The notes under the pieces: model-generated
Told to the model about the DNA's origin: nothing
What the model saw: the letters and a program-made list of their open reading frames with translations, nothing else
Database searches by the model: none
Position numbers and translations under genes: made by a program
Source: Pachysolen tannophilus NRRL Y-2460
Lineage: Eukaryota
Assembly (NCBI GenBank): GCA_001661245.1
Contig: KV454017.1
Coordinates: forward strand, 899,903 to 963,902
DNA: 64,000 bases
Direction of reading: 5' to 3'
Shown: piece by piece, positions 1-64,000 of the stretch
How the letters are laid out: each line of letters begins with the position of its first letter
How positions within the stretch are numbered: position 1 is the first letter of the stretch

Positions 1-504
1 CCTTTGCGACAAATTTGAAAAGAAAAAAAAAAAGGGAACACTACGCACTACTTTTTTAATTATTTTTTTTATTTTATTGTTCGGATTTCAAGGGTTTCTT
101 TTTTTTTTTTTTTTTTTTTCTTGTGCAATCAATTACTAGGACAAATCACAGAAATAGTGGGAAATCGTAAAAAAAAAAAAATGGTGGTCGGAGCAAGACG
201 GGGGACGGGGCATGATTATGTGGGGCATAAATTTTGTGAAACAAAAATAGACGTTTTACTTTTAGGGGCTGTAAGCTGTCCTGTGTTCTTCTTTTTTTGT
301 TTTTTCTTTTTCTTCCAGAACAATAGGGGTGTTATGTCCTGCATATTTTTCGTTAACAATTTTAAGCTTAACTTTATAACGAGCTAAAATTGATGAGCAA
401 AACCGGACATAAATATGATCTAGGTACGAAATATATATATATGTATTTCTTATAACAAAAAAGAATTGAAAAATTTTTATATTATTAATTAAAATTCGGT
501 TATC

Positions 505-1515
505 ATGTTCACACCAGTGGAAACTTCTATTGGGGCCTTGTTGATCCAGTTTGCAACAACGTCTTATATGTTACAAGTTGGAAGACTGGTTGGGTTTTCA
601 TCTATACTATACAACTCTATTACTAAACCAAATGTTTATGATTTGTCAATACTGATTGGTCTACTCAGTTCTGCATATATTGTTAAATTAATTTTCCCAG
701 AATTTATACCTTTATATAACCAATATATTAATATCAAATGGTATATAGTTAGTGGATTATTAGTTGGTATTGGAACTCAATTTGGTTGTGGATGTACTTC
801 TGGTCATGTAATTGCAGGTTTAAGTAGATTAAGAAAGAGAAGTATTATTGCTACAATTTTTCTTTTTGCAACTGCAATGTTAGTTGTAAATTATTTTAAA
901 TTAGGTGAAAATTGTTATAATCTTGGTAAATTAGATTATTGTATTAAATATGATAAATTTTTCATAAAATTTTATAAAAATCGAAAAATTTTAGTTGAAT
1001 TATTAATGAGTTCTTTCTTATTGACTTATTTTATTTTACCATTTATTACAAAGAAATTGAATAAATTTGGTAATGGTGGTTTGATAAATAAATTTTTAAT
1101 AATTATCAATGGACTTTATAGTGGATGTTTATTTGGTCTTGGATTAGCTATATCTGGAATGTCATCTCCTTCAAAGACAATAGGTTTTTTAGCAATTTTC
1201 CAACAAAAAAAATTTGACCCATCATTATCGTTAATTATATTGTTTACAGTAATTCCAAATTATTTTGTTTGGAAATTCAAAATTTTTAACAAAAATAATA
1301 AACCAATTTTAAATCAATCATTTTCCTTAAATAAATCAAATCAAATACCTAAAAAATTCATATTGGGAAATATATTATTCGGTTTAGGTTGGGGTATAAT
1401 GGGTATATGTCCAGGACCTGGATTAATGGGGGTTATATTCAATGGTAATAACGGTTTAGCATGGTTTATCAATTTTATATTAGGTTATTTCTTTGCTAAA
1501 TGTATCTGTATTTAA
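505..1515 (+). CDS. YeeE/YedE family (sulfur/thiosulfate transport) integral membrane protein
   Basis: MFTPVET start, GCGCTSGH and G(I/L)CPGP motifs, many hydrophobic segments. Confidence 0.85.
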   Translation: MFTPVETSIGALLIQFATTSYMLQVGRLVGFSSILYNSITKPNVYDLSILIGLLSSAYIVKLIFPEFIPLYNQYINIKWYIVSGLLVGIGTQFGCGCTSGHVIAGLSRLRKRSIIATIFLFATAMLVVNYFKLGENCYNLGKLDYCIKYDKFFIKFYKNRKILVELLMSSFLLTYFILPFITKKLNKFGNGGLINKFLIIINGLYSGCLFGLGLAISGMSSPSKTIGFLAIFQQKKFDPSLSLIILFTVIPNYFVWKFKIFNKNNKPILNQSFSLNKSNQIPKKFILGNILFGLGWGIMGICPGPGLMGVIFNGNNGLAWFINFILGYFFAKCICI

Positions 1516-1709
1516 AAGAAAAGAAAAAAATAAATAAGTTATTATCATTCAGTTTTATAAGCAAGTTGCTCAGTGTATATGTAGTAGCTATTTATTGACA
1601 AAAAAATTCATTTTTAAAAATGAATAAAGAAAGAAAAAAAATAAAAGAAAATAAAAAAAAAATAAAAGAAAGAGAATAAATAAATAATCAGAGTAAAACT
1701 TGTATCTTC

Positions 1710-3566
1710 TTAAGCAGTTTCAAAAATTAAACTTCTAACTTGATACATTTCATTGGATTCTTCAATATCTTCCCAATTTCCAATATAATCATCTTTACCT
1801 CTGACAATTCCAGGTAAAGTTTTACCTCTAGAATACCTTTTCCAAATTTTTTTCGCTTCTTCATCTGTACCCAAATCTCTCATTGTGAATTCAACTTTAT
1901 TTGCTTTTAAAATGGTGATAAGCCTGTTCGTTCTTGTGGCAATCTGGAAACCACCAGCTAACGAAGTATATAAATATACTGGTTCATCCTCATAAGTTAG
2001 TTTTGATGGAGCTTTTGGAACAAAAACACTTCCATCAACACTTTGGCTCTTGGGTTGGGTTTCAGGTTCAGCTTCAACTTTAGCTTCAACCTCTGGTTCA
2101 ACCTCTCGTTCAGCTTCAACTTCTGGTTCCTCTTCTGGAGTCTCCAATTCGTCTTCATCTTGCTGTTCTGATTGTTCTTCTTTTGTTTCCTTTTCTACAG
2201 AACTTTGCTCTTCAGCTGAGTTTTCTTCTTCATGCTTTTCTTCTCCATCACTGTTTTTAGTCTCTACTTCTTGTTGCTTCCCAACTTCATCTGGTACAAT
2301 TTCTGTTTCAGTCTCATCTTTATTCAAGTCATCCAAAGTTTCATCTTTCTTTTTTATTTGATCATTTTCTAATTCTTCAAAAGTTTCTTCTTGAATACTT
2401 TCTGCTCTATTTCCTTTAGATTCGGTAACATGTCCTCTCAACCCATTTAACTCATCTTCAACTAATTTCAAAGCCTTGTCAACTGCATCTTCTAAATCAG
2501 GCATTTGATCATAGTTGGAACCACCAGTTAATGCGCCTTCTTCTTTCAATTCCAGTTCATCTGCACCTTGGTTAATTCCAAGTGCAGCATTATCGTTAGC
2601 AACTCTTGATCTTGATCTTGAAATAGAACGAAGATAATTTATAGATGATTCTGATAAGTTGGTACTTCTATAAGGCTGACGAGATTTTCTTTCACCAATG
2701 TTTAAAGGTGGTGTTGTAGAGAAATTGTTATTAGTCACAGTGTTATGACAAGAATCTCCACGAGCCAAATGTGGTCTTGATGGTGAAGTAACATTTGATG
2801 AAGAAGTTGGAGGCTCAACATCTTGATTTGAATTCTCACTTTCAAGTTGGTTTTCATCATCCACAGGAGACTTCTTTTGTTGTTCTTGTTCTGATTCTTG
2901 TGATATTTCAATTTCATCATCCTCATCATCTTTTTGTTGACGACCTTCATTATAGCTATTTACAACATCTTGGATCGATTCATCATCATCTTGTTCAATA
3001 GCATCATCAATAATGTTTGCTGTCGAATCACTCAAAGGAGAACTTCTAACCGGAGGTAATGCCACGGAAGAATTTCCATGAGAATTATGATGACTACCTG
3101 GTTTTGGTTTTACACTTGCTGATCTCGATTTGGAACCGTCACGAGATGAAGCAGGAGCAATAAAATTTTGATCATCTTCATTTATCAGAGAAATTGTAGA
3201 TTCCTCATGATCATTAATGGTTTTAATATCTATATCCGAAGGAGGTGCTATTACTTCATCTTGATTAGTTTTTTCCTTTTCCTTTATATCCAAAGCTTCT
3301 GATTTAACGTGTCCCAGATTATCCAAAATTTGATCCAAACCTTCATTTTCTTCATCTTTTAACAAAACACCTTGTCTTTGTAAATCTTCAATAGACTCTG
3401 TCGAATAATCATAAGCCTGGTTTTTACCCATACTTAACCTTGAAGAAGGCCTTGAAGTAGAAACTGCTCCAGAATGAATAAGTGGTGGCTCTCCACGAAT
3501 TGAAGACCCAATTAATGACGGTGTACAAGTTTTTTCAAAATTCTGAACTTCCTCATCCATATCCAT
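1710..3566 (-). CDS. Acidic low-complexity protein with C-terminal SH3BGR/glutaredoxin-like domain (YFR016C/AIP5-like)
   Basis: C-terminal VYLYTSLAGG...DLGTDEEAKKIW...LPGIVRG...IGNWEDIEE; first ATG at 3566. Confidence 0.75.
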   Translation of the reverse strand: MDMDEEVQNFEKTCTPSLIGSSIRGEPPLIHSGAVSTSRPSSRLSMGKNQAYDYSTESIEDLQRQGVLLKDEENEGLDQILDNLGHVKSEALDIKEKEKTNQDEVIAPPSDIDIKTINDHEESTISLINEDDQNFIAPASSRDGSKSRSASVKPKPGSHHNSHGNSSVALPPVRSSPLSDSTANIIDDAIEQDDDESIQDVVNSYNEGRQQKDDEDDEIEISQESEQEQQKKSPVDDENQLESENSNQDVEPPTSSSNVTSPSRPHLARGDSCHNTVTNNNFSTTPPLNIGERKSRQPYRSTNLSESSINYLRSISRSRSRVANDNAALGINQGADELELKEEGALTGGSNYDQMPDLEDAVDKALKLVEDELNGLRGHVTESKGNRAESIQEETFEELENDQIKKKDETLDDLNKDETETEIVPDEVGKQQEVETKNSDGEEKHEEENSAEEQSSVEKETKEEQSEQQDEDELETPEEEPEVEAEREVEPEVEAKVEAEPETQPKSQSVDGSVFVPKAPSKLTYEDEPVYLYTSLAGGFQIATRTNRLITILKANKVEFTMRDLGTDEEAKKIWKRYSRGKTLPGIVRGKDDYIGNWEDIEESNEMYQVRSLIFETA

Positions 3567-4061
3567 CCTGATTAATTCAAATTTCCCTAGATATATATAT
3601 ATATCTATATTTATATATATTTTAATATATTTCTCTTGGCTTCTTACCAACTTCTTTAAAGACTATTAAACAAAAAACAAAAAACTCGTTACTATTACCT
3701 TCTGTATAGCTTATCTATTATTTTGGCGGTATTTTTCAATAATCTTCACCGACACCAAAATCGTCAAAAGAAGGAAAAAACCAGAAATTACACGACTGGA
3801 AATTAAGACCACATTTTTAATTACAATTTAACTAATGAATAGCGGTATATTTACATTTATCTGGCTATATAGATATACAAAAATGCTTTTTTGAGAAATG
3901 ACAATGGAAACAGGAAAACAGAATAAAACAAAGACTCAATCATATATAAATAAAATGGCGGTAGAAAAGAGTAATAAGGGGAAAAGAAGTTGAACTTTTT
4001 TTTTTTCTTTTTTTTTTCTTTTTCTTTTTTTTGTCTTTTTTTTTTGTTTCTTTTTGTTTTT

Positions 4062-7000
4062 TTAATTTATCGATGAAAGAAAGCTATTTTTACATTTTTC
4101 TAATCCTTCCTTATCACCTTTAACGTAGATGACGTTATTGATCTTATCGCTCATTCTTGGAATAATGATAAGACAACCTGTTTTCTCTCTCAACTGTTGA
4201 ATTCTACGGCCTTGTGGACCAACAATTTTACTGAAAACTTGTGGAGATGATGAATAAAAATAACCGGTTGAATTGAAGTTACTAGCTTTTTCAACTAATT
4301 TTTCTATTAGAGCTTTGGCCTTTGCAACATCTTTTTCCTCACCTTTTAATCTCCATGGAATAGGGGCAGTTTCTGTTAAACTTTCTTGAGCATCTTCAAT
4401 GACTGTCCATTTTGCCTTTTCATCTTCACCGCCATAAACTTCATCTGGTGGCTTTGAAATAACAGAATTGGATAATGCACTTGCAATTTTAGCCGAAGGT
4501 CCATGCTCAACTGATACGTTTAAATCATTTCTCAATCTTCTGAAAAATGCACCCCTTTCAGCAATTGCAGAATGAACAGATGCTGGAACTAAAATTTCCG
4601 CTAACCAATCATCTTTGGTTAATTCTTCAATTTTAGCCTTAGCCTTATCAACATCTTGTTTCAAACCTGTAAGTGTAATTGTTGTAGATGGTGATTCAGA
4701 TCTTGGAATCTCAACGGTAATATTGAATTCGGATTGTAAACTTTTACGAATAGATCCTAATGGTCCTATCAACAATCCGTGTTTCTCTTTAGCAAGTTCT
4801 AAATCTTCAGTTATATAATCTTTTCTATTTTGAACCAACTGTTTAACCTGCTCAACTATCGAATTAACAATCCTCTTGTCACCAGAACAAACAATTTCAT
4901 CAGAATCGGAACCTTGACTAGGAATACGTAATAAACGTCTCCACTCGGATTTATCAATATCTGAACCACCAGCCTTCATGATTATATCTCTCATAGTAGA
5001 ACCATTTGGACCAATAATTATTCTATGATATTTTGGATCTACTTGAAGTTTAACAGTGACATGATTTTCAACTTCTGAAATGATTTCATTGATCTTGGCT
5101 TTTGCTTGAGAAACACCTGCTCGAGTACCTAATAATTCAACATCGACATATCCTAATTTATTTTCTTTCTCAACATCTTTTTGACCAAAATCCATTTCAA
5201 CACCAGTTGTGGCAGAAATATCCTTGACATTTTCACCATTTTTACCAATAACTCTTGGTAAAGCCTTTATTGGAATTTGTATATTCAAACGATGTCCATT
5301 CTCAATTTCATACAGTAAGAGTTCCTTTAATTCTTCTTCCACCTTGTTGACACCTCTAGATGGTCCTCTAATTATGACTTCATCCTTGTTTGCCTTAGAA
5401 CCATCAAAGGGAAATCTCACTTGAGCGTTATATTTTTCTTCTAATCTCTTAACATAAACACCACTTGGACCAATCATTCTTCTGTGGAATTTATGATCGA
5501 TATGCATTTTGATAGTTTTTTCATCTGCCCATTTCTTGCTTAAAGCCTCCAACTTCTTGGAACATTCATCAACGTTGACTTGTAAACCTGTTAATTTGAT
5601 TGCAGTAAATTCTGAATCAGATTCAGATTTATGATCTTCGATATCAATCTTAACACCAAATTCGTCTCTAATTTCATTGATTGTTTCACCCTTTTGACCG
5701 ATTAATCTAGATAACAAATGTGTTGGATATTGAACAGTAATCTGATATTTTGAAGCAATTTCATAGTTTTTAACATCATCTATAACTTTTTGGATTTCCT
5801 TAATTACTTCACCAACGTTATTTCCGAATCCACGAATTAAAATTGCATCTTCAGATGGTCCTTCACTGTCATGGTGTAATACAATTTCAACGGTATTTTT
5901 AGGGTAATGTGATAAAATAGTACGTAATGTTGAAGTTCCTGGACCACTAACTAATTCTTGATCTTTTGCACTAATTTTGATAACTTTAAATGTTACTGAT
6001 TCAGACAATTTTCTCAATTTATTCAAAGCCAGGTCTACTTCGTCAAGTCTTGAAGCAACTTCTTCAGCAGAAGGTAAAAACTCACCTTCATTTTGATTTG
6101 CAGCCAAAATTAAGGAGTTTCCAGCATTTGCCAATTTTTTCAATGGTATAATTGTAACGTTGGCTTTACTTGCTACATCTTCAATCTCTGAATCAATCAA
6201 GTTAAAAACAAATGGATCAATATCAGAAATAGTTCTTACCAATGTGGGAGTTGTTTGGTTAACTTTATCAATAACGGCTTTTTTCGCTGCTTTAATTGCT
6301 TCATTTTGATCTGTACTTCCTGAAAATTCTACCAATACTTCTTGAACATTTTTATTTGCCAAGGCCGAATATGAAGGTGATGAAATGGTAATATTATAAG
6401 TAGATGATAATTCATCAAAAAATCCATTGTATTTGAAATATGCAGCTAAAATTTTTGCGTGCTCAATATTTTTTCCATGAGCAGCAGCAATGTTTAAAAC
6501 ACTTGAAGCAAATTTACTTGTTAACTCTTTACCAAATGTAATTGCATCACCAATATTTTGAGGTTTACCGATAAACTGAACAACAGTATCAGCAGGATCA
6601 TCTGCATTTGGGAGTTTTACTAATACACCAGTCTTGTTGAAAATTAGATCCACATCTAAAAACTTGTGAGTAGCTTTTGGGACTTTTCTTTCTTCAATTT
6701 TAATGGTTTTTTCTAAAGATGTTATTAACAATTTAATTTGATCACGAATCTTTAGTACGTCTTCACGTGCACCACTTATCAAGATATTTGAATTTTTATC
6801 GTCATAATTTGGTATAGTAATTTCCAAATCTGATGGAATTGATAAATTGGATTCAATTTCTGTTTTAATAAAAGGTTTTAAAATTTCACTAACTGGAATT
6901 CTAACAGACAATGTCTTTGTATGTTCGTTAATAATTTCCAAGATCAATTTTTTTGCTTCTTTACAACTTTCTAAATCACCCTTGACGACAACATTGATCA

Positions 7001-7856
7001 AATGACCATAAATATCGTCATTTTCTTCATAATTGGCATTCGCGTTGGTATTGGCATGAGAATTGGCAATAATTGGGGTACCTTCTTTTGAAGGTACGTC
7101 TTTCTCTATATCTATTTTAACTTCGGTAGAATCTATAATTGGTTTTAAATTTTTACCGCCGTGGCCTATCACAGCCGATCTTAACTTTGATGGGATAGAA
7201 AATTCCAAGTTAACCGGTTTTGTCAATTTCTTCAAGAGAAATCTTTTGGCCAAATGTACATCTTCAGTTTTACCTATAACTAAAAAAGTTCTTCTATTAG
7301 TTTTTGAAGATAAAATTGATTCAATATTAACGTTATATTGAGTCTTTGCCTGTGATAAAATTTTAAATAATTCACCTTTTGGAGCATTCAATTGTTGTTC
7401 CAGATCTATATCAAAAGTTTCTTGAATTTTCAGAGATCTAATTACAACCAGTGGCAGCGATTGAACATTCTTTTTCATATTCCCCATGTTCCCGATACTT
7501 GTATCGGAAATAGAGTTGTTTTTAGTTTGATCCAAAGAATCATTCACAACGGCGCTTACCGAATTTGGTCCCCAAGTATTCTTTGTTGTACTTGCATTTG
7601 GAACAGATCCTAAAGCAGGAAAAGAAACATCATCCAAAACCAGCAGGGTGGTACCATTACCCTCATCAGATTTCTTGTTATTCCCCCCATTAAGCGCCTG
7701 GAAATGACTTTCATCTTTTGAATCTTCCGCGGTAGTTTCCGATTCAGTAACAGTTGCAGACGTTGATAAAACACTAGTATCAACAGCGCTTGATGGCTGT
7801 GATTCTTCTCTAGAACCAACAAACTGTTGAGCTAACAAATCAGCTGGATTCGACAT
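4062..7856 (-). CDS. SCP160: Vigilin / multi-KH-domain RNA-binding protein
   Basis: 1264 aa with many KH GxxG motifs (IGHGG, IGQKG, IGPSG, IGKNG, IGPNG, VGPQG) and N-terminal FPALG motif. Confidence 0.93.
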   Translation of the reverse strand: MSNPADLLAQQFVGSREESQPSSAVDTSVLSTSATVTESETTAEDSKDESHFQALNGGNNKKSDEGNGTTLLVLDDVSFPALGSVPNASTTKNTWGPNSVSAVVNDSLDQTKNNSISDTSIGNMGNMKKNVQSLPLVVIRSLKIQETFDIDLEQQLNAPKGELFKILSQAKTQYNVNIESILSSKTNRRTFLVIGKTEDVHLAKRFLLKKLTKPVNLEFSIPSKLRSAVIGHGGKNLKPIIDSTEVKIDIEKDVPSKEGTPIIANSHANTNANANYEENDDIYGHLINVVVKGDLESCKEAKKLILEIINEHTKTLSVRIPVSEILKPFIKTEIESNLSIPSDLEITIPNYDDKNSNILISGAREDVLKIRDQIKLLITSLEKTIKIEERKVPKATHKFLDVDLIFNKTGVLVKLPNADDPADTVVQFIGKPQNIGDAITFGKELTSKFASSVLNIAAAHGKNIEHAKILAAYFKYNGFFDELSSTYNITISSPSYSALANKNVQEVLVEFSGSTDQNEAIKAAKKAVIDKVNQTTPTLVRTISDIDPFVFNLIDSEIEDVASKANVTIIPLKKLANAGNSLILAANQNEGEFLPSAEEVASRLDEVDLALNKLRKLSESVTFKVIKISAKDQELVSGPGTSTLRTILSHYPKNTVEIVLHHDSEGPSEDAILIRGFGNNVGEVIKEIQKVIDDVKNYEIASKYQITVQYPTHLLSRLIGQKGETINEIRDEFGVKIDIEDHKSESDSEFTAIKLTGLQVNVDECSKKLEALSKKWADEKTIKMHIDHKFHRRMIGPSGVYVKRLEEKYNAQVRFPFDGSKANKDEVIIRGPSRGVNKVEEELKELLLYEIENGHRLNIQIPIKALPRVIGKNGENVKDISATTGVEMDFGQKDVEKENKLGYVDVELLGTRAGVSQAKAKINEIISEVENHVTVKLQVDPKYHRIIIGPNGSTMRDIIMKAGGSDIDKSEWRRLLRIPSQGSDSDEIVCSGDKRIVNSIVEQVKQLVQNRKDYITEDLELAKEKHGLLIGPLGSIRKSLQSEFNITVEIPRSESPSTTITLTGLKQDVDKAKAKIEELTKDDWLAEILVPASVHSAIAERGAFFRRLRNDLNVSVEHGPSAKIASALSNSVISKPPDEVYGGEDEKAKWTVIEDAQESLTETAPIPWRLKGEEKDVAKAKALIEKLVEKASNFNSTGYFYSSSPQVFSKIVGPQGRRIQQLREKTGCLIIIPRMSDKINNVIYVKGDKEGLEKCKNSFLSSIN

Positions 7857-8659
7857 GAAAATTTAAAAATCAGTAGTATCAGAGAAAAAAAAAAAAAAAA
7901 AAAAAAAACAACACCAAATAATTGAATACCTAGTGGAATAAAAAATGAATTGATTAGAATAACCAAATATCTGGTATTCTTTATCTCTAATTTTCTTTCT
8001 TGATTTATTTATTTATTTTCTTCTGTTAATATACTAAACAGATCAAGACAAACAAAATGTTGTTGCAAAATTTGCAATTTGCAATTTGCAATTATGAAAA
8101 TAAATTACAGAAAAAAAAATTTTATAATATATAGAATATTTATATATATATATATATAAACAAGGTAATTAAAAGTTGGCTTTTTAACAAATTGTTGAAG
8201 GTTCGTTGAATATGCAGAACCGACAAACCAACGTGGAAACTTTTTTTTTGTTTTTTTTTTTCTTCGAGGGAAAGCACAGTGAGAAAAATAGTAAAAAAAG
8301 GCAAAGGCAAAACGTCGTGCGCGTCTTGCGGATCAAAATGAAAACAATAGAAAACAATAGAAAAATAAATTGCGGAGCCAAAGCGCGAAACCAAAAAATT
8401 GCGGATGCACGAAAAATTGCTGGTGCAAAAAAAAAAAGAAAAAAGAGCGGTGAGAGAAGGGAAAGTGTGAAGGAGGTACCGCCCGGAACTTTTTAATTTT
8501 TTTCTTTTTGTGGGTCACCTAAAATCTAAGATCCGATCCCAGATGTACGCGCAGATTTAGTTATATCAGCTCTATCAGTTAGTTTAACGTTTAAACACAG
8601 ACAGTCTTTAAATACTGAGTTTATTTTTATATATTGTAACGTAAATTGTATATATGGCT

Positions 8660-11600
8660 CTATAAAGTAAATAAACCTGTGCTCTTCTTGCCGAAAGGAT
8701 AGACAACGATTGCAGCGGCAAAGAGACCAACACTAATACCAATGGAAACTTCAACCATTGTTACACCAAAAGAAAGTGAAGTACCACTTGAGCTACTACT
8801 AGATGAAGAAGTATCATTTCCAACCAAATCGTTAGCTGTTTCTACACCTGATAGTAATGAACTTTGGGATGCAATACCAGAAGGAACTTGTACAAAAATG
8901 GCAGGTAACATTGCTGCAACAGCCATACCTCTACCAACTCTTGAATATAAATTACCTAATATTCCAATAACAAATGCACCCATGGCAGAAGTAAACTCTG
9001 TAGCATCTGAAAAATGCTTTCCTGCAAAATAAGTAACAACATAACCACCACCAGCAATTACTACCATAACTGGTAATTGAGATAATCTTGCTTGATTGAT
9101 TAAGGCTAAACCAATTGCAAAAAGGGGAACAAATAAAAATCTAAACCAAGGAGATATTTGTGTTATTTGAGTACATGTAGTATCTGAAGTAGCAGATTCA
9201 TCAAGCCATCCATATAATGCAGCACCAAGAGTTATTCCAAAACCTAAAAATAAAGAATAAATAATCGCATAAAACATTCTAACTGATCCTGCAACAATAT
9301 TTCTTGATTGTAATTCTAATGATCCACATAAAATAATATAACCTGGTAAAATTAATGCTAATGAACTTTGAACAATACTTCCAAAACAGAAAAGATCACC
9401 ACCTTTAATTGATCCAATGGCTCTTCCTAAAAATGAAACAACAATCGATGCTGTAACTTCAAAAACAGAAGAATATAAACTAGATCTAGTGGAAACATAA
9501 AATTGAATAAGTGCAACACATGTTCCAATACCAAAACAAATAGGCATATCTCTCCAACCACCACTGAAACCCCATGAAGCAACCATTGCACTTGAAAATC
9601 CATAAATAAAAACACAAACCCAAGGTGGATACAATGGTTTTCTACTTAATAAATCATCAATCTTAGCATTTGCCTCTTCTACACCCATCAAATCATGTAC
9701 AACAGCCTTATAAATTTTATGAACATCATGTAATCTTGACAAGTCAAGACCTTGACTACATCTCACTAATTGAACTTCTGAAGTTCTTGTTGAAGCATCA
9801 CCAAAAGAAACTAACATACACCCAGGGAAATAAATAAATTGCCCATCAATTTCCAAGACTCTTGCTGTCATGACCATATACTCTTCTAATCTATGAGTTG
9901 GTGCACCGTATAACATTAAAGCCTTACACATACGCAAAATAAACCTTTGTCTTTGTAAAATAGCAGCAATATGTACTGTGATTTTAGCCTTAGTAGCTTC
10001 TCTTTTTGCCTTAAGTATATGTGATCTCTTATTTTGTTTTGGTCTAGTAGTACTAAATGATGGCATATTTTCAAATTCATTATCTGTAGAAGATCTCTTA
10101 AAATTTGCTTTTGAATGATGTCCAGGAATTAAAGAACCAAGTCTTCTATGACCAGCATTTTTATTTGTATTTGATTTCACATAATTTTCCTCATCTGAAT
10201 TAAATAAACTTTGTTGAGAAGTTGATCTAGGAATTCCTGAACCAATTCGTTTTAATTTGGATTTAATCTTGCTGAATTCACTACTATTAGTTTCTGAACG
10301 ATCTAATGGTGACAGATATTTAGAAGGAAGATCTGAATCTGTTGATACCAATGTATTTTGTGATCTTGAATCTGCTGGATTCAGATACAATTTTAACAAT
10401 GAAGACAATACACCTTCTTGGACTCTTTTAGGAGCATCAACAACATTTCCTGATGAACCATCAATTTGATTATCTCCAAAAATACCAGATTCATTATCTC
10501 TTAAATAATAATCAGGATTTGGTGCATAGAAATGTGAGCTATCAGTTGTAGAACCAGTATTTTGTGGATAAAGCTTATGTTGTTGAACCAATCCACGAGC
10601 CTGTTCCTCTAATTCTTCTGGAGAAAGATTTTGAAGTGGTATTGAACCGTCATCTTTAACATCAGCGCCGGCTTTCTCTTCTTCGTCTTCATTTTTCTTT
10701 GGAACCGATTTAGATGCACCTGGAATCAATCCACCAATATCACCTAAATTCAAAAGTTTAGAGAAAAATCCATCTGGTTCTATAGCTTCAGGAACTTCTG
10801 GATCATCACTCAAGACCAAATTCATTTTCTTTTTCATTCTATCTGCAAATGACTCTTCTTGTGGACTTTGAGGACTTTGTGGACGTTCTGGATTTTCATT
10901 GCTATCATTATTGTTATTATTATTATTGTTATTATTATTTTTCTCTGATTTTTCATCTTGTTTCCCGTTATGAGAAGTTAAAGTACTACTATTGCTATTA
11001 CTTCCTTCTTGAATTCTTTCTTCAATTTCAAAATTATTTTTACTAGGAGATTCGATTCTAACATTTTTCTCAGATTGTTGGGATAAATCTTGACCAGAAA
11101 CTTGACCAGAATCCTGTGTAGTATCCAGATGAGCATGTTGTGACTGATCTTGTTGAGTATCCAAGTTTTGACGGGGTTGACGATCTTGACGTGTTTGGCG
11201 TGGATCATGATGTTCATCATCATCTTCTGTAGTTTCATCATCACTTGAATTATAAAATTTAACTCTTGGAATAGTTGAAGTTGCTCCTTTTTTTTCTTTT
11301 TCATCTGAAGAAATAGTATTTGAACTTTCAGTTCTATTATGATTGGGATCAATATTTTTCACAGAATAATTATCCAATAAACCTGTACTTCTATTAAAAT
11401 TATTTTCAAAAACATTATCTGCATCATTTTCTAATTCTTCCCTTATTCTATTTCTTCTATCAGTAGTATCCATATCTGCAATATTACTATCTGAAAAATT
11501 TTTAAAACTTGGTAATCTTGGTTGATCCATTAAACTTGAATCATCTTTAAATTCATCTTCATCTTCCATTATTGGAGGTGAATTAACCCCTGAAGCTCCT

Positions 11601-11863
11601 CCTGGCATTAATGAAAAATAATCATCTCCACTAGAACTTGGTTTCCCAGAAAATAATCTATTTCTACTTCTACTTCTAGAATGACTACCCATGCGCCCGC
11701 GCGACAGTGACCTATTTGAAGAAGGAAATGCAAATCTAGGTAATCTCACACTATTACTACCAGCATTTGTATTAGCATTTGTATTGGCGGCAGTTGTATT
11801 TCTAACATTAGCATTGGAAGATGAAGATGAAGTCGATGACGTTTCCGACGTTGGTGAGGGCAT
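8660..11863 (-). CDS. PRM10: Pheromone-regulated membrane protein 10 (ThrE/DUF1212 family) with long disordered N-terminus
   Basis: RQRFIL.MCKALMLYGAPTHRLEEYM and ILPGYIILCGSLELQSR..VAGSVRMFY motifs; ~10 C-terminal TM segments; next to IME2 as in S. cerevisiae. Confidence 0.9.
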   Translation of the reverse strand: MPSPTSETSSTSSSSSNANVRNTTAANTNANTNAGSNSVRLPRFAFPSSNRSLSRGRMGSHSRSRSRNRLFSGKPSSSGDDYFSLMPGGASGVNSPPIMEDEDEFKDDSSLMDQPRLPSFKNFSDSNIADMDTTDRRNRIREELENDADNVFENNFNRSTGLLDNYSVKNIDPNHNRTESSNTISSDEKEKKGATSTIPRVKFYNSSDDETTEDDDEHHDPRQTRQDRQPRQNLDTQQDQSQHAHLDTTQDSGQVSGQDLSQQSEKNVRIESPSKNNFEIEERIQEGSNSNSSTLTSHNGKQDEKSEKNNNNNNNNNNNDSNENPERPQSPQSPQEESFADRMKKKMNLVLSDDPEVPEAIEPDGFFSKLLNLGDIGGLIPGASKSVPKKNEDEEEKAGADVKDDGSIPLQNLSPEELEEQARGLVQQHKLYPQNTGSTTDSSHFYAPNPDYYLRDNESGIFGDNQIDGSSGNVVDAPKRVQEGVLSSLLKLYLNPADSRSQNTLVSTDSDLPSKYLSPLDRSETNSSEFSKIKSKLKRIGSGIPRSTSQQSLFNSDEENYVKSNTNKNAGHRRLGSLIPGHHSKANFKRSSTDNEFENMPSFSTTRPKQNKRSHILKAKREATKAKITVHIAAILQRQRFILRMCKALMLYGAPTHRLEEYMVMTARVLEIDGQFIYFPGCMLVSFGDASTRTSEVQLVRCSQGLDLSRLHDVHKIYKAVVHDLMGVEEANAKIDDLLSRKPLYPPWVCVFIYGFSSAMVASWGFSGGWRDMPICFGIGTCVALIQFYVSTRSSLYSSVFEVTASIVVSFLGRAIGSIKGGDLFCFGSIVQSSLALILPGYIILCGSLELQSRNIVAGSVRMFYAIIYSLFLGFGITLGAALYGWLDESATSDTTCTQITQISPWFRFLFVPLFAIGLALINQARLSQLPVMVVIAGGGYVVTYFAGKHFSDATEFTSAMGAFVIGILGNLYSRVGRGMAVAAMLPAIFVQVPSGIASQSSLLSGVETANDLVGNDTSSSSSSSSGTSLSFGVTMVEVSIGISVGLFAAAIVVYPFGKKSTGLFTL

Positions 11864-12099
11864 TTAACTTTTTTTCTTTTTGAATCTTTTTTTTTTCTTT
11901 TATGTTCCTTTTCTTATTGAGAAAAAAAAAAAAAAAAAAAAAAAATTGTTTAAACTAAAATTGGAACTTTTTTTTTTTCCTTAAAATCAAATTGATAGAT
12001 AGATAATCTATTAATATTGATATATTAGTTTATATTAAAAAAAAATAAAATAAGTTATGATGGAGAAGAATAATATATATAAATTCAAATAATTTTAAT

Positions 12100-12142
<43 letters not shown>

Positions 12143-12406
12143 NNNNNNNNNNNNNNNNNNNNNNNNNNNNNNNNNNNNNNNNNNNNNNNNNNNNNNNNNN
12201 NNNNNNNNNNNNNNNNNNNNNNNNNNNNNNNNNNNNNNNNNNNNNNNNNNNNNNNNNNNNNNNNNNNNNNNNNNNNNNNNNNNNNNNNNNNNNNNNNNNN
12301 NNNNNNNNNNNNNNNNNNNNNNNNNNNNNNNNNNNNNNNNNNNNNNNNNNNNNNNNNNNNNNNNNNNNNNNNNNNNNNNNNNNNNNNNNNNNNNNNNNNN
12401 NNNNNN
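12143..12406. other. Assembly gap (N run) flanked by (TA)n microsatellites
   Basis: N characters with TA repeats on both sides. Confidence 0.99.
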
Positions 12407-13212
12407 TATATATATATATATATATGTATTCACGTTCAAGTTTTAGATACAAAAAAAAAAAGCCATTTTAAAATTAACAAAATTAACTAACTACGTAGTG
12501 GGGAATATCATTTTACTTACGCCTACGTCACCTACGTCATTACGATTAAGAAACTACTAACGAAAGAAAAGAAAAATTTATTTAAGAAAAAAAAAAAAAA
12601 AATCTTTGCTTTTGCAGGGCGCCAGCCCCTATATTGCTATCTGGCGGATTTTGCTACACTGGTTATTTGACAGTTTGGCGGTTTGATTATTGGACAGTTG
12701 AGCAGTTTGGTGGTTTGACGGGAAGACTTTTCAGGCTATAAAAAAAGAAAAGGAAAAAAAACCCCCTCAGCCTGCAGCAGTTGCTCACTCACAAGGAAGA
12801 AGAAGGTTGCTTGACTTGTTTAATTGTTAAGTTTATGACAAATAGAGGCGTTTTCTATTTTGTTTTTTTAAAAAAAAACTATGACTGTTTGATGCTTGCG
12901 TCAGTGTATGTCAGTTTGTGCATATCTAAGGTATGTATTATGAACATGAAATCTCAAACGTAATTTTAAAAGAAAGAAGGGAAAATCAACTTTTGCCGAT
13001 GACGACACCATATCAAGATATAATTTGAATTTTTAACTTTTTTTTTTGGTTGTACAATTAATCTAACTCAGTGTTGTTGTTGTTGTGTTGTACCTTTTTT
13101 TTTATATATATTTATTTATTTATTATCCCTGCTTCAGTTTAGTTTTAATTTTATTTTATAAGGAAGGTTGGTCAAAGCTCCGCGGAAGTAAAAATTTCAA
13201 AGAAGAAAAAGG

Positions 13213-13244
<32 letters not shown>

Positions 13245-13248
13245 TTAA

Positions 13249-13345
13249 CGACACCAGCAGGACTCGAACCTGCGCGGGAAAATCCCAAAAGATACCTTGA
13301 AAGGAAAATTCAAGTCTTTCGCCTTAACCGCTCGGCCATAGTGCC
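13249..13345 (-). tRNA. tRNA-Ser(UGA) with 15-nt intron (13294-13308)
   Basis: Reverse complement GGCACTATGGCCGAGCGGTTAAGGCG-AAAGA-CT-TGA-A-[TTTTCCTTTCAAGGT]-A-TCTTT, long variable arm, GGTTCGAGTCC T-loop, ending TGGTGTCG; intron at canonical 37/38 position. Confidence 0.95.
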
Positions 13346-14117
13346 TTTATATAAGTGTCGATACATCCTTATAATTAATACATACACTTTTTGTTTCTCT
13401 CACCTCACCTTCACTTCAAAGATTTCTTTTGATCTCATCACATTTTACTTTGGACTCAAAAAAAAACTTTCCCTGGGCTTATCGACTTGACACGTGAAGT
13501 CATCATTGACAGAACATATTTTTCTTTCCCTAATTTTCTTAATTTTCTTAATTTTCCTGCAAAGTTAAAAGCACATCAAGATTAGGGATAAATCTGAGAT
13601 CCACAAAGACGAACAAAACAGGAAATTCACAAACTGACAATAAAATCAAGAAATATTATCTTTAATTAACAAAAACAATTGATTTAAAATATTGAAAGCT
13701 CTTTTTTTTTTGTTTTGTTTTGTTTTTGGAGTTGATCATCTATAAATGAGAACAATTCCTTAATTGAATTTTTTAAATTAATGTTTTTTTTTTTAAAAAA
13801 GAAGAAAAGGTAAAGAAAAAAAAAAATAGTTAAATGTTGAAATACTATTAAAATAACCGCCAATTGAAAAAAAAAATAAAAGATAAATAAATAAATAACT
13901 AAAGAGATATAATTTGATATTATATTAATACCACATAAAGATTTATTTATTTATTTAAAATTATTATTATTATTATTATTATTGTTATTATTATTATTTA
14001 CTTCTTTTAAATCTCTACTATTGATTTCAATTGACAACAAAAATTAAATTCAACACTATTTTTTTGAAAAAAAAATTTGTAATAGGCAATAGATTATTGT
14101 TGAGCAATAATTTGAAA

Positions 14118-15403
14118 ATGTCAGGAAAAGATGCTCAAGTACCAATTCCATTACCACCGGATATTGATAATCCTCCAAAAAATATTCCATTAAGACCATT
14201 AGAGAAAAGGTATTGTACAATTTCAAGTCTTGGAAGTGGTAGTTTTGGTTCAGTTATCTTGGCTAAAAAAATTGATGGAACAGATTATAATGATAGTTCA
14301 GGTTTTAAAAATGGAACAATGTTGGATCCATTACCAGGTATTTCAATGAATAGTAATAAATTAGTGGCAATTAAAACTATGAATAAAAGATTACCTACAT
14401 TAAATGATTATAATAAAGTTAAAGAATTAAAATTTATTTTTTCAATTCCATCACATTCTTGTCTTGTTCAAATTTATGAAATCTTTGTGGATAATAGTAA
14501 ATTTCAATTACATATAGTTATGGAACCAATGAGTCAAAATTTATATCAATTGATGAAAGTTCGTCAACATAATTTATTTTCATCTGTTACTTTAAAAAGT
14601 ATTTTGGCTCAAATATTAGCAGGAATTAGACATATTCATAGATATTCTTATTTCCATCGTGATGTTAAGCCAGAAAATATCTTGGTAATTCAAAGTGCAG
14701 AATTTTATGGTTCTAAAGAAGCTGTTCCTCCTGAAAGAAGACAAGATAGATATGTTGTTAAATTAGCAGATTATGGATTAGCTAGACATATTAATAATAC
14801 AAGACCTTATACAGCATATGTTTCAACAAGATGGTATAGAGCTCCAGAAATTTTACTTAGAAAAAAATTTTATTCAAAACCAGTTGATATTTGGGCTTTT
14901 GGTTCAGTTGCTGTTGAATTAGCTAATTTTAGACCACTTTTCCCAGGTAAAGATGAATTAGATCAAACTTTAAGAGTTTTAGAAATTGCAGGTTCACCAA
15001 ATATACCGTCAGCATTTGATTTAGATGATAGTGGTTCTTCTGATTCAGTTCCATTAGGAGGTTATTGGGATGAAGCTGAATCATTATTTACTAAATTAGG
15101 TTTACAACCTCAATATTTTAGTGGAGTTCATATTAGTCACATTATTAAAGTTCCATTTTTAAGTGATATAGTTAAACGTTGTCTTATTTGGGATCCAAAT
15201 AGAAGAGCAACTGTTGATGAATTATGTCAAATGGTTTATTTTAAAAATCATATTGCATTAAAGGAAAATAATTCTTCAATTTCCGACGCACAAATATCTA
15301 ATAATAAAACAATGCAAGATTGGAATAAGAAAAATCTTATTGAAGAAAGATCAAATAAAGCAATTCAACAGCGGTCACTCAATAAACTTTTTGCAGGCAT
15401 TCC

Positions 15404-15434
<31 letters not shown>

Positions 15435-15899
15435 ATTCAACCACCACAACAGCTGCAACTGCAACTGCAACTGCTGCTGCTGCTGCTGCTTCTGCAACCA
15501 CCACAACACCATTTCCATCAAATTCCAGAATTTGCTTATAGAGGAGCAAATGGAATTCCACAAAACCTTAATCAAAATCAACAAGAAAATGAAATATTTT
15601 ATAATAATATGCAATTTTTACAACAAAATCAAATACCCCTGAATAATACAATTCCAAATACAATGCCTACTACAGAAGTGGATGAAGATATTTTAACCAA
15701 TTACCCACAAGAACTAGAAGAAGATCTTGAAGAATTTGATGAAGAAGAAGAACCATTATTCCCAGAAAATTATCAATCGGAATGGAATCTAATCGGTGAT
15801 AAAATCAACAGTGAAAAAAAGAGAGAATGGTTGAGTATGGACAATGCTACATGCTCAATTGCTGGTGATTACAACGAAGGATTTTTCAATTTCAAATAA
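14118..15899 (+). CDS. IME2: Ime2/MAK-family Ser/Thr protein kinase
   Basis: LGSGSFG, FHRDVKPENIL, LADYGLAR, PYTAYVSTRWYRAPE (TxY loop); first ATG at 14118; Q-rich C-terminal tail. Confidence 0.9.
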
Positions 15900-15990
15900 A
15901 TTTTGACAACAATAAATTATATGCTTTAATATTCTATTTAGGGCAAATTGCTCTTTATCTTTTCAATTTCTTTTCAAAAAACACACACAC

Positions 15991-16287
<297 letters not shown>

Positions 16288-16614
16288 NNNNNNNNNNNNN
16301 NNNNNNNNNNNNNNNNNNNNNNNNNNNNNNNNNNNNNNNNNNNNNNNNNNNNNNNNNNNNNNNNNNNNNNNNNNNNNNNNNNNNNNNNNNNNNNNNNNNN
16401 NNNNNNNNNNNNNNNNNNNNNNNNNNNNNNNNNNNNNNNNNNNNNNNNNNNNNNNNNNNNNNNNNNNNNNNNNNNNNNNNNNNNNNNNNNNNNNNNNNNN
16501 NNNNNNNNNNNNNNNNNNNNNNNNNNNNNNNNNNNNNNNNNNNNNNNNNNNNNNNNNNNNNNNNNNNNNNNNNNNNNNNNNNNNNNNNNNNNNNNNNNNN
16601 NNNNNNNNNNNNNN
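16288..16614. other. Assembly gap (N run)
   Basis: N characters followed by poly-T. Confidence 0.99.
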
Positions 16615-16651
<37 letters not shown>

Positions 16652-16973
16652 TAAAAATAAAATCAAGTTAATTTTGTGGGATTAAAAAAAATCGAAATTT
16701 AACAAAAAAAAATTTATGCATTATTATCAGTTTTTTCTTTTCAGTCATTCATTAATATATATATTCAGGTGATATATTGCTATTATCTAATCTATAACTT
16801 GAAATAAAAAATTATTTGAATAGATAAAAATACAAATCAGTAGACTATAAATACATCAAGGGTCTATTTTTTTATTATTATTATTAATTTTTTTTTATTT
16901 TTTTTTTTTATATTTTCTTTTTTACATTTTCTTTTTTCTTTTCTCTTGTCTTCTCTTGTTTTCTTTTGTTTTT

Positions 16974-18607
16974 TCAAATTTTGACATAGTCTATGTTTTC
17001 TTCCAAGTCGCCATCACCGACTTGATTTATTCGGGAGCTCACACCATCATCATCTTCTTCTAAAATATTCTCTTCTCCATCTTCCTCTTCTCCTTCACTA
17101 CTATTATTATCAAATACTTTCATAATAGTATTATAATCCATCTTATTTTTATTCAGGTCTGCAACGTTTGAAGAAGATGACGTCAAGTCATTATCCTCAT
17201 TTCTTACAACGTTTCCTCGATTAATATTTCCAGACCCATCACCAGCATTAGCACCAGTTTCATTATTTGTACCAACAATGAAATGATTCAATTTACAATT
17301 TTTCCCCCTTGGACACAACCCTGATTCGATAAAATCAGGACAACTAAAATCATGCCTTAATTCACAAGATTTACCCTTTGGACAATACCCACCAATTGCA
17401 AAATTTCTGCAAACAGGTATTTCTGGATTTGTAGTAGGTTCTAATTTATGTGTGAATAAACAATTTAAATTTGTACAATTACCATTGTTGAAAAACTTAC
17501 AACTTGGAGAATTGTACTGTGTTGGTCTGTGAGATAATAAACAATTTGGATTATTATGACATTGATTTTTTAAAAACAGTTTACATAAGGAGAGGTGCTG
17601 TGGATCATGCTTGAATTTGCATGTAGAACCTCTTGTACAGATACCTGCAAAAAAAAAAAAACAAAAAGCCAAATTGTTAGTAATGTGATTATAAATATTT
17701 TTAATATCATTTTGTGAGTACATACCAGTCCTAGTGTAAAAACGACAAGGCTCTTGAGATTCCAGTCTAAAAATAACAAATTATAATTAATCAATTTGGT
17801 GAAGTGATAAAATTGAAGAGTTTTTGTTAGTATTTTTTTTTCTTTTTTTTTTTTTGTAAATTAAAACCAGTGTAACTTTATGGATATATATATATATATA
17901 CGTACATTAGCACATCTTGGAGTGTGAAACCTTTTTTCAAATACGATCCGTCTTGTAATTTTAAATAATCACAATTATTATAATTAATGGTATTTTTATG
18001 ATCAATATCTTCTATATAATTTATTGGAATTAGTTTTAACCCATCATGCAGTATAATAAAAGATATACCATTAATTTTACATCTGTTACAATAATCATAT
18101 CTTATAGTTAATTCTTTAATTTTTTTCAATATTTTCAATTTTTTCAAATGTTTTAATTTTTCAATTTTTAAATCATTAATTTTTTTGGCAAGTTCTAATT
18201 TTCTCTTTTGATCATTTTCATATATTTTGGTATTAACTAAGCTTAATCCATTTTTTGAAACCTTTGATACAAACCTATTTCCCTGATTTATTCCAATATT
18301 TGAATCATTTGTTGTTGTTGTTGTTGTTGTTAAATTTGTATTTGTGTTATTATTATTATCATCATAATTAATATCATTATTTAAAACAAGAGATATATTT
18401 CTATGTTTCAGAGGTCTACTACGAAAAAATGAACTCTTTGGGAACCCTACCGCTTTCCGAGCAGGAAGTTCGCCACTTGTAATTTTTGGTTTATTCAAAG
18501 GTACAGAATATGTTTTCTTTGAATGAAGAGCTGCTATTGATTTTTTCGAACTTTCAATCGATTCTGTAAAAATTCTTATTGTTAATAATTTTAAACTCTT
18601 TTAACAA

Positions 18608-18645
<38 letters not shown>

Positions 18646-18712
18646 ACATACCTTGCAATAGCTGCATCTTAGCTAAAATCTTTTCAGCATTTTCATTTTC
18701 TTCACTCATCAT
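16974..18712 (-). CDS. Multi-CCCH zinc-finger protein (ZC3H3/Red5-like), 4 exons: 18712-18652, 18563-17906, 17766-17726, 17644-16974
   Basis: Introns GTATGT..TATTAAC..CAG, GTACGT..TACTAAC..TAG and GTATGT..TACTAAC..CAG join in frame: MMSEENENAEKILAKMQLLQESIE...EPCRFYTRTGICTRGSTCKFKH, followed by four more CCCH fingers. Confidence 0.85.
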
Positions 18713-19531
18713 ATTTACTTATTTTCTTATATTTTTAAATAACTAATATATTTATATATATAATATGCAATTTTTATACCAAATTATAAAGATTCGCTTA
18801 CACAAACAGTTGGTTGTTTTGCACACGATCGTTTTTTTTCTTAAATTTATTTTATTTAATTTAACAGTAACTAGCAGATTAACAAGAGACAAAGAAAAGA
18901 TATTTGAATTATTGATTTTTATAAGTATTCAAGTGTTTCTAGTTTTTTGTAGTCTTTTTGTTCTTTAATTACTGGATATGAGATTGTAAAATTGCTTGAA
19001 ATATGAGGATTTTTCAAATTTTTCAAATGCGAGTTTCACTAAGGTTGAGAAGGCTGATAAGGTTTGTGGAAAGAGGTATCTGAACCAATCTTAGAGCAGA
19101 ACTTATAGCTAACTATACCCTTGCCAAAAAAAAATAAATTCAAATCTGAATCTTATCCACAAAGAAAGTACCTATATCAACAGGAAGATCATTTATATAT
19201 ATTAATTTTATGGGTATTAATGAATTATTTGATATCATCATCATCGCTTACGTAAACACTCTTATATACGAACACACACACTCTACGCACTTGCGCTAAT
19301 TGTTTTAAGCAGTTACACAAGTGCGCACTAAATGTGCTCACTCCCTTTTTGTCTTGTTTTAATTTAATTTACACTACAAATATAAGTTTTTGAGCTATAT
19401 CGCACTACTTCTATTTTTCAGAGGTTTTTTTTTTTTTCTTTAAAATCTTTAATATCAGGAGAAAAAGGCCTAGAAAGTATAAAGGTTTAGAAGTTCTTAA
19501 CTATATATTATTAATGAATTAACAAGAGCAG

Positions 19532-21211
19532 ATGCCAGAGTATACAAGAGATGGGATAAAATCCTATTGTATATCTTTTATATCCAAGATATTGCCACTA
19601 GATGATGATACGTTATCTCAGATTGTGGATTATGCTTTGAACAATTTACATTCACAAGAAGAAGTTCAAAATCATTTTATAAATTTGATTGGTCAAGATC
19701 CAGAAAGTTTGGAGTTTATTACAAGGCTTCAATCTATGTTGTTTGGTGGAAATGATGTTGAAGAGGAGAAATCTAAGTCTAAGATTAAGGACAGAAATAG
19801 TGATAAGGATTTAAGGTCGTCACTGGTGGTGAGTTTGAAGCAACACAATACTGTTTCTAAAGGAAATGTTTGGAATCAAAATTTAAAAAATTCAAAAGAT
19901 TTAGGAACTTCAAATAAGCAAAGATTATCCAAGAATAATTCTTCTTCAACTACTTCAGAGCTTTTAGATAAAAAACCAGCACAAGCTGCTAAGAATCTGA
20001 AAAGTAAGAGTACTAAAAAGAGAACTTTGAATAATTTAAAAGATGTTGAAGCTGCTTTATTACAATTAGAAATAAATAGTAGTGATCCTACATTACCACA
20101 AGAGCAAATGCAAACAGGAAGACCCATACGAGTTTGTAATTGTATGGCAACTAAACATCCCTTATTTGAATTTTATCCAAACTGCTTGAATTGCGGTAAA
20201 ATAATATGTGCAAAAGAAGGTTTACAACCATGCTCTTTTTGTGGTAAAGAATTGTTATCTGATAAAGAAAAATTGGAAATAATGAATATTTTAACAAGGG
20301 AAAAGATTGATTTGGAAAATAAAGGAATTAAAAAATCATCCTCTTCACCTGGACCAACATCTCTGTCAAATGAAAACAAAAAGAAAAAATATACTATTTT
20401 GATTAATTCTTTAACTAGTAATAGTAGAGAAGAACAAGATAAACTTTTTAAAAAAATTGAACTGCAAAATCTGTTAAAAAATCAAAGAGAACAAGAAATT
20501 TTAGAAGAAGAAAAAAAAATTGCAGAACAAAAGGAAGAATTAAAAAAATATTCACAATTAAAAGATAAAGACCCAGAATTAATAAAAGCACAAGAAAGAT
20601 TAGATAACTTATTAAATTTCCAATCAGCTGGTGCAGAAAGAACAAAGATAATTGATCAAGCATCTGATTTCGAGTTACCAAATCAATCAGAGCTAAATGT
20701 TTGGGCGTCACCAATGGAAAGAGCTTTACAATTGAAAAAACAACAAAGACAATTGCGTAAACAGGAAGAATTAATTAAAGAAAGGTCGGGACGAGGAAGA
20801 AAAGTCTTGGATCTTTCAATAAGAGATGGTAAAGTTTTCGTTAGAGAAGAGGTCACATCCAAATCTTTAGATGATGATGAAAATGTTGATGATGAAGATG
20901 ATGAAGACAAAGATATGAAACATTTGGAAAAGCAAATTGCTAATCAAAAATTATTAGAGTCTGAAAAGAATTTCCAAAATGTTTGGGATTATGATAAGGA
21001 TAAATCAAGATGGGAAGCACCTATTTATATAAAAGATTCTAATACTAATAGTCTTTCGAAAAATGAAAAATTTTCAGAATTAGAATCAGAAAAAGATATA
21101 AACGATCAGAAACAACGTATTAATATCAAAGCTAATTCTAATGGATATTCAAGAATTCAATTAGGGGATGAAAAAGAAACAGAGAATTTATTAATAGGAC
21201 TACCAAGCTAG
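19532..21211 (+). CDS. RQT4: C2HC5 zinc-finger protein, ASC-1/TRIP4 family (ribosome quality control trigger subunit)
   Basis: CNCMATKHPL...PNCLNCGKIICAKEGLQPCSFCG and RTKIIDQASDF motifs. Confidence 0.85.
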   Translation: MPEYTRDGIKSYCISFISKILPLDDDTLSQIVDYALNNLHSQEEVQNHFINLIGQDPESLEFITRLQSMLFGGNDVEEEKSKSKIKDRNSDKDLRSSLVVSLKQHNTVSKGNVWNQNLKNSKDLGTSNKQRLSKNNSSSTTSELLDKKPAQAAKNLKSKSTKKRTLNNLKDVEAALLQLEINSSDPTLPQEQMQTGRPIRVCNCMATKHPLFEFYPNCLNCGKIICAKEGLQPCSFCGKELLSDKEKLEIMNILTREKIDLENKGIKKSSSSPGPTSLSNENKKKKYTILINSLTSNSREEQDKLFKKIELQNLLKNQREQEILEEEKKIAEQKEELKKYSQLKDKDPELIKAQERLDNLLNFQSAGAERTKIIDQASDFELPNQSELNVWASPMERALQLKKQQRQLRKQEELIKERSGRGRKVLDLSIRDGKVFVREEVTSKSLDDDENVDDEDDEDKDMKHLEKQIANQKLLESEKNFQNVWDYDKDKSRWEAPIYIKDSNTNSLSKNEKFSELESEKDINDQKQRINIKANSNGYSRIQLGDEKETENLLIGLPS

Positions 21212-21224
21212 AATTTATAAAAAA

Positions 21225-22574
21225 TTAATTATTTAATTTTTCCATATACCAGTCATTAATATCACTTATTTCATAATGATCTCTCTTAACTCTATAGCTA
21301 ATATTATGGGGCCAATTTGGATTAGATCTCCATTTCCACTTATTATTTAAATTTTCTTGCAAATTTTTTTCTAATTTTCTTGTTATATATTTACCTAAAT
21401 TAGGGAAAAATTTGAAACCATGTCCAGAATCTCCACAACATACCAAGATGTTTTCATTACTATCTGGAAGAAAATCAATTAAAAAATTTGAATCAATGGT
21501 ATCACTTATCCAACAACATTTTGAATCAATTAATTTATGTAATGCTAGCTCGGGTATTATCTTATTTAATAAGGTTTCCACTTGTTGTAATCCTTTAATT
21601 CTTGGGAATGTATCTGAAAAAAATTCATTTTTATAGCGAGGTAAAGATGATTGTTCAGTTGTTTTAGTATTATTTATTGTATTTTTAACATCGCAAAAAG
21701 TCATTGCAATTTTCATCATTTTTGTATTTTTATCTGGTGGGAAGAAATATCCCAATTCAGAACTAAAGAAAATGGGTAATTTTTCATATTTTTCAAATTC
21801 TTTATTGCTTAATTTGATATGAGTTATGAAAAGTCCTGTTGAATTAATTTGATTATTCAAATTTATTAAGTGACCTGTGGCTGCACCCATAGTTAATATT
21901 ATTTTATATGATTTATAAGATTTACCTCCATAGGTTATAACTATAACATTTTTCTTATCAATATCAATTACTTTCCCATCTTGACCAAATTTAAATATAA
22001 CTCCATTTTTAATACATTCATTATACACTGAAATTAAAGAATTTGAAGCATGACCATAACCAGCATCAGGGTTATACCTACATTGTACAATTCTAGTTTT
22101 AGTTTCAGTTTCAAATCCAATTTCTGAATCGAATAGATGAGTATCCCGAAGTTCAGGAATTATCTTAACAAATTGTGATTTCTCTTTAATTTCCACTATC
22201 CTATCTGGATCACAACCTAATTTAATTAAATTTTGTAAACCTTTTCTTTCATAATTCAACCTATTTAAATTATTTTTTTCATCCATTGGAGAAAGAGTTA
22301 CTCTACCACATTTGATAAAATGATTTTTGAAAACTGGATCTTTCTCCCATAATTCCAAAGCCTCAAGTGCCAATTTAGTATAATCAATATCGGAATATTC
22401 AGCTCTAATAATTTTATTCAAATCATTAGCTGCAGACCAAGGTGAAGGAATTGTAAAAGCATCAAGTGCAATAATTTTCTTTGATCCACCATACCGTCTA
22501 GAAAGATCCAATGCTGTAGAAAGACCAAATACCCCACAGCCAACAATCACAAAATCAGCATCTTCAGAACCCAT
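21225..22574 (-). CDS. FAD-dependent oxidase, sarcosine/L-pipecolate/fructosyl-amino-acid oxidase family
   Basis: IVGCGVFGLSTA dinucleotide fold, SAANDLNKIIR, CW..DT.D..FLID, GDSGHGFKF. Confidence 0.88.
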   Translation of the reverse strand: MGSEDADFVIVGCGVFGLSTALDLSRRYGGSKKIIALDAFTIPSPWSAANDLNKIIRAEYSDIDYTKLALEALELWEKDPVFKNHFIKCGRVTLSPMDEKNNLNRLNYERKGLQNLIKLGCDPDRIVEIKEKSQFVKIIPELRDTHLFDSEIGFETETKTRIVQCRYNPDAGYGHASNSLISVYNECIKNGVIFKFGQDGKVIDIDKKNVIVITYGGKSYKSYKIILTMGAATGHLINLNNQINSTGLFITHIKLSNKEFEKYEKLPIFFSSELGYFFPPDKNTKMMKIAMTFCDVKNTINNTKTTEQSSLPRYKNEFFSDTFPRIKGLQQVETLLNKIIPELALHKLIDSKCCWISDTIDSNFLIDFLPDSNENILVCCGDSGHGFKFFPNLGKYITRKLEKNLQENLNNKWKWRSNPNWPHNISYRVKRDHYEISDINDWYMEKLNN

Positions 22575-23376
22575 TTTTTCTTATTTGATAGCTTTAAAGT
22601 TAGTCATTGTTCATAATTGTTCAATTTCTCTTATCGCTTCCACCAAGGGCCAAGGGCCTCTTTATCTATTCTTTATCTCTCCCCCGGCTCACTTCCCGCT
22701 TCCCGCTTCCCGCTTCTGGTTTCCCGTTTCCGCTATTTTTCAAGAAAAGGCTCCGGCCAAATTACCCTCTTTTCGTAAGAGAAAAAGAGAAAAATTTTTT
22801 TTTTTCAGTTTTTCGCTGTTGTGAAAAAAAAAAATCATATAAATTGGAGCGTTTCCCTTGTCACCCTTGATTTTGCAAACTATCATCAGTAGTGGTTATA
22901 CTATCTCTTAAAAAGATATATAACATTTATAACACTATAAAAAAATAGAAACTTCATAGCGAACTTCTCAGTTGAACATTATGTTTTCTGATTTAGTTTG
23001 CGTTCAGCTAAGTGTTTTTTGACTTTTTTAACAGAAGAGTAACAAAAAACATTTCGTTTCTGGTTTCTTAGACTTTAAAGTGCTATGCGCTAGTTGCTAA
23101 ATTGATAATCTTGTTTTCTTTCCTTTGTGGAAGATCTTGAAAGATTATTTGGCTATGCGCGTTGCTACATTCATTATTATATAGCAAAAAAAGAAAAATC
23201 TATTCTCTTTTCAAATTTGTCTTGTAAACTCTAGATTAATAATAATTAACATACATCTATTACAAATTTTTATAAAATACAGAAATGATTTTTGAAATTA
23301 ATTAATCTCTCTAATAAAAGTATATATATATATATATTTATGTACAAAAAAAATGAAATACTTTTCAAAAAAGAGT

Positions 23377-23831
23377 TTAATTATCTTTCATTTTACCTTT
23401 CTGCAATTCTTCTGCTGCTTGTAATTCTGCTTTTAACCTTTCCAGAGCTCTATAAACTTTACTTTGTAAGTAAAACGATCCACCATTTTCTTTTGAATTA
23501 ATATTAAATAAATAATCATATTTTTTATCAACAATATCTCTTGATAAACCTTTTGTATCAACATCCAATATCTTTGAAGCCTCATCCAACGTTATTTGAT
23601 TATCAGCAACTTTTGTCGCCTGTGAAGCAGACAGCTTTGTTGTAGTGGCTGCTGCTTGTCTATATGCCTCTGTAAATGCTCTACCAAATACTTTGGCACC
23701 CGTTAATATAACCTGAACCACCAATCTATGAGCCTACATCGAAAAAGACAAAAAAAAAAACAAAAGAAAAATTTTTTTTTAAAGTTAGTAACAAACCAAA
23801 TACCAATAAAAACTTATATAAAACTTACCAT
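23377..23831 (-). CDS. PAM16: Mitochondrial import motor subunit Pam16/Tim16; exon 1 = ATG only (23831-23829), intron 23828-23734
   Basis: ATG|GTAAGT...TACTAAC...TAG|GCT gives MAHRLVVQVILTGAKVFGRAFTEAYRQA; GGSFYLQSKVYRA motif. Confidence 0.95.
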
Positions 23832-24326
23832 TATCTCGATTCCTTAATTATACCTTCAATATAAATTCTCCACAACTTATCAAATCTATAATACCTTTCT
23901 TGTTAATTATGTCTTTTCGTATTTTTTGTATTCAATTAAAAAATTTTTTAATCGTTTTTGCCACGACAAAAAAAAAACAACAGAAAAAAAAATTGAAAGA
24001 AGGAAAGAAAAGAGTTGTAAAAGTTGTATTATAATTATAATAGAGAAAAAAAGAAGAAGTAGTTTAAAGGATCAATCAGCAGATAGAGAAATCATTATTT
24101 GAGTTGAAGAAGTAGATATATTTCTCAGTAGTTTGTTTTTGTTTTCGTTTTTGGATTGGATTGGCTTGTGGAGGAATTGCGAGATTTTATTTATTTATTT
24201 ATTTTTAATTGATATTGAGTTTGAGTTATAAAAATAAAATTAAATTTTTTGGTTGTTTTTTTTGGTTGTTTTTCATCAGGTAAAAAAGATTGAAGTATTG
24301 AGAATATTGGTAATACTATTTTTCGG

Positions 24327-24725
24327 ATGTCAAGTAATAGCGATAGGGAGATGTTACCTTCAGCGGATGATCAAGATGCGGCTGCTTTATTGATGTTATT
24401 TCAAAGTCAACTGCCAAGAAGTCTGAGGCAACAAGTTGTGATACCCAATGAAGAGCAACAACCAATGAATGATTTTAATCAACATCAAATACACAGAATT
24501 CAAACAAATATCGATAATGTGAATCATAGTTATTCTATAACATTGTCTGGTAATTCAAAAACACCTTTTTCTCCAAAAGAAACTTCAGAGAGAAGTACTC
24601 AAATTGTTCCTTCTGTTGTTCAAACACAATCTTCTTTACCTCAATCACACCACCGACAGACAGCATCGGGTTCTTCCTCTTCATCATCAAGTTCCTCGTC
24701 TGCATCGTCTTTAACCTCAGCATCA

Positions 24726-24756
<31 letters not shown>

Positions 24757-27700
24757 GCAGTAGCAGCAGTAATGCTAATCATTCGAGATCCAATTCAGGC
24801 AACAACAACAATAATAACAACAACAACAATAATAATTTTTCTACATCTCCTGGCCCAGCTGCTGCTGCTTTGGCTGCTGGTAACAACAGAGACTCTAGGA
24901 ATCAGAGCAGTAATATCAAAGCTATGGTTGCAGCAGCAGCTCTAGCAGCAGCAGCAGCAACACCTTTGCCATTGTTGAATCACAACAATAATATCAACAG
25001 CAACAACAACAACATTAATAATAATAATACTAATAATATTGAAATTGCTGAAGATGATTTGAAATTAAAAGAGAAAAATATATTACAGGGGCTAATCAAG
25101 GAATTGGCATCTGATGCTCCAAAGGCTAAAGTACAAGAAAAAGAAAAAGAAGAAGAAAAAAATGATGATAATGTGGTGATGGAAACGAATGATCATGCTT
25201 CCCTGGAACTTGGAAAACCTGATGAGCCAAACAATGAAACTGAAATAAAAATCGATACAGAAATTCAAGTTGAAAAAAATGATGGTGAAGTTCAAGAAAA
25301 TGTGCCAGATATAGCACTTGATGAACATGCAACACTAAAAAAAGAACCAGACCATGCGGAAAGATTGGATACTAATGAAACAGATGTAGACAATAACAGT
25401 GATGCTGAAGGTGAAATTGAGGCTGAAAAATCAAAGACTCCAGACTTGGCTAATAAGGTTGTTGCAAAGGAAGAAGATGTAACAGAAAAAGAAAAAGAAA
25501 ATAAAACTGGAAAAAATGATTTGGAAAAAGAACAAGAAAACCAAGCTCTTGATTATGATAACAAAAGTAAAAGCCCCAGTAAAGATTCAGTGCTGGAGTC
25601 AGATAAAGAAGAAGACAAAAAGCAACAGCAACATCAGCAGCAGCAAATGGAACAGCAACAACCACAGCAGGATCAACAACAACGGAAGGAAGATGATGAG
25701 GATGTGGTGGTCCAGGAGGAAGTTCAAGCTGAAACAGAACATGACCCACAGGAGAAAGAAACTAATTCAGGAAATGAAAAGCCAATTGATACTTCGTATT
25801 ATGTTGATGCAGATGCAGGTGTTATAGGGTGCGTATGTGGGTATGATATAGATGATGGATACACAATTCAATGTGATAGATGTTTCAGATGGCAGCACAC
25901 CGTATGCATGGAGATAGATAATGACGATGTTCCTGATGATTATTTATGTTATTTATGTGATAAGACAAGAAAAGTGGATGCAGATAGAGCAAGGGATATT
26001 CAAAAAGAGAATTTGAGACGTTTATCGAGAAGGAAACGTTCAGCTAATAATAGTAATAATATTAATGTTGTTGAGGACTCATCTACAATAAAAGATGAAG
26101 CGAATGTGAAAAGGAGATCATCCAGTGTAGCCAATGACACCGATAACATCGACTCTGTAGGAATGGATTCCAAGCAAGGTTCGTCTACTGGTAACAATGA
26201 ACAAAAAGATGCTCAAGGCCCAACTGGATCTTCTAGATTCAAGAAGCAGAAAACTAAAAAGGAAACTCCTGAAATTGATGAAGGTAATATTATACCAGAT
26301 GCATCGGAAACATATGAAGGTACTTATTTTTCAATCACTAAATTAGAGTTTAAAACTCAGAAAACAAAATCTATTTTTGATAAAGTTGTGGAAACTAGCC
26401 TTGATAAAAAGAATAATGTTAATCTATCAGCCATAACAGGGTATACTTCAAATGAGATAAATAAAAAACTTGATCAAATGAGGGTTAGTGTCAAATCGGT
26501 TCAAAAAGAACCTCTGAGCAATAAACTGGTTAGATTTGATGGTGTTACCAAATTAGGTTTATTTGTTGAGAATAATGCGAATGAAAACGATTTTTTGATA
26601 GAAGTTGTTGGTCAAGTTGAAACAAAACAAAAGTATATTAATGATTCTAAAAATCATTATAACGTTTGGGGTGTTGTTAAACCGAATGTTTTTTTTTAAA
26701 AGATTTACCATTTATTATAGATGGAAGGTATTCAGGAAATATTTCGAGATTTATTAGAAGGTCATGTAATCCAAATTGTGAAGTTCGGACTGCAATAGCA
26801 CAAAACGATTATTCAATAAGATTTATAATAAAGCCAGTCAAACCAATTAAGCAAGGTTCAGAGTTGACTATTCCATGGGAATGGGATGAACGTCATCCTC
26901 TTTATAATATCATTCATGGGAAGAGTTCATATGATGATCTTGATGCATCGCAGAAGCAAATTTTAATATTATCGATTGAAACTATATTAAATGGGTGTGA
27001 TTGTGCCTGTAAACCAGGTAGTAATGATGATTGTTATTTTGCCAAGGTAAAGAAATTAATTCATACTTTATATCGTTCCACAAGAAAGGCAAATGGCGTT
27101 TCTACCTATGGTAATAATTTGAGCAAATATTCGGATATTTATAGATCATTAGATGAAAGTTATCATGTTCCAATTAATGATAGATTAGATCAAAGATACT
27201 TGAAGTTATTGAATTCAATAGATTTTGCCAAAGAACGATCCATACTATTGGACGGAGATGAAAACACTGGGAATGGTATTGTCAATGGTAAGGATAGCAG
27301 TGAAGAACCTGATAAGAATATCAATAACAATAACATTAACGATAACAATATTAATAATGATAACAATAATAACAACAACAACAACAACAACAACAATGAT
27401 AATAATACGAATGGCATAATTGACAGAATGGCTGAAGAAAACGAGAGTATGTTTATTGTTAAAAATAGGAAATCCAAAGATTCTATATTGGACATTAAAC
27501 CTGAACTATTACCTTACAAGTATAGATTAGTCCAGAAAACACGTTTACAAGACTCTGAGAAAAGGGATACCAATAAGACCACCGAGGCTCCTTTAACAGC
27601 AGACCCTCTTGTATCGAAGGATGATCTACCTATCCCGATACTGATAGTGAAATCTGACAGCAGGCCCACCTTGTCTGTATCTCTGTCAGCTCCACCAATT

Positions 27701-27886
27701 TCAATGGTCACAGAAGGTTCGAAACTAAACATCTCTGACAACAAATTGATTTCACCTTCAAGTGCTTTGAACACTAACATCAAAAACGAAGTAGACAGAT
27801 CCTCGAGCTCCTCATCAATCATGCAATCCCCACCAATCAAGAAGAAGTTGAGTCTAAGAGACTACATGAAGAGCAAAAAGAAGTGA
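24327..27886 (+). CDS. SET3: PHD + SET domain protein (Set3/Set4 family) interrupted by a 1-nt frameshift at the T9 run 26689-26697
   Basis: PHD IGCVCGYDIDDGYTIQCDRCFRWQH; SET continues in the -1 frame (DLPFIIDGRYSGNISRFIRRSCNPNCEV...ELTIPWEWD); C-terminal KKKLSLRDY. Confidence 0.85.
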
Positions 27887-28157
27887 ACTTATTGAAGTTG
27901 AAGTTGAATTTGAGTTATATATATATAAAGAAAATTACCCAACTACTTAAATAGGAAATTACCGCATTAGGAAATGTATATAGATTTTTTTTTTTTTTTT
28001 TGGTTTTTTTTTTGGGTTTTTTAAACGCGGACAATTTTTTAAACAAAGAAACTGTTTGATTTGACTAAATATACAAGTAAAAGAAGTAGTTGATCTAGCT
28101 TAAGTGGAAGTATATTCAGTGGTTTTATATTCAATCCATTATATTGATTAGTCTAGA

Positions 28158-30149
28158 ATGTCATATGGGAGTAATAGGCGTGAGTAAAAAATTTATTTGT
28201 GTTTTTGTTAATGGTTAATTTTTATTTATTTTTTGTTTTTATATATTTTTACTAACGATTGTTTTTTTTTATTTTTTGTATTTTTTTTTTTAGCTATGAG
28301 ACCAAGAATTTATAATTATACTGTGAACTCTTTCCAGAGTCAGTATCAAACACCATCGAGACAATCCCATAGTTATCCTTCACAGCACCACCAGCCCCAA
28401 TATTATCAACCGTCGCAACTGCAGTTGGAAGAAGAGAGTACTGCGGTAATACCAAAACCAATTGTAGTACCTTCTTTACAAGAACAAGATCAAATTTTTT
28501 TAAATGTTTCTAATGTTTATCAACAATCACAGCAATTTAATTATCGTGGGGTATTAGGTGTAGGGAAGCAAGGTGCTGGTGTTAGGAAAAGAGTTGAGAT
28601 GGGGTTTCAATCTGGGTTGAAAGATGAAGTTAGTTATTCATTGAATACAATTGTTGAATTTAGTCATACAAACCCTCAACTTTTCAATTTAAAAGAAAAT
28701 CCATTTGTATTGTTTAATTTGGTTAAATATCTTGATTGTTCAGTAATAGAATATTTGAGTGATTCAACAATTAAGCTGGAAAATGATAATTTGAATTTTT
28801 CCTTAGATGCTGCTATAGCATTAAGAAATTTGTCTCAAATCATAGATAATGCTGCAATAATGTCTTTGGATCCTAGGTTAAAAGAAATATTAGTCAAGAT
28901 TATGACAAATGGTGATCGGATATCGGGCAACGTTATTGATGATAATCGCGAAGCTATTAAGGAGTTGTTGCGTTATACAGTAGATATTGTAGAAACTATA
29001 TCATCCTACATTGCTCCAGCTCCAATTGATGATCCATTATTTATAAGCTTAATTGGATTTTTACAAAAAACAAATGATAGGTATCTAATTATTTCATTGT
29101 TGAGATCTTTATCAAGGTTAATGGTAAGATCAGTTTCAAATAAACCTTCAGCTGCAGATAATATTTCATCAAAGCTTTTAGATCAAATTACTTCATATTT
29201 GCTCTTGTCAACAACTTCTTTAACTGCAATTCATGATTTAGGCTATGATGAGTTGATCTTGGCAACATTAGATTTCTTATATCAATATAGTTTACCAGGT
29301 GGTTCAAGAATTTCAAAATTGATTGAGTCTGATCAAAGATCATTATTGTTGAAAACAGTATTATTAAATTTATTGACTTATAATTTAACAAATATTCAAA
29401 CTGAATATAAAGATAGACTTAGAGGTAAGAAATTTTTAAAATTGATCAAAAGAATTAAGCCACCAGTTCCAATATCGCCACCTTTTTTGAAAGGAAATTT
29501 GTACAACGAAATTTATAAATTAGATGAACCACAAAGAGCAACAACTTGGATGAGATGTTGTTATCAATCTGTTGAAAATGGTGAAGTAACTCAAATTTCA
29601 TTATGGAAATCTTATGAATCACAGTTTACGACTATAGTGAATCCTTCTTTTGAACAACCTTTGAAAAAATTATTACCAGCCGTTGATTTTATTAAAAATG
29701 TTTGTAATGCTTTTCCTCACTCATCAGCAAAAGTTATTAATTTGCCAGATGGATCAAGAAAATTCATTATTAAGGGAATTCAACCAAGGCAACTCCCAGT
29801 CAGTATAGAAGTAGGAAACAAAGAATCGGCTGAAAAAACATCCACTGGCGATGGTGATGATGCTGGAAATGTTACTGATGAAGAAGATGCCGAGGAAGAA
29901 GATAATTTAAAAGGGGATTCAATAAGTGCTCAGCAAAAATTTTTCAAAATATTGAACTACGGGGCTAATAATAATATCAAATTAAATGAAATTAATTCCT
30001 CTTCAGCGTTATTATTAAATTGTTTAGCTAAAGACGAAGCAGGATGCGAATTATTGAAAGGTTATAAAAGTGAAATTTTAGATAAAGTTTTAATGGTACC
30101 ACCATTATTTAATCACGTTTTTGATAGCTTAGATTATTTAGACTATTGA
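28158..30149 (+). CDS. RSC9: RSC chromatin-remodelling subunit Rsc9 (RFX-type winged helix); intron 28180-28293
   Basis: ATG at 28158, GTGAGT..TACTAAC..TAG intron joins in frame; EPQRATTWMRCCY, TQISLWKSYE, LLPAVDFIKNV..AFP, RKFIIKGIQPR. Confidence 0.9.
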
Positions 30150-30360
30150 AAATTCACATTAAGATGGGGGAAACAAATAGATAATTGACTTCTTCTGAGT
30201 CTTTTTAAAAACAAATCTTTTTTCTTTTCTTTTATTTTCTTCTTTTTTTTTTTTTTTCTTTTTATTAAGAAAAAAAACCATTTCTCTAATTTAAAACTTC
30301 ATTATAATATTATATAACAAAAAAAAAAAAAACCAAAAAGAACTATAAAAGTTAATGAAA

Positions 30361-30822
30361 TCACAAATGAAGTTGCTGTTGTTGTAATTCTTGAACCCGA
30401 ATATTCAAAACCTGCTGTACTTTATTCAACAAATCATATTTCTCTTGGATTGTTTTGTTTAATTGCTCACTGTTTTCTTTCAATTTAGAAATTCTCTTGT
30501 TGTAAAATTCAACTGATTGTTCCAGATTTTTTTCAATGTAGTAACCGGTTCCAATATCAACCATAAACCTCTGACCATCTTTAACTTTTCCAGGAATATA
30601 TAATGAAGGCGACAATGGAACCAAAATCCCTTTATCCAGGAAACCGACATTAGACAATTGTTGTATGTTATTAATACATTCTTTGAATTTTTGACTTGCA
30701 GTACTTAAAGCTTGTAAAGAAGCATTGAAATGTTCTAATTCCGATTTTAAATTCTTTTGAAGTTCTATTAAATTTTCTGGTGGAAGACTAGTTAAATCAA
30801 TCTTCTTCATCTGTTGTGACAT
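30361..30822 (-). CDS. GIM5: Prefoldin alpha subunit 5
   Basis: ILVPLS.SLYIPGK...FMVDIGTGYYIEK motif; divergent from RAD10 as in S. cerevisiae. Confidence 0.93.
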   Translation of the reverse strand: MSQQMKKIDLTSLPPENLIELQKNLKSELEHFNASLQALSTASQKFKECINNIQQLSNVGFLDKGILVPLSPSLYIPGKVKDGQRFMVDIGTGYYIEKNLEQSVEFYNKRISKLKENSEQLNKTIQEKYDLLNKVQQVLNIRVQELQQQQLHL

Positions 30823-31010
30823 TGTCGTATATACTTTTTAATGATTTGATTTATATTTAAATAAATATATAGTTGAACTTTTTTCCATTTAAAAATCAAT
30901 TTTTTTCAATTTTTGCCTTCTGTTATTTACAAACTCACAATTTGATCTAATATTTAACGAAAAGACTAAAGTTCTTTATTAATGAATAAGATGACCGAGG
31001 GAAGTCAAAT

Positions 31011-32084
31011 ATGACTGAGAATAGTAATAATAACAATTTAAATAACAATAATGTTAATTTGGATGTAACGGATACAACATCTTTTAGCAAAATAATCCAA
31101 GGTGTTAAGAGATTAAGAGAGCAATCACAAGAGCAAGTATTGATCGATAATATTAATAAGAGTAAGCCTGTGACACATTACAATCAAGCTGGTACTACTA
31201 CAAGAGTGTATGGTGATTTGGGTGAAACTGTGATATCAGCATCTTCGCCATCTTCATCTTCTACTTCTTCCAAGACATATCATAGACCTGCAAGATTGAT
31301 ATCACCAAGAATTAATACCGGTGATCAATATTTGAAAAATGTTCAAATCAATAATTCACAAAAGGGGAATCCACTTTTAAAGAATTTGAAGATAGGTTAT
31401 GAGTTCAATGCAAATTTGAAGAATTGTGATTATTTGATAAACCCAAAAGTATTTGTATTATTTTTATCTTTAAAATATCATAAGTTACATCCAGAATATA
31501 TTTATAATAAAATTAGAAAATTTAATGGGAATAATTATCAAATTAATAACAATATGAAGGTTTTGTTATGTGTTGTTGATATTGAAAATAATAATGATAT
31601 AATAAGAGAATTAAATAAGATTTGTTTGTTAAATGATCTTTCATTGGTACTTGCTTGGTCTTTTGAAGAAGCCAGTAATTATTTAAATTATTTGAAACAA
31701 TTAGAAAATAATAATGAATATAAACAGATAAAGGGAACAAACACAAATAAAGATGATTATTATCAGATTCTAGCCAACACTTTGACCACTATAAGACAGA
31801 TAAATAAGACTGATACTATTAATTTAATATCAAAATATGGGTCTTTTAAAGATTTAATAAATTTATCCAATAGCGAAGACCTATTTGAAGTCCAAGGAAT
31901 GGGTAAAGTGAAAATTAACAAGTTTTTGAGTACAATTGATGAGAATTTTATTTTAAATAAAGATTATTCCAAAAATAAAATACCTGAAAGTAATAGTAAA
32001 AATGATAGCAATAATAACAATAATAATAATAGTGAATCAGCTACTAATGAATTTGATCAATTTCTTGAAGAGATTGATTTATAA
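31011..32084 (+). CDS. RAD10: ERCC1/Rad10 nucleotide excision repair endonuclease subunit
   Basis: SQKGNPLL, VLFLSLKYHKLHPEYIY, LAWSFEEA, C-terminal HhH (VQGMGKVK). Confidence 0.92.
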   Translation: MTENSNNNNLNNNNVNLDVTDTTSFSKIIQGVKRLREQSQEQVLIDNINKSKPVTHYNQAGTTTRVYGDLGETVISASSPSSSSTSSKTYHRPARLISPRINTGDQYLKNVQINNSQKGNPLLKNLKIGYEFNANLKNCDYLINPKVFVLFLSLKYHKLHPEYIYNKIRKFNGNNYQINNNMKVLLCVVDIENNNDIIRELNKICLLNDLSLVLAWSFEEASNYLNYLKQLENNNEYKQIKGTNTNKDDYYQILANTLTTIRQINKTDTINLISKYGSFKDLINLSNSEDLFEVQGMGKVKINKFLSTIDENFILNKDYSKNKIPESNSKNDSNNNNNNNSESATNEFDQFLEEIDL

Positions 32085-33401
32085 TTGGAAAAATGAATTT
32101 ACAGTTTTGTTGTTTGTCTTGATATTTAATTTTGGTTTTTTCTTTATATTTGATGATGTTGAAACAGATATAGGTGTAATTTCTGGTTTTCTTTTGATAT
32201 TTTTTTTGTATAATAAATAATAATAAGTCTTATTGGAATTTGGAAAATCAGTTGTATTTTTAGACCTTAATGACCATGCTTTATTTAATAAATAATTTAA
32301 ATGTTCATAATTATGATTGGAATTATTTTCAATTTCTGAATTAGAATTTATTATTTTATAATCCAAAAGGATTGTGGTGATTTGATCATTATTATCTTGA
32401 ATAAAATCTGGTCTTAAATCTCTATTTATTAGAAAAAATTTTAAACCATCTTGATATTTTAATAATTTTGAATTTGTAATAATTTTTTTCCAATTTTTTG
32501 GTATCATTTCATGTGGTAAATTAATAGAAGTTTCTATATAAAACAAATTATTATTATTTGAAATTGACATTATTTCAATTAAAGATTGTATAGAAATAGA
32601 TGTATTTTTTAAATATAAAATTTTTAAATTTTTCCATTTTTGTAATTTTAAATTAATAATCCAAGATTGTAATATTGAATCATCAATTTTAGTTAAATTA
32701 TTACCATTAAATGATACAATTTTTTCCAAATTTGTTAATTTTATTAAAAAATCTCTATCAATTGTATTATTCAATGAGGATATATCTAGTATTATCAAAT
32801 TATTATAATATTTGGATTTATTACTAAGATGATCAATTAAATTATTTGGATTTTTAAATAAAGTTTCAATTCTATGTTTATAATTTGAATTCATAACAAT
32901 TAAATTTTTTGATAAAAATAATTCTCGACTTGAATTTTTGGCAATAAAAGAAGATTTATAGTTCCTCTTATTAAAATAATGAGTTTTAAAATTATCTTCT
33001 TTATAAAAATTTGAACTGAAAATATCAAATAAATGAGGTGTATCTAATTCGTTAAACAATATCAATTTCCATACCATAGACCAAAACCCATTCCATCCTC
33101 CAACTGACAAATGACTTCTTTTCAACAAATGGCTATTCTTAACAATACGTAAAATGCACAATAACTTCAATGACTTGATTTTACCCATTTGAAATTTTGA
33201 AGAAATCGATTTGGGCACTCTAATGTCGCTGCTGCCCATACCATGGAAAGGTTTCACATACAAAAAATCATAAGACCCACCAAGAGTAAAATCACTAAAC
33301 GAAGCATCCACCAATTGCCCAATCCTTCGCACTCTAGTCAACTTATCCACAACCAATCCATCATCACCACCTTTAATACCCATTTTCTTTCTCACCCTCA
33401 T
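32079..33401 (-). CDS. Hypothetical protein with BC-box-like motif and degenerate leucine-rich repeats (start may be 33383)
   Basis: 440-codon ORF; IKSLKLLCILRI, LIILDIS, WKNLKILYLKNTSIS. Confidence 0.6.
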   Translation of the reverse strand: MRVRKKMGIKGGDDGLVVDKLTRVRRIGQLVDASFSDFTLGGSYDFLYVKPFHGMGSSDIRVPKSISSKFQMGKIKSLKLLCILRIVKNSHLLKRSHLSVGGWNGFWSMVWKLILFNELDTPHLFDIFSSNFYKEDNFKTHYFNKRNYKSSFIAKNSSRELFLSKNLIVMNSNYKHRIETLFKNPNNLIDHLSNKSKYYNNLIILDISSLNNTIDRDFLIKLTNLEKIVSFNGNNLTKIDDSILQSWIINLKLQKWKNLKILYLKNTSISIQSLIEIMSISNNNNLFYIETSINLPHEMIPKNWKKIITNSKLLKYQDGLKFFLINRDLRPDFIQDNNDQITTILLDYKIINSNSEIENNSNHNYEHLNYLLNKAWSLRSKNTTDFPNSNKTYYYLLYKKNIKRKPEITPISVSTSSNIKKKPKLNIKTNNKTVNSFFQL

Positions 33402-33961
33402 CTCCAGATCTATAAAATTTCCTCTTTAGGATAAATTGCACACGCAGTACACGAAAAAAACAAACAGCCACAGTTTTTCTTCTTTTTCTTTCTTATTGTT
33501 ATTGTTTCCCTATTGTTTCGGTAGATTAATACCCATTTCCGTACTTTAATGGGTATTAATGAAATTAATCAATTAAACAAAAAGAGATTAGTATTCAATA
33601 GATTTATCAGATACCATCTATCAGCTAAAAAATAAAAAATAAAAAATTTTTTTTATATACTAATATATTTTATTTTATTCTATTTATTTTATTTTATTTT
33701 TTAATTCGTTTTATTATTAGTTTTTTTCTTTTTCAAAATTTCCCGATCGGATCATAAAATTCTTTTGAAGAAAATTTTTGGAATTTATAATACCGCCCGT
33801 CGCCATTCTGTTCGCCATTCGGTAAGTTTAGCTTGTAAAAATTACCTAGTGATTAAATTAGTAACGGACATATATATGGATATTGGGGTGTAATAGATAA
33901 AGTGTATGTATGTCTATATCAATCTCTTTAATATTAATATATTATAAGTTGAGAGTGTAGG

Positions 33962-35554
33962 ATGTCTTTAATTCCGGCTAGTATTAGTTCATTTTCAGTT
34001 CCAAAATTATTTCACAAGACATGGGCAGGTACATTTATTTGTAAACCTCAGGTTTATTTTCAACCTGAAAATATAGAGCAAATTGTTGAATTAGTCAATG
34101 TTGCAAGAGAGAAGAAGAAGAGTTTAATGGTTGTTGGTTCTGGGCATTCACCTTCTGATATGACAATGACTGATGAATGGTTAGTTAATTTAGATAAATT
34201 TCAAAAAATTTTGGATATTAATGTTCAAGAATCAGGTAAATATACTGATGTTACAGTTGAAGCTGGAATTAGAATTTATCAATTGAATGATTTTTTACAA
34301 CAAAAAGGATTGGCTGTACAAAATTTAGGTTCAATTTCAGAACAATCTGTTGCTGGAATTATATCTACTGGTACTCATGGGGCTTCACCATTCCATGGTT
34401 TAGTTTCTCAACAAGTGGTTGATATAACTTTAGTTAATGGTAAAGGTGAATTGATTAAATGTTCTCCATTGATAAATCAAGAATTGTTTAGAGGTGCCAT
34501 GTTAAGTTTGGGGAAATTGGGTATGATTGTTAAAGTCACTTTAAGAACTGTTCCAAGATATCAAATTAAATCAACACAAGAAATTATTGAATTTCAAACT
34601 TTATTAAAAGTTTGGGATACTATTTGGACAGAAGATGAATTTATTAGAGTTTGGTGGTTTCCTTATACTAAAAGATGTGTTTTATGGAGAGCTTCTAAAT
34701 CTGAAGAACCTTTATCTAAACCTAGAACTTCTTGGTATGGTACTAGTTTAGGTAGATTTTTTTATGAATCTTTACTTTGGTTTGCTGTTCATATTTATTC
34801 AAGACTGACTCCATATATTGAAAGATTTGTATTTAGCAGACAATATGGGTTAGAAGAAACTTTAGGTTATGGTACTTCTGCAGTTGAAGAATCTGTTGAA
34901 GGTTTAAATATGGATTGTCTTTTTAGTCAATTTGTTAATGAATGGGCTGCTCCATTAACTAATGGTCCTGAAATCTTGAGATCTTTGGAACATTCCATCA
35001 ATTTAGCAGCAAGAAATGGAGATTTCTTTGTACATGCCCCAATTGAGGTTCGTTGCTCAAATACTACAACTTCAAATTCTTTAGAAAAACCTAATGTTTC
35101 ATCTAGGAAAATCACTTCCCCAGGACCAATATATGGTAACGATTTACGTCCATTATTAGACAATACACCAAGATTGAATTGGGTTCCACAAGAAAATGTT
35201 ACTAATTCTCAATTGACTTTATATATTAATGCCACAATGTATAGACCATTTGGTACTTCAGTTCCAATTGGTAAATGGTATCAGGTTTTCGAAGAAACTT
35301 TAGAAGCAGCTGGTGGTAAACCCCATTGGGCTAAAAATTTCATTGGTTCAGAAGCATATGCTGGTGGAATTTTAAAATCAAATTATAAAGATGGAGAAAT
35401 GAAAGGCTTTGCAGGAAAGATGGATGAATGGTTCGGAGATGATTTGAAAACTTTCAAAAGATTGAGAAGACAAAATGATCCAAATAACGTTTTCCTAAGT
35501 GGTAAAGACTGGGCCCTTCGTAATGGTATCATTGATGAAACTGATCTACAGTGA
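33962..35554 (+). CDS. ALO1: D-arabinono-1,4-lactone oxidase
   Basis: VGSGHSPSD (covalent FAD His), QNLGSISEQS.AG.ISTGTHG, HAPIEVR, GGKPHWAK. Confidence 0.95.
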   Translation: MSLIPASISSFSVPKLFHKTWAGTFICKPQVYFQPENIEQIVELVNVAREKKKSLMVVGSGHSPSDMTMTDEWLVNLDKFQKILDINVQESGKYTDVTVEAGIRIYQLNDFLQQKGLAVQNLGSISEQSVAGIISTGTHGASPFHGLVSQQVVDITLVNGKGELIKCSPLINQELFRGAMLSLGKLGMIVKVTLRTVPRYQIKSTQEIIEFQTLLKVWDTIWTEDEFIRVWWFPYTKRCVLWRASKSEEPLSKPRTSWYGTSLGRFFYESLLWFAVHIYSRLTPYIERFVFSRQYGLEETLGYGTSAVEESVEGLNMDCLFSQFVNEWAAPLTNGPEILRSLEHSINLAARNGDFFVHAPIEVRCSNTTTSNSLEKPNVSSRKITSPGPIYGNDLRPLLDNTPRLNWVPQENVTNSQLTLYINATMYRPFGTSVPIGKWYQVFEETLEAAGGKPHWAKNFIGSEAYAGGILKSNYKDGEMKGFAGKMDEWFGDDLKTFKRLRRQNDPNNVFLSGKDWALRNGIIDETDLQ

Positions 35555-36220
35555 TAATTATACAGTCTACAGCTACTACTACTAATTTGTTTGTGTGTGT
35601 TTTCTTTTTATTTTATTTTTTTTTCTACCAAAATTATTGCTTTTAAAGTGATTTGTTCCATGTTTCGCTTTATTTACTGAATCCCTTTCGGACTCCTTTC
35701 TGACTCTTTTTTTTTGACTCTTTTTTGACTTATTTGTTTAAATTCTCTTCTTGAATTGTACTTGTTTATATACAATATGTGTGATGCTACTTTTTTATGA
35801 TTTTTATTTTTTTGTTGTTGTTGTTGTTCTTCTTTTTTTTTACCCCTAGGGTATACAATATCCACAAAGCAGATCGGATTATATTTCTTAACACTTTATG
35901 TTTCTATTCCATTTAACCCTCTTTCTTTTGAAATGATTTCAAGTACTATTAGTTTTCAAATGAACAAGTTTACATTCAACTTCACCTAGTAAATCTATCT
36001 TCTCTCCGCCAAAAATCATCACCACCTTGAAAAGTAGTCTGTGAAAAATTAATATTTGAAGAAGTTGAAAAATTTTTGCACAAAAGGTAAAATGAATGTT
36101 GTTGTTGATATTATTATTATTATTAATTACTTATTTATTTAGTTACTTGTTCATTTGTTTTTCTCATAGAGCTTGTTGGATCAAGAAGGAGGGAATTGTT
36201 GAAGTTGAATATATTGGATA

Positions 36221-37171
36221 ATGGCTACGGAAGCAGAAACACAAGAAAAGTATCGCAGAAATGAGGAATTGATTAAGACACCGTTACACGGTATTTATAT
36301 TCCAATGTTGTTGATCATATTTGGAATTGGTATACAAAATTATCGTTATATTCCTCATACTGTTGCCATATTGTTGGTATATTTGGCTTATAATTTCATT
36401 AGAGCATATAGGAGGAAGAAATCCATATCCAAGGATAAGTTTAAAGAATTTGAATTGATAGACAAGACAGTTGTTTCTAAAAACTCTGCCATTTATAGGT
36501 TTAAATTATTTAGAGAATCTGAAAATTTGGATATTCCAATTGGTCATCATCTTTGTTGTTCTGTTGAAATTGATGGTAAGGATGAAATTGCTTATTATAC
36601 CCCAATTTCTTCTCAATATGATTTGGGATTTTTCGATATCTTGGTTAAATCTTATCCAACAGGAAAAGTTTCAAAATATTTTGCAAGTCTTCATAAGGGA
36701 CAAACTGTTAAATTTAAAGGCCCTGTTGGTAGAATGTCTTATCAGCCAAATATTTGTAAGAATTTGGTTATGATTGCTGGTGGTTCTGGTATCACTCCAA
36801 TGTTACAAGTTTTAAGTTATATAACAACAACTCCAGAAGATTTAACTACTGTTAAATTATTATTTGCTAATGAAACTAGAAATGATATCTTATTAAAAGA
36901 TGAAATTGATGAATTAGCTTCCAAATATCCTTATTTCGAAGTTGAATATTTCTTAAATGAACCATCTAAAAATTGGAAAGGCAAAACTGGATATATTACT
37001 AAAGATGATATTAAAGAATCTTTAATTGGAGATGATTACTTAGACACAACAAAAATTTTCATTTGTGGACCTTTGGAAATGAGAAAAAATATGTTGCATT
37101 ACTGTGAAGAATTAGGTTTTCCTAAAGGTACCCTAAAATCTTCTCAGGAAGATCAAGTCTTTTGTTTTTAA
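36221..37171 (+). CDS. Membrane-anchored NADH-cytochrome b5 reductase-like protein (Pga3/Aim33 type)
   Basis: TPLHGIYIP N-terminus with TM segments, YYTPIS, MIAGGSGITPMLQ, ICGP, C-terminal DQVFCF. Confidence 0.88.
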   Translation: MATEAETQEKYRRNEELIKTPLHGIYIPMLLIIFGIGIQNYRYIPHTVAILLVYLAYNFIRAYRRKKSISKDKFKEFELIDKTVVSKNSAIYRFKLFRESENLDIPIGHHLCCSVEIDGKDEIAYYTPISSQYDLGFFDILVKSYPTGKVSKYFASLHKGQTVKFKGPVGRMSYQPNICKNLVMIAGGSGITPMLQVLSYITTTPEDLTTVKLLFANETRNDILLKDEIDELASKYPYFEVEYFLNEPSKNWKGKTGYITKDDIKESLIGDDYLDTTKIFICGPLEMRKNMLHYCEELGFPKGTLKSSQEDQVFCF

Positions 37172-37427
37172 CAAAAAAGAAAAAGAAAAAAAAGAAAAAA
37201 AAAAAAATAAACCACGAGAAATTGTCTCATTTAAGAGTAAAAATACAACGTATCTATTTTTTTTGAAAAAAATATATAAAACTTGTAGAATAGAAGAATG
37301 AATATATATAATATTTAAAGTACTTTCTGAATAATTGGAAATTATTTGAAATTTAGTAGGAATAAATAAATGAATGAATTACTTATTATTATTAGGTGAT
37401 AATAAAGTAAAAAAAAAAAAAACAAAT

Positions 37428-37500
37428 TGGACGAGTCAGGAATCGAACCCGAGACCTTTCGCATGCTAAGCGAACGCGCTACCAACTACGCCACACGCCC
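37428..37500 (-). tRNA. tRNA-Ala(AGC)
   Basis: Reverse complement GGGCGTGTGGCGTAGTTGGTAGCGCGTTCGC-TT-AGC-AT-GCGAAAGGTCTCGGGTTCGATTCCTGACTCGTCCA; G3:U70 pair. Confidence 0.97.
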
Positions 37501-37598
37501 TTTTATTTAATTCAAGTAAAAGTGATGTTCCTACATACGGCAGCAGCAGGTGCAGCCATCACCATCACTACCACCACAACCACCATCATCTAACTTTA

Positions 37599-39204
<1,606 letters not shown>

Positions 39205-39503
39205 ATCCCCAATCAATTCAATTACTAACTAAACTTGGAATCTTGAATTAAAAAAAGGAAAAAGAAAAATAACCAGGAGCATCACTGACCCAATTTATAT
39301 AGTTATCTTCTTTCTTCTTATCTATTTATCGGCAGAATCTTCATTTTAGGCGGAAACGAAAACCGCCGGTTTAGCATTAGTTTGAAAGGGAATTAAATTC
39401 ACTACAAGATGAACATTATAAGAAATATAAGAAAATACATATCCAGCAAATAAATAAATATAAATATAATAATAATAGTAATAATAGTAATAATAGTAAT
39501 ATA

Positions 39504-41507
39504 TCATTGTAGTACAGGTAAAAATTGTCCAACAACCAACATGGGGATATCAAAGACATCTCTCTTGATAGTCCAAACACAGGCACATTTCAAGAAGCCA
39601 TCTGAAGGGTTTGCCTTTTTCAAGATACAATCTGTCAAGACAGTAGCATTCAAATCACCAAAAGCAATATCACTAAATAATTTGAAATATCTGATGGCAC
39701 TTTCGTCATCCATTAATTCCACAATAAAAGTTCTTTTTGAAAGTAAATTTACTCTTGAATAACCTGTTAGAGTTAAGAATTCGTTTGTTATTGCTACAAT
39801 TTCGCTTGTTCTCCTCCATATTATTGTTGGAGATGCTGACATTGAAATTAAATTTTCATATTCCAATAAGGATCTCTGTAAAGATCTTTCTGTGAATATT
39901 AAGTCATTTTCGTATAATGACTTTGTTGCCGATATAAATGAAGGTCTGTATTTGGACATTGAAGTCGCAATGTTTATTAATTGTGCTCTATTAAACCTCA
40001 ATTTTAAGTAACGAATTAAAGCATGGTAAGCTTTTGGGTATTGGTACGACTTCACGATATTCGTTAAATATATATCGTCTGCCGTCTTAATGATATGCCT
40101 TAAAATCAATGGTGACATGTAGTCATCTTCTTCTTGAGTATAGTTTGGTATAGTAATATCCAGACGTGTTGTTGGAATATTATTTTCATTAGTGGCTGGA
40201 ACAGACAGAAGATGATTTTGATTTTCTATATTTGCGGAAGATGAATATGTGTTGTTATCTCCTAATTGAATATAAGCTCTTTCGTTTACATCAATATCGA
40301 AAAAATCTGAAGGAGAAGATGGATTGGTTGTGATTAAAGTAGTTAATTGAGCATATTCGTCATTAGCCATTGAAGAAATGAATTTTGTCTTTGAATCATC
40401 TAATCCTGTGTTATAGTTCCCACTAAATAGTAAATTTATGTCAGTTGTGTTATTCGCTTGAATCTCACCAGGAGGTGGAACCGAAGAAGATGCAAAATTT
40501 GGATGGTGTTGATAATGTGGTTGAATAAGAGGAAATTCACCTTCATCTTCAGGAGATGATTCTTTTGAAGAATAGTACAGTGATAAAGAAGATGCCTTAT
40601 TTGTAGAATTTGTTTTCGGCAGCTGTATCAGTGGTTTAGTAATGATGACTTCTGCTTGTACATGTGATGAGTCTGAGTGAGGATGTGGATGTATCTGTGT
40701 AGACGGATCAAAACGAGGATTCATATTAGTTGCATTTGATGATGATGATTTTTTGAAAAACATATGTTGCTGCAGTTTCCCCTGATTTTGACCTGGAGAA
40801 TTACCAATGTTGCTACCAATAAATCCAGATGTCATATCACTGTACATTACATTATTTGGTGCCACGGGACTATTATGTATAGATAGTATTCTATTGCCGA
40901 CAAACAGGGTATCCGCTGAATTCACATCCTTTCTAATACTATCATTGTTACCATTATTATGACTATCACTGTAAACTGGAGTGACACTTTTGTTCGAAAG
41001 AGTTGTCTGTGTTCCTTGTATTCCTAAATTAATAGGGATTGGACGGCCATCACCACCAACAGGAGGTGATTCCGATTTCTCAAGGTTTTCCTGTGTATAA
41101 GTAGCAAAATCCAGTTGAGCTTGGTTTTGTGAGTTATCAGAAGTATCATTGATTACTGTTGTTGTTGTTGTTGTTTTCTTTTTCGCTGTAGAATTCTTTT
41201 TCCTTTTCTTATGTGTCGAGGGCATCGTCAGCAATCCCAGATCCAGTTGCTGTTCGAGTTCCAGTCCGAGTTCTAATTGAACCAGTTGAACCTGTTGATC
41301 TTGTTTCTTCCTTTGCCTTTCGGCCGCAACTAAATATTTTGCCTTTTTCCTTTCAACATCTTCACAAACAGACTCTAAACCCCTTTTTGCACAATTCTTA
41401 CAAGGTCTTCCTTGATCACATTGTAAATGCTTTGAATGACAAAACTTACAAGCTCTAGAAATAGGTTTTCTTTGCTTCTTTACCTCTGGTGGTAGTTTTT
41501 TTGTCAT
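39504..41507 (-). CDS. ERT1: Zn2Cys6 + PAS transcription factor of the Ert1/AcuK gluconeogenesis family
   Basis: RACKFCHSKHLQCDQGRPCKNC..RG...C.D.ERKKAKYL; C-terminal YRPSFIS, PTIIWRRT, WTIKRDVFDIPMLVVGQFLP. Confidence 0.85.
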   Translation of the reverse strand: MTKKLPPEVKKQRKPISRACKFCHSKHLQCDQGRPCKNCAKRGLESVCEDVERKKAKYLVAAERQRKKQDQQVQLVQLELGLELEQQLDLGLLTMPSTHKKRKKNSTAKKKTTTTTTVINDTSDNSQNQAQLDFATYTQENLEKSESPPVGGDGRPIPINLGIQGTQTTLSNKSVTPVYSDSHNNGNNDSIRKDVNSADTLFVGNRILSIHNSPVAPNNVMYSDMTSGFIGSNIGNSPGQNQGKLQQHMFFKKSSSSNATNMNPRFDPSTQIHPHPHSDSSHVQAEVIITKPLIQLPKTNSTNKASSLSLYYSSKESSPEDEGEFPLIQPHYQHHPNFASSSVPPPGEIQANNTTDINLLFSGNYNTGLDDSKTKFISSMANDEYAQLTTLITTNPSSPSDFFDIDVNERAYIQLGDNNTYSSSANIENQNHLLSVPATNENNIPTTRLDITIPNYTQEEDDYMSPLILRHIIKTADDIYLTNIVKSYQYPKAYHALIRYLKLRFNRAQLINIATSMSKYRPSFISATKSLYENDLIFTERSLQRSLLEYENLISMSASPTIIWRRTSEIVAITNEFLTLTGYSRVNLLSKRTFIVELMDDESAIRYFKLFSDIAFGDLNATVLTDCILKKANPSDGFLKCACVWTIKRDVFDIPMLVVGQFLPVLQ

Positions 41508-41923
41508 TTCTTCTTTACCTTTTTGAAAATACTTTATTTATCTTTCACTTAATATTTTATCATAACTCTACAGTCACTGCAACAAAATGATCATAAGCAT
41601 GGATATAGTTGTTGCATTCCATTAGAGAATCCCTAGATTACCATCAAAAAAAACAAAAAATATAAAAATTAAATAAATAATACCTTTCAAAAATCCTCTT
41701 TGATTTCAGAATTATAAATAATCAACAATATTTATATATATTTTATATATATTTTTCAAAGCAACAAACTATCAATTAGATATAATCGGTCAAAATGTCT
41801 CCAGAATGGAACCTAAAAAAACAAAAAACTCAAAGTTGAAAACTATTCAACAAGATTAAAAATAACATAATTATATCAAAGACTTAATTATAGGTTTAAT
41901 CCTCGTTTTTTGGGACATTTTCC

Positions 41924-41936
41924 GAAAATCTGGGGT
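41924..41936. promoter_or_regulatory. Mig1/CreA-type site (AT box + CTGGGG) upstream of ERT1
   Basis: GAAAATCTGGGGT, identical to 44394-44406. Confidence 0.5.
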
Positions 41937-42093
41937 AAGTATGCCCTGAAATGTCACGTATATACAAAAAATTGTTGTTTTAAATTAAAAATGAGAGAAA
42001 AGGTTAGTAAAGGGGTTTAAGCGGAGAAGGAATAGTAAATAGTATTAAAAAGAAGATTGCTATATAAGTATAAATATGACTTTCAGTAAAAAA

Positions 42094-44193
42094 TTAGTCA
42101 ATTTTAGCTAAAACGAGTGCTGTTCTTGTAGGAAGGTAAACTTGTAAGAAATTATTACGGTTATTCCAATTATATGGTGTTGTAAAATGTTCTACCAGTT
42201 TATCGATTCTACCATGACCACCGAATTTTTCATCATCTGTTGATAAGATGACTTTAAATTTCCCAGTTCCGTTTAAACCAACTCTATAATCGGTAAAACT
42301 ATTTGTTGGATGGAAATTAAAAATGAAAAGTAAATTATTTCTTTCATAAACAATTACTTTATCAACTTCATGTTTTAAAGATACATATGCTTGTGGATAA
42401 TTTAACCAACCGTAATTAGCTTCTGTATTATTCATTGCACAATCAAAATAGAATAAGAATTTATAACGTAATAGATCATCTTCAATTAAATTGAATTGTC
42501 TTCTTGCATAATGATAAGAATCGTTATTACCAATTCTTGGGAAATCTAACCATTCTGGATGACCAAATTCATTACCTTCAAAATTTAAATACAGTTCACC
42601 TCCAAGACTATGTGTAATTAGTCTAATCATCTTATGTAATGCTAAACCTCTATCAACACAGGGAGTTAAAGGAGTTAAAGTTGACATGTTTGTATACATT
42701 TCTTTATCCATTAACCAAAATGCTAAAGTTTTATCTCCAACTAAAGCTTGATCATGAGATTCAGCATATGCTACACATTTCTCACCATACCTACGATTGG
42801 TTAATGTATGAACTATATCACCCATATTCCAATCTTCATCTTTAGAATGTTTTAAAAGTTTGATCCACATATCAGGAATTGACATAGATAATCTATAATC
42901 AAATCCAACACCACCAGAACTTCTAGGTAAACATAAAGTTGGATAACCAGAAACATCTTCAGCTATTGTTGTAATTGATGTTTTTTGTAATTTCAGGAAT
43001 TCGGTACATAAATCACATGCAAGCATTAAATAGGCAACAGCTTCTCTATCAACTTTTGAAAATTCATTTAAATATTCATTATAATTACCACTAAAACCTT
43101 CACCAACACCATGATGTAAATATAACATACTTGTAACACCATCAAATCTAAAACCGTCAAAATTATATTCATCAAGATAAAATTTCAAATTTGATAATAA
43201 AAACCTTAACGTTTCATAATTACCATAGTTAAATAATCTTGAATCCCATTGATCATGTACACCTTTACTACCTCCATGGAAAAGATAATAATCAGTACCA
43301 TCAAACATATTTAAACCATCTTCAACATTTTTGGAAGCATGCGAATGCACAATGTCTAATAAAACTCGAATACCTAAACCATGAGCAGTATCAATTAATT
43401 CTTTTAATTCTTCTGGAGTACCAAACCTTGAACTTATAGCGAAAAAACTAGTAATTTGATAACCAAATGAGGCATAATAAGCATGTTCCATAATTGACAT
43501 TAATTGTAAAGTATTATAACCTAATTCTTTAATTTTTGGTAAGATATTTTTGGTAAACTCTTTATAAGTTCCAACTTTTGGTTCTGGAGTTGAAATACCA
43601 ACATGAGCTTCATAAATTTTTAAAGATGTTGGTAATAATGGTCTTGCATTTTTAAAATGATAAATTTCTTCTTTTGAAGGATTCCAAAAACGAGATTCAA
43701 AAGTTGGATTTTTATATTCTTTAGGAGGTTGAGTACTTCTTCTAATCCAAGGTGGTAATCTAGCAACTTTTGAACCATCAGGTAAAGTTAATAAAATTTT
43801 AACTCTTGAATCATGAGGAATCAGAAAATCGCCATTTTCCCTTGGTGGCAATATAATTGTAAAATTCCCAAACAGATCTCTTTGCATCTTATGAGAGTCA
43901 TGATTCCAATCATTAAAATCTCCAATTAATGAAGCACCAATAGCATTTGGAGCATACTCTTTATACGAAATCGAATGATCATTTTGATTTGCATGTAATC
44001 CATATTCTTTATAAGAATCAGCTAATTTAAGTAAACCACCTTCAGTCTCATCAAACTTCTTTATCCAATTATCAGCAATAGTACGACGTCTTAACAATTC
44101 TTGAGCAAACGGTTCTAACCACGGATCTATATCAGTTGCTCCTTTCACCGATAATGGGATTCCACCTTCATCTTTATCTTTATCATTTGACAT
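42094..44193 (-). CDS. GLC3: 1,4-alpha-glucan (glycogen) branching enzyme
   Basis: [68 protein letters not shown]. Confidence 0.97.
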
Positions 44194-44393
44194 AATACAA
44201 TAAATTAAAATTTGATTATATACGGTTTTATATCTTTATGATCCTCCTCTAAACCATAAAATCACTATCAAGAAATAAAAAACTAACTCAAAATAATAAT
44301 AAACCCTGATTAGTTAATTTAATTGTATATAAACATTCGATTCTTTATTGCTAATATATTCAACTGGTTGTATCTTATCTTTTATTTTAAAAA

Positions 44394-44406
44394 GAAAATC
44401 TGGGGT
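44394..44406. promoter_or_regulatory. Mig1/CreA-type site upstream of GLC3
   Basis: GAAAATCTGGGGT about 200 bp upstream of the ATG. Confidence 0.5.
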
Positions 44407-44607
44407 TTTTCAAGCAGCAGTCTACTCCGAAAATAGCAAAATAGATAAAAAGCAGTCTTCTTTAACTTTAGTCAAAATTATTACAACGAATTACCCTATG
44501 AATTCATGATGAATCTTGAAAATAGCTACAGAGTGATGATTTAGGAGTGATAAGGATATATATATATATATAGTACGTAATCTATGTATTTTTGTTTTTT
44601 CAATTTT

Positions 44608-47172
44608 TCAGTTTAAGATGTAGTTAATTGAGTAACGTTTATGTTCATTAATCTGGTCATCGGAGTTTTCATACTTTGATTTCAGTTCCGAAAATTCTTT
44701 GAAATTAAAGATATCTTGTAATTGATATTTTTTGGAATTATTTTGATTTACACCCAGATGTTTATGGAATTTTCGTTTGATGACTGTTAAGTATAATACT
44801 ATTAAAATGACTTCTCTACTGAAAAAATACCATGTTAAATCTCTTTTCAATAATTCTACTTTTGCCATGTTTGAGAATATACTTTCTATGGTTTTAGTAA
44901 AAGAAGTGATTAACAGATCGTTTAAATAGTTTACCTTGGAGTTATTTGAAGAGTTTTCTGTTTGTAAAGTTATATCATTTAACTCTTCTAATGAATAATT
45001 CCAAAGGTTATATTCTCTTGGTAAATCTTTATCATTATCGACATATTTGAAACATATACCACCATCATCTAGATCTCGATTCTCGATTAATATACTAATC
45101 ATGCAACAAACACTTTTAAGTAACAATTTCTTAACATTTGGGAATGCAACAATTTGTAAAGTCTTATTTTTAACAAATAATTCATTTTGATGGAAATTTT
45201 GCATCAATAAGTCAATCATTTTTAAAGAATAAGTTAAATATAATATGCAATCATTTGTAGCTTTTAATCTCAATTCTTCAAGTATCATCGATTCATTTTC
45301 ACTCAGATATTCATCATCATGATCATCTTCTTCCACATTGACATGTATTGGACTTTCCGGATATTTGTATGAAAGATATAACAAATAACTAAAAGATATA
45401 ATCAGTATTAAAAAATCTAAATTATGATTAATCTTTTTAATACAATTATCATTATTAATTTCAAAACAATTTTCATTCATATAATTATTATGACCAATGC
45501 TTAAGAAATTATTTATAAATTTTTTTAAATTAATAATATCATTTTCAATATCAATTCTTTTTCTAAACATTTCTGGTTTTTTATTAAATTTCATATCTAA
45601 AATTTTTGTAAATTCCATATTTTCATTAAAAATTGAATATCTATTTGCGAAAAATCTTGAAAAAATAATTAAATTCAATTCAATATCCAGAGTTGTATAA
45701 ACATCATATTTTAAATGATTTTTTATAGATAATGGGAAACCAACTTTAATTGAATATTCAAAATCTAATTTTAATAAATTTTTCCAAATATTTTTTAAAG
45801 CTTCTTCATTTTGTATATAATTATTATTTGGATTATTCAGATTTTTATAAGCAGGATCAAGATTCAGATAATTTTTTTGTAAACCAATTCTCTTTGCTGA
45901 ATTTATTGATAAAGTTAATAATAAAGAATCATCAAAATCAGTTTTAGTAACAAATAAATTTAATGAAGAATCATCAGGATTAAATTTTTTAAAAATCATC
46001 ATCATTATCATCACTTGAATAGATACAACTGAAGGTCTGCTTGTTGAATTACTCATTAAAAAGCAAATCATACTAAAACTTGTTAAACTATTATTACTAT
46101 CTTTAAAATTATCATCTGAATCACTAAATAATAAACCAAATTTAATTAAAAGTAATAATCCACTTAAATGTAAAAGTTCCATATTATAATCTTTTGAATC
46201 ATTATAAACATCAATTTCAATCCCACCTTTTCTAGTTTTTTTAAAAATTCTATAAAAATTTTCTTTAATATCTTTATAATTAACAATTGGTTGGAAAAAA
46301 AATAAGTCACTATTTTTTAAATTGAAAAAAAATAAGAATTTTTGTTCAACAATTTTAAAACTTGGTAAACATTTACTTAATTCTTGTAATTTTTTACCAA
46401 ATATATCATTTTTATCAGGTTTTAAATCATTTATATTTAAAATAATATTTGAATATTTTTTATCAACATTTAATAATTGAGAAAGTTTGAAAAAATCAAA
46501 AAAATTTGAACCAAGAGATTCTTTTATTAATAATTCTTTTTTAAAATCATTTCTAAATTTTAAATATAATGGTTCAAATAAATTTATTAATTTACCAAAT
46601 TTATTTTCTTTAAAAAATAATAAACTTGATAAAGATAATGGACCAAAATTTGATGAAATTTGATTTTCATTTAATTTAATTTTTGTTAATGCAATTTTTG
46701 TCAAATCAATAGCACAATTCATAATTTTATATTTAATTTTATATTTTAAATTATTATCTTTATTATTTTTATCATAATTAATTGCAAAAACATTATTTTG
46801 TGGGAAACACGAATTAACATTATTATTACCTTTTGATTGTTTTAATTCTCTTTCTCTTTCTCTTTCTCTTATCTTTGAATTCAATAAATTTATCAACCTT
46901 AAATTTTCAGATTTAAGCAGTCCATATTCATTTTTCAAATTTTCTTCTTTAACAATACTACTTATCCATGGAGAATCATCATATATACATAAATGAACTG
47001 GTACATTATTTTTCTTACAAGCACCACATAACGGTTTTTGTCTATCACATTTAATCTTTCGTTTCCTACAAGTGGTGCACGATATTGGTAACCTTTTCCT
47101 TTTCTTTATCTGGGAATGTTGTGGATTCATAGTTTCATCACCATGATCACTATTATCAAATTGAGATGACAT
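44608..47172 (-). CDS. Zn2Cys6 transcription factor, paralog of the 49329-52446 gene
   Basis: RKRLPISCTTCRKRKIKCDRQKPLCGACKKNNVPVHLCIYD binuclear cluster followed by coiled coil. Confidence 0.88.
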   Translation of the reverse strand: MSSQFDNSDHGDETMNPQHSQIKKRKRLPISCTTCRKRKIKCDRQKPLCGACKKNNVPVHLCIYDDSPWISSIVKEENLKNEYGLLKSENLRLINLLNSKIRERERERELKQSKGNNNVNSCFPQNNVFAINYDKNNKDNNLKYKIKYKIMNCAIDLTKIALTKIKLNENQISSNFGPLSLSSLLFFKENKFGKLINLFEPLYLKFRNDFKKELLIKESLGSNFFDFFKLSQLLNVDKKYSNIILNINDLKPDKNDIFGKKLQELSKCLPSFKIVEQKFLFFFNLKNSDLFFFQPIVNYKDIKENFYRIFKKTRKGGIEIDVYNDSKDYNMELLHLSGLLLLIKFGLLFSDSDDNFKDSNNSLTSFSMICFLMSNSTSRPSVVSIQVMIMMMIFKKFNPDDSSLNLFVTKTDFDDSLLLTLSINSAKRIGLQKNYLNLDPAYKNLNNPNNNYIQNEEALKNIWKNLLKLDFEYSIKVGFPLSIKNHLKYDVYTTLDIELNLIIFSRFFANRYSIFNENMEFTKILDMKFNKKPEMFRKRIDIENDIINLKKFINNFLSIGHNNYMNENCFEINNDNCIKKINHNLDFLILIISFSYLLYLSYKYPESPIHVNVEEDDHDDEYLSENESMILEELRLKATNDCILYLTYSLKMIDLLMQNFHQNELFVKNKTLQIVAFPNVKKLLLKSVCCMISILIENRDLDDGGICFKYVDNDKDLPREYNLWNYSLEELNDITLQTENSSNNSKVNYLNDLLITSFTKTIESIFSNMAKVELLKRDLTWYFFSREVILIVLYLTVIKRKFHKHLGVNQNNSKKYQLQDIFNFKEFSELKSKYENSDDQINEHKRYSINYILN

Positions 47173-47644
47173 TCTCTTTTTAAAAAAAAAAACAATTACA
47201 CAATCACATGCATATTTTTTTTCTTTTTCCTTTCTTTTCTTCTTTTTAATATATATATATATATATAATTAATCAATTGACTTTGTCAACAATAAATTTC
47301 AAGTACAAAAAGAAAAAAAAAATTTTGTATCGGTATTAAAGAATACTGGAACACCGATAAGAGATATAAATTGTAATGAATCATTAATACCCGTTTTCTT
47401 TATTATATTATAATAGGGCAAAAAAACAAACAAACAAACAAACAAAGAAGAAGTATTAAATAAAAGATACATTAAAAAGGGCAAAAAAATCCGGTACGTC
47501 CTTACATCATACTTGTACCGGCGATTATGCCTATTTTTGAATGGCCCTTCCTCGGAAAACTTGAGATTTTTCCCTCTTCCCTTGGACCGCCCTTCCGCTG
47601 CTAGTAATTTGAAAAAAAAATCATTTTTTTTCCTCTTGAATCAA

Positions 47645-47662
47645 TTAGGGTTTACAACCCTA
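47645..47662. promoter_or_regulatory. Palindromic Tbf1-type element in the RPL4 promoter
   Basis: TTAGGGTT-TAC-AACCCTA about 230 bp upstream of the RPL4 ATG; RRPE-like AAAATTTTTCA at 47773-47783. Confidence 0.6.
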
Positions 47663-47884
47663 CAACGAGGATAGAAGAAAAGGTTAGAAAATTTTCCTTT
47701 TTAGGATTTTGGTTTTGCAGTGCACAACTCTAAGAAATTTTCTTTCTTTGAAAAATTGTAAAGAAGAGGGAAAAAATTTTTCACTTTTTTTCACTTTGTT
47801 TTTACCTATTATAAAATATATAATTGAATTAATTGATATATTCTATATTATTTAATTATAAAAGTATAGAAGGAAAATAAAAAA

Positions 47885-48982
47885 ATGTCCGTTACTCGTC
47901 CACAAGTCACAGTTATCTCAGCTACAGGTGAAGCCACTCAGACTTCTTTGCCATTACCAGCTGTTTTTAAAGCTCCAATTAGAGCTGATATTGTTCATTC
48001 TGTTTTCACTAGAGTTAACAAGAATAAACGTCAAGCTTATTCTGTTTCAGAAAAAGCTGGTCATCAAACTTCAGCTGAATCATGGGGTACTGGTAGAGCT
48101 GTTGCCCGTATTCCAAGAGTTGGTGGTGGTGGTACCCATCGTTCTGGTCAAGCTGCTTTTGGTAATATGTGTCGTGGTGGTCGTATGTTTGCTCCAACTA
48201 AAATTTGGAGAAAATGGCATATTAAAGTTAACCATAACGAAAAACGTTATGCCACTGCTTCAGCTATTGCTGCTTCAGCAGTTCAATCATTAGTCTTGGC
48301 TAGAGGTCACAGAGTTGAAAACATTCCAGAAATTCCATTGGTTGTTTCAAATGATGTTGAAAATGTTAAAAAGACTAAAGAAGCTGTTGCTGTCTTAAAA
48401 GCCGTTGGTGCTCATAAAGATGTTATTAAAGTTATTAAATCTAAGAAATTACGTGCTGGTAAGGGTAAATTGAGAGGTAGAAGATATACTCAAAGAAGAG
48501 GTCCATTAGTTGTTTATGGTCAAGATAATGGTTTAGTTAAAGCTTTTAGAAATATTCCAGGTGTTGAAACTGCTAATGTTAAATCTTTAGGTTTATTACA
48601 ATTGGCTCCAGGTGCTCACTTGGGTAGATTTGTCATTTGGACAGAATCAGCTTTTGCTGCTTTAGATTCAGTTTATGGTTCAGAAACTACAACTTCAGTT
48701 AAATCAAATTATTCTTTACCACGTAATATCATTACTAACACTGATGTTACAAGATTAATTAATTCTGCTGAAATTCAAGCTGTTATTAAACCAGCTGGTC
48801 AAGCAACCCAAAAACGTACTCACGTCTTGAAAAAGAACCCATTGAAAAATAAACAAATCTTATTAAGATTAAATCCATACGCAAAGACTTTTGCTGAAAA
48901 GAAACTTGGTTCAGTAGTTGTTAATCAACCAAAGACTAAACCTTCAAAAGGTGCTTTTGAAAAAGTTTTAAAATCAGATTAA
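47885..48982 (+). CDS. RPL4: 60S ribosomal protein L4 (uL4)
   Basis: [47 protein letters not shown]; strong codon bias. Confidence 0.99.
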
Positions 48983-49225
48983 ATTAATTAGTTAGATTTT
49001 TTATATAGCATTTTTTTTTTTAAATTCTATTATTATCAATACTAATCAATTTTTTCTTATTCTAAACATATCAATTCATTCATTCATTATAAATCTTGAA
49101 TAAAACTTTGAAATCTTTAATACCTTTAAAATCCTAAAATTTCCTTTTTTGATAAACACCAGCTAAACCCGAAGAAACGTTTTTTTTTTAAAAGCAACAA
49201 ATTATCTTCATCTTTCATAAATATA

Positions 49226-49260
<35 letters not shown>

Positions 49261-49328
49261 GGAATAAATTGAATTTGGTCTTCTTTCTGATTCTTTCGTT
49301 AGAGATTTTGGAATTGAATTCCAAAAAA

Positions 49329-52300
49329 ATGGAAAAGAAGAACGACGGGAAGAGTGGGGGTGATGGGCCGAAACAAGACAGTGATATATATACTTGGCCA
49401 AAATTTGAATCTCAATCTAGATCGCAGTTGTCTGTACCGCCGTTCTTTTCACATCAACTGTCTTTACCTCCAGTACTGAAAGTTTATGAACATGCAAATA
49501 GTATAGGGGAAAAATCAATTGGGGAAGCTGCTGCTGGAATTGCCGCCGATCCCATCGCAATATTACCTGAACCTGAAGATTCCTCCGGCGCAGCCCCCAG
49601 CAGCACCGGCACCAGCAGCACCGGCAGCACCAGTACCACCAGTACCACCAGCGGAACCACATCATTTACAGCAGCAACAGCAGCAGAAACAGTCCCCGCC
49701 ACGGCCACTGCCGTCACTGCTGAGATCTTTTTATGTCTTGCCTCCGCCGTTTCGGAATCAATTCCTGCTGCTGTTTGGAAGTTTTGCGAAAACCGCAAGT
49801 GCAAATACCGGTACCAGCGGCAGCGGCAGTGGAAGTGCCATTGCCAATGCCAATGCTAATATGGATCGCCGGTCAAGCACAGAAACCATTCCCCAAACTT
49901 CTTCTCAAACCCAAGCGTTTCATCTACATAACCCAATTGACTCTGCTGTACTAGCACCAGTACAAGCACTAGAACCAGAAGCAACTAATAATAGAGATTC
50001 AGGATTCTCAAAGGAACGGCGAAGGTCAAGCTCAGCTGAGTCTGCAAATGAAAGTTCAAGAAAGACAAGAAAAAGGTTATCAGTTTCTTGTAAATTATGT
50101 CGGAAGAAGAAAATCAAGTGTGATAGAGAAAGACCAATTTGTGGATCATGTAAAAAAAATGGAATACCAAGTCATTTGTGTATTTATGATGATTCACCTT
50201 GGATAAGCTCATTAGTAAAAGAACAGAATTATCATACTGAAATTGAACATTTAAAACTGGAAAATATAAAATTATCAAAATTAATTGAAGAAGAAGATTT
50301 GAAAATATCAAAATTAAAAAATAATTACCAGGATTTATATGGTAAAGATGAAATAACCAAAGTCCAAACTACAAATACTATTAAAGCTAAATCAGAACAA
50401 ATATTAAACAATATAAAATCACAAAAATTAGATATAAAAAATTTTGTAACAATAAATTCAAATGAAATACCACTGAAAAATTTTGCAATATTGACTTGGC
50501 AAAATTTCCAATATCAAGATAAAAATTTACAAAAATTTGTACCTTATTTTTTTGAAAGCTGGAAAATTCAATATGAAACAGCAAGAGATAGTGACGTGAG
50601 GAAACCTAGTACTGAGTTATTTAATTTTAGTGAAATATTCAAAGTTATTAACTTGAATTGTACAAAATATACAAATATTGATCATTCAAATTTAAAACCA
50701 AATAAAAATGATTTTTATGGGAAAAAATTACAAGAATTATCAAAAGCTTTACCATGTTTTAAAATTCTTGAAAAAAAATTTAAGAATTATTTTAAAATGA
50801 ATTTTGATGTACTTATTCATAAGTTTTTCAATAATGATATTATGATAAAAGATTTTTATCGAATTTTTAAGAAATCAAGAAAAGGTGGAGTAGAGATTAA
50901 TGTTTATGAACCATCTAGAGATTACCATATAGAGTTATTGAAACTAGCAACAATTTTGATTTGCATAAAGATTGGTATATTGTTTAGTGATAATGATAAC
51001 ATTAATGAAGAAGTTGATTTCAATGATCCTGAAAATTTGTTAGTCAAATATGCAATTGCATGTATATTTTTATCAGATTGCGTGCATAGGCCTTCTATAC
51101 CTTCGATTAATTTTTTGACTCTTTTGGCGTTATATAAAATTTATAGTGAAGAGGATCAAGTAGATCTTTTATATTCTGAATACTCAAATTGTGATTATTC
51201 AATAATTTCAACACTTCTTTTAAATATGTGTGTGGGCTTGGGCTTATATAAAGAATATGATGATATTAATGAAAGTTTAAAAAATGAAAATGATTGCAAT
51301 AATAATTTTATAGATCGTGAGTACTTGAAAAATATTTGGAAAAATTTGATGTTATCAGATATTGCAAGTTGTTATCATTCTGGGCTATCATTATTATTAC
51401 CAGGTCTTGATGATTATACTAAAATCAAAACGAATTCACCAACAGATCGAGGTTTAAAAGATGTAGTTTTCATAAGACATATATATAACAAATTTTCAAT
51501 TACATCTGAAGAGCAAGGAGAAGAAATGACTAGATTAGATTTGGAAAAAGAATTGAACAATGTTTTCCAATTTTTCCATGATGTTTATGGATTAGAATCC
51601 AATTTTTGGCAAAACGTTGAAGATTGTACTTCTTTATCTATAAAATCTTTTAAAATTGCAAAAATATTAAGTTTATTGGGATTACTGGATTTACTGGCAT
51701 CATTAGAGTATTTATTATATTTATCATATAGTGATCAAAATCATCATTTAAATGCAAAATATGAACATCAAGAATTAGTTGCAACTGAGGAAGACCAAAA
51801 ATGCATAAATAATTTAAAGAATAAGTTTATGAATTCATCTTTATTACATTGCATTTTTTCCCTAAGAATTATGGATTGGGTTTGTGATCAAGAACTAAAC
51901 AGTTCAAATAAAATATTCCTTGATAAGGCTTCGTATATTGTTGCAAAGATGAAAATGAAAAATTCGATAATGAAGACATTATCTATTTTATTTTCTACAA
52001 TTTTTTCGAATTCTTTGTTTGATGAATATGGTTTAGTTTTTGACAATTGTCAAGACTTGGCCAATAATAATCCAGTAGAAGAAGATTTATTTGATATGAG
52101 TTTAATTCAATTAGAAGAATTAAGTTTTAAGATGAATGATAGGGATATTTTATATTTTAAAAAAAATTTCTTGTACAAGATTTCCAATTTATTATCAAGT
52201 TTTTATGAAAAGATCCAAAAAATCAGTTTATTTACTAATGATTCTTGTTGGTTTAATGTTTATAAAGAGTATCATTACATTATCAACTATTTAATTTATA

Positions 52301-52446
52301 ATAAGAGGAAATTTAATAACAATGGACAAATTAATTATGATAATCTTTTCAAAGTCAATGATGAAAACCACAATGAAAAACTATTAAAAGTTTTTGATTT
52401 CCCCGATTATTTAAGCATTAAAGAGCAATTGGAAAAAACAATTTAA
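49329..52446 (+). CDS. Zn2Cys6 transcription factor; probable ATG at 49329 with a +1 frameshift somewhere in 49507-49859 (alternative start 49861)
   Basis: RKRLSVSCKLCRKKKIKCDRERPICGSCKKNGIPSHLCIYD; upstream ATG ORF overlaps the main ORF in another frame. Confidence 0.8.
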
Positions 52447-52704
52447 AATTTTAAAAAATAACAATTGATATTTATTATATCTAGATTAATAAAGAAATGA
52501 CTAAACCGTAACGAATGCCCTAAACAAATCAAAAAAAAAAAAAGCAAAAAAACAAGAACAAAATAAGGTACCAGCTAGCTCTAATATACATGATATATAT
52601 ATGAAGTGAAGTTATTATCAAACAATCAATTAGCCTGTAGGAATTATACGTATGTACGAGTAAAAATACAATATTTTTTTTTTTTTTTTTAATTATTTTC
52701 TTAC

Positions 52705-53799
52705 TTAACGCATAAAGTAATCGTATTTACCCAGTTGAGATCTACTTCCATCAAACAGATCTTTAAAGTTCCATTTAATTTCCACATCCAATTCTCTTGG
52801 GTTTTTAGTATTTGGTCTTGAAGCTAAAGAACCATGTATAACTTCATCTCTTTTAACATCCAAGACTTGATCCATATAAAAAACAGTTTGTTTCCAATGA
52901 GTATAATGAGCTTGTGGACCAGTTGAAAAAACAATTTTACTCAGATTATCTTCAGCAGGAAATTCGATATTAAACCAAGCGATGAATGCATGAACTGAAT
53001 CATCTCTTGTAGCAACAAGTTTAAAATCGTTGTAAAATGCTAATTCTTTAATAGTTACAGTATTTAAATCAAGATCGATTAATTTTGATGAAGTTGTAAC
53101 TATTGAATTATTTTCAACTGTATCAACCAAAGGTTCAGCCATAGCAATATCAATAAATGGAGAATAATCAAATCCATAAACATTTTCCCAATAATGTATT
53201 TTTTCTTCTTTATAATTACTATCTTCAATACCTGCAATATGTATTGATGCTTTATCTGGGAAAATTAAACCACCTTTTTTCAAATATCTATCTCTTGCAA
53301 TAAGTACAGTATCTAACATGGATTCATAAAGTAAAAAATAACCCATCCATTCACTAATAATAATATCAACTTCTGGGAATGGAAGCTCGACATCTTCCAA
53401 TTTTCCTTGTAATAAAGTAATTTTATCACCTAACCCATTAAGATCAACAATTTTACGAGCCATTCCAATAATATTAGACATATCAACCGCAATAACATGT
53501 TTTGCACCAGCTCTAACTGCAAACATAGACAAAATACCAGTACCACACCCAACATCCAACACTATCTTATCCTTAAACAAGTTCTTATTCTTCAATATAG
53601 CATTCTTATAACTCAAAGTTCTAACTTGATCTTTCAACATCTCTTCATGAATCCCAAAATGATCATAAGAACTAAAATAATGTTGATCATAAAAAGGTAA
53701 CGCAGATTTTTCTGTAGCTGAACTTTCAACATCAGACTTTTCAGTTGCTAAACCATCACTACCAGTAACCATCTTACTATCCTCTTGAACACAAGACAT
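52705..53799 (-). CDS. HMT1: Type I protein arginine methyltransferase (PRMT1)
   Basis: YFSSYDHFGIHEEMLKD, VLDVGCGTGILSMF, IISEWMGYFLLYESML, THWKQTVFY. Confidence 0.96.
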   Translation of the reverse strand: MSCVQEDSKMVTGSDGLATEKSDVESSATEKSALPFYDQHYFSSYDHFGIHEEMLKDQVRTLSYKNAILKNKNLFKDKIVLDVGCGTGILSMFAVRAGAKHVIAVDMSNIIGMARKIVDLNGLGDKITLLQGKLEDVELPFPEVDIIISEWMGYFLLYESMLDTVLIARDRYLKKGGLIFPDKASIHIAGIEDSNYKEEKIHYWENVYGFDYSPFIDIAMAEPLVDTVENNSIVTTSSKLIDLDLNTVTIKELAFYNDFKLVATRDDSVHAFIAWFNIEFPAEDNLSKIVFSTGPQAHYTHWKQTVFYMDQVLDVKRDEVIHGSLASRPNTKNPRELDVEIKWNFKDLFDGSRSQLGKYDYFMR

Positions 53800-54157
53800 T
53801 CTCAACTCAACTCCTACAATAATACCCAACTATAATTACTTTTATCTAAAACTCAACTTCTACCTACACACACAGAAAAATTTTTCACCTGCTTTAAAAT
53901 AAGAAGAGGAAAAAACAGGTCGTGAATAAAAACACAAAAATTCCAAAAAATTTTTTTTTTTTTTTTTTTTTTGAATTCCAAAAAAAATTGTGCTGATAAG
54001 AAGAAGAAGAAGAAGAAGAATTACTGTGTATAAGAAGTGTAATTTAGCTAATTTAGCTATTTTTAGTTTGATTGAATATTGGATAGATTAAGTAATATAT
54101 ATATATATATATATTTATATGTATATATATATATATATTGTGATTGATTGATGGAAT

Positions 54158-57100
54158 ATGGTAGGAATTGGGTTTCATAAGTCGAGGAGTGTTAGTAGTA
54201 CGAGGGACTATAACCGTAATAATAATAATGATTCATCTGAGATCGCGCAGCAGGCTGCGAAATTGATCTTTCAAAAACCTAGTTTGGCAACAAATCAACA
54301 ACTGCAATTTCAACAGCAAAAAGGTAACTCGGCGGTACAGTCTCTGGTGGTGCAGCCTTCTGGATCGCAAATATCGATTCATTCGTATGCTACGAATAAG
54401 ATTATTAATATAAATAGTAAGAATAATAAGGTGACAACAACAGCGGTTGTAGGTACCAGCGGCGGTACCAACGGTGGTGCGGGCGGAGGCCCGCCCGCAC
54501 ATGTACCCACTACTGTACTTTCTCCTGCGAACGTTCCCGCGAACGATCCCTTGGCGGTGGCGGCGGCTACAGCGACAGTGCCCGTCACGGGCACTGTGGC
54601 AGGGAAAAACGTTGTACCAGGTACTCCTGTACTGGGTACGCCTGGTCTGGGCCATGCACTTACGCACACGCCCGGTGCCACGCCCGCTACGACTCCTGCT
54701 GCCACTCCTACTCCTACACCCACGTCGGCGGTTTCATCTTCGCGAAATGGATATTTCACTAATAACGCGAGGATTGGAGGCGGTACCAATAATAATAACA
54801 ACAATAATAGTAATAATAATGGTGTTGGTGGTACACAACTGGGAGTCAAGAAAAGGCAGAGTGTTATTGGTCAATCGCAACAGCAACAGCAACCGCCGTT
54901 GCAACATCAGAATAGTGCACTGCTGGTGAAACCATCGTCTGCTGCATTGGCGGCTGCATCGGTGGTGGCTAGAAATAATCCTCAAGCAATGGTTGCAGAA
55001 AATCAATTGGTACTGGAAAGTGTGCGGTCGCGCCATAACTCGTTGAGACAACTGCAACATCAACAACTGCAGCAACTGCTGCTGGCTTCAGCAGAAAGAC
55101 CTGCAAAAATTGTACCTGTTCCTGATGAAATTAGGAAAATTTCACCTTCAGAACAACGTCCAAAACAGAAATCAGTTACTTCTATGGAATCCAGAGCAAC
55201 TGGAAGTTTTAGTGATGCATTATCTTATGTGAAAAATGGTAATGGTAACTCGAGCGCTTCACTAATCAAGAGAACAAATACCAATAATAAGACTGCAAGT
55301 AATAGTAGCAATATTAATCTACCGGTAATAATGACAGACTTGCATCAAGAAGATGAAGATGATGATGAAGATGATGATGACGAAGATATTGGCCAATCTC
55401 TGATTGGAAATGATCAAGATAGATTTTTGAAAAAGAAGTTTCAGGATTCTTTGCTGGCTCCAAACAAAGGAGGTGGATCTGATATAGATTCCCGTGATCC
55501 TTCTCCATCACTGAAACCACATCCATATATATCTTTCTTAGAAAATGCAAATGATGATTCAAAAAATTCTTTTCTTACAACACCATTTACAAAATCGGCT
55601 CCACTGCCTGCTTCTCCAAGGTTTGAAATTGGTAACTTGAATTTCACAAATAATAATGATAGTTCTGAAAATTTTGACAACCCTGCAAATGGTTACACTA
55701 GCGCAGTAATGTCTAGAACCTACACAAATTTAAGTAACATTTCAAATATCAGTGATTTCAATAATAGTAATAGTAATAGTAATAATAATAATAATAATAA
55801 TAATAGAGATAAATATAGAGATAAAGATGTCAAGGAAGATTATTTTTTCAAAGCTCCTATAAATTTTAAATCTGATGATTCGAAAAATTTGGCAACTAGT
55901 GAACCAGAAGCTGATGCCATCACTAGTTCTCCAAGAAAATTGAAAAGGAAACCTCCTCCTTTGAAGGAAGTGTCACAGGATGAACTTCCCCAGGATGAGA
56001 AATTTCTGCAGGATCAAGTCCTCGATGCTGAACTGCTGTCACAGGGAAATAATGTCATGAGCAATTATTCGAATAACAGTAACAACAATTCAACACAATA
56101 CTTAAGGCCTCCACCAACTTTTAATGAAAATGAAATGGACAATAAAAGTAGCGATTCAATAGTTTCGGATTCATCCAAGATTTCATGTCAATTAGCATCA
56201 AATTCCTCATTTTTAAATAGTAGTCAAGGAAGTTTAGTAGTTGATGAAGGAGATAAAGAACAAATAGCGAAAGCTTCACCTTCAAGGAAAAAACCTCCAC
56301 CTGATGTGGATGAGGAGATACAGCAGCGTGATGAAAATTCTCAAGAGCTTAATGAGGAATTTCCCGGTAATGGAGATGGCCATGAGATTCTGTATGAGTG
56401 CAATGGTTATCATAATGATAATATTAACTCCAATGTTGAATTCATCGATGGTGAAGTTATTAATGGTGGTGATCAAGAAAATTCTGAAGCTGATGTGTTA
56501 CCAAGATATCCAACTTATACACCAACAGATAATGGGTATCATATTCATCCTCATATTCCAATGAATAAGCAAACCAAGAAAATATTTAAGAGGAGTGCAA
56601 AATCATTACTTGGTAATATTAAGCATAATCCAAGTAATCCGAATTTTTCTTCTTCATCATCGTTTCAGCAATTACAAATTTCAAATCAATCACCAAATGG
56701 TAAAAGTCCTCCTCTGCAATATTATAAGAGCTCAAATCAAAGTAATAGTAATTTGAATCCAGCAACTATTTCTACTACAAGCATATTAATTCCACAACAT
56801 ACAACAAAGTTCAAGACTACAATGAGAAAAGATAAAAATAGTAAAAAATTTAATGAGGATAAACCTTGGAAACATCATAATGATGCCAACATAATAACTG
56901 AACAAGAAAGGAAAAGATATGAAGGTGTTTGGGTTTCAAATAAGTTGTTATTTGTGGATTTAAACCCTGGTACTAAGGCCTCAATAGGTACTCAGCATGA
57001 GTCAATGACTGCAGCTACAATTCTGGCATCTCTGAAAGAACCTTCTTCTGGATTATTGATGCATGGTTTAATAGTAAGAGAAATATGGAAAAGATCAAGA

Positions 57101-57334
57101 TTACCGTTTGAAACTTTAGAAAAAATTTATGATTTGGTCGATATTAAAACTAAAAACGGATTTTTAACAAGAGAAGAATTCATCGTTGGAATGTGGTTAG
57201 TAGATCAATGTCTTTATGGTAGAAAATTACCAAAATTCGTTGCAGATGAAGTATGGGAAAGCGTATATAGTACTGGGATAATAAGTTCCAATATCAACTT
57301 TGGCAAAAAAAATAAATCACGAAAGGGATTATAG
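54158..57334 (+). CDS. IRS4: EH-domain protein of the Irs4/Tax4 family
   Basis: FKTTMRK..KKFNEDKPWK.H, ERKRYEGVWVSNK, VREIWKRSRLP.ETL..IYDLVD, EFIVGMWLVDQCLYGRKLP. Confidence 0.85.
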   Translation: MVGIGFHKSRSVSSTRDYNRNNNNDSSEIAQQAAKLIFQKPSLATNQQLQFQQQKGNSAVQSLVVQPSGSQISIHSYATNKIININSKNNKVTTTAVVGTSGGTNGGAGGGPPAHVPTTVLSPANVPANDPLAVAAATATVPVTGTVAGKNVVPGTPVLGTPGLGHALTHTPGATPATTPAATPTPTPTSAVSSSRNGYFTNNARIGGGTNNNNNNNSNNNGVGGTQLGVKKRQSVIGQSQQQQQPPLQHQNSALLVKPSSAALAAASVVARNNPQAMVAENQLVLESVRSRHNSLRQLQHQQLQQLLLASAERPAKIVPVPDEIRKISPSEQRPKQKSVTSMESRATGSFSDALSYVKNGNGNSSASLIKRTNTNNKTASNSSNINLPVIMTDLHQEDEDDDEDDDDEDIGQSLIGNDQDRFLKKKFQDSLLAPNKGGGSDIDSRDPSPSLKPHPYISFLENANDDSKNSFLTTPFTKSAPLPASPRFEIGNLNFTNNNDSSENFDNPANGYTSAVMSRTYTNLSNISNISDFNNSNSNSNNNNNNNNRDKYRDKDVKEDYFFKAPINFKSDDSKNLATSEPEADAITSSPRKLKRKPPPLKEVSQDELPQDEKFLQDQVLDAELLSQGNNVMSNYSNNSNNNSTQYLRPPPTFNENEMDNKSSDSIVSDSSKISCQLASNSSFLNSSQGSLVVDEGDKEQIAKASPSRKKPPPDVDEEIQQRDENSQELNEEFPGNGDGHEILYECNGYHNDNINSNVEFIDGEVINGGDQENSEADVLPRYPTYTPTDNGYHIHPHIPMNKQTKKIFKRSAKSLLGNIKHNPSNPNFSSSSSFQQLQISNQSPNGKSPPLQYYKSSNQSNSNLNPATISTTSILIPQHTTKFKTTMRKDKNSKKFNEDKPWKHHNDANIITEQERKRYEGVWVSNKLLFVDLNPGTKASIGTQHESMTAATILASLKEPSSGLLMHGLIVREIWKRSRLPFETLEKIYDLVDIKTKNGFLTREEFIVGMWLVDQCLYGRKLPKFVADEVWESVYSTGIISSNINFGKKNKSRKGL

Positions 57335-57702
57335 ATTCACAATATAATCAATCATCTTAGATACTCTAGATCTAGAATAATGCTACTCAAATGTGCTTTC
57401 AAGTTTTATATAGTTTGAATTTAGAAATAGCAATTTTTCACAAACTATTTGCATAGTTTATGCGCGCCAATTAAATAACTAATTATATTTCAACATCACC
57501 TTCTTCTTATCTTCTTTTTTTTTTTTATTATTTTAAAAAATATTTATTTTAATAGTAAAAATAAAATATATTGGTTTAAACCTTTGTCTCTTCACTTTTC
57601 AGGATAAGAACTCTTGAAGCTAGTCCTTTGGCATTTGATTGCTATTGGTGAAGTAGAAAATAGATTGAACCTTTAGTGTGTGTGTGTGTGTTTTCTCGCT
57701 TT

Positions 57703-58593
57703 TTAGGAAAGAACAACTTGTAAGATACCAAAACATAAATTAACACCAGAATGAATAAATTCATCAATTGTAGAAGTATTTGGATCATTCAGAGTGGAAA
57801 TTATTGATTCTGTAGATTTTGAAGCAATTTCACTATGTAATCCTAAATCTGTTCTTAACCTACTATTGGCTGATGAATTACCAATATTCAAACCATCAAA
57901 TCTATTCTTTCTCATCTCATAAACTTTTTCACATTGCTCAACTATTTGAGCATCCCTTTTCTGTTGACTTGTTAATGGTAATGGAATATCTGCAAATTTA
58001 TTAACATTAGAAGCATCTGATGATAAACTTATAGAAGTGACATCAGGTAATAAACTCAAAGAGCTACCAGAAGCTGTCTTCTTATTATCTGGGCTCATCA
58101 TACTCTTGTGAATTTCATCCAATATATAATAAGCACGCCTTAACTTATACAACGCCTTTGCACTATCAATAACACTCTCTGATAATAACATAGTTAAAGC
58201 ATTCAACAAAGTCGCTTCCGCATGAGCAACAGCATACTCTGTTCCTGGAGGATATATTGAAGAAGTCTTCAACTTCAATTTTTCATTATTATTCTTTGCT
58301 TTATAAGATAAATTTTCAGCCTCAGCTAAAGTTTTTTGAGCTTTAATCCTTGATTCTTCTTCAAAACCCAAAGTAAATTCAATAAATAAAACTACTCCCG
58401 TGGCTAATTTATATATGGCCTCATCTTTCCCTTCAATCAAAGCTAAACCTTTCAGTGGTCTATCATCTAAAACATAATCCATGGCTGTAAGACATATTTC
58501 AAAATCTTGAGCTTGCTTTATAATTTTGGAAACCTGTTCCTCAATCGACAACTCTTTTGTTCGTTCCTGTTTTAAACCCAACACACGTAACAT
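57703..58593 (-). CDS. IML2: N-terminal half (296 aa) of IML2/TTC39-family protein, lying inside an inverted segment
   Basis: MLRVLG..QAQDFEI.L.AMDYVLDDR, YPPGTEYAV..AE..LLNAL.MLLSES, TIDEFIHSGVNLCFGILQVVLS, then an abrupt stop. Confidence 0.85.
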   Translation of the reverse strand: MLRVLGLKQERTKELSIEEQVSKIIKQAQDFEICLTAMDYVLDDRPLKGLALIEGKDEAIYKLATGVVLFIEFTLGFEEESRIKAQKTLAEAENLSYKAKNNNEKLKLKTSSIYPPGTEYAVAHAEATLLNALTMLLSESVIDSAKALYKLRRAYYILDEIHKSMMSPDNKKTASGSSLSLLPDVTSISLSSDASNVNKFADIPLPLTSQQKRDAQIVEQCEKVYEMRKNRFDGLNIGNSSANSRLRTDLGLHSEIASKSTESIISTLNDPNTSTIDEFIHSGVNLCFGILQVVLS

Positions 58594-58742
58594 CCTTCTT
58601 TCCAACTAAGACTAGATAGATATTGTTTTCAAACCAAAAAAAAAAAATAAATATTATGTTATGCTCCCAGCTTTGATATATTGATAAAACCACAAATAAT
58701 GAAATTATGATTAGACAAAATAAGAAAAAATAAGTAAAGAGC

Positions 58743-60167
58743 ATAATTCCACCAACAATAGGGAAAGTTTTAGCAGTTGTTGGATTTAAAGGTTCTAGAG
58801 AAGATGGATTAAGACTGGTGTGGAAATCAGCTGAAAAGAGAAACATTCATGGTGGTATTGGTTTATTGACTTTATTAGTTTTTTATGATGGTCCTTTTCA
58901 ATTTACTGATGTTGATTTTGATGTTCCTTCAGCTACAGAAAATCGTCAAGATCAATTTTCAAATGGTAAGATTAGTAATGTTCCTTCTTTACATTCTTCT
59001 ATTTCAAAACATTCACAGAAAGATCTAACTGAATTGAAAAAGACATTATCAAGAAAGAAGATGGATTTGGAATCAAGAGCTCAAGCAGGCTATGGAGAAC
59101 CAACTTTATTACATCCAGGGAAAAAATTAGAATCATCACTATTAAATGCAAGAGCATTATTCCCACATAGTGCTTTATGGTTATTACAAGAAGGAAGAAT
59201 GTTAGCTTCAAAAGGCCGGTTGGAAGAAGCTGTTGAGTTGATGGATAGTTTAACACGTAAAATTGAGATGAAACAAGTGGAAGCTTTATTAGTATTTGAT
59301 AGAGCGATGATTTTAATTTTCATGAATAAATATGAAAGGGCAGCAAAAGATTTTTTAAGATTAGTTGATATCAATGCATGGTCACATGCTTTATATTTTT
59401 ATTTTGCAGGAGCGTGTTATTTAGAAAGTTGGAGAATGTGTGAAACTAAATTAACAGTTCCAACGGGTAAAGATGATATTGATTTATCAAAGAAAGAATG
59501 GTATAAAGAACAAGCTGAAAAATATTTATCAAGTGCACCTGAACAAGTTGGTAAAAGAAAATTTATGTCAAAGCCAATGCCATTTGATAGATTTTTATTA
59601 AGAAAAACTAATAGTATTAAGGAAATTTCTAAAAGAAAAAATTTATCATTAGTAGATTCTTGTGGTACTTCATTAATTCATGAACTATCATATTTTTGGA
59701 ATGGTTATAATAGAATGCCTGAAGAGAATTTAAAATTGGCTATTAAATTATTAGGTTTCAATGCAGATCCAGATTCAGAATATGCTTTATTAAATTCTGA
59801 TGGGAAAAGTTATTCCAAAATTCTTCCTGAAAGTAAAGATGAATCTATGATAAGGTATACTTTACAAGCAATAACATTAAGAAGATTAGGCAAAATTGAA
59901 GAAGGTCGAAAAATTTTAGATTCAAATGTCTTGAGTGAATTTGTATTACCAAATAACAAATTTATAAAAATGACCAATGATCCATGGTTATACCCAATTT
60001 CAATGTATGAAAGAGCATTGTTTTGTTGGAAAGAAAAAAGTGTGGATGGTTTGGAAGATCTGAAAGAATGGTTAAAAAATGCAAGTGAATACAGTGATGA
60101 TTATGAACTCAGTACAAGAGTTGGTATGAAAATCAAAGCTGCTACAGACAGACTAGAAAATTTATGA
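58743..60167 (+). CDS. IML2: C-terminal half (474 aa) of IML2/TTC39-family protein, with no start codon at the junction
   Basis: IIPPTIGKVLAVVGFKGSREDGL, RNIHG, FYDGPFQFTD, FPHSALWLLQEGRM, KPMPFDRFLLRK, YFWNGYNRM, DDYELSTRVGMKIKAA; in-frame TAA at 58731. Confidence 0.85.
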   Translation: MIPPTIGKVLAVVGFKGSREDGLRLVWKSAEKRNIHGGIGLLTLLVFYDGPFQFTDVDFDVPSATENRQDQFSNGKISNVPSLHSSISKHSQKDLTELKKTLSRKKMDLESRAQAGYGEPTLLHPGKKLESSLLNARALFPHSALWLLQEGRMLASKGRLEEAVELMDSLTRKIEMKQVEALLVFDRAMILIFMNKYERAAKDFLRLVDINAWSHALYFYFAGACYLESWRMCETKLTVPTGKDDIDLSKKEWYKEQAEKYLSSAPEQVGKRKFMSKPMPFDRFLLRKTNSIKEISKRKNLSLVDSCGTSLIHELSYFWNGYNRMPEENLKLAIKLLGFNADPDSEYALLNSDGKSYSKILPESKDESMIRYTLQAITLRRLGKIEEGRKILDSNVLSEFVLPNNKFIKMTNDPWLYPISMYERALFCWKEKSVDGLEDLKEWLKNASEYSDDYELSTRVGMKIKAATDRLENL

Positions 60168-60759
60168 AACTTTATAGATATTATTAAATCATTTGAATCA
60201 TTTTTCTCCATTTCATCAAACGTTGTATATAGATATAATAATATAGGAAAAACTACAAAAAGAAACATCATTTGATGCTACATCAAACAATGCTATGTCA
60301 AACAAATTATGTATGTAAGTTCAAAGCACGTGAAAAACAGGGATTTACCATATTATATTTCTGATTGAAAAGGTGGTTGGGTTGTTCATCAATTTTGCTA
60401 TTTGCTGAAAGCAGATTTCTGGTAGGAATAACTGACACCTTATAGCCAATCGGAATTGCAACCAAAACCAAGAACCATTTTTCTCTTTTTTTTTCACTTC
60501 CCTTTTTTTTCTTTTTGGTCAATTGTCCTTAACTAACTGACTAGTCTTTTCATTAGTTCAACTTTAGTTCAATTGAGGAATTTAGTAATTGTTCTTATAA
60601 ATTGAATTGTATTATTGAAGTCTAGACTCTTTAAAAAAGTTGAGGTATTAATCATTTTCCACAGTTTATAAATTGAGGAGAATTTCCCAATTGATTTCTA
60701 AAAGAATAACCAAAGACCAATAATTATAATTGTTAATAATAATATAATCTCTTGTAAAG

Positions 60760-61393
60760 ATGGTTTCCTATAAAGTTGGTGGTAAGTATTGAATTATTTC
60801 AATTGAATTGATATTTGTATAACATTTTAAGTACTAATCACTAATATTAAATATTAATATTAATACGTATTAAATTTCAATTTATAGATAAATTTCCAAC
60901 TAAAGTTGATTTCCAATATATTCCATACGTACCGGAAAATTCTGATATCTTGGCTTGTTCAATTCCAACGGTATATAGTCTTTCTAAAAAATTACCAGGT
61001 AGAACTGTTGTTATTGTTTCTGTTCCTGGTGCTTTCACTCCAACTTGTACTGCAGACCATATTCCACCTTATGTTGCCAAGATCAAGCAATTACGTGCCA
61101 AAGGTGTTGATGATGTTGTTGTTATAAGTGCTAATGATTCTTTTGTCTTGGCTGCTTGGGGTAAGGCATTGGGTGCTAAAGATGAAATTATCTTTGCATC
61201 CGATCCAAATGCTCTGGTTTCCACAGAATTAGGTTTACAAAAAGATTTGACCGCAGTAGGTTTCGGCATTAGAACCTCCAGATACGCAGCCATTGTTGTT
61301 GATGGCGTTATCAAGTACTTGGAGGAAGAACCGGGCCAAGGTGTCAGTGTCTCTGGTGTTGAATCGATCTTATCGGCCCTCGATAACATCTAA
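60760..61393 (+). CDS. AHP1: Prx5-type peroxiredoxin (Ahp1/Pmp20 family); intron 60782-60887
   Basis: GTAAGT..TACTAAT..TAG intron gives MVSYKVGDKFP..FQYIPY...ACSIP; VPGAFTPTCT..HIP, ND.FV..AW, RTSRYA. Confidence 0.85.
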
Positions 61394-61705
61394 TTAAAGA
61401 CCGATTTTTTATATGGATTTTTTTCTATTTTTGCTTTTTTTCAGTCGATTCGACTTGATTCAATAGAAACACATTGCTATCTAGTTAATTCAAAATCTCC
61501 TCTTTAATTTGAGAACCTTTTCTCTATATAAAAAATCCGAGAATTATTCATCTTGTAGTAATATTAGTTATTATTAGTAGTAGTAGTGTGTGACTTCAAA
61601 GTAGTAGTTAAAATGTATATGATAAAGTGTATTCCGGTGGTTTGATAGATAACAATTTATAGATTATTGTAATTGATTGGGATAAATTTGGATTTTTGTT
61701 AGGAT

Positions 61706-63688
61706 ATGTCTGATTTGGAATATGGAGATGAAGGGGAACATGAGTTTCTCTGCTTAGATGATGATGATGATTTGGATGAAGAACAGGAAGAAATAGTTTC
61801 GTTTGAGGAGTTTTCAGATTCTGGTTCAGTTAGTGATTTTGATTCTAAGAATATATCTGGGGAAGATGAGGACGATAATGATCATGATGATAATGATGAT
61901 GAGATTGATTATGATGTTGGTGAAATCAGAAGAGAGGGTTATAATGATGATAAGGAGAATAGTAGCGTACTGTTAAATAACATGTTAGGATTACTGAAAA
62001 GAATTGATTATGAGCTGCTTACATGGAAGGATCTTTTAAAAAAATTGAAAAATGATATTGATCAAATAGTTCAAGTATTGAATATTTCTGAAGATGATTG
62101 TTGTTTATTGCTTCAATATTTTAACTGGAATAAAGGTAAGATGATGGAAAGTTTTATGGATAATAATGAAAAGACAAATGATAATGCAGGATTAAATGGG
62201 AATGATTTTATTGATATTGAAAATAGGATTAAACAAGCAGAGAAAGGTACATTATGTCCAATATGTTGTATGGAATCCGATAATGAGATCAATCCTTTGT
62301 TAATTTTTAGTTTACCCTGTGGTCATGGATATTGTATTGATTGTTATATCCGTTATATAAAAGATAAAATCTTTGCCAATAATGCATTAATCAAATGTCC
62401 TGAATATACATGTAAATTAAATTTAAAACCATATAGAGATATCAAGATGATTAGTGATTATATGGTTGAAAATAAGATATTACCAGAACTTAAAATTAAA
62501 GATGAAAATATTACAAAAGAAAATGGGAATCGTTCAAAGACAAATAATTCAAACAGAAATGGGAATAATTCAAACGATTATGATTGGTCTTCATCTGAAG
62601 ATGAAGATGAAGATGAAAATGAAAATGAACAAGGTCAATATAGAGAAGGTAGAAATTTTAAAACTTCAATATATAAGAAAAATCCATTTATACTGGAACC
62701 AAAAACTTTATTTGAAAAATATGAAGAAAATTTAATCAAAATCTATGTTGAAAATCATTCAAATTATAAATGGTGTCCATCCCCTGATTGTAAGGGTTTA
62801 GTATTATTGGAAAATTATTCTAAAAATTATTTAAAAGAATTATCAACAGAAAATAAAAATAATCTTATACCAATAGTTTCATGTCCATTTGATCATTCTT
62901 TTTGTTTTTTGTGCAATTTTGAAAATCATTTACCTGTACCTTGCTGGGCTGTAAGATTATGGATTCAAAAATGTAAAGATGATTCAGAAACAGCAAAATG
63001 GATTGATGCAAATACAAAACAGTGTCCGAAATGTGAATCTGCTATTGAAAAAAATGGTGGATGTAACCATATGACATGTAAGAAATGTAGATACGATTTT
63101 TGCTGGATTTGTTTAGGAGTTTGGTCTAGTCATAATAATAGTTATTATAATTGTTCAAAATATAATGAAGAAGGAAATAAAGAAGTTAGAAACAAGCAAG
63201 AAAATTCGAAAAAATCTTTACAAAGATATTTACATTATTATAATCATTTCATATCTCAAGAATCTTCAATGAAAGGTGATAATATGTTTTGCTCAGATAT
63301 TGAAAATAAAATTATGAAAATTCATGAAAACGTGAAAGATGATGTATCATGGATAGAATTACAATTTTATAAAGATAGTGTTAATACGTTATTAAAGTGT
63401 AGACGTACTTTAAAATGGTCATATGCTTTAATTTATTATCTTAACTCTTCAAATTTTACATCCATTTTAACTGATAATCAGCTTTATTTAAGTAATAGCG
63501 TTGAAAAATTATCCAAATTATTTGAAATTTTTAAACCGGAAGAGATATTGAACAAAAAATTGGAATTTATTAACGTTTCGAATTATTTATTGAAAAGGGA
63601 AAAGGCTTTAATTGAATGTGCTATTGATGGAATTAATAATGGTGGATTGACTTTTTCAGTCAATCACAAGGGTCATGAGGTGAAGTAA
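61706..63688 (+). CDS. HEL1: Ariadne-family RBR E3 ubiquitin ligase
   Basis: Acidic N-terminus, RING1 CPICC..CGHGYC..C, IBR KWCPSPDC, RING2 TKQCPKC...IEKNGGCNHMTC..C..FCWICLG, Ariadne RYLHYY. Confidence 0.9.
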   Translation: MSDLEYGDEGEHEFLCLDDDDDLDEEQEEIVSFEEFSDSGSVSDFDSKNISGEDEDDNDHDDNDDEIDYDVGEIRREGYNDDKENSSVLLNNMLGLLKRIDYELLTWKDLLKKLKNDIDQIVQVLNISEDDCCLLLQYFNWNKGKMMESFMDNNEKTNDNAGLNGNDFIDIENRIKQAEKGTLCPICCMESDNEINPLLIFSLPCGHGYCIDCYIRYIKDKIFANNALIKCPEYTCKLNLKPYRDIKMISDYMVENKILPELKIKDENITKENGNRSKTNNSNRNGNNSNDYDWSSSEDEDEDENENEQGQYREGRNFKTSIYKKNPFILEPKTLFEKYEENLIKIYVENHSNYKWCPSPDCKGLVLLENYSKNYLKELSTENKNNLIPIVSCPFDHSFCFLCNFENHLPVPCWAVRLWIQKCKDDSETAKWIDANTKQCPKCESAIEKNGGCNHMTCKKCRYDFCWICLGVWSSHNNSYYNCSKYNEEGNKEVRNKQENSKKSLQRYLHYYNHFISQESSMKGDNMFCSDIENKIMKIHENVKDDVSWIELQFYKDSVNTLLKCRRTLKWSYALIYYLNSSNFTSILTDNQLYLSNSVEKLSKLFEIFKPEEILNKKLEFINVSNYLLKREKALIECAIDGINNGGLTFSVNHKGHEVK

Positions 63689-63781
63689 TTTTTTTGGTTT
63701 AAGGTTACTGCATATGTAGATAGAATTTTATTATATTTATTTGGATCAATATCATATATATACTCTATAGAAGATAAATAG

Positions 63782-63823
<42 letters not shown>

Positions 63824-64000
63824 ATTTTTAAAAAAATATGTAACATTCATATATATCAATATATATGAATTTCTTCTTTCTTTCAAAATCCAAGTGAAAC
63901 TTTTTCGTTAAAGTCTGAAAACGTATCAAGATAAAAAATTACACAATTGAATTAAAACCGAAAACCAATAGAAGCTATCTCATCATTTAACTTAAAGTTC

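Follow-up and report, generated by a model that had tools for sequence, protein, structure and literature searches.

The window, by which we mean the whole stretch of 64,000 nucleotides of Pachysolen tannophilus NRRL Y-2460 that was analysed, contains an IML2 gene that the deposited record presents as two halves on opposite strands. Upstream of it lies a gene for a protein with a C-terminal EH domain, which we take to be IRS4-like, and downstream lie a peroxiredoxin gene and a gene for a RING-between-RING E3 ligase. The features of the locus are the following:

54152..57334, plus strand: upstream neighbour with a C-terminal EH domain (PF12763 EH, E 1.3e-07, residues 956-1025).
57335..57704, plus strand: IRS4-IML2 intergenic DNA, which is T-rich at 57497-57567 and carries a (TG)7 tract at 57677-57690.
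57705..58743, no strand assigned: inverted segment of 1,039 bp, delimited by opposite-strand joints in contigs of the public sequencing runs X1, X4 and X5.
57706..58593, minus strand: IML2 N-half, codons 1-296 (M...QVVLS), from the open reading frame, the PF10300 match and a 296-aa database record.
58594..58743, minus strand: IML2 5' flank (5' UTR and proximal promoter), inside the inverted segment and containing a run of 12 A (A12).
58743..60167, plus strand: IML2 C-half as read, 474 codons and a stop, from the open reading frame and the PF10300 match.
60851..61393, plus strand: peroxiredoxin (Redoxin/AhpC-TSA; PF08534, E 3.3e-35), between IML2 and the ligase gene.
61703..63688, plus strand: RING-between-RING (RBR) E3 ligase (Ariadne/HEL1-like), with IBR, UBA_ARI1, Ariadne and RING matches.

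As read in the window, the N-half is a minus-strand open reading frame (57703..58605) with its ATG at 58593, which ends ...QVVLS with a last codon at 57706-57708, and the C-half is a plus-strand frame (58734..60167) in which IIPPTIG runs from 58743. The initial annotation had described a gene split in this manner, with the ATG at 58593, a QVVLS end at 57706 and a resumption with IIPPTIG at 58743, and the reading of the frames bears it out; it had also remarked that both halves are free of internal stops, and none was found in the translation of either frame. The stop codon of the N-half, a TAA at 57703-57705 (minus strand) directly after QVVLS, straddles 57704|57705 and is a product of the left junction. 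The assignment to IML2 was confirmed in both halves by a Pfam search: PF10300 (Iml2/TTC39) matches the 296 residues of the N-half over profile positions 2-182 (E 2.2e-38, 132.6 bits) and the 474 residues of the C-half over positions 184-467 (E 3.1e-72, 244.2 bits), both above the curated cut-off of 22.2 bits. The halves are consecutive, non-overlapping stretches of one PF10300 profile, and equally of one alignment of homologues.

When the segment is reverse-complemented by script, a single open reading frame of 770 amino acids results. This had been claimed for a flip of positions 57706-58742, and the scripted reverse complement of that interval does give it. The restored protein is colinear, end to end, with all eight full-length homologues (721-781 aa) with which it was aligned (alignment A1): the N-half occupies the columns up to 319 and the C-half those from 320 onwards, and no homologue of the eight shows a gap at this point. 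Identity to these homologues amounts to 46-52% over the N-half and 49-63% over the C-half. The flip also places IML2 on the plus strand, like the EH-domain, peroxiredoxin and RBR ligase genes, a co-orientation that had been foreseen for the first and the last of these; the counterpart of this gene order in S. cerevisiae is presumably YKR019C-YKR017C.

The orientation of the segment can be followed in public sequencing data. Sampled 31-mers of 57200-59300 were compared with public runs, and five of these, X1 to X5, each contain 0.95 of the words; X1 to X4 represent one sample, and X5 a different sample and study. Logan contigs of X1, X4, X5 and X6 were aligned to 56000-61000, and these being contigs, rare variants drop out of them. 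A check of sequencing data for orientation had been proposed, and at the contig level its outcome is uniform: in the three informative runs (X1, X4 and X5, thus two samples and two studies), 57705-58743 and its flanks are on opposite strands in every case, and the bridging contigs are found only in the un-inverted form. In X1, one contig of 6,851 nt spans the whole of 56000-61000, on the minus strand at 56000-57704, on the plus strand at 57705-58743 and on the minus strand again at 58744-61000. In X4 and X5, a 4,831-nt contig crosses the right joint unbroken, which speaks against a second arrangement being present at any sizeable level in these two libraries, and the left joint is crossed by a contig of 334 nt or 317 nt. 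The shorter sides of the contig joints measure 126-255 nt. Among the contig pieces listed, all but seven of the total, none crosses either junction of the window colinearly, and no loose contig end was seen at either junction. For X6 (organism C), the sole contig is one of 245 nt that falls within the segment (57821-58065) and is uninformative as to orientation.

Besides the flip and the length of one A run, X1, X4 and X5 show no other letter difference from the window over 5 kb; they are therefore of the same strain, or nearly so. The word counts extend the comparison to the remaining runs. A script predicts a 31-mer share of 0.962 for a run that lacks the words covering both junctions and the full A12 run, to be compared with the 0.95 observed. 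A run carrying the junctions of the window should score higher, and X1 to X5 all stay at 0.95; this equal share weakly suggests that X2 and X3 likewise lack the junctions of the window. In the intergenic DNA between IRS4 and IML2, the contigs of all three aligned runs break or were skipped at the low-complexity, T-rich stretch.

The contigs also fix the boundaries of the segment. Their joints are 57704|58743 and 57705|58744, with zero ambiguity and no other letters, in X1, X4 and X5. The boundaries proposed at first, 57706-58742, thus leave out one base at either end, and the 1-bp ambiguity that had been suspected at the joint disappears. This single base decides the identity of residue 297. 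Since base 58743 is part of the inverted segment, codon 297 really consists of a T (the complement of 57705) followed by 58744-58745, so that a script reads TTA (Leu) with the contig boundaries versus ATA (Ile) with boundaries at 57706-58742. All eight homologues have Leu here (column 320 of alignment A1). The conserved Leu at restored residue 297 therefore provides independent support for the contigs, rather than the window, as showing the native sequence. The converse, that the window is right and that the three Logan assemblies each mis-oriented the segment, could appeal to nothing beyond the general fallibility of contigs. It would need three assemblies from two samples to have gone wrong identically, at one and the same pair of bases, with no repeat as a cause, and this shared error would in addition have to yield a seamless 770-aa frame with the conserved Leu; we give it a vanishingly small probability.

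Several observations bear on the quality of the record itself. The A12 run at 58636-58647, inside the inverted segment, counts 16 A (A16) in X1, X4 and X5, whose contigs have AAAA added behind 58635. It is a homopolymer miscount in the record, and its position within the very segment that is flipped points to error, not biology. The window moreover contains two runs of N, at 12143-12406 (264 bases) and at 16288-16614 (327 bases), and the record is therefore a scaffolded draft with sized gaps.

Other oddities are found elsewhere in the window. A run of 35 T (16615-16649) directly follows the second N gap. On the plus strand, a PHD-finger frame (24294-26699) and a SET-domain frame (26681-27886, SET profile 39-102) overlap, and the reading frame changes precisely at a run of nine T (26689-26697). 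They probably represent one gene broken by a homopolymer-length error at this run; in the frame ending at 26699, a profile search did not detect the N-terminal part of the SET domain alone. Further on, two long open reading frames on the plus strand (49221-49859 and 49507-52446) cover a Zn(2)-Cys(6) transcription-factor gene and sequence upstream of it. They have about 350 bases in common, read in different frames; the overlap might be due to a frameshift error or to an intron, or have arisen by chance in low-complexity sequence.

We consider that the inversion arose as an error in the deposited assembly and is no property of the organism, with a probability of about 0.85, and that IML2 is most likely an intact, ordinary gene of 770 codons on the plus strand of Pachysolen tannophilus. 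At the stage of assembly, scaffolding or gap filling, a piece of about 1 kb would have been set in the wrong orientation; the obvious candidate is a small contig, or a gap fill, that was put in backwards. The annotation pipeline would then have called two truncated genes, giving the 296-aa protein and a 442-aa 'partial' one. Judging from the contigs, the junctions of the record would be without any read support. Among the points against an assembly error is that a de Bruijn assembler does not easily yield an inversion that is precise, gap-free and devoid of repeats. Mis-assembly was one of three readings offered by the initial annotation, and it is the one that is supported, the un-inverted arrangement alone being what that annotation had named as the mark of an artefact; the two others, a loss-of-function inversion and a heterozygous or switchable allele, are not favoured by contigs that are un-inverted in 3 of 3 informative runs.

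The first of these would be a genuine and recent inversion, independent of repeats, in the culture or DNA behind the record, where IML2 would have been knocked out, the stocks behind X1, X4 and X5 being free of it. The junctions of the record are clean and show neither N nor overlap, and neither half has decayed, as expected of a very recent event; X1, X4 and X5, moreover, are possibly not the data from which the record was built. IML2 may also be dispensable: cells without Iml2 are described in a review (PMC5947121), according to which clearance of inclusion bodies is impaired in them. However, the inverted junctions of such a loss-of-function allele were not found in the contigs of X1, X4 and X5, all three of which show the un-inverted form with no other letter difference over 5 kb. 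The word share, identical in X1 to X5, and the homopolymer miscount in the same segment likewise speak against it, and we hold this reading to be unlikely.

The sequence around the breakpoints is relevant to how an inversion, if real, could have arisen. Of 276 inverted pairs, the 25 longest include no inverted repeat that joins the two breakpoints. Within +/-40 nt of these breakpoints, complementary words reach at most 7 nt, a length attained in 472 of 1000 shuffles. There is accordingly neither microhomology nor an inverted repeat at the breakpoints beyond what chance provides. The lack of a flanking inverted repeat had been noticed initially, and both the listing of inverted pairs and the shuffle test agree with it; the (TG)n tract pointed out near the left end is present as well, as the (TG)7 tract, 14 nt before 57705.

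These results weigh on the second biological reading, a reversible inversion of the 5' half of IML2 that would turn the gene on and off in a mixed population, the record having caught the 'off' state. Flanking inverted repeats are absent, and in X1, X4 and X5 the contigs traverse the joints unbranched and in one orientation only. The inversion splits the coding sequence in the middle of a codon and leaves the promoter with the N-half alone; we know of no switch that is built in this way, and we count this against the idea. On the other side, a rare second form would drop out of contigs, and Pachysolen tannophilus does possess a real invertible region, the flip/flop region at MAT, as is reported (PMC6692504). 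In addition, contig depth at the left joint is below that of the flanks: the short contigs there have a word depth of 125, against 207-223 in the flanks, for X4, and of 74, against 133-140, for X5, that is, about 55-60%. We would attribute this lower depth to the bordering T-rich stretch and to the 16-base homopolymer. A switch at IML2 appears highly improbable to us, and we would give no more credit to a variant in which a repeat-independent, possibly reversible inversion of the 1,039 bp silences IML2 in a subpopulation and the low depth at the left joint is its trace.

The consequences of the split can be followed into the protein databases. The N-half is identical to a 296-aa record for Pachysolen tannophilus NRRL Y-2460 in NCBI and UniRef. 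The C-half, with CUG codons read as Ala (table 26) as is the case in this species, agrees with the NCBI record ODV93962.1, a protein of 442 aa from the same strain named 'hypothetical protein PACTADRAFT_45631, partial', in 438 of 439 aligned residues outside a gap of 35 aa. ODV93962.1 begins three residues before IIPPTIG, hence at the junction. As both halves are separate NCBI protein records, the split has spread to the protein databases, where it is annotated as two genes. Among proteins of 260-830 aa, a full-length Iml2 of Pachysolen tannophilus was not found, the 442-aa partial protein being the only one at high identity and the next standing at 63%. The model behind ODV93962.1 also omits 35 residues that are open and in frame in the window (58743-60164), presumably as a modelled intron. 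In the homologues, the region to which these residues align (columns ~397-445) is variable and rich in gaps, and we find this intron doubtful.

In comparisons across the CUG-Ala clade, the two records could pass for a gene loss, a fission or a pseudogene. The practical value of the analysis lies in the correction of a public reference, which would consist in re-orienting 57705-58743, mending the A run and merging the two records into one Iml2 of 770 aa. More generally, this draft contains structural as well as homopolymer errors, and its other odd features should not be interpreted until they have been compared with reads. A second public draft of this strain is mentioned in PMC4937558.

Three comparisons place the locus among known systems. 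The first concerns the protein. Beside Iml2/YKR018C and the TTC39-family TPR proteins of budding yeasts, the restored protein has nothing unusual, with a match to nearly the whole of PF10300, and judged on its sequence it would be an ordinary member of the Iml2/TTC39 family.

The second is the MAT flip/flop segment. In PMC6692504 it is described as an 8-kb segment with 2-kb inverted repeats, whose inversion was shown experimentally. It shares with the IML2 segment the organism and the occurrence of a DNA segment in two orientations. In contrast, the IML2 segment is 1,039 bp long, has no inverted repeats, cuts a coding sequence, and shows one orientation in the contigs.

The third comparison is with errors of assembly. 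Inversions form a standard class of assembly and scaffolding error (PMC3702249, PMC4262078), counted in the GAGE, GAGE-B and scaffolder benchmarks. GAGE-B treats an inversion as an error once it measures at least 1000 bp (PMC3702249), and benchmarks of scaffolders count tens of inversions per data set (PMC4262078). Unlike typical inversion misassemblies, the IML2 segment has junctions that are gap-free, base-exact and without a flanking repeat. Like them, it appears to be a piece of about 1 kb mis-oriented in a scaffolded draft, and it was exposed by independent data.
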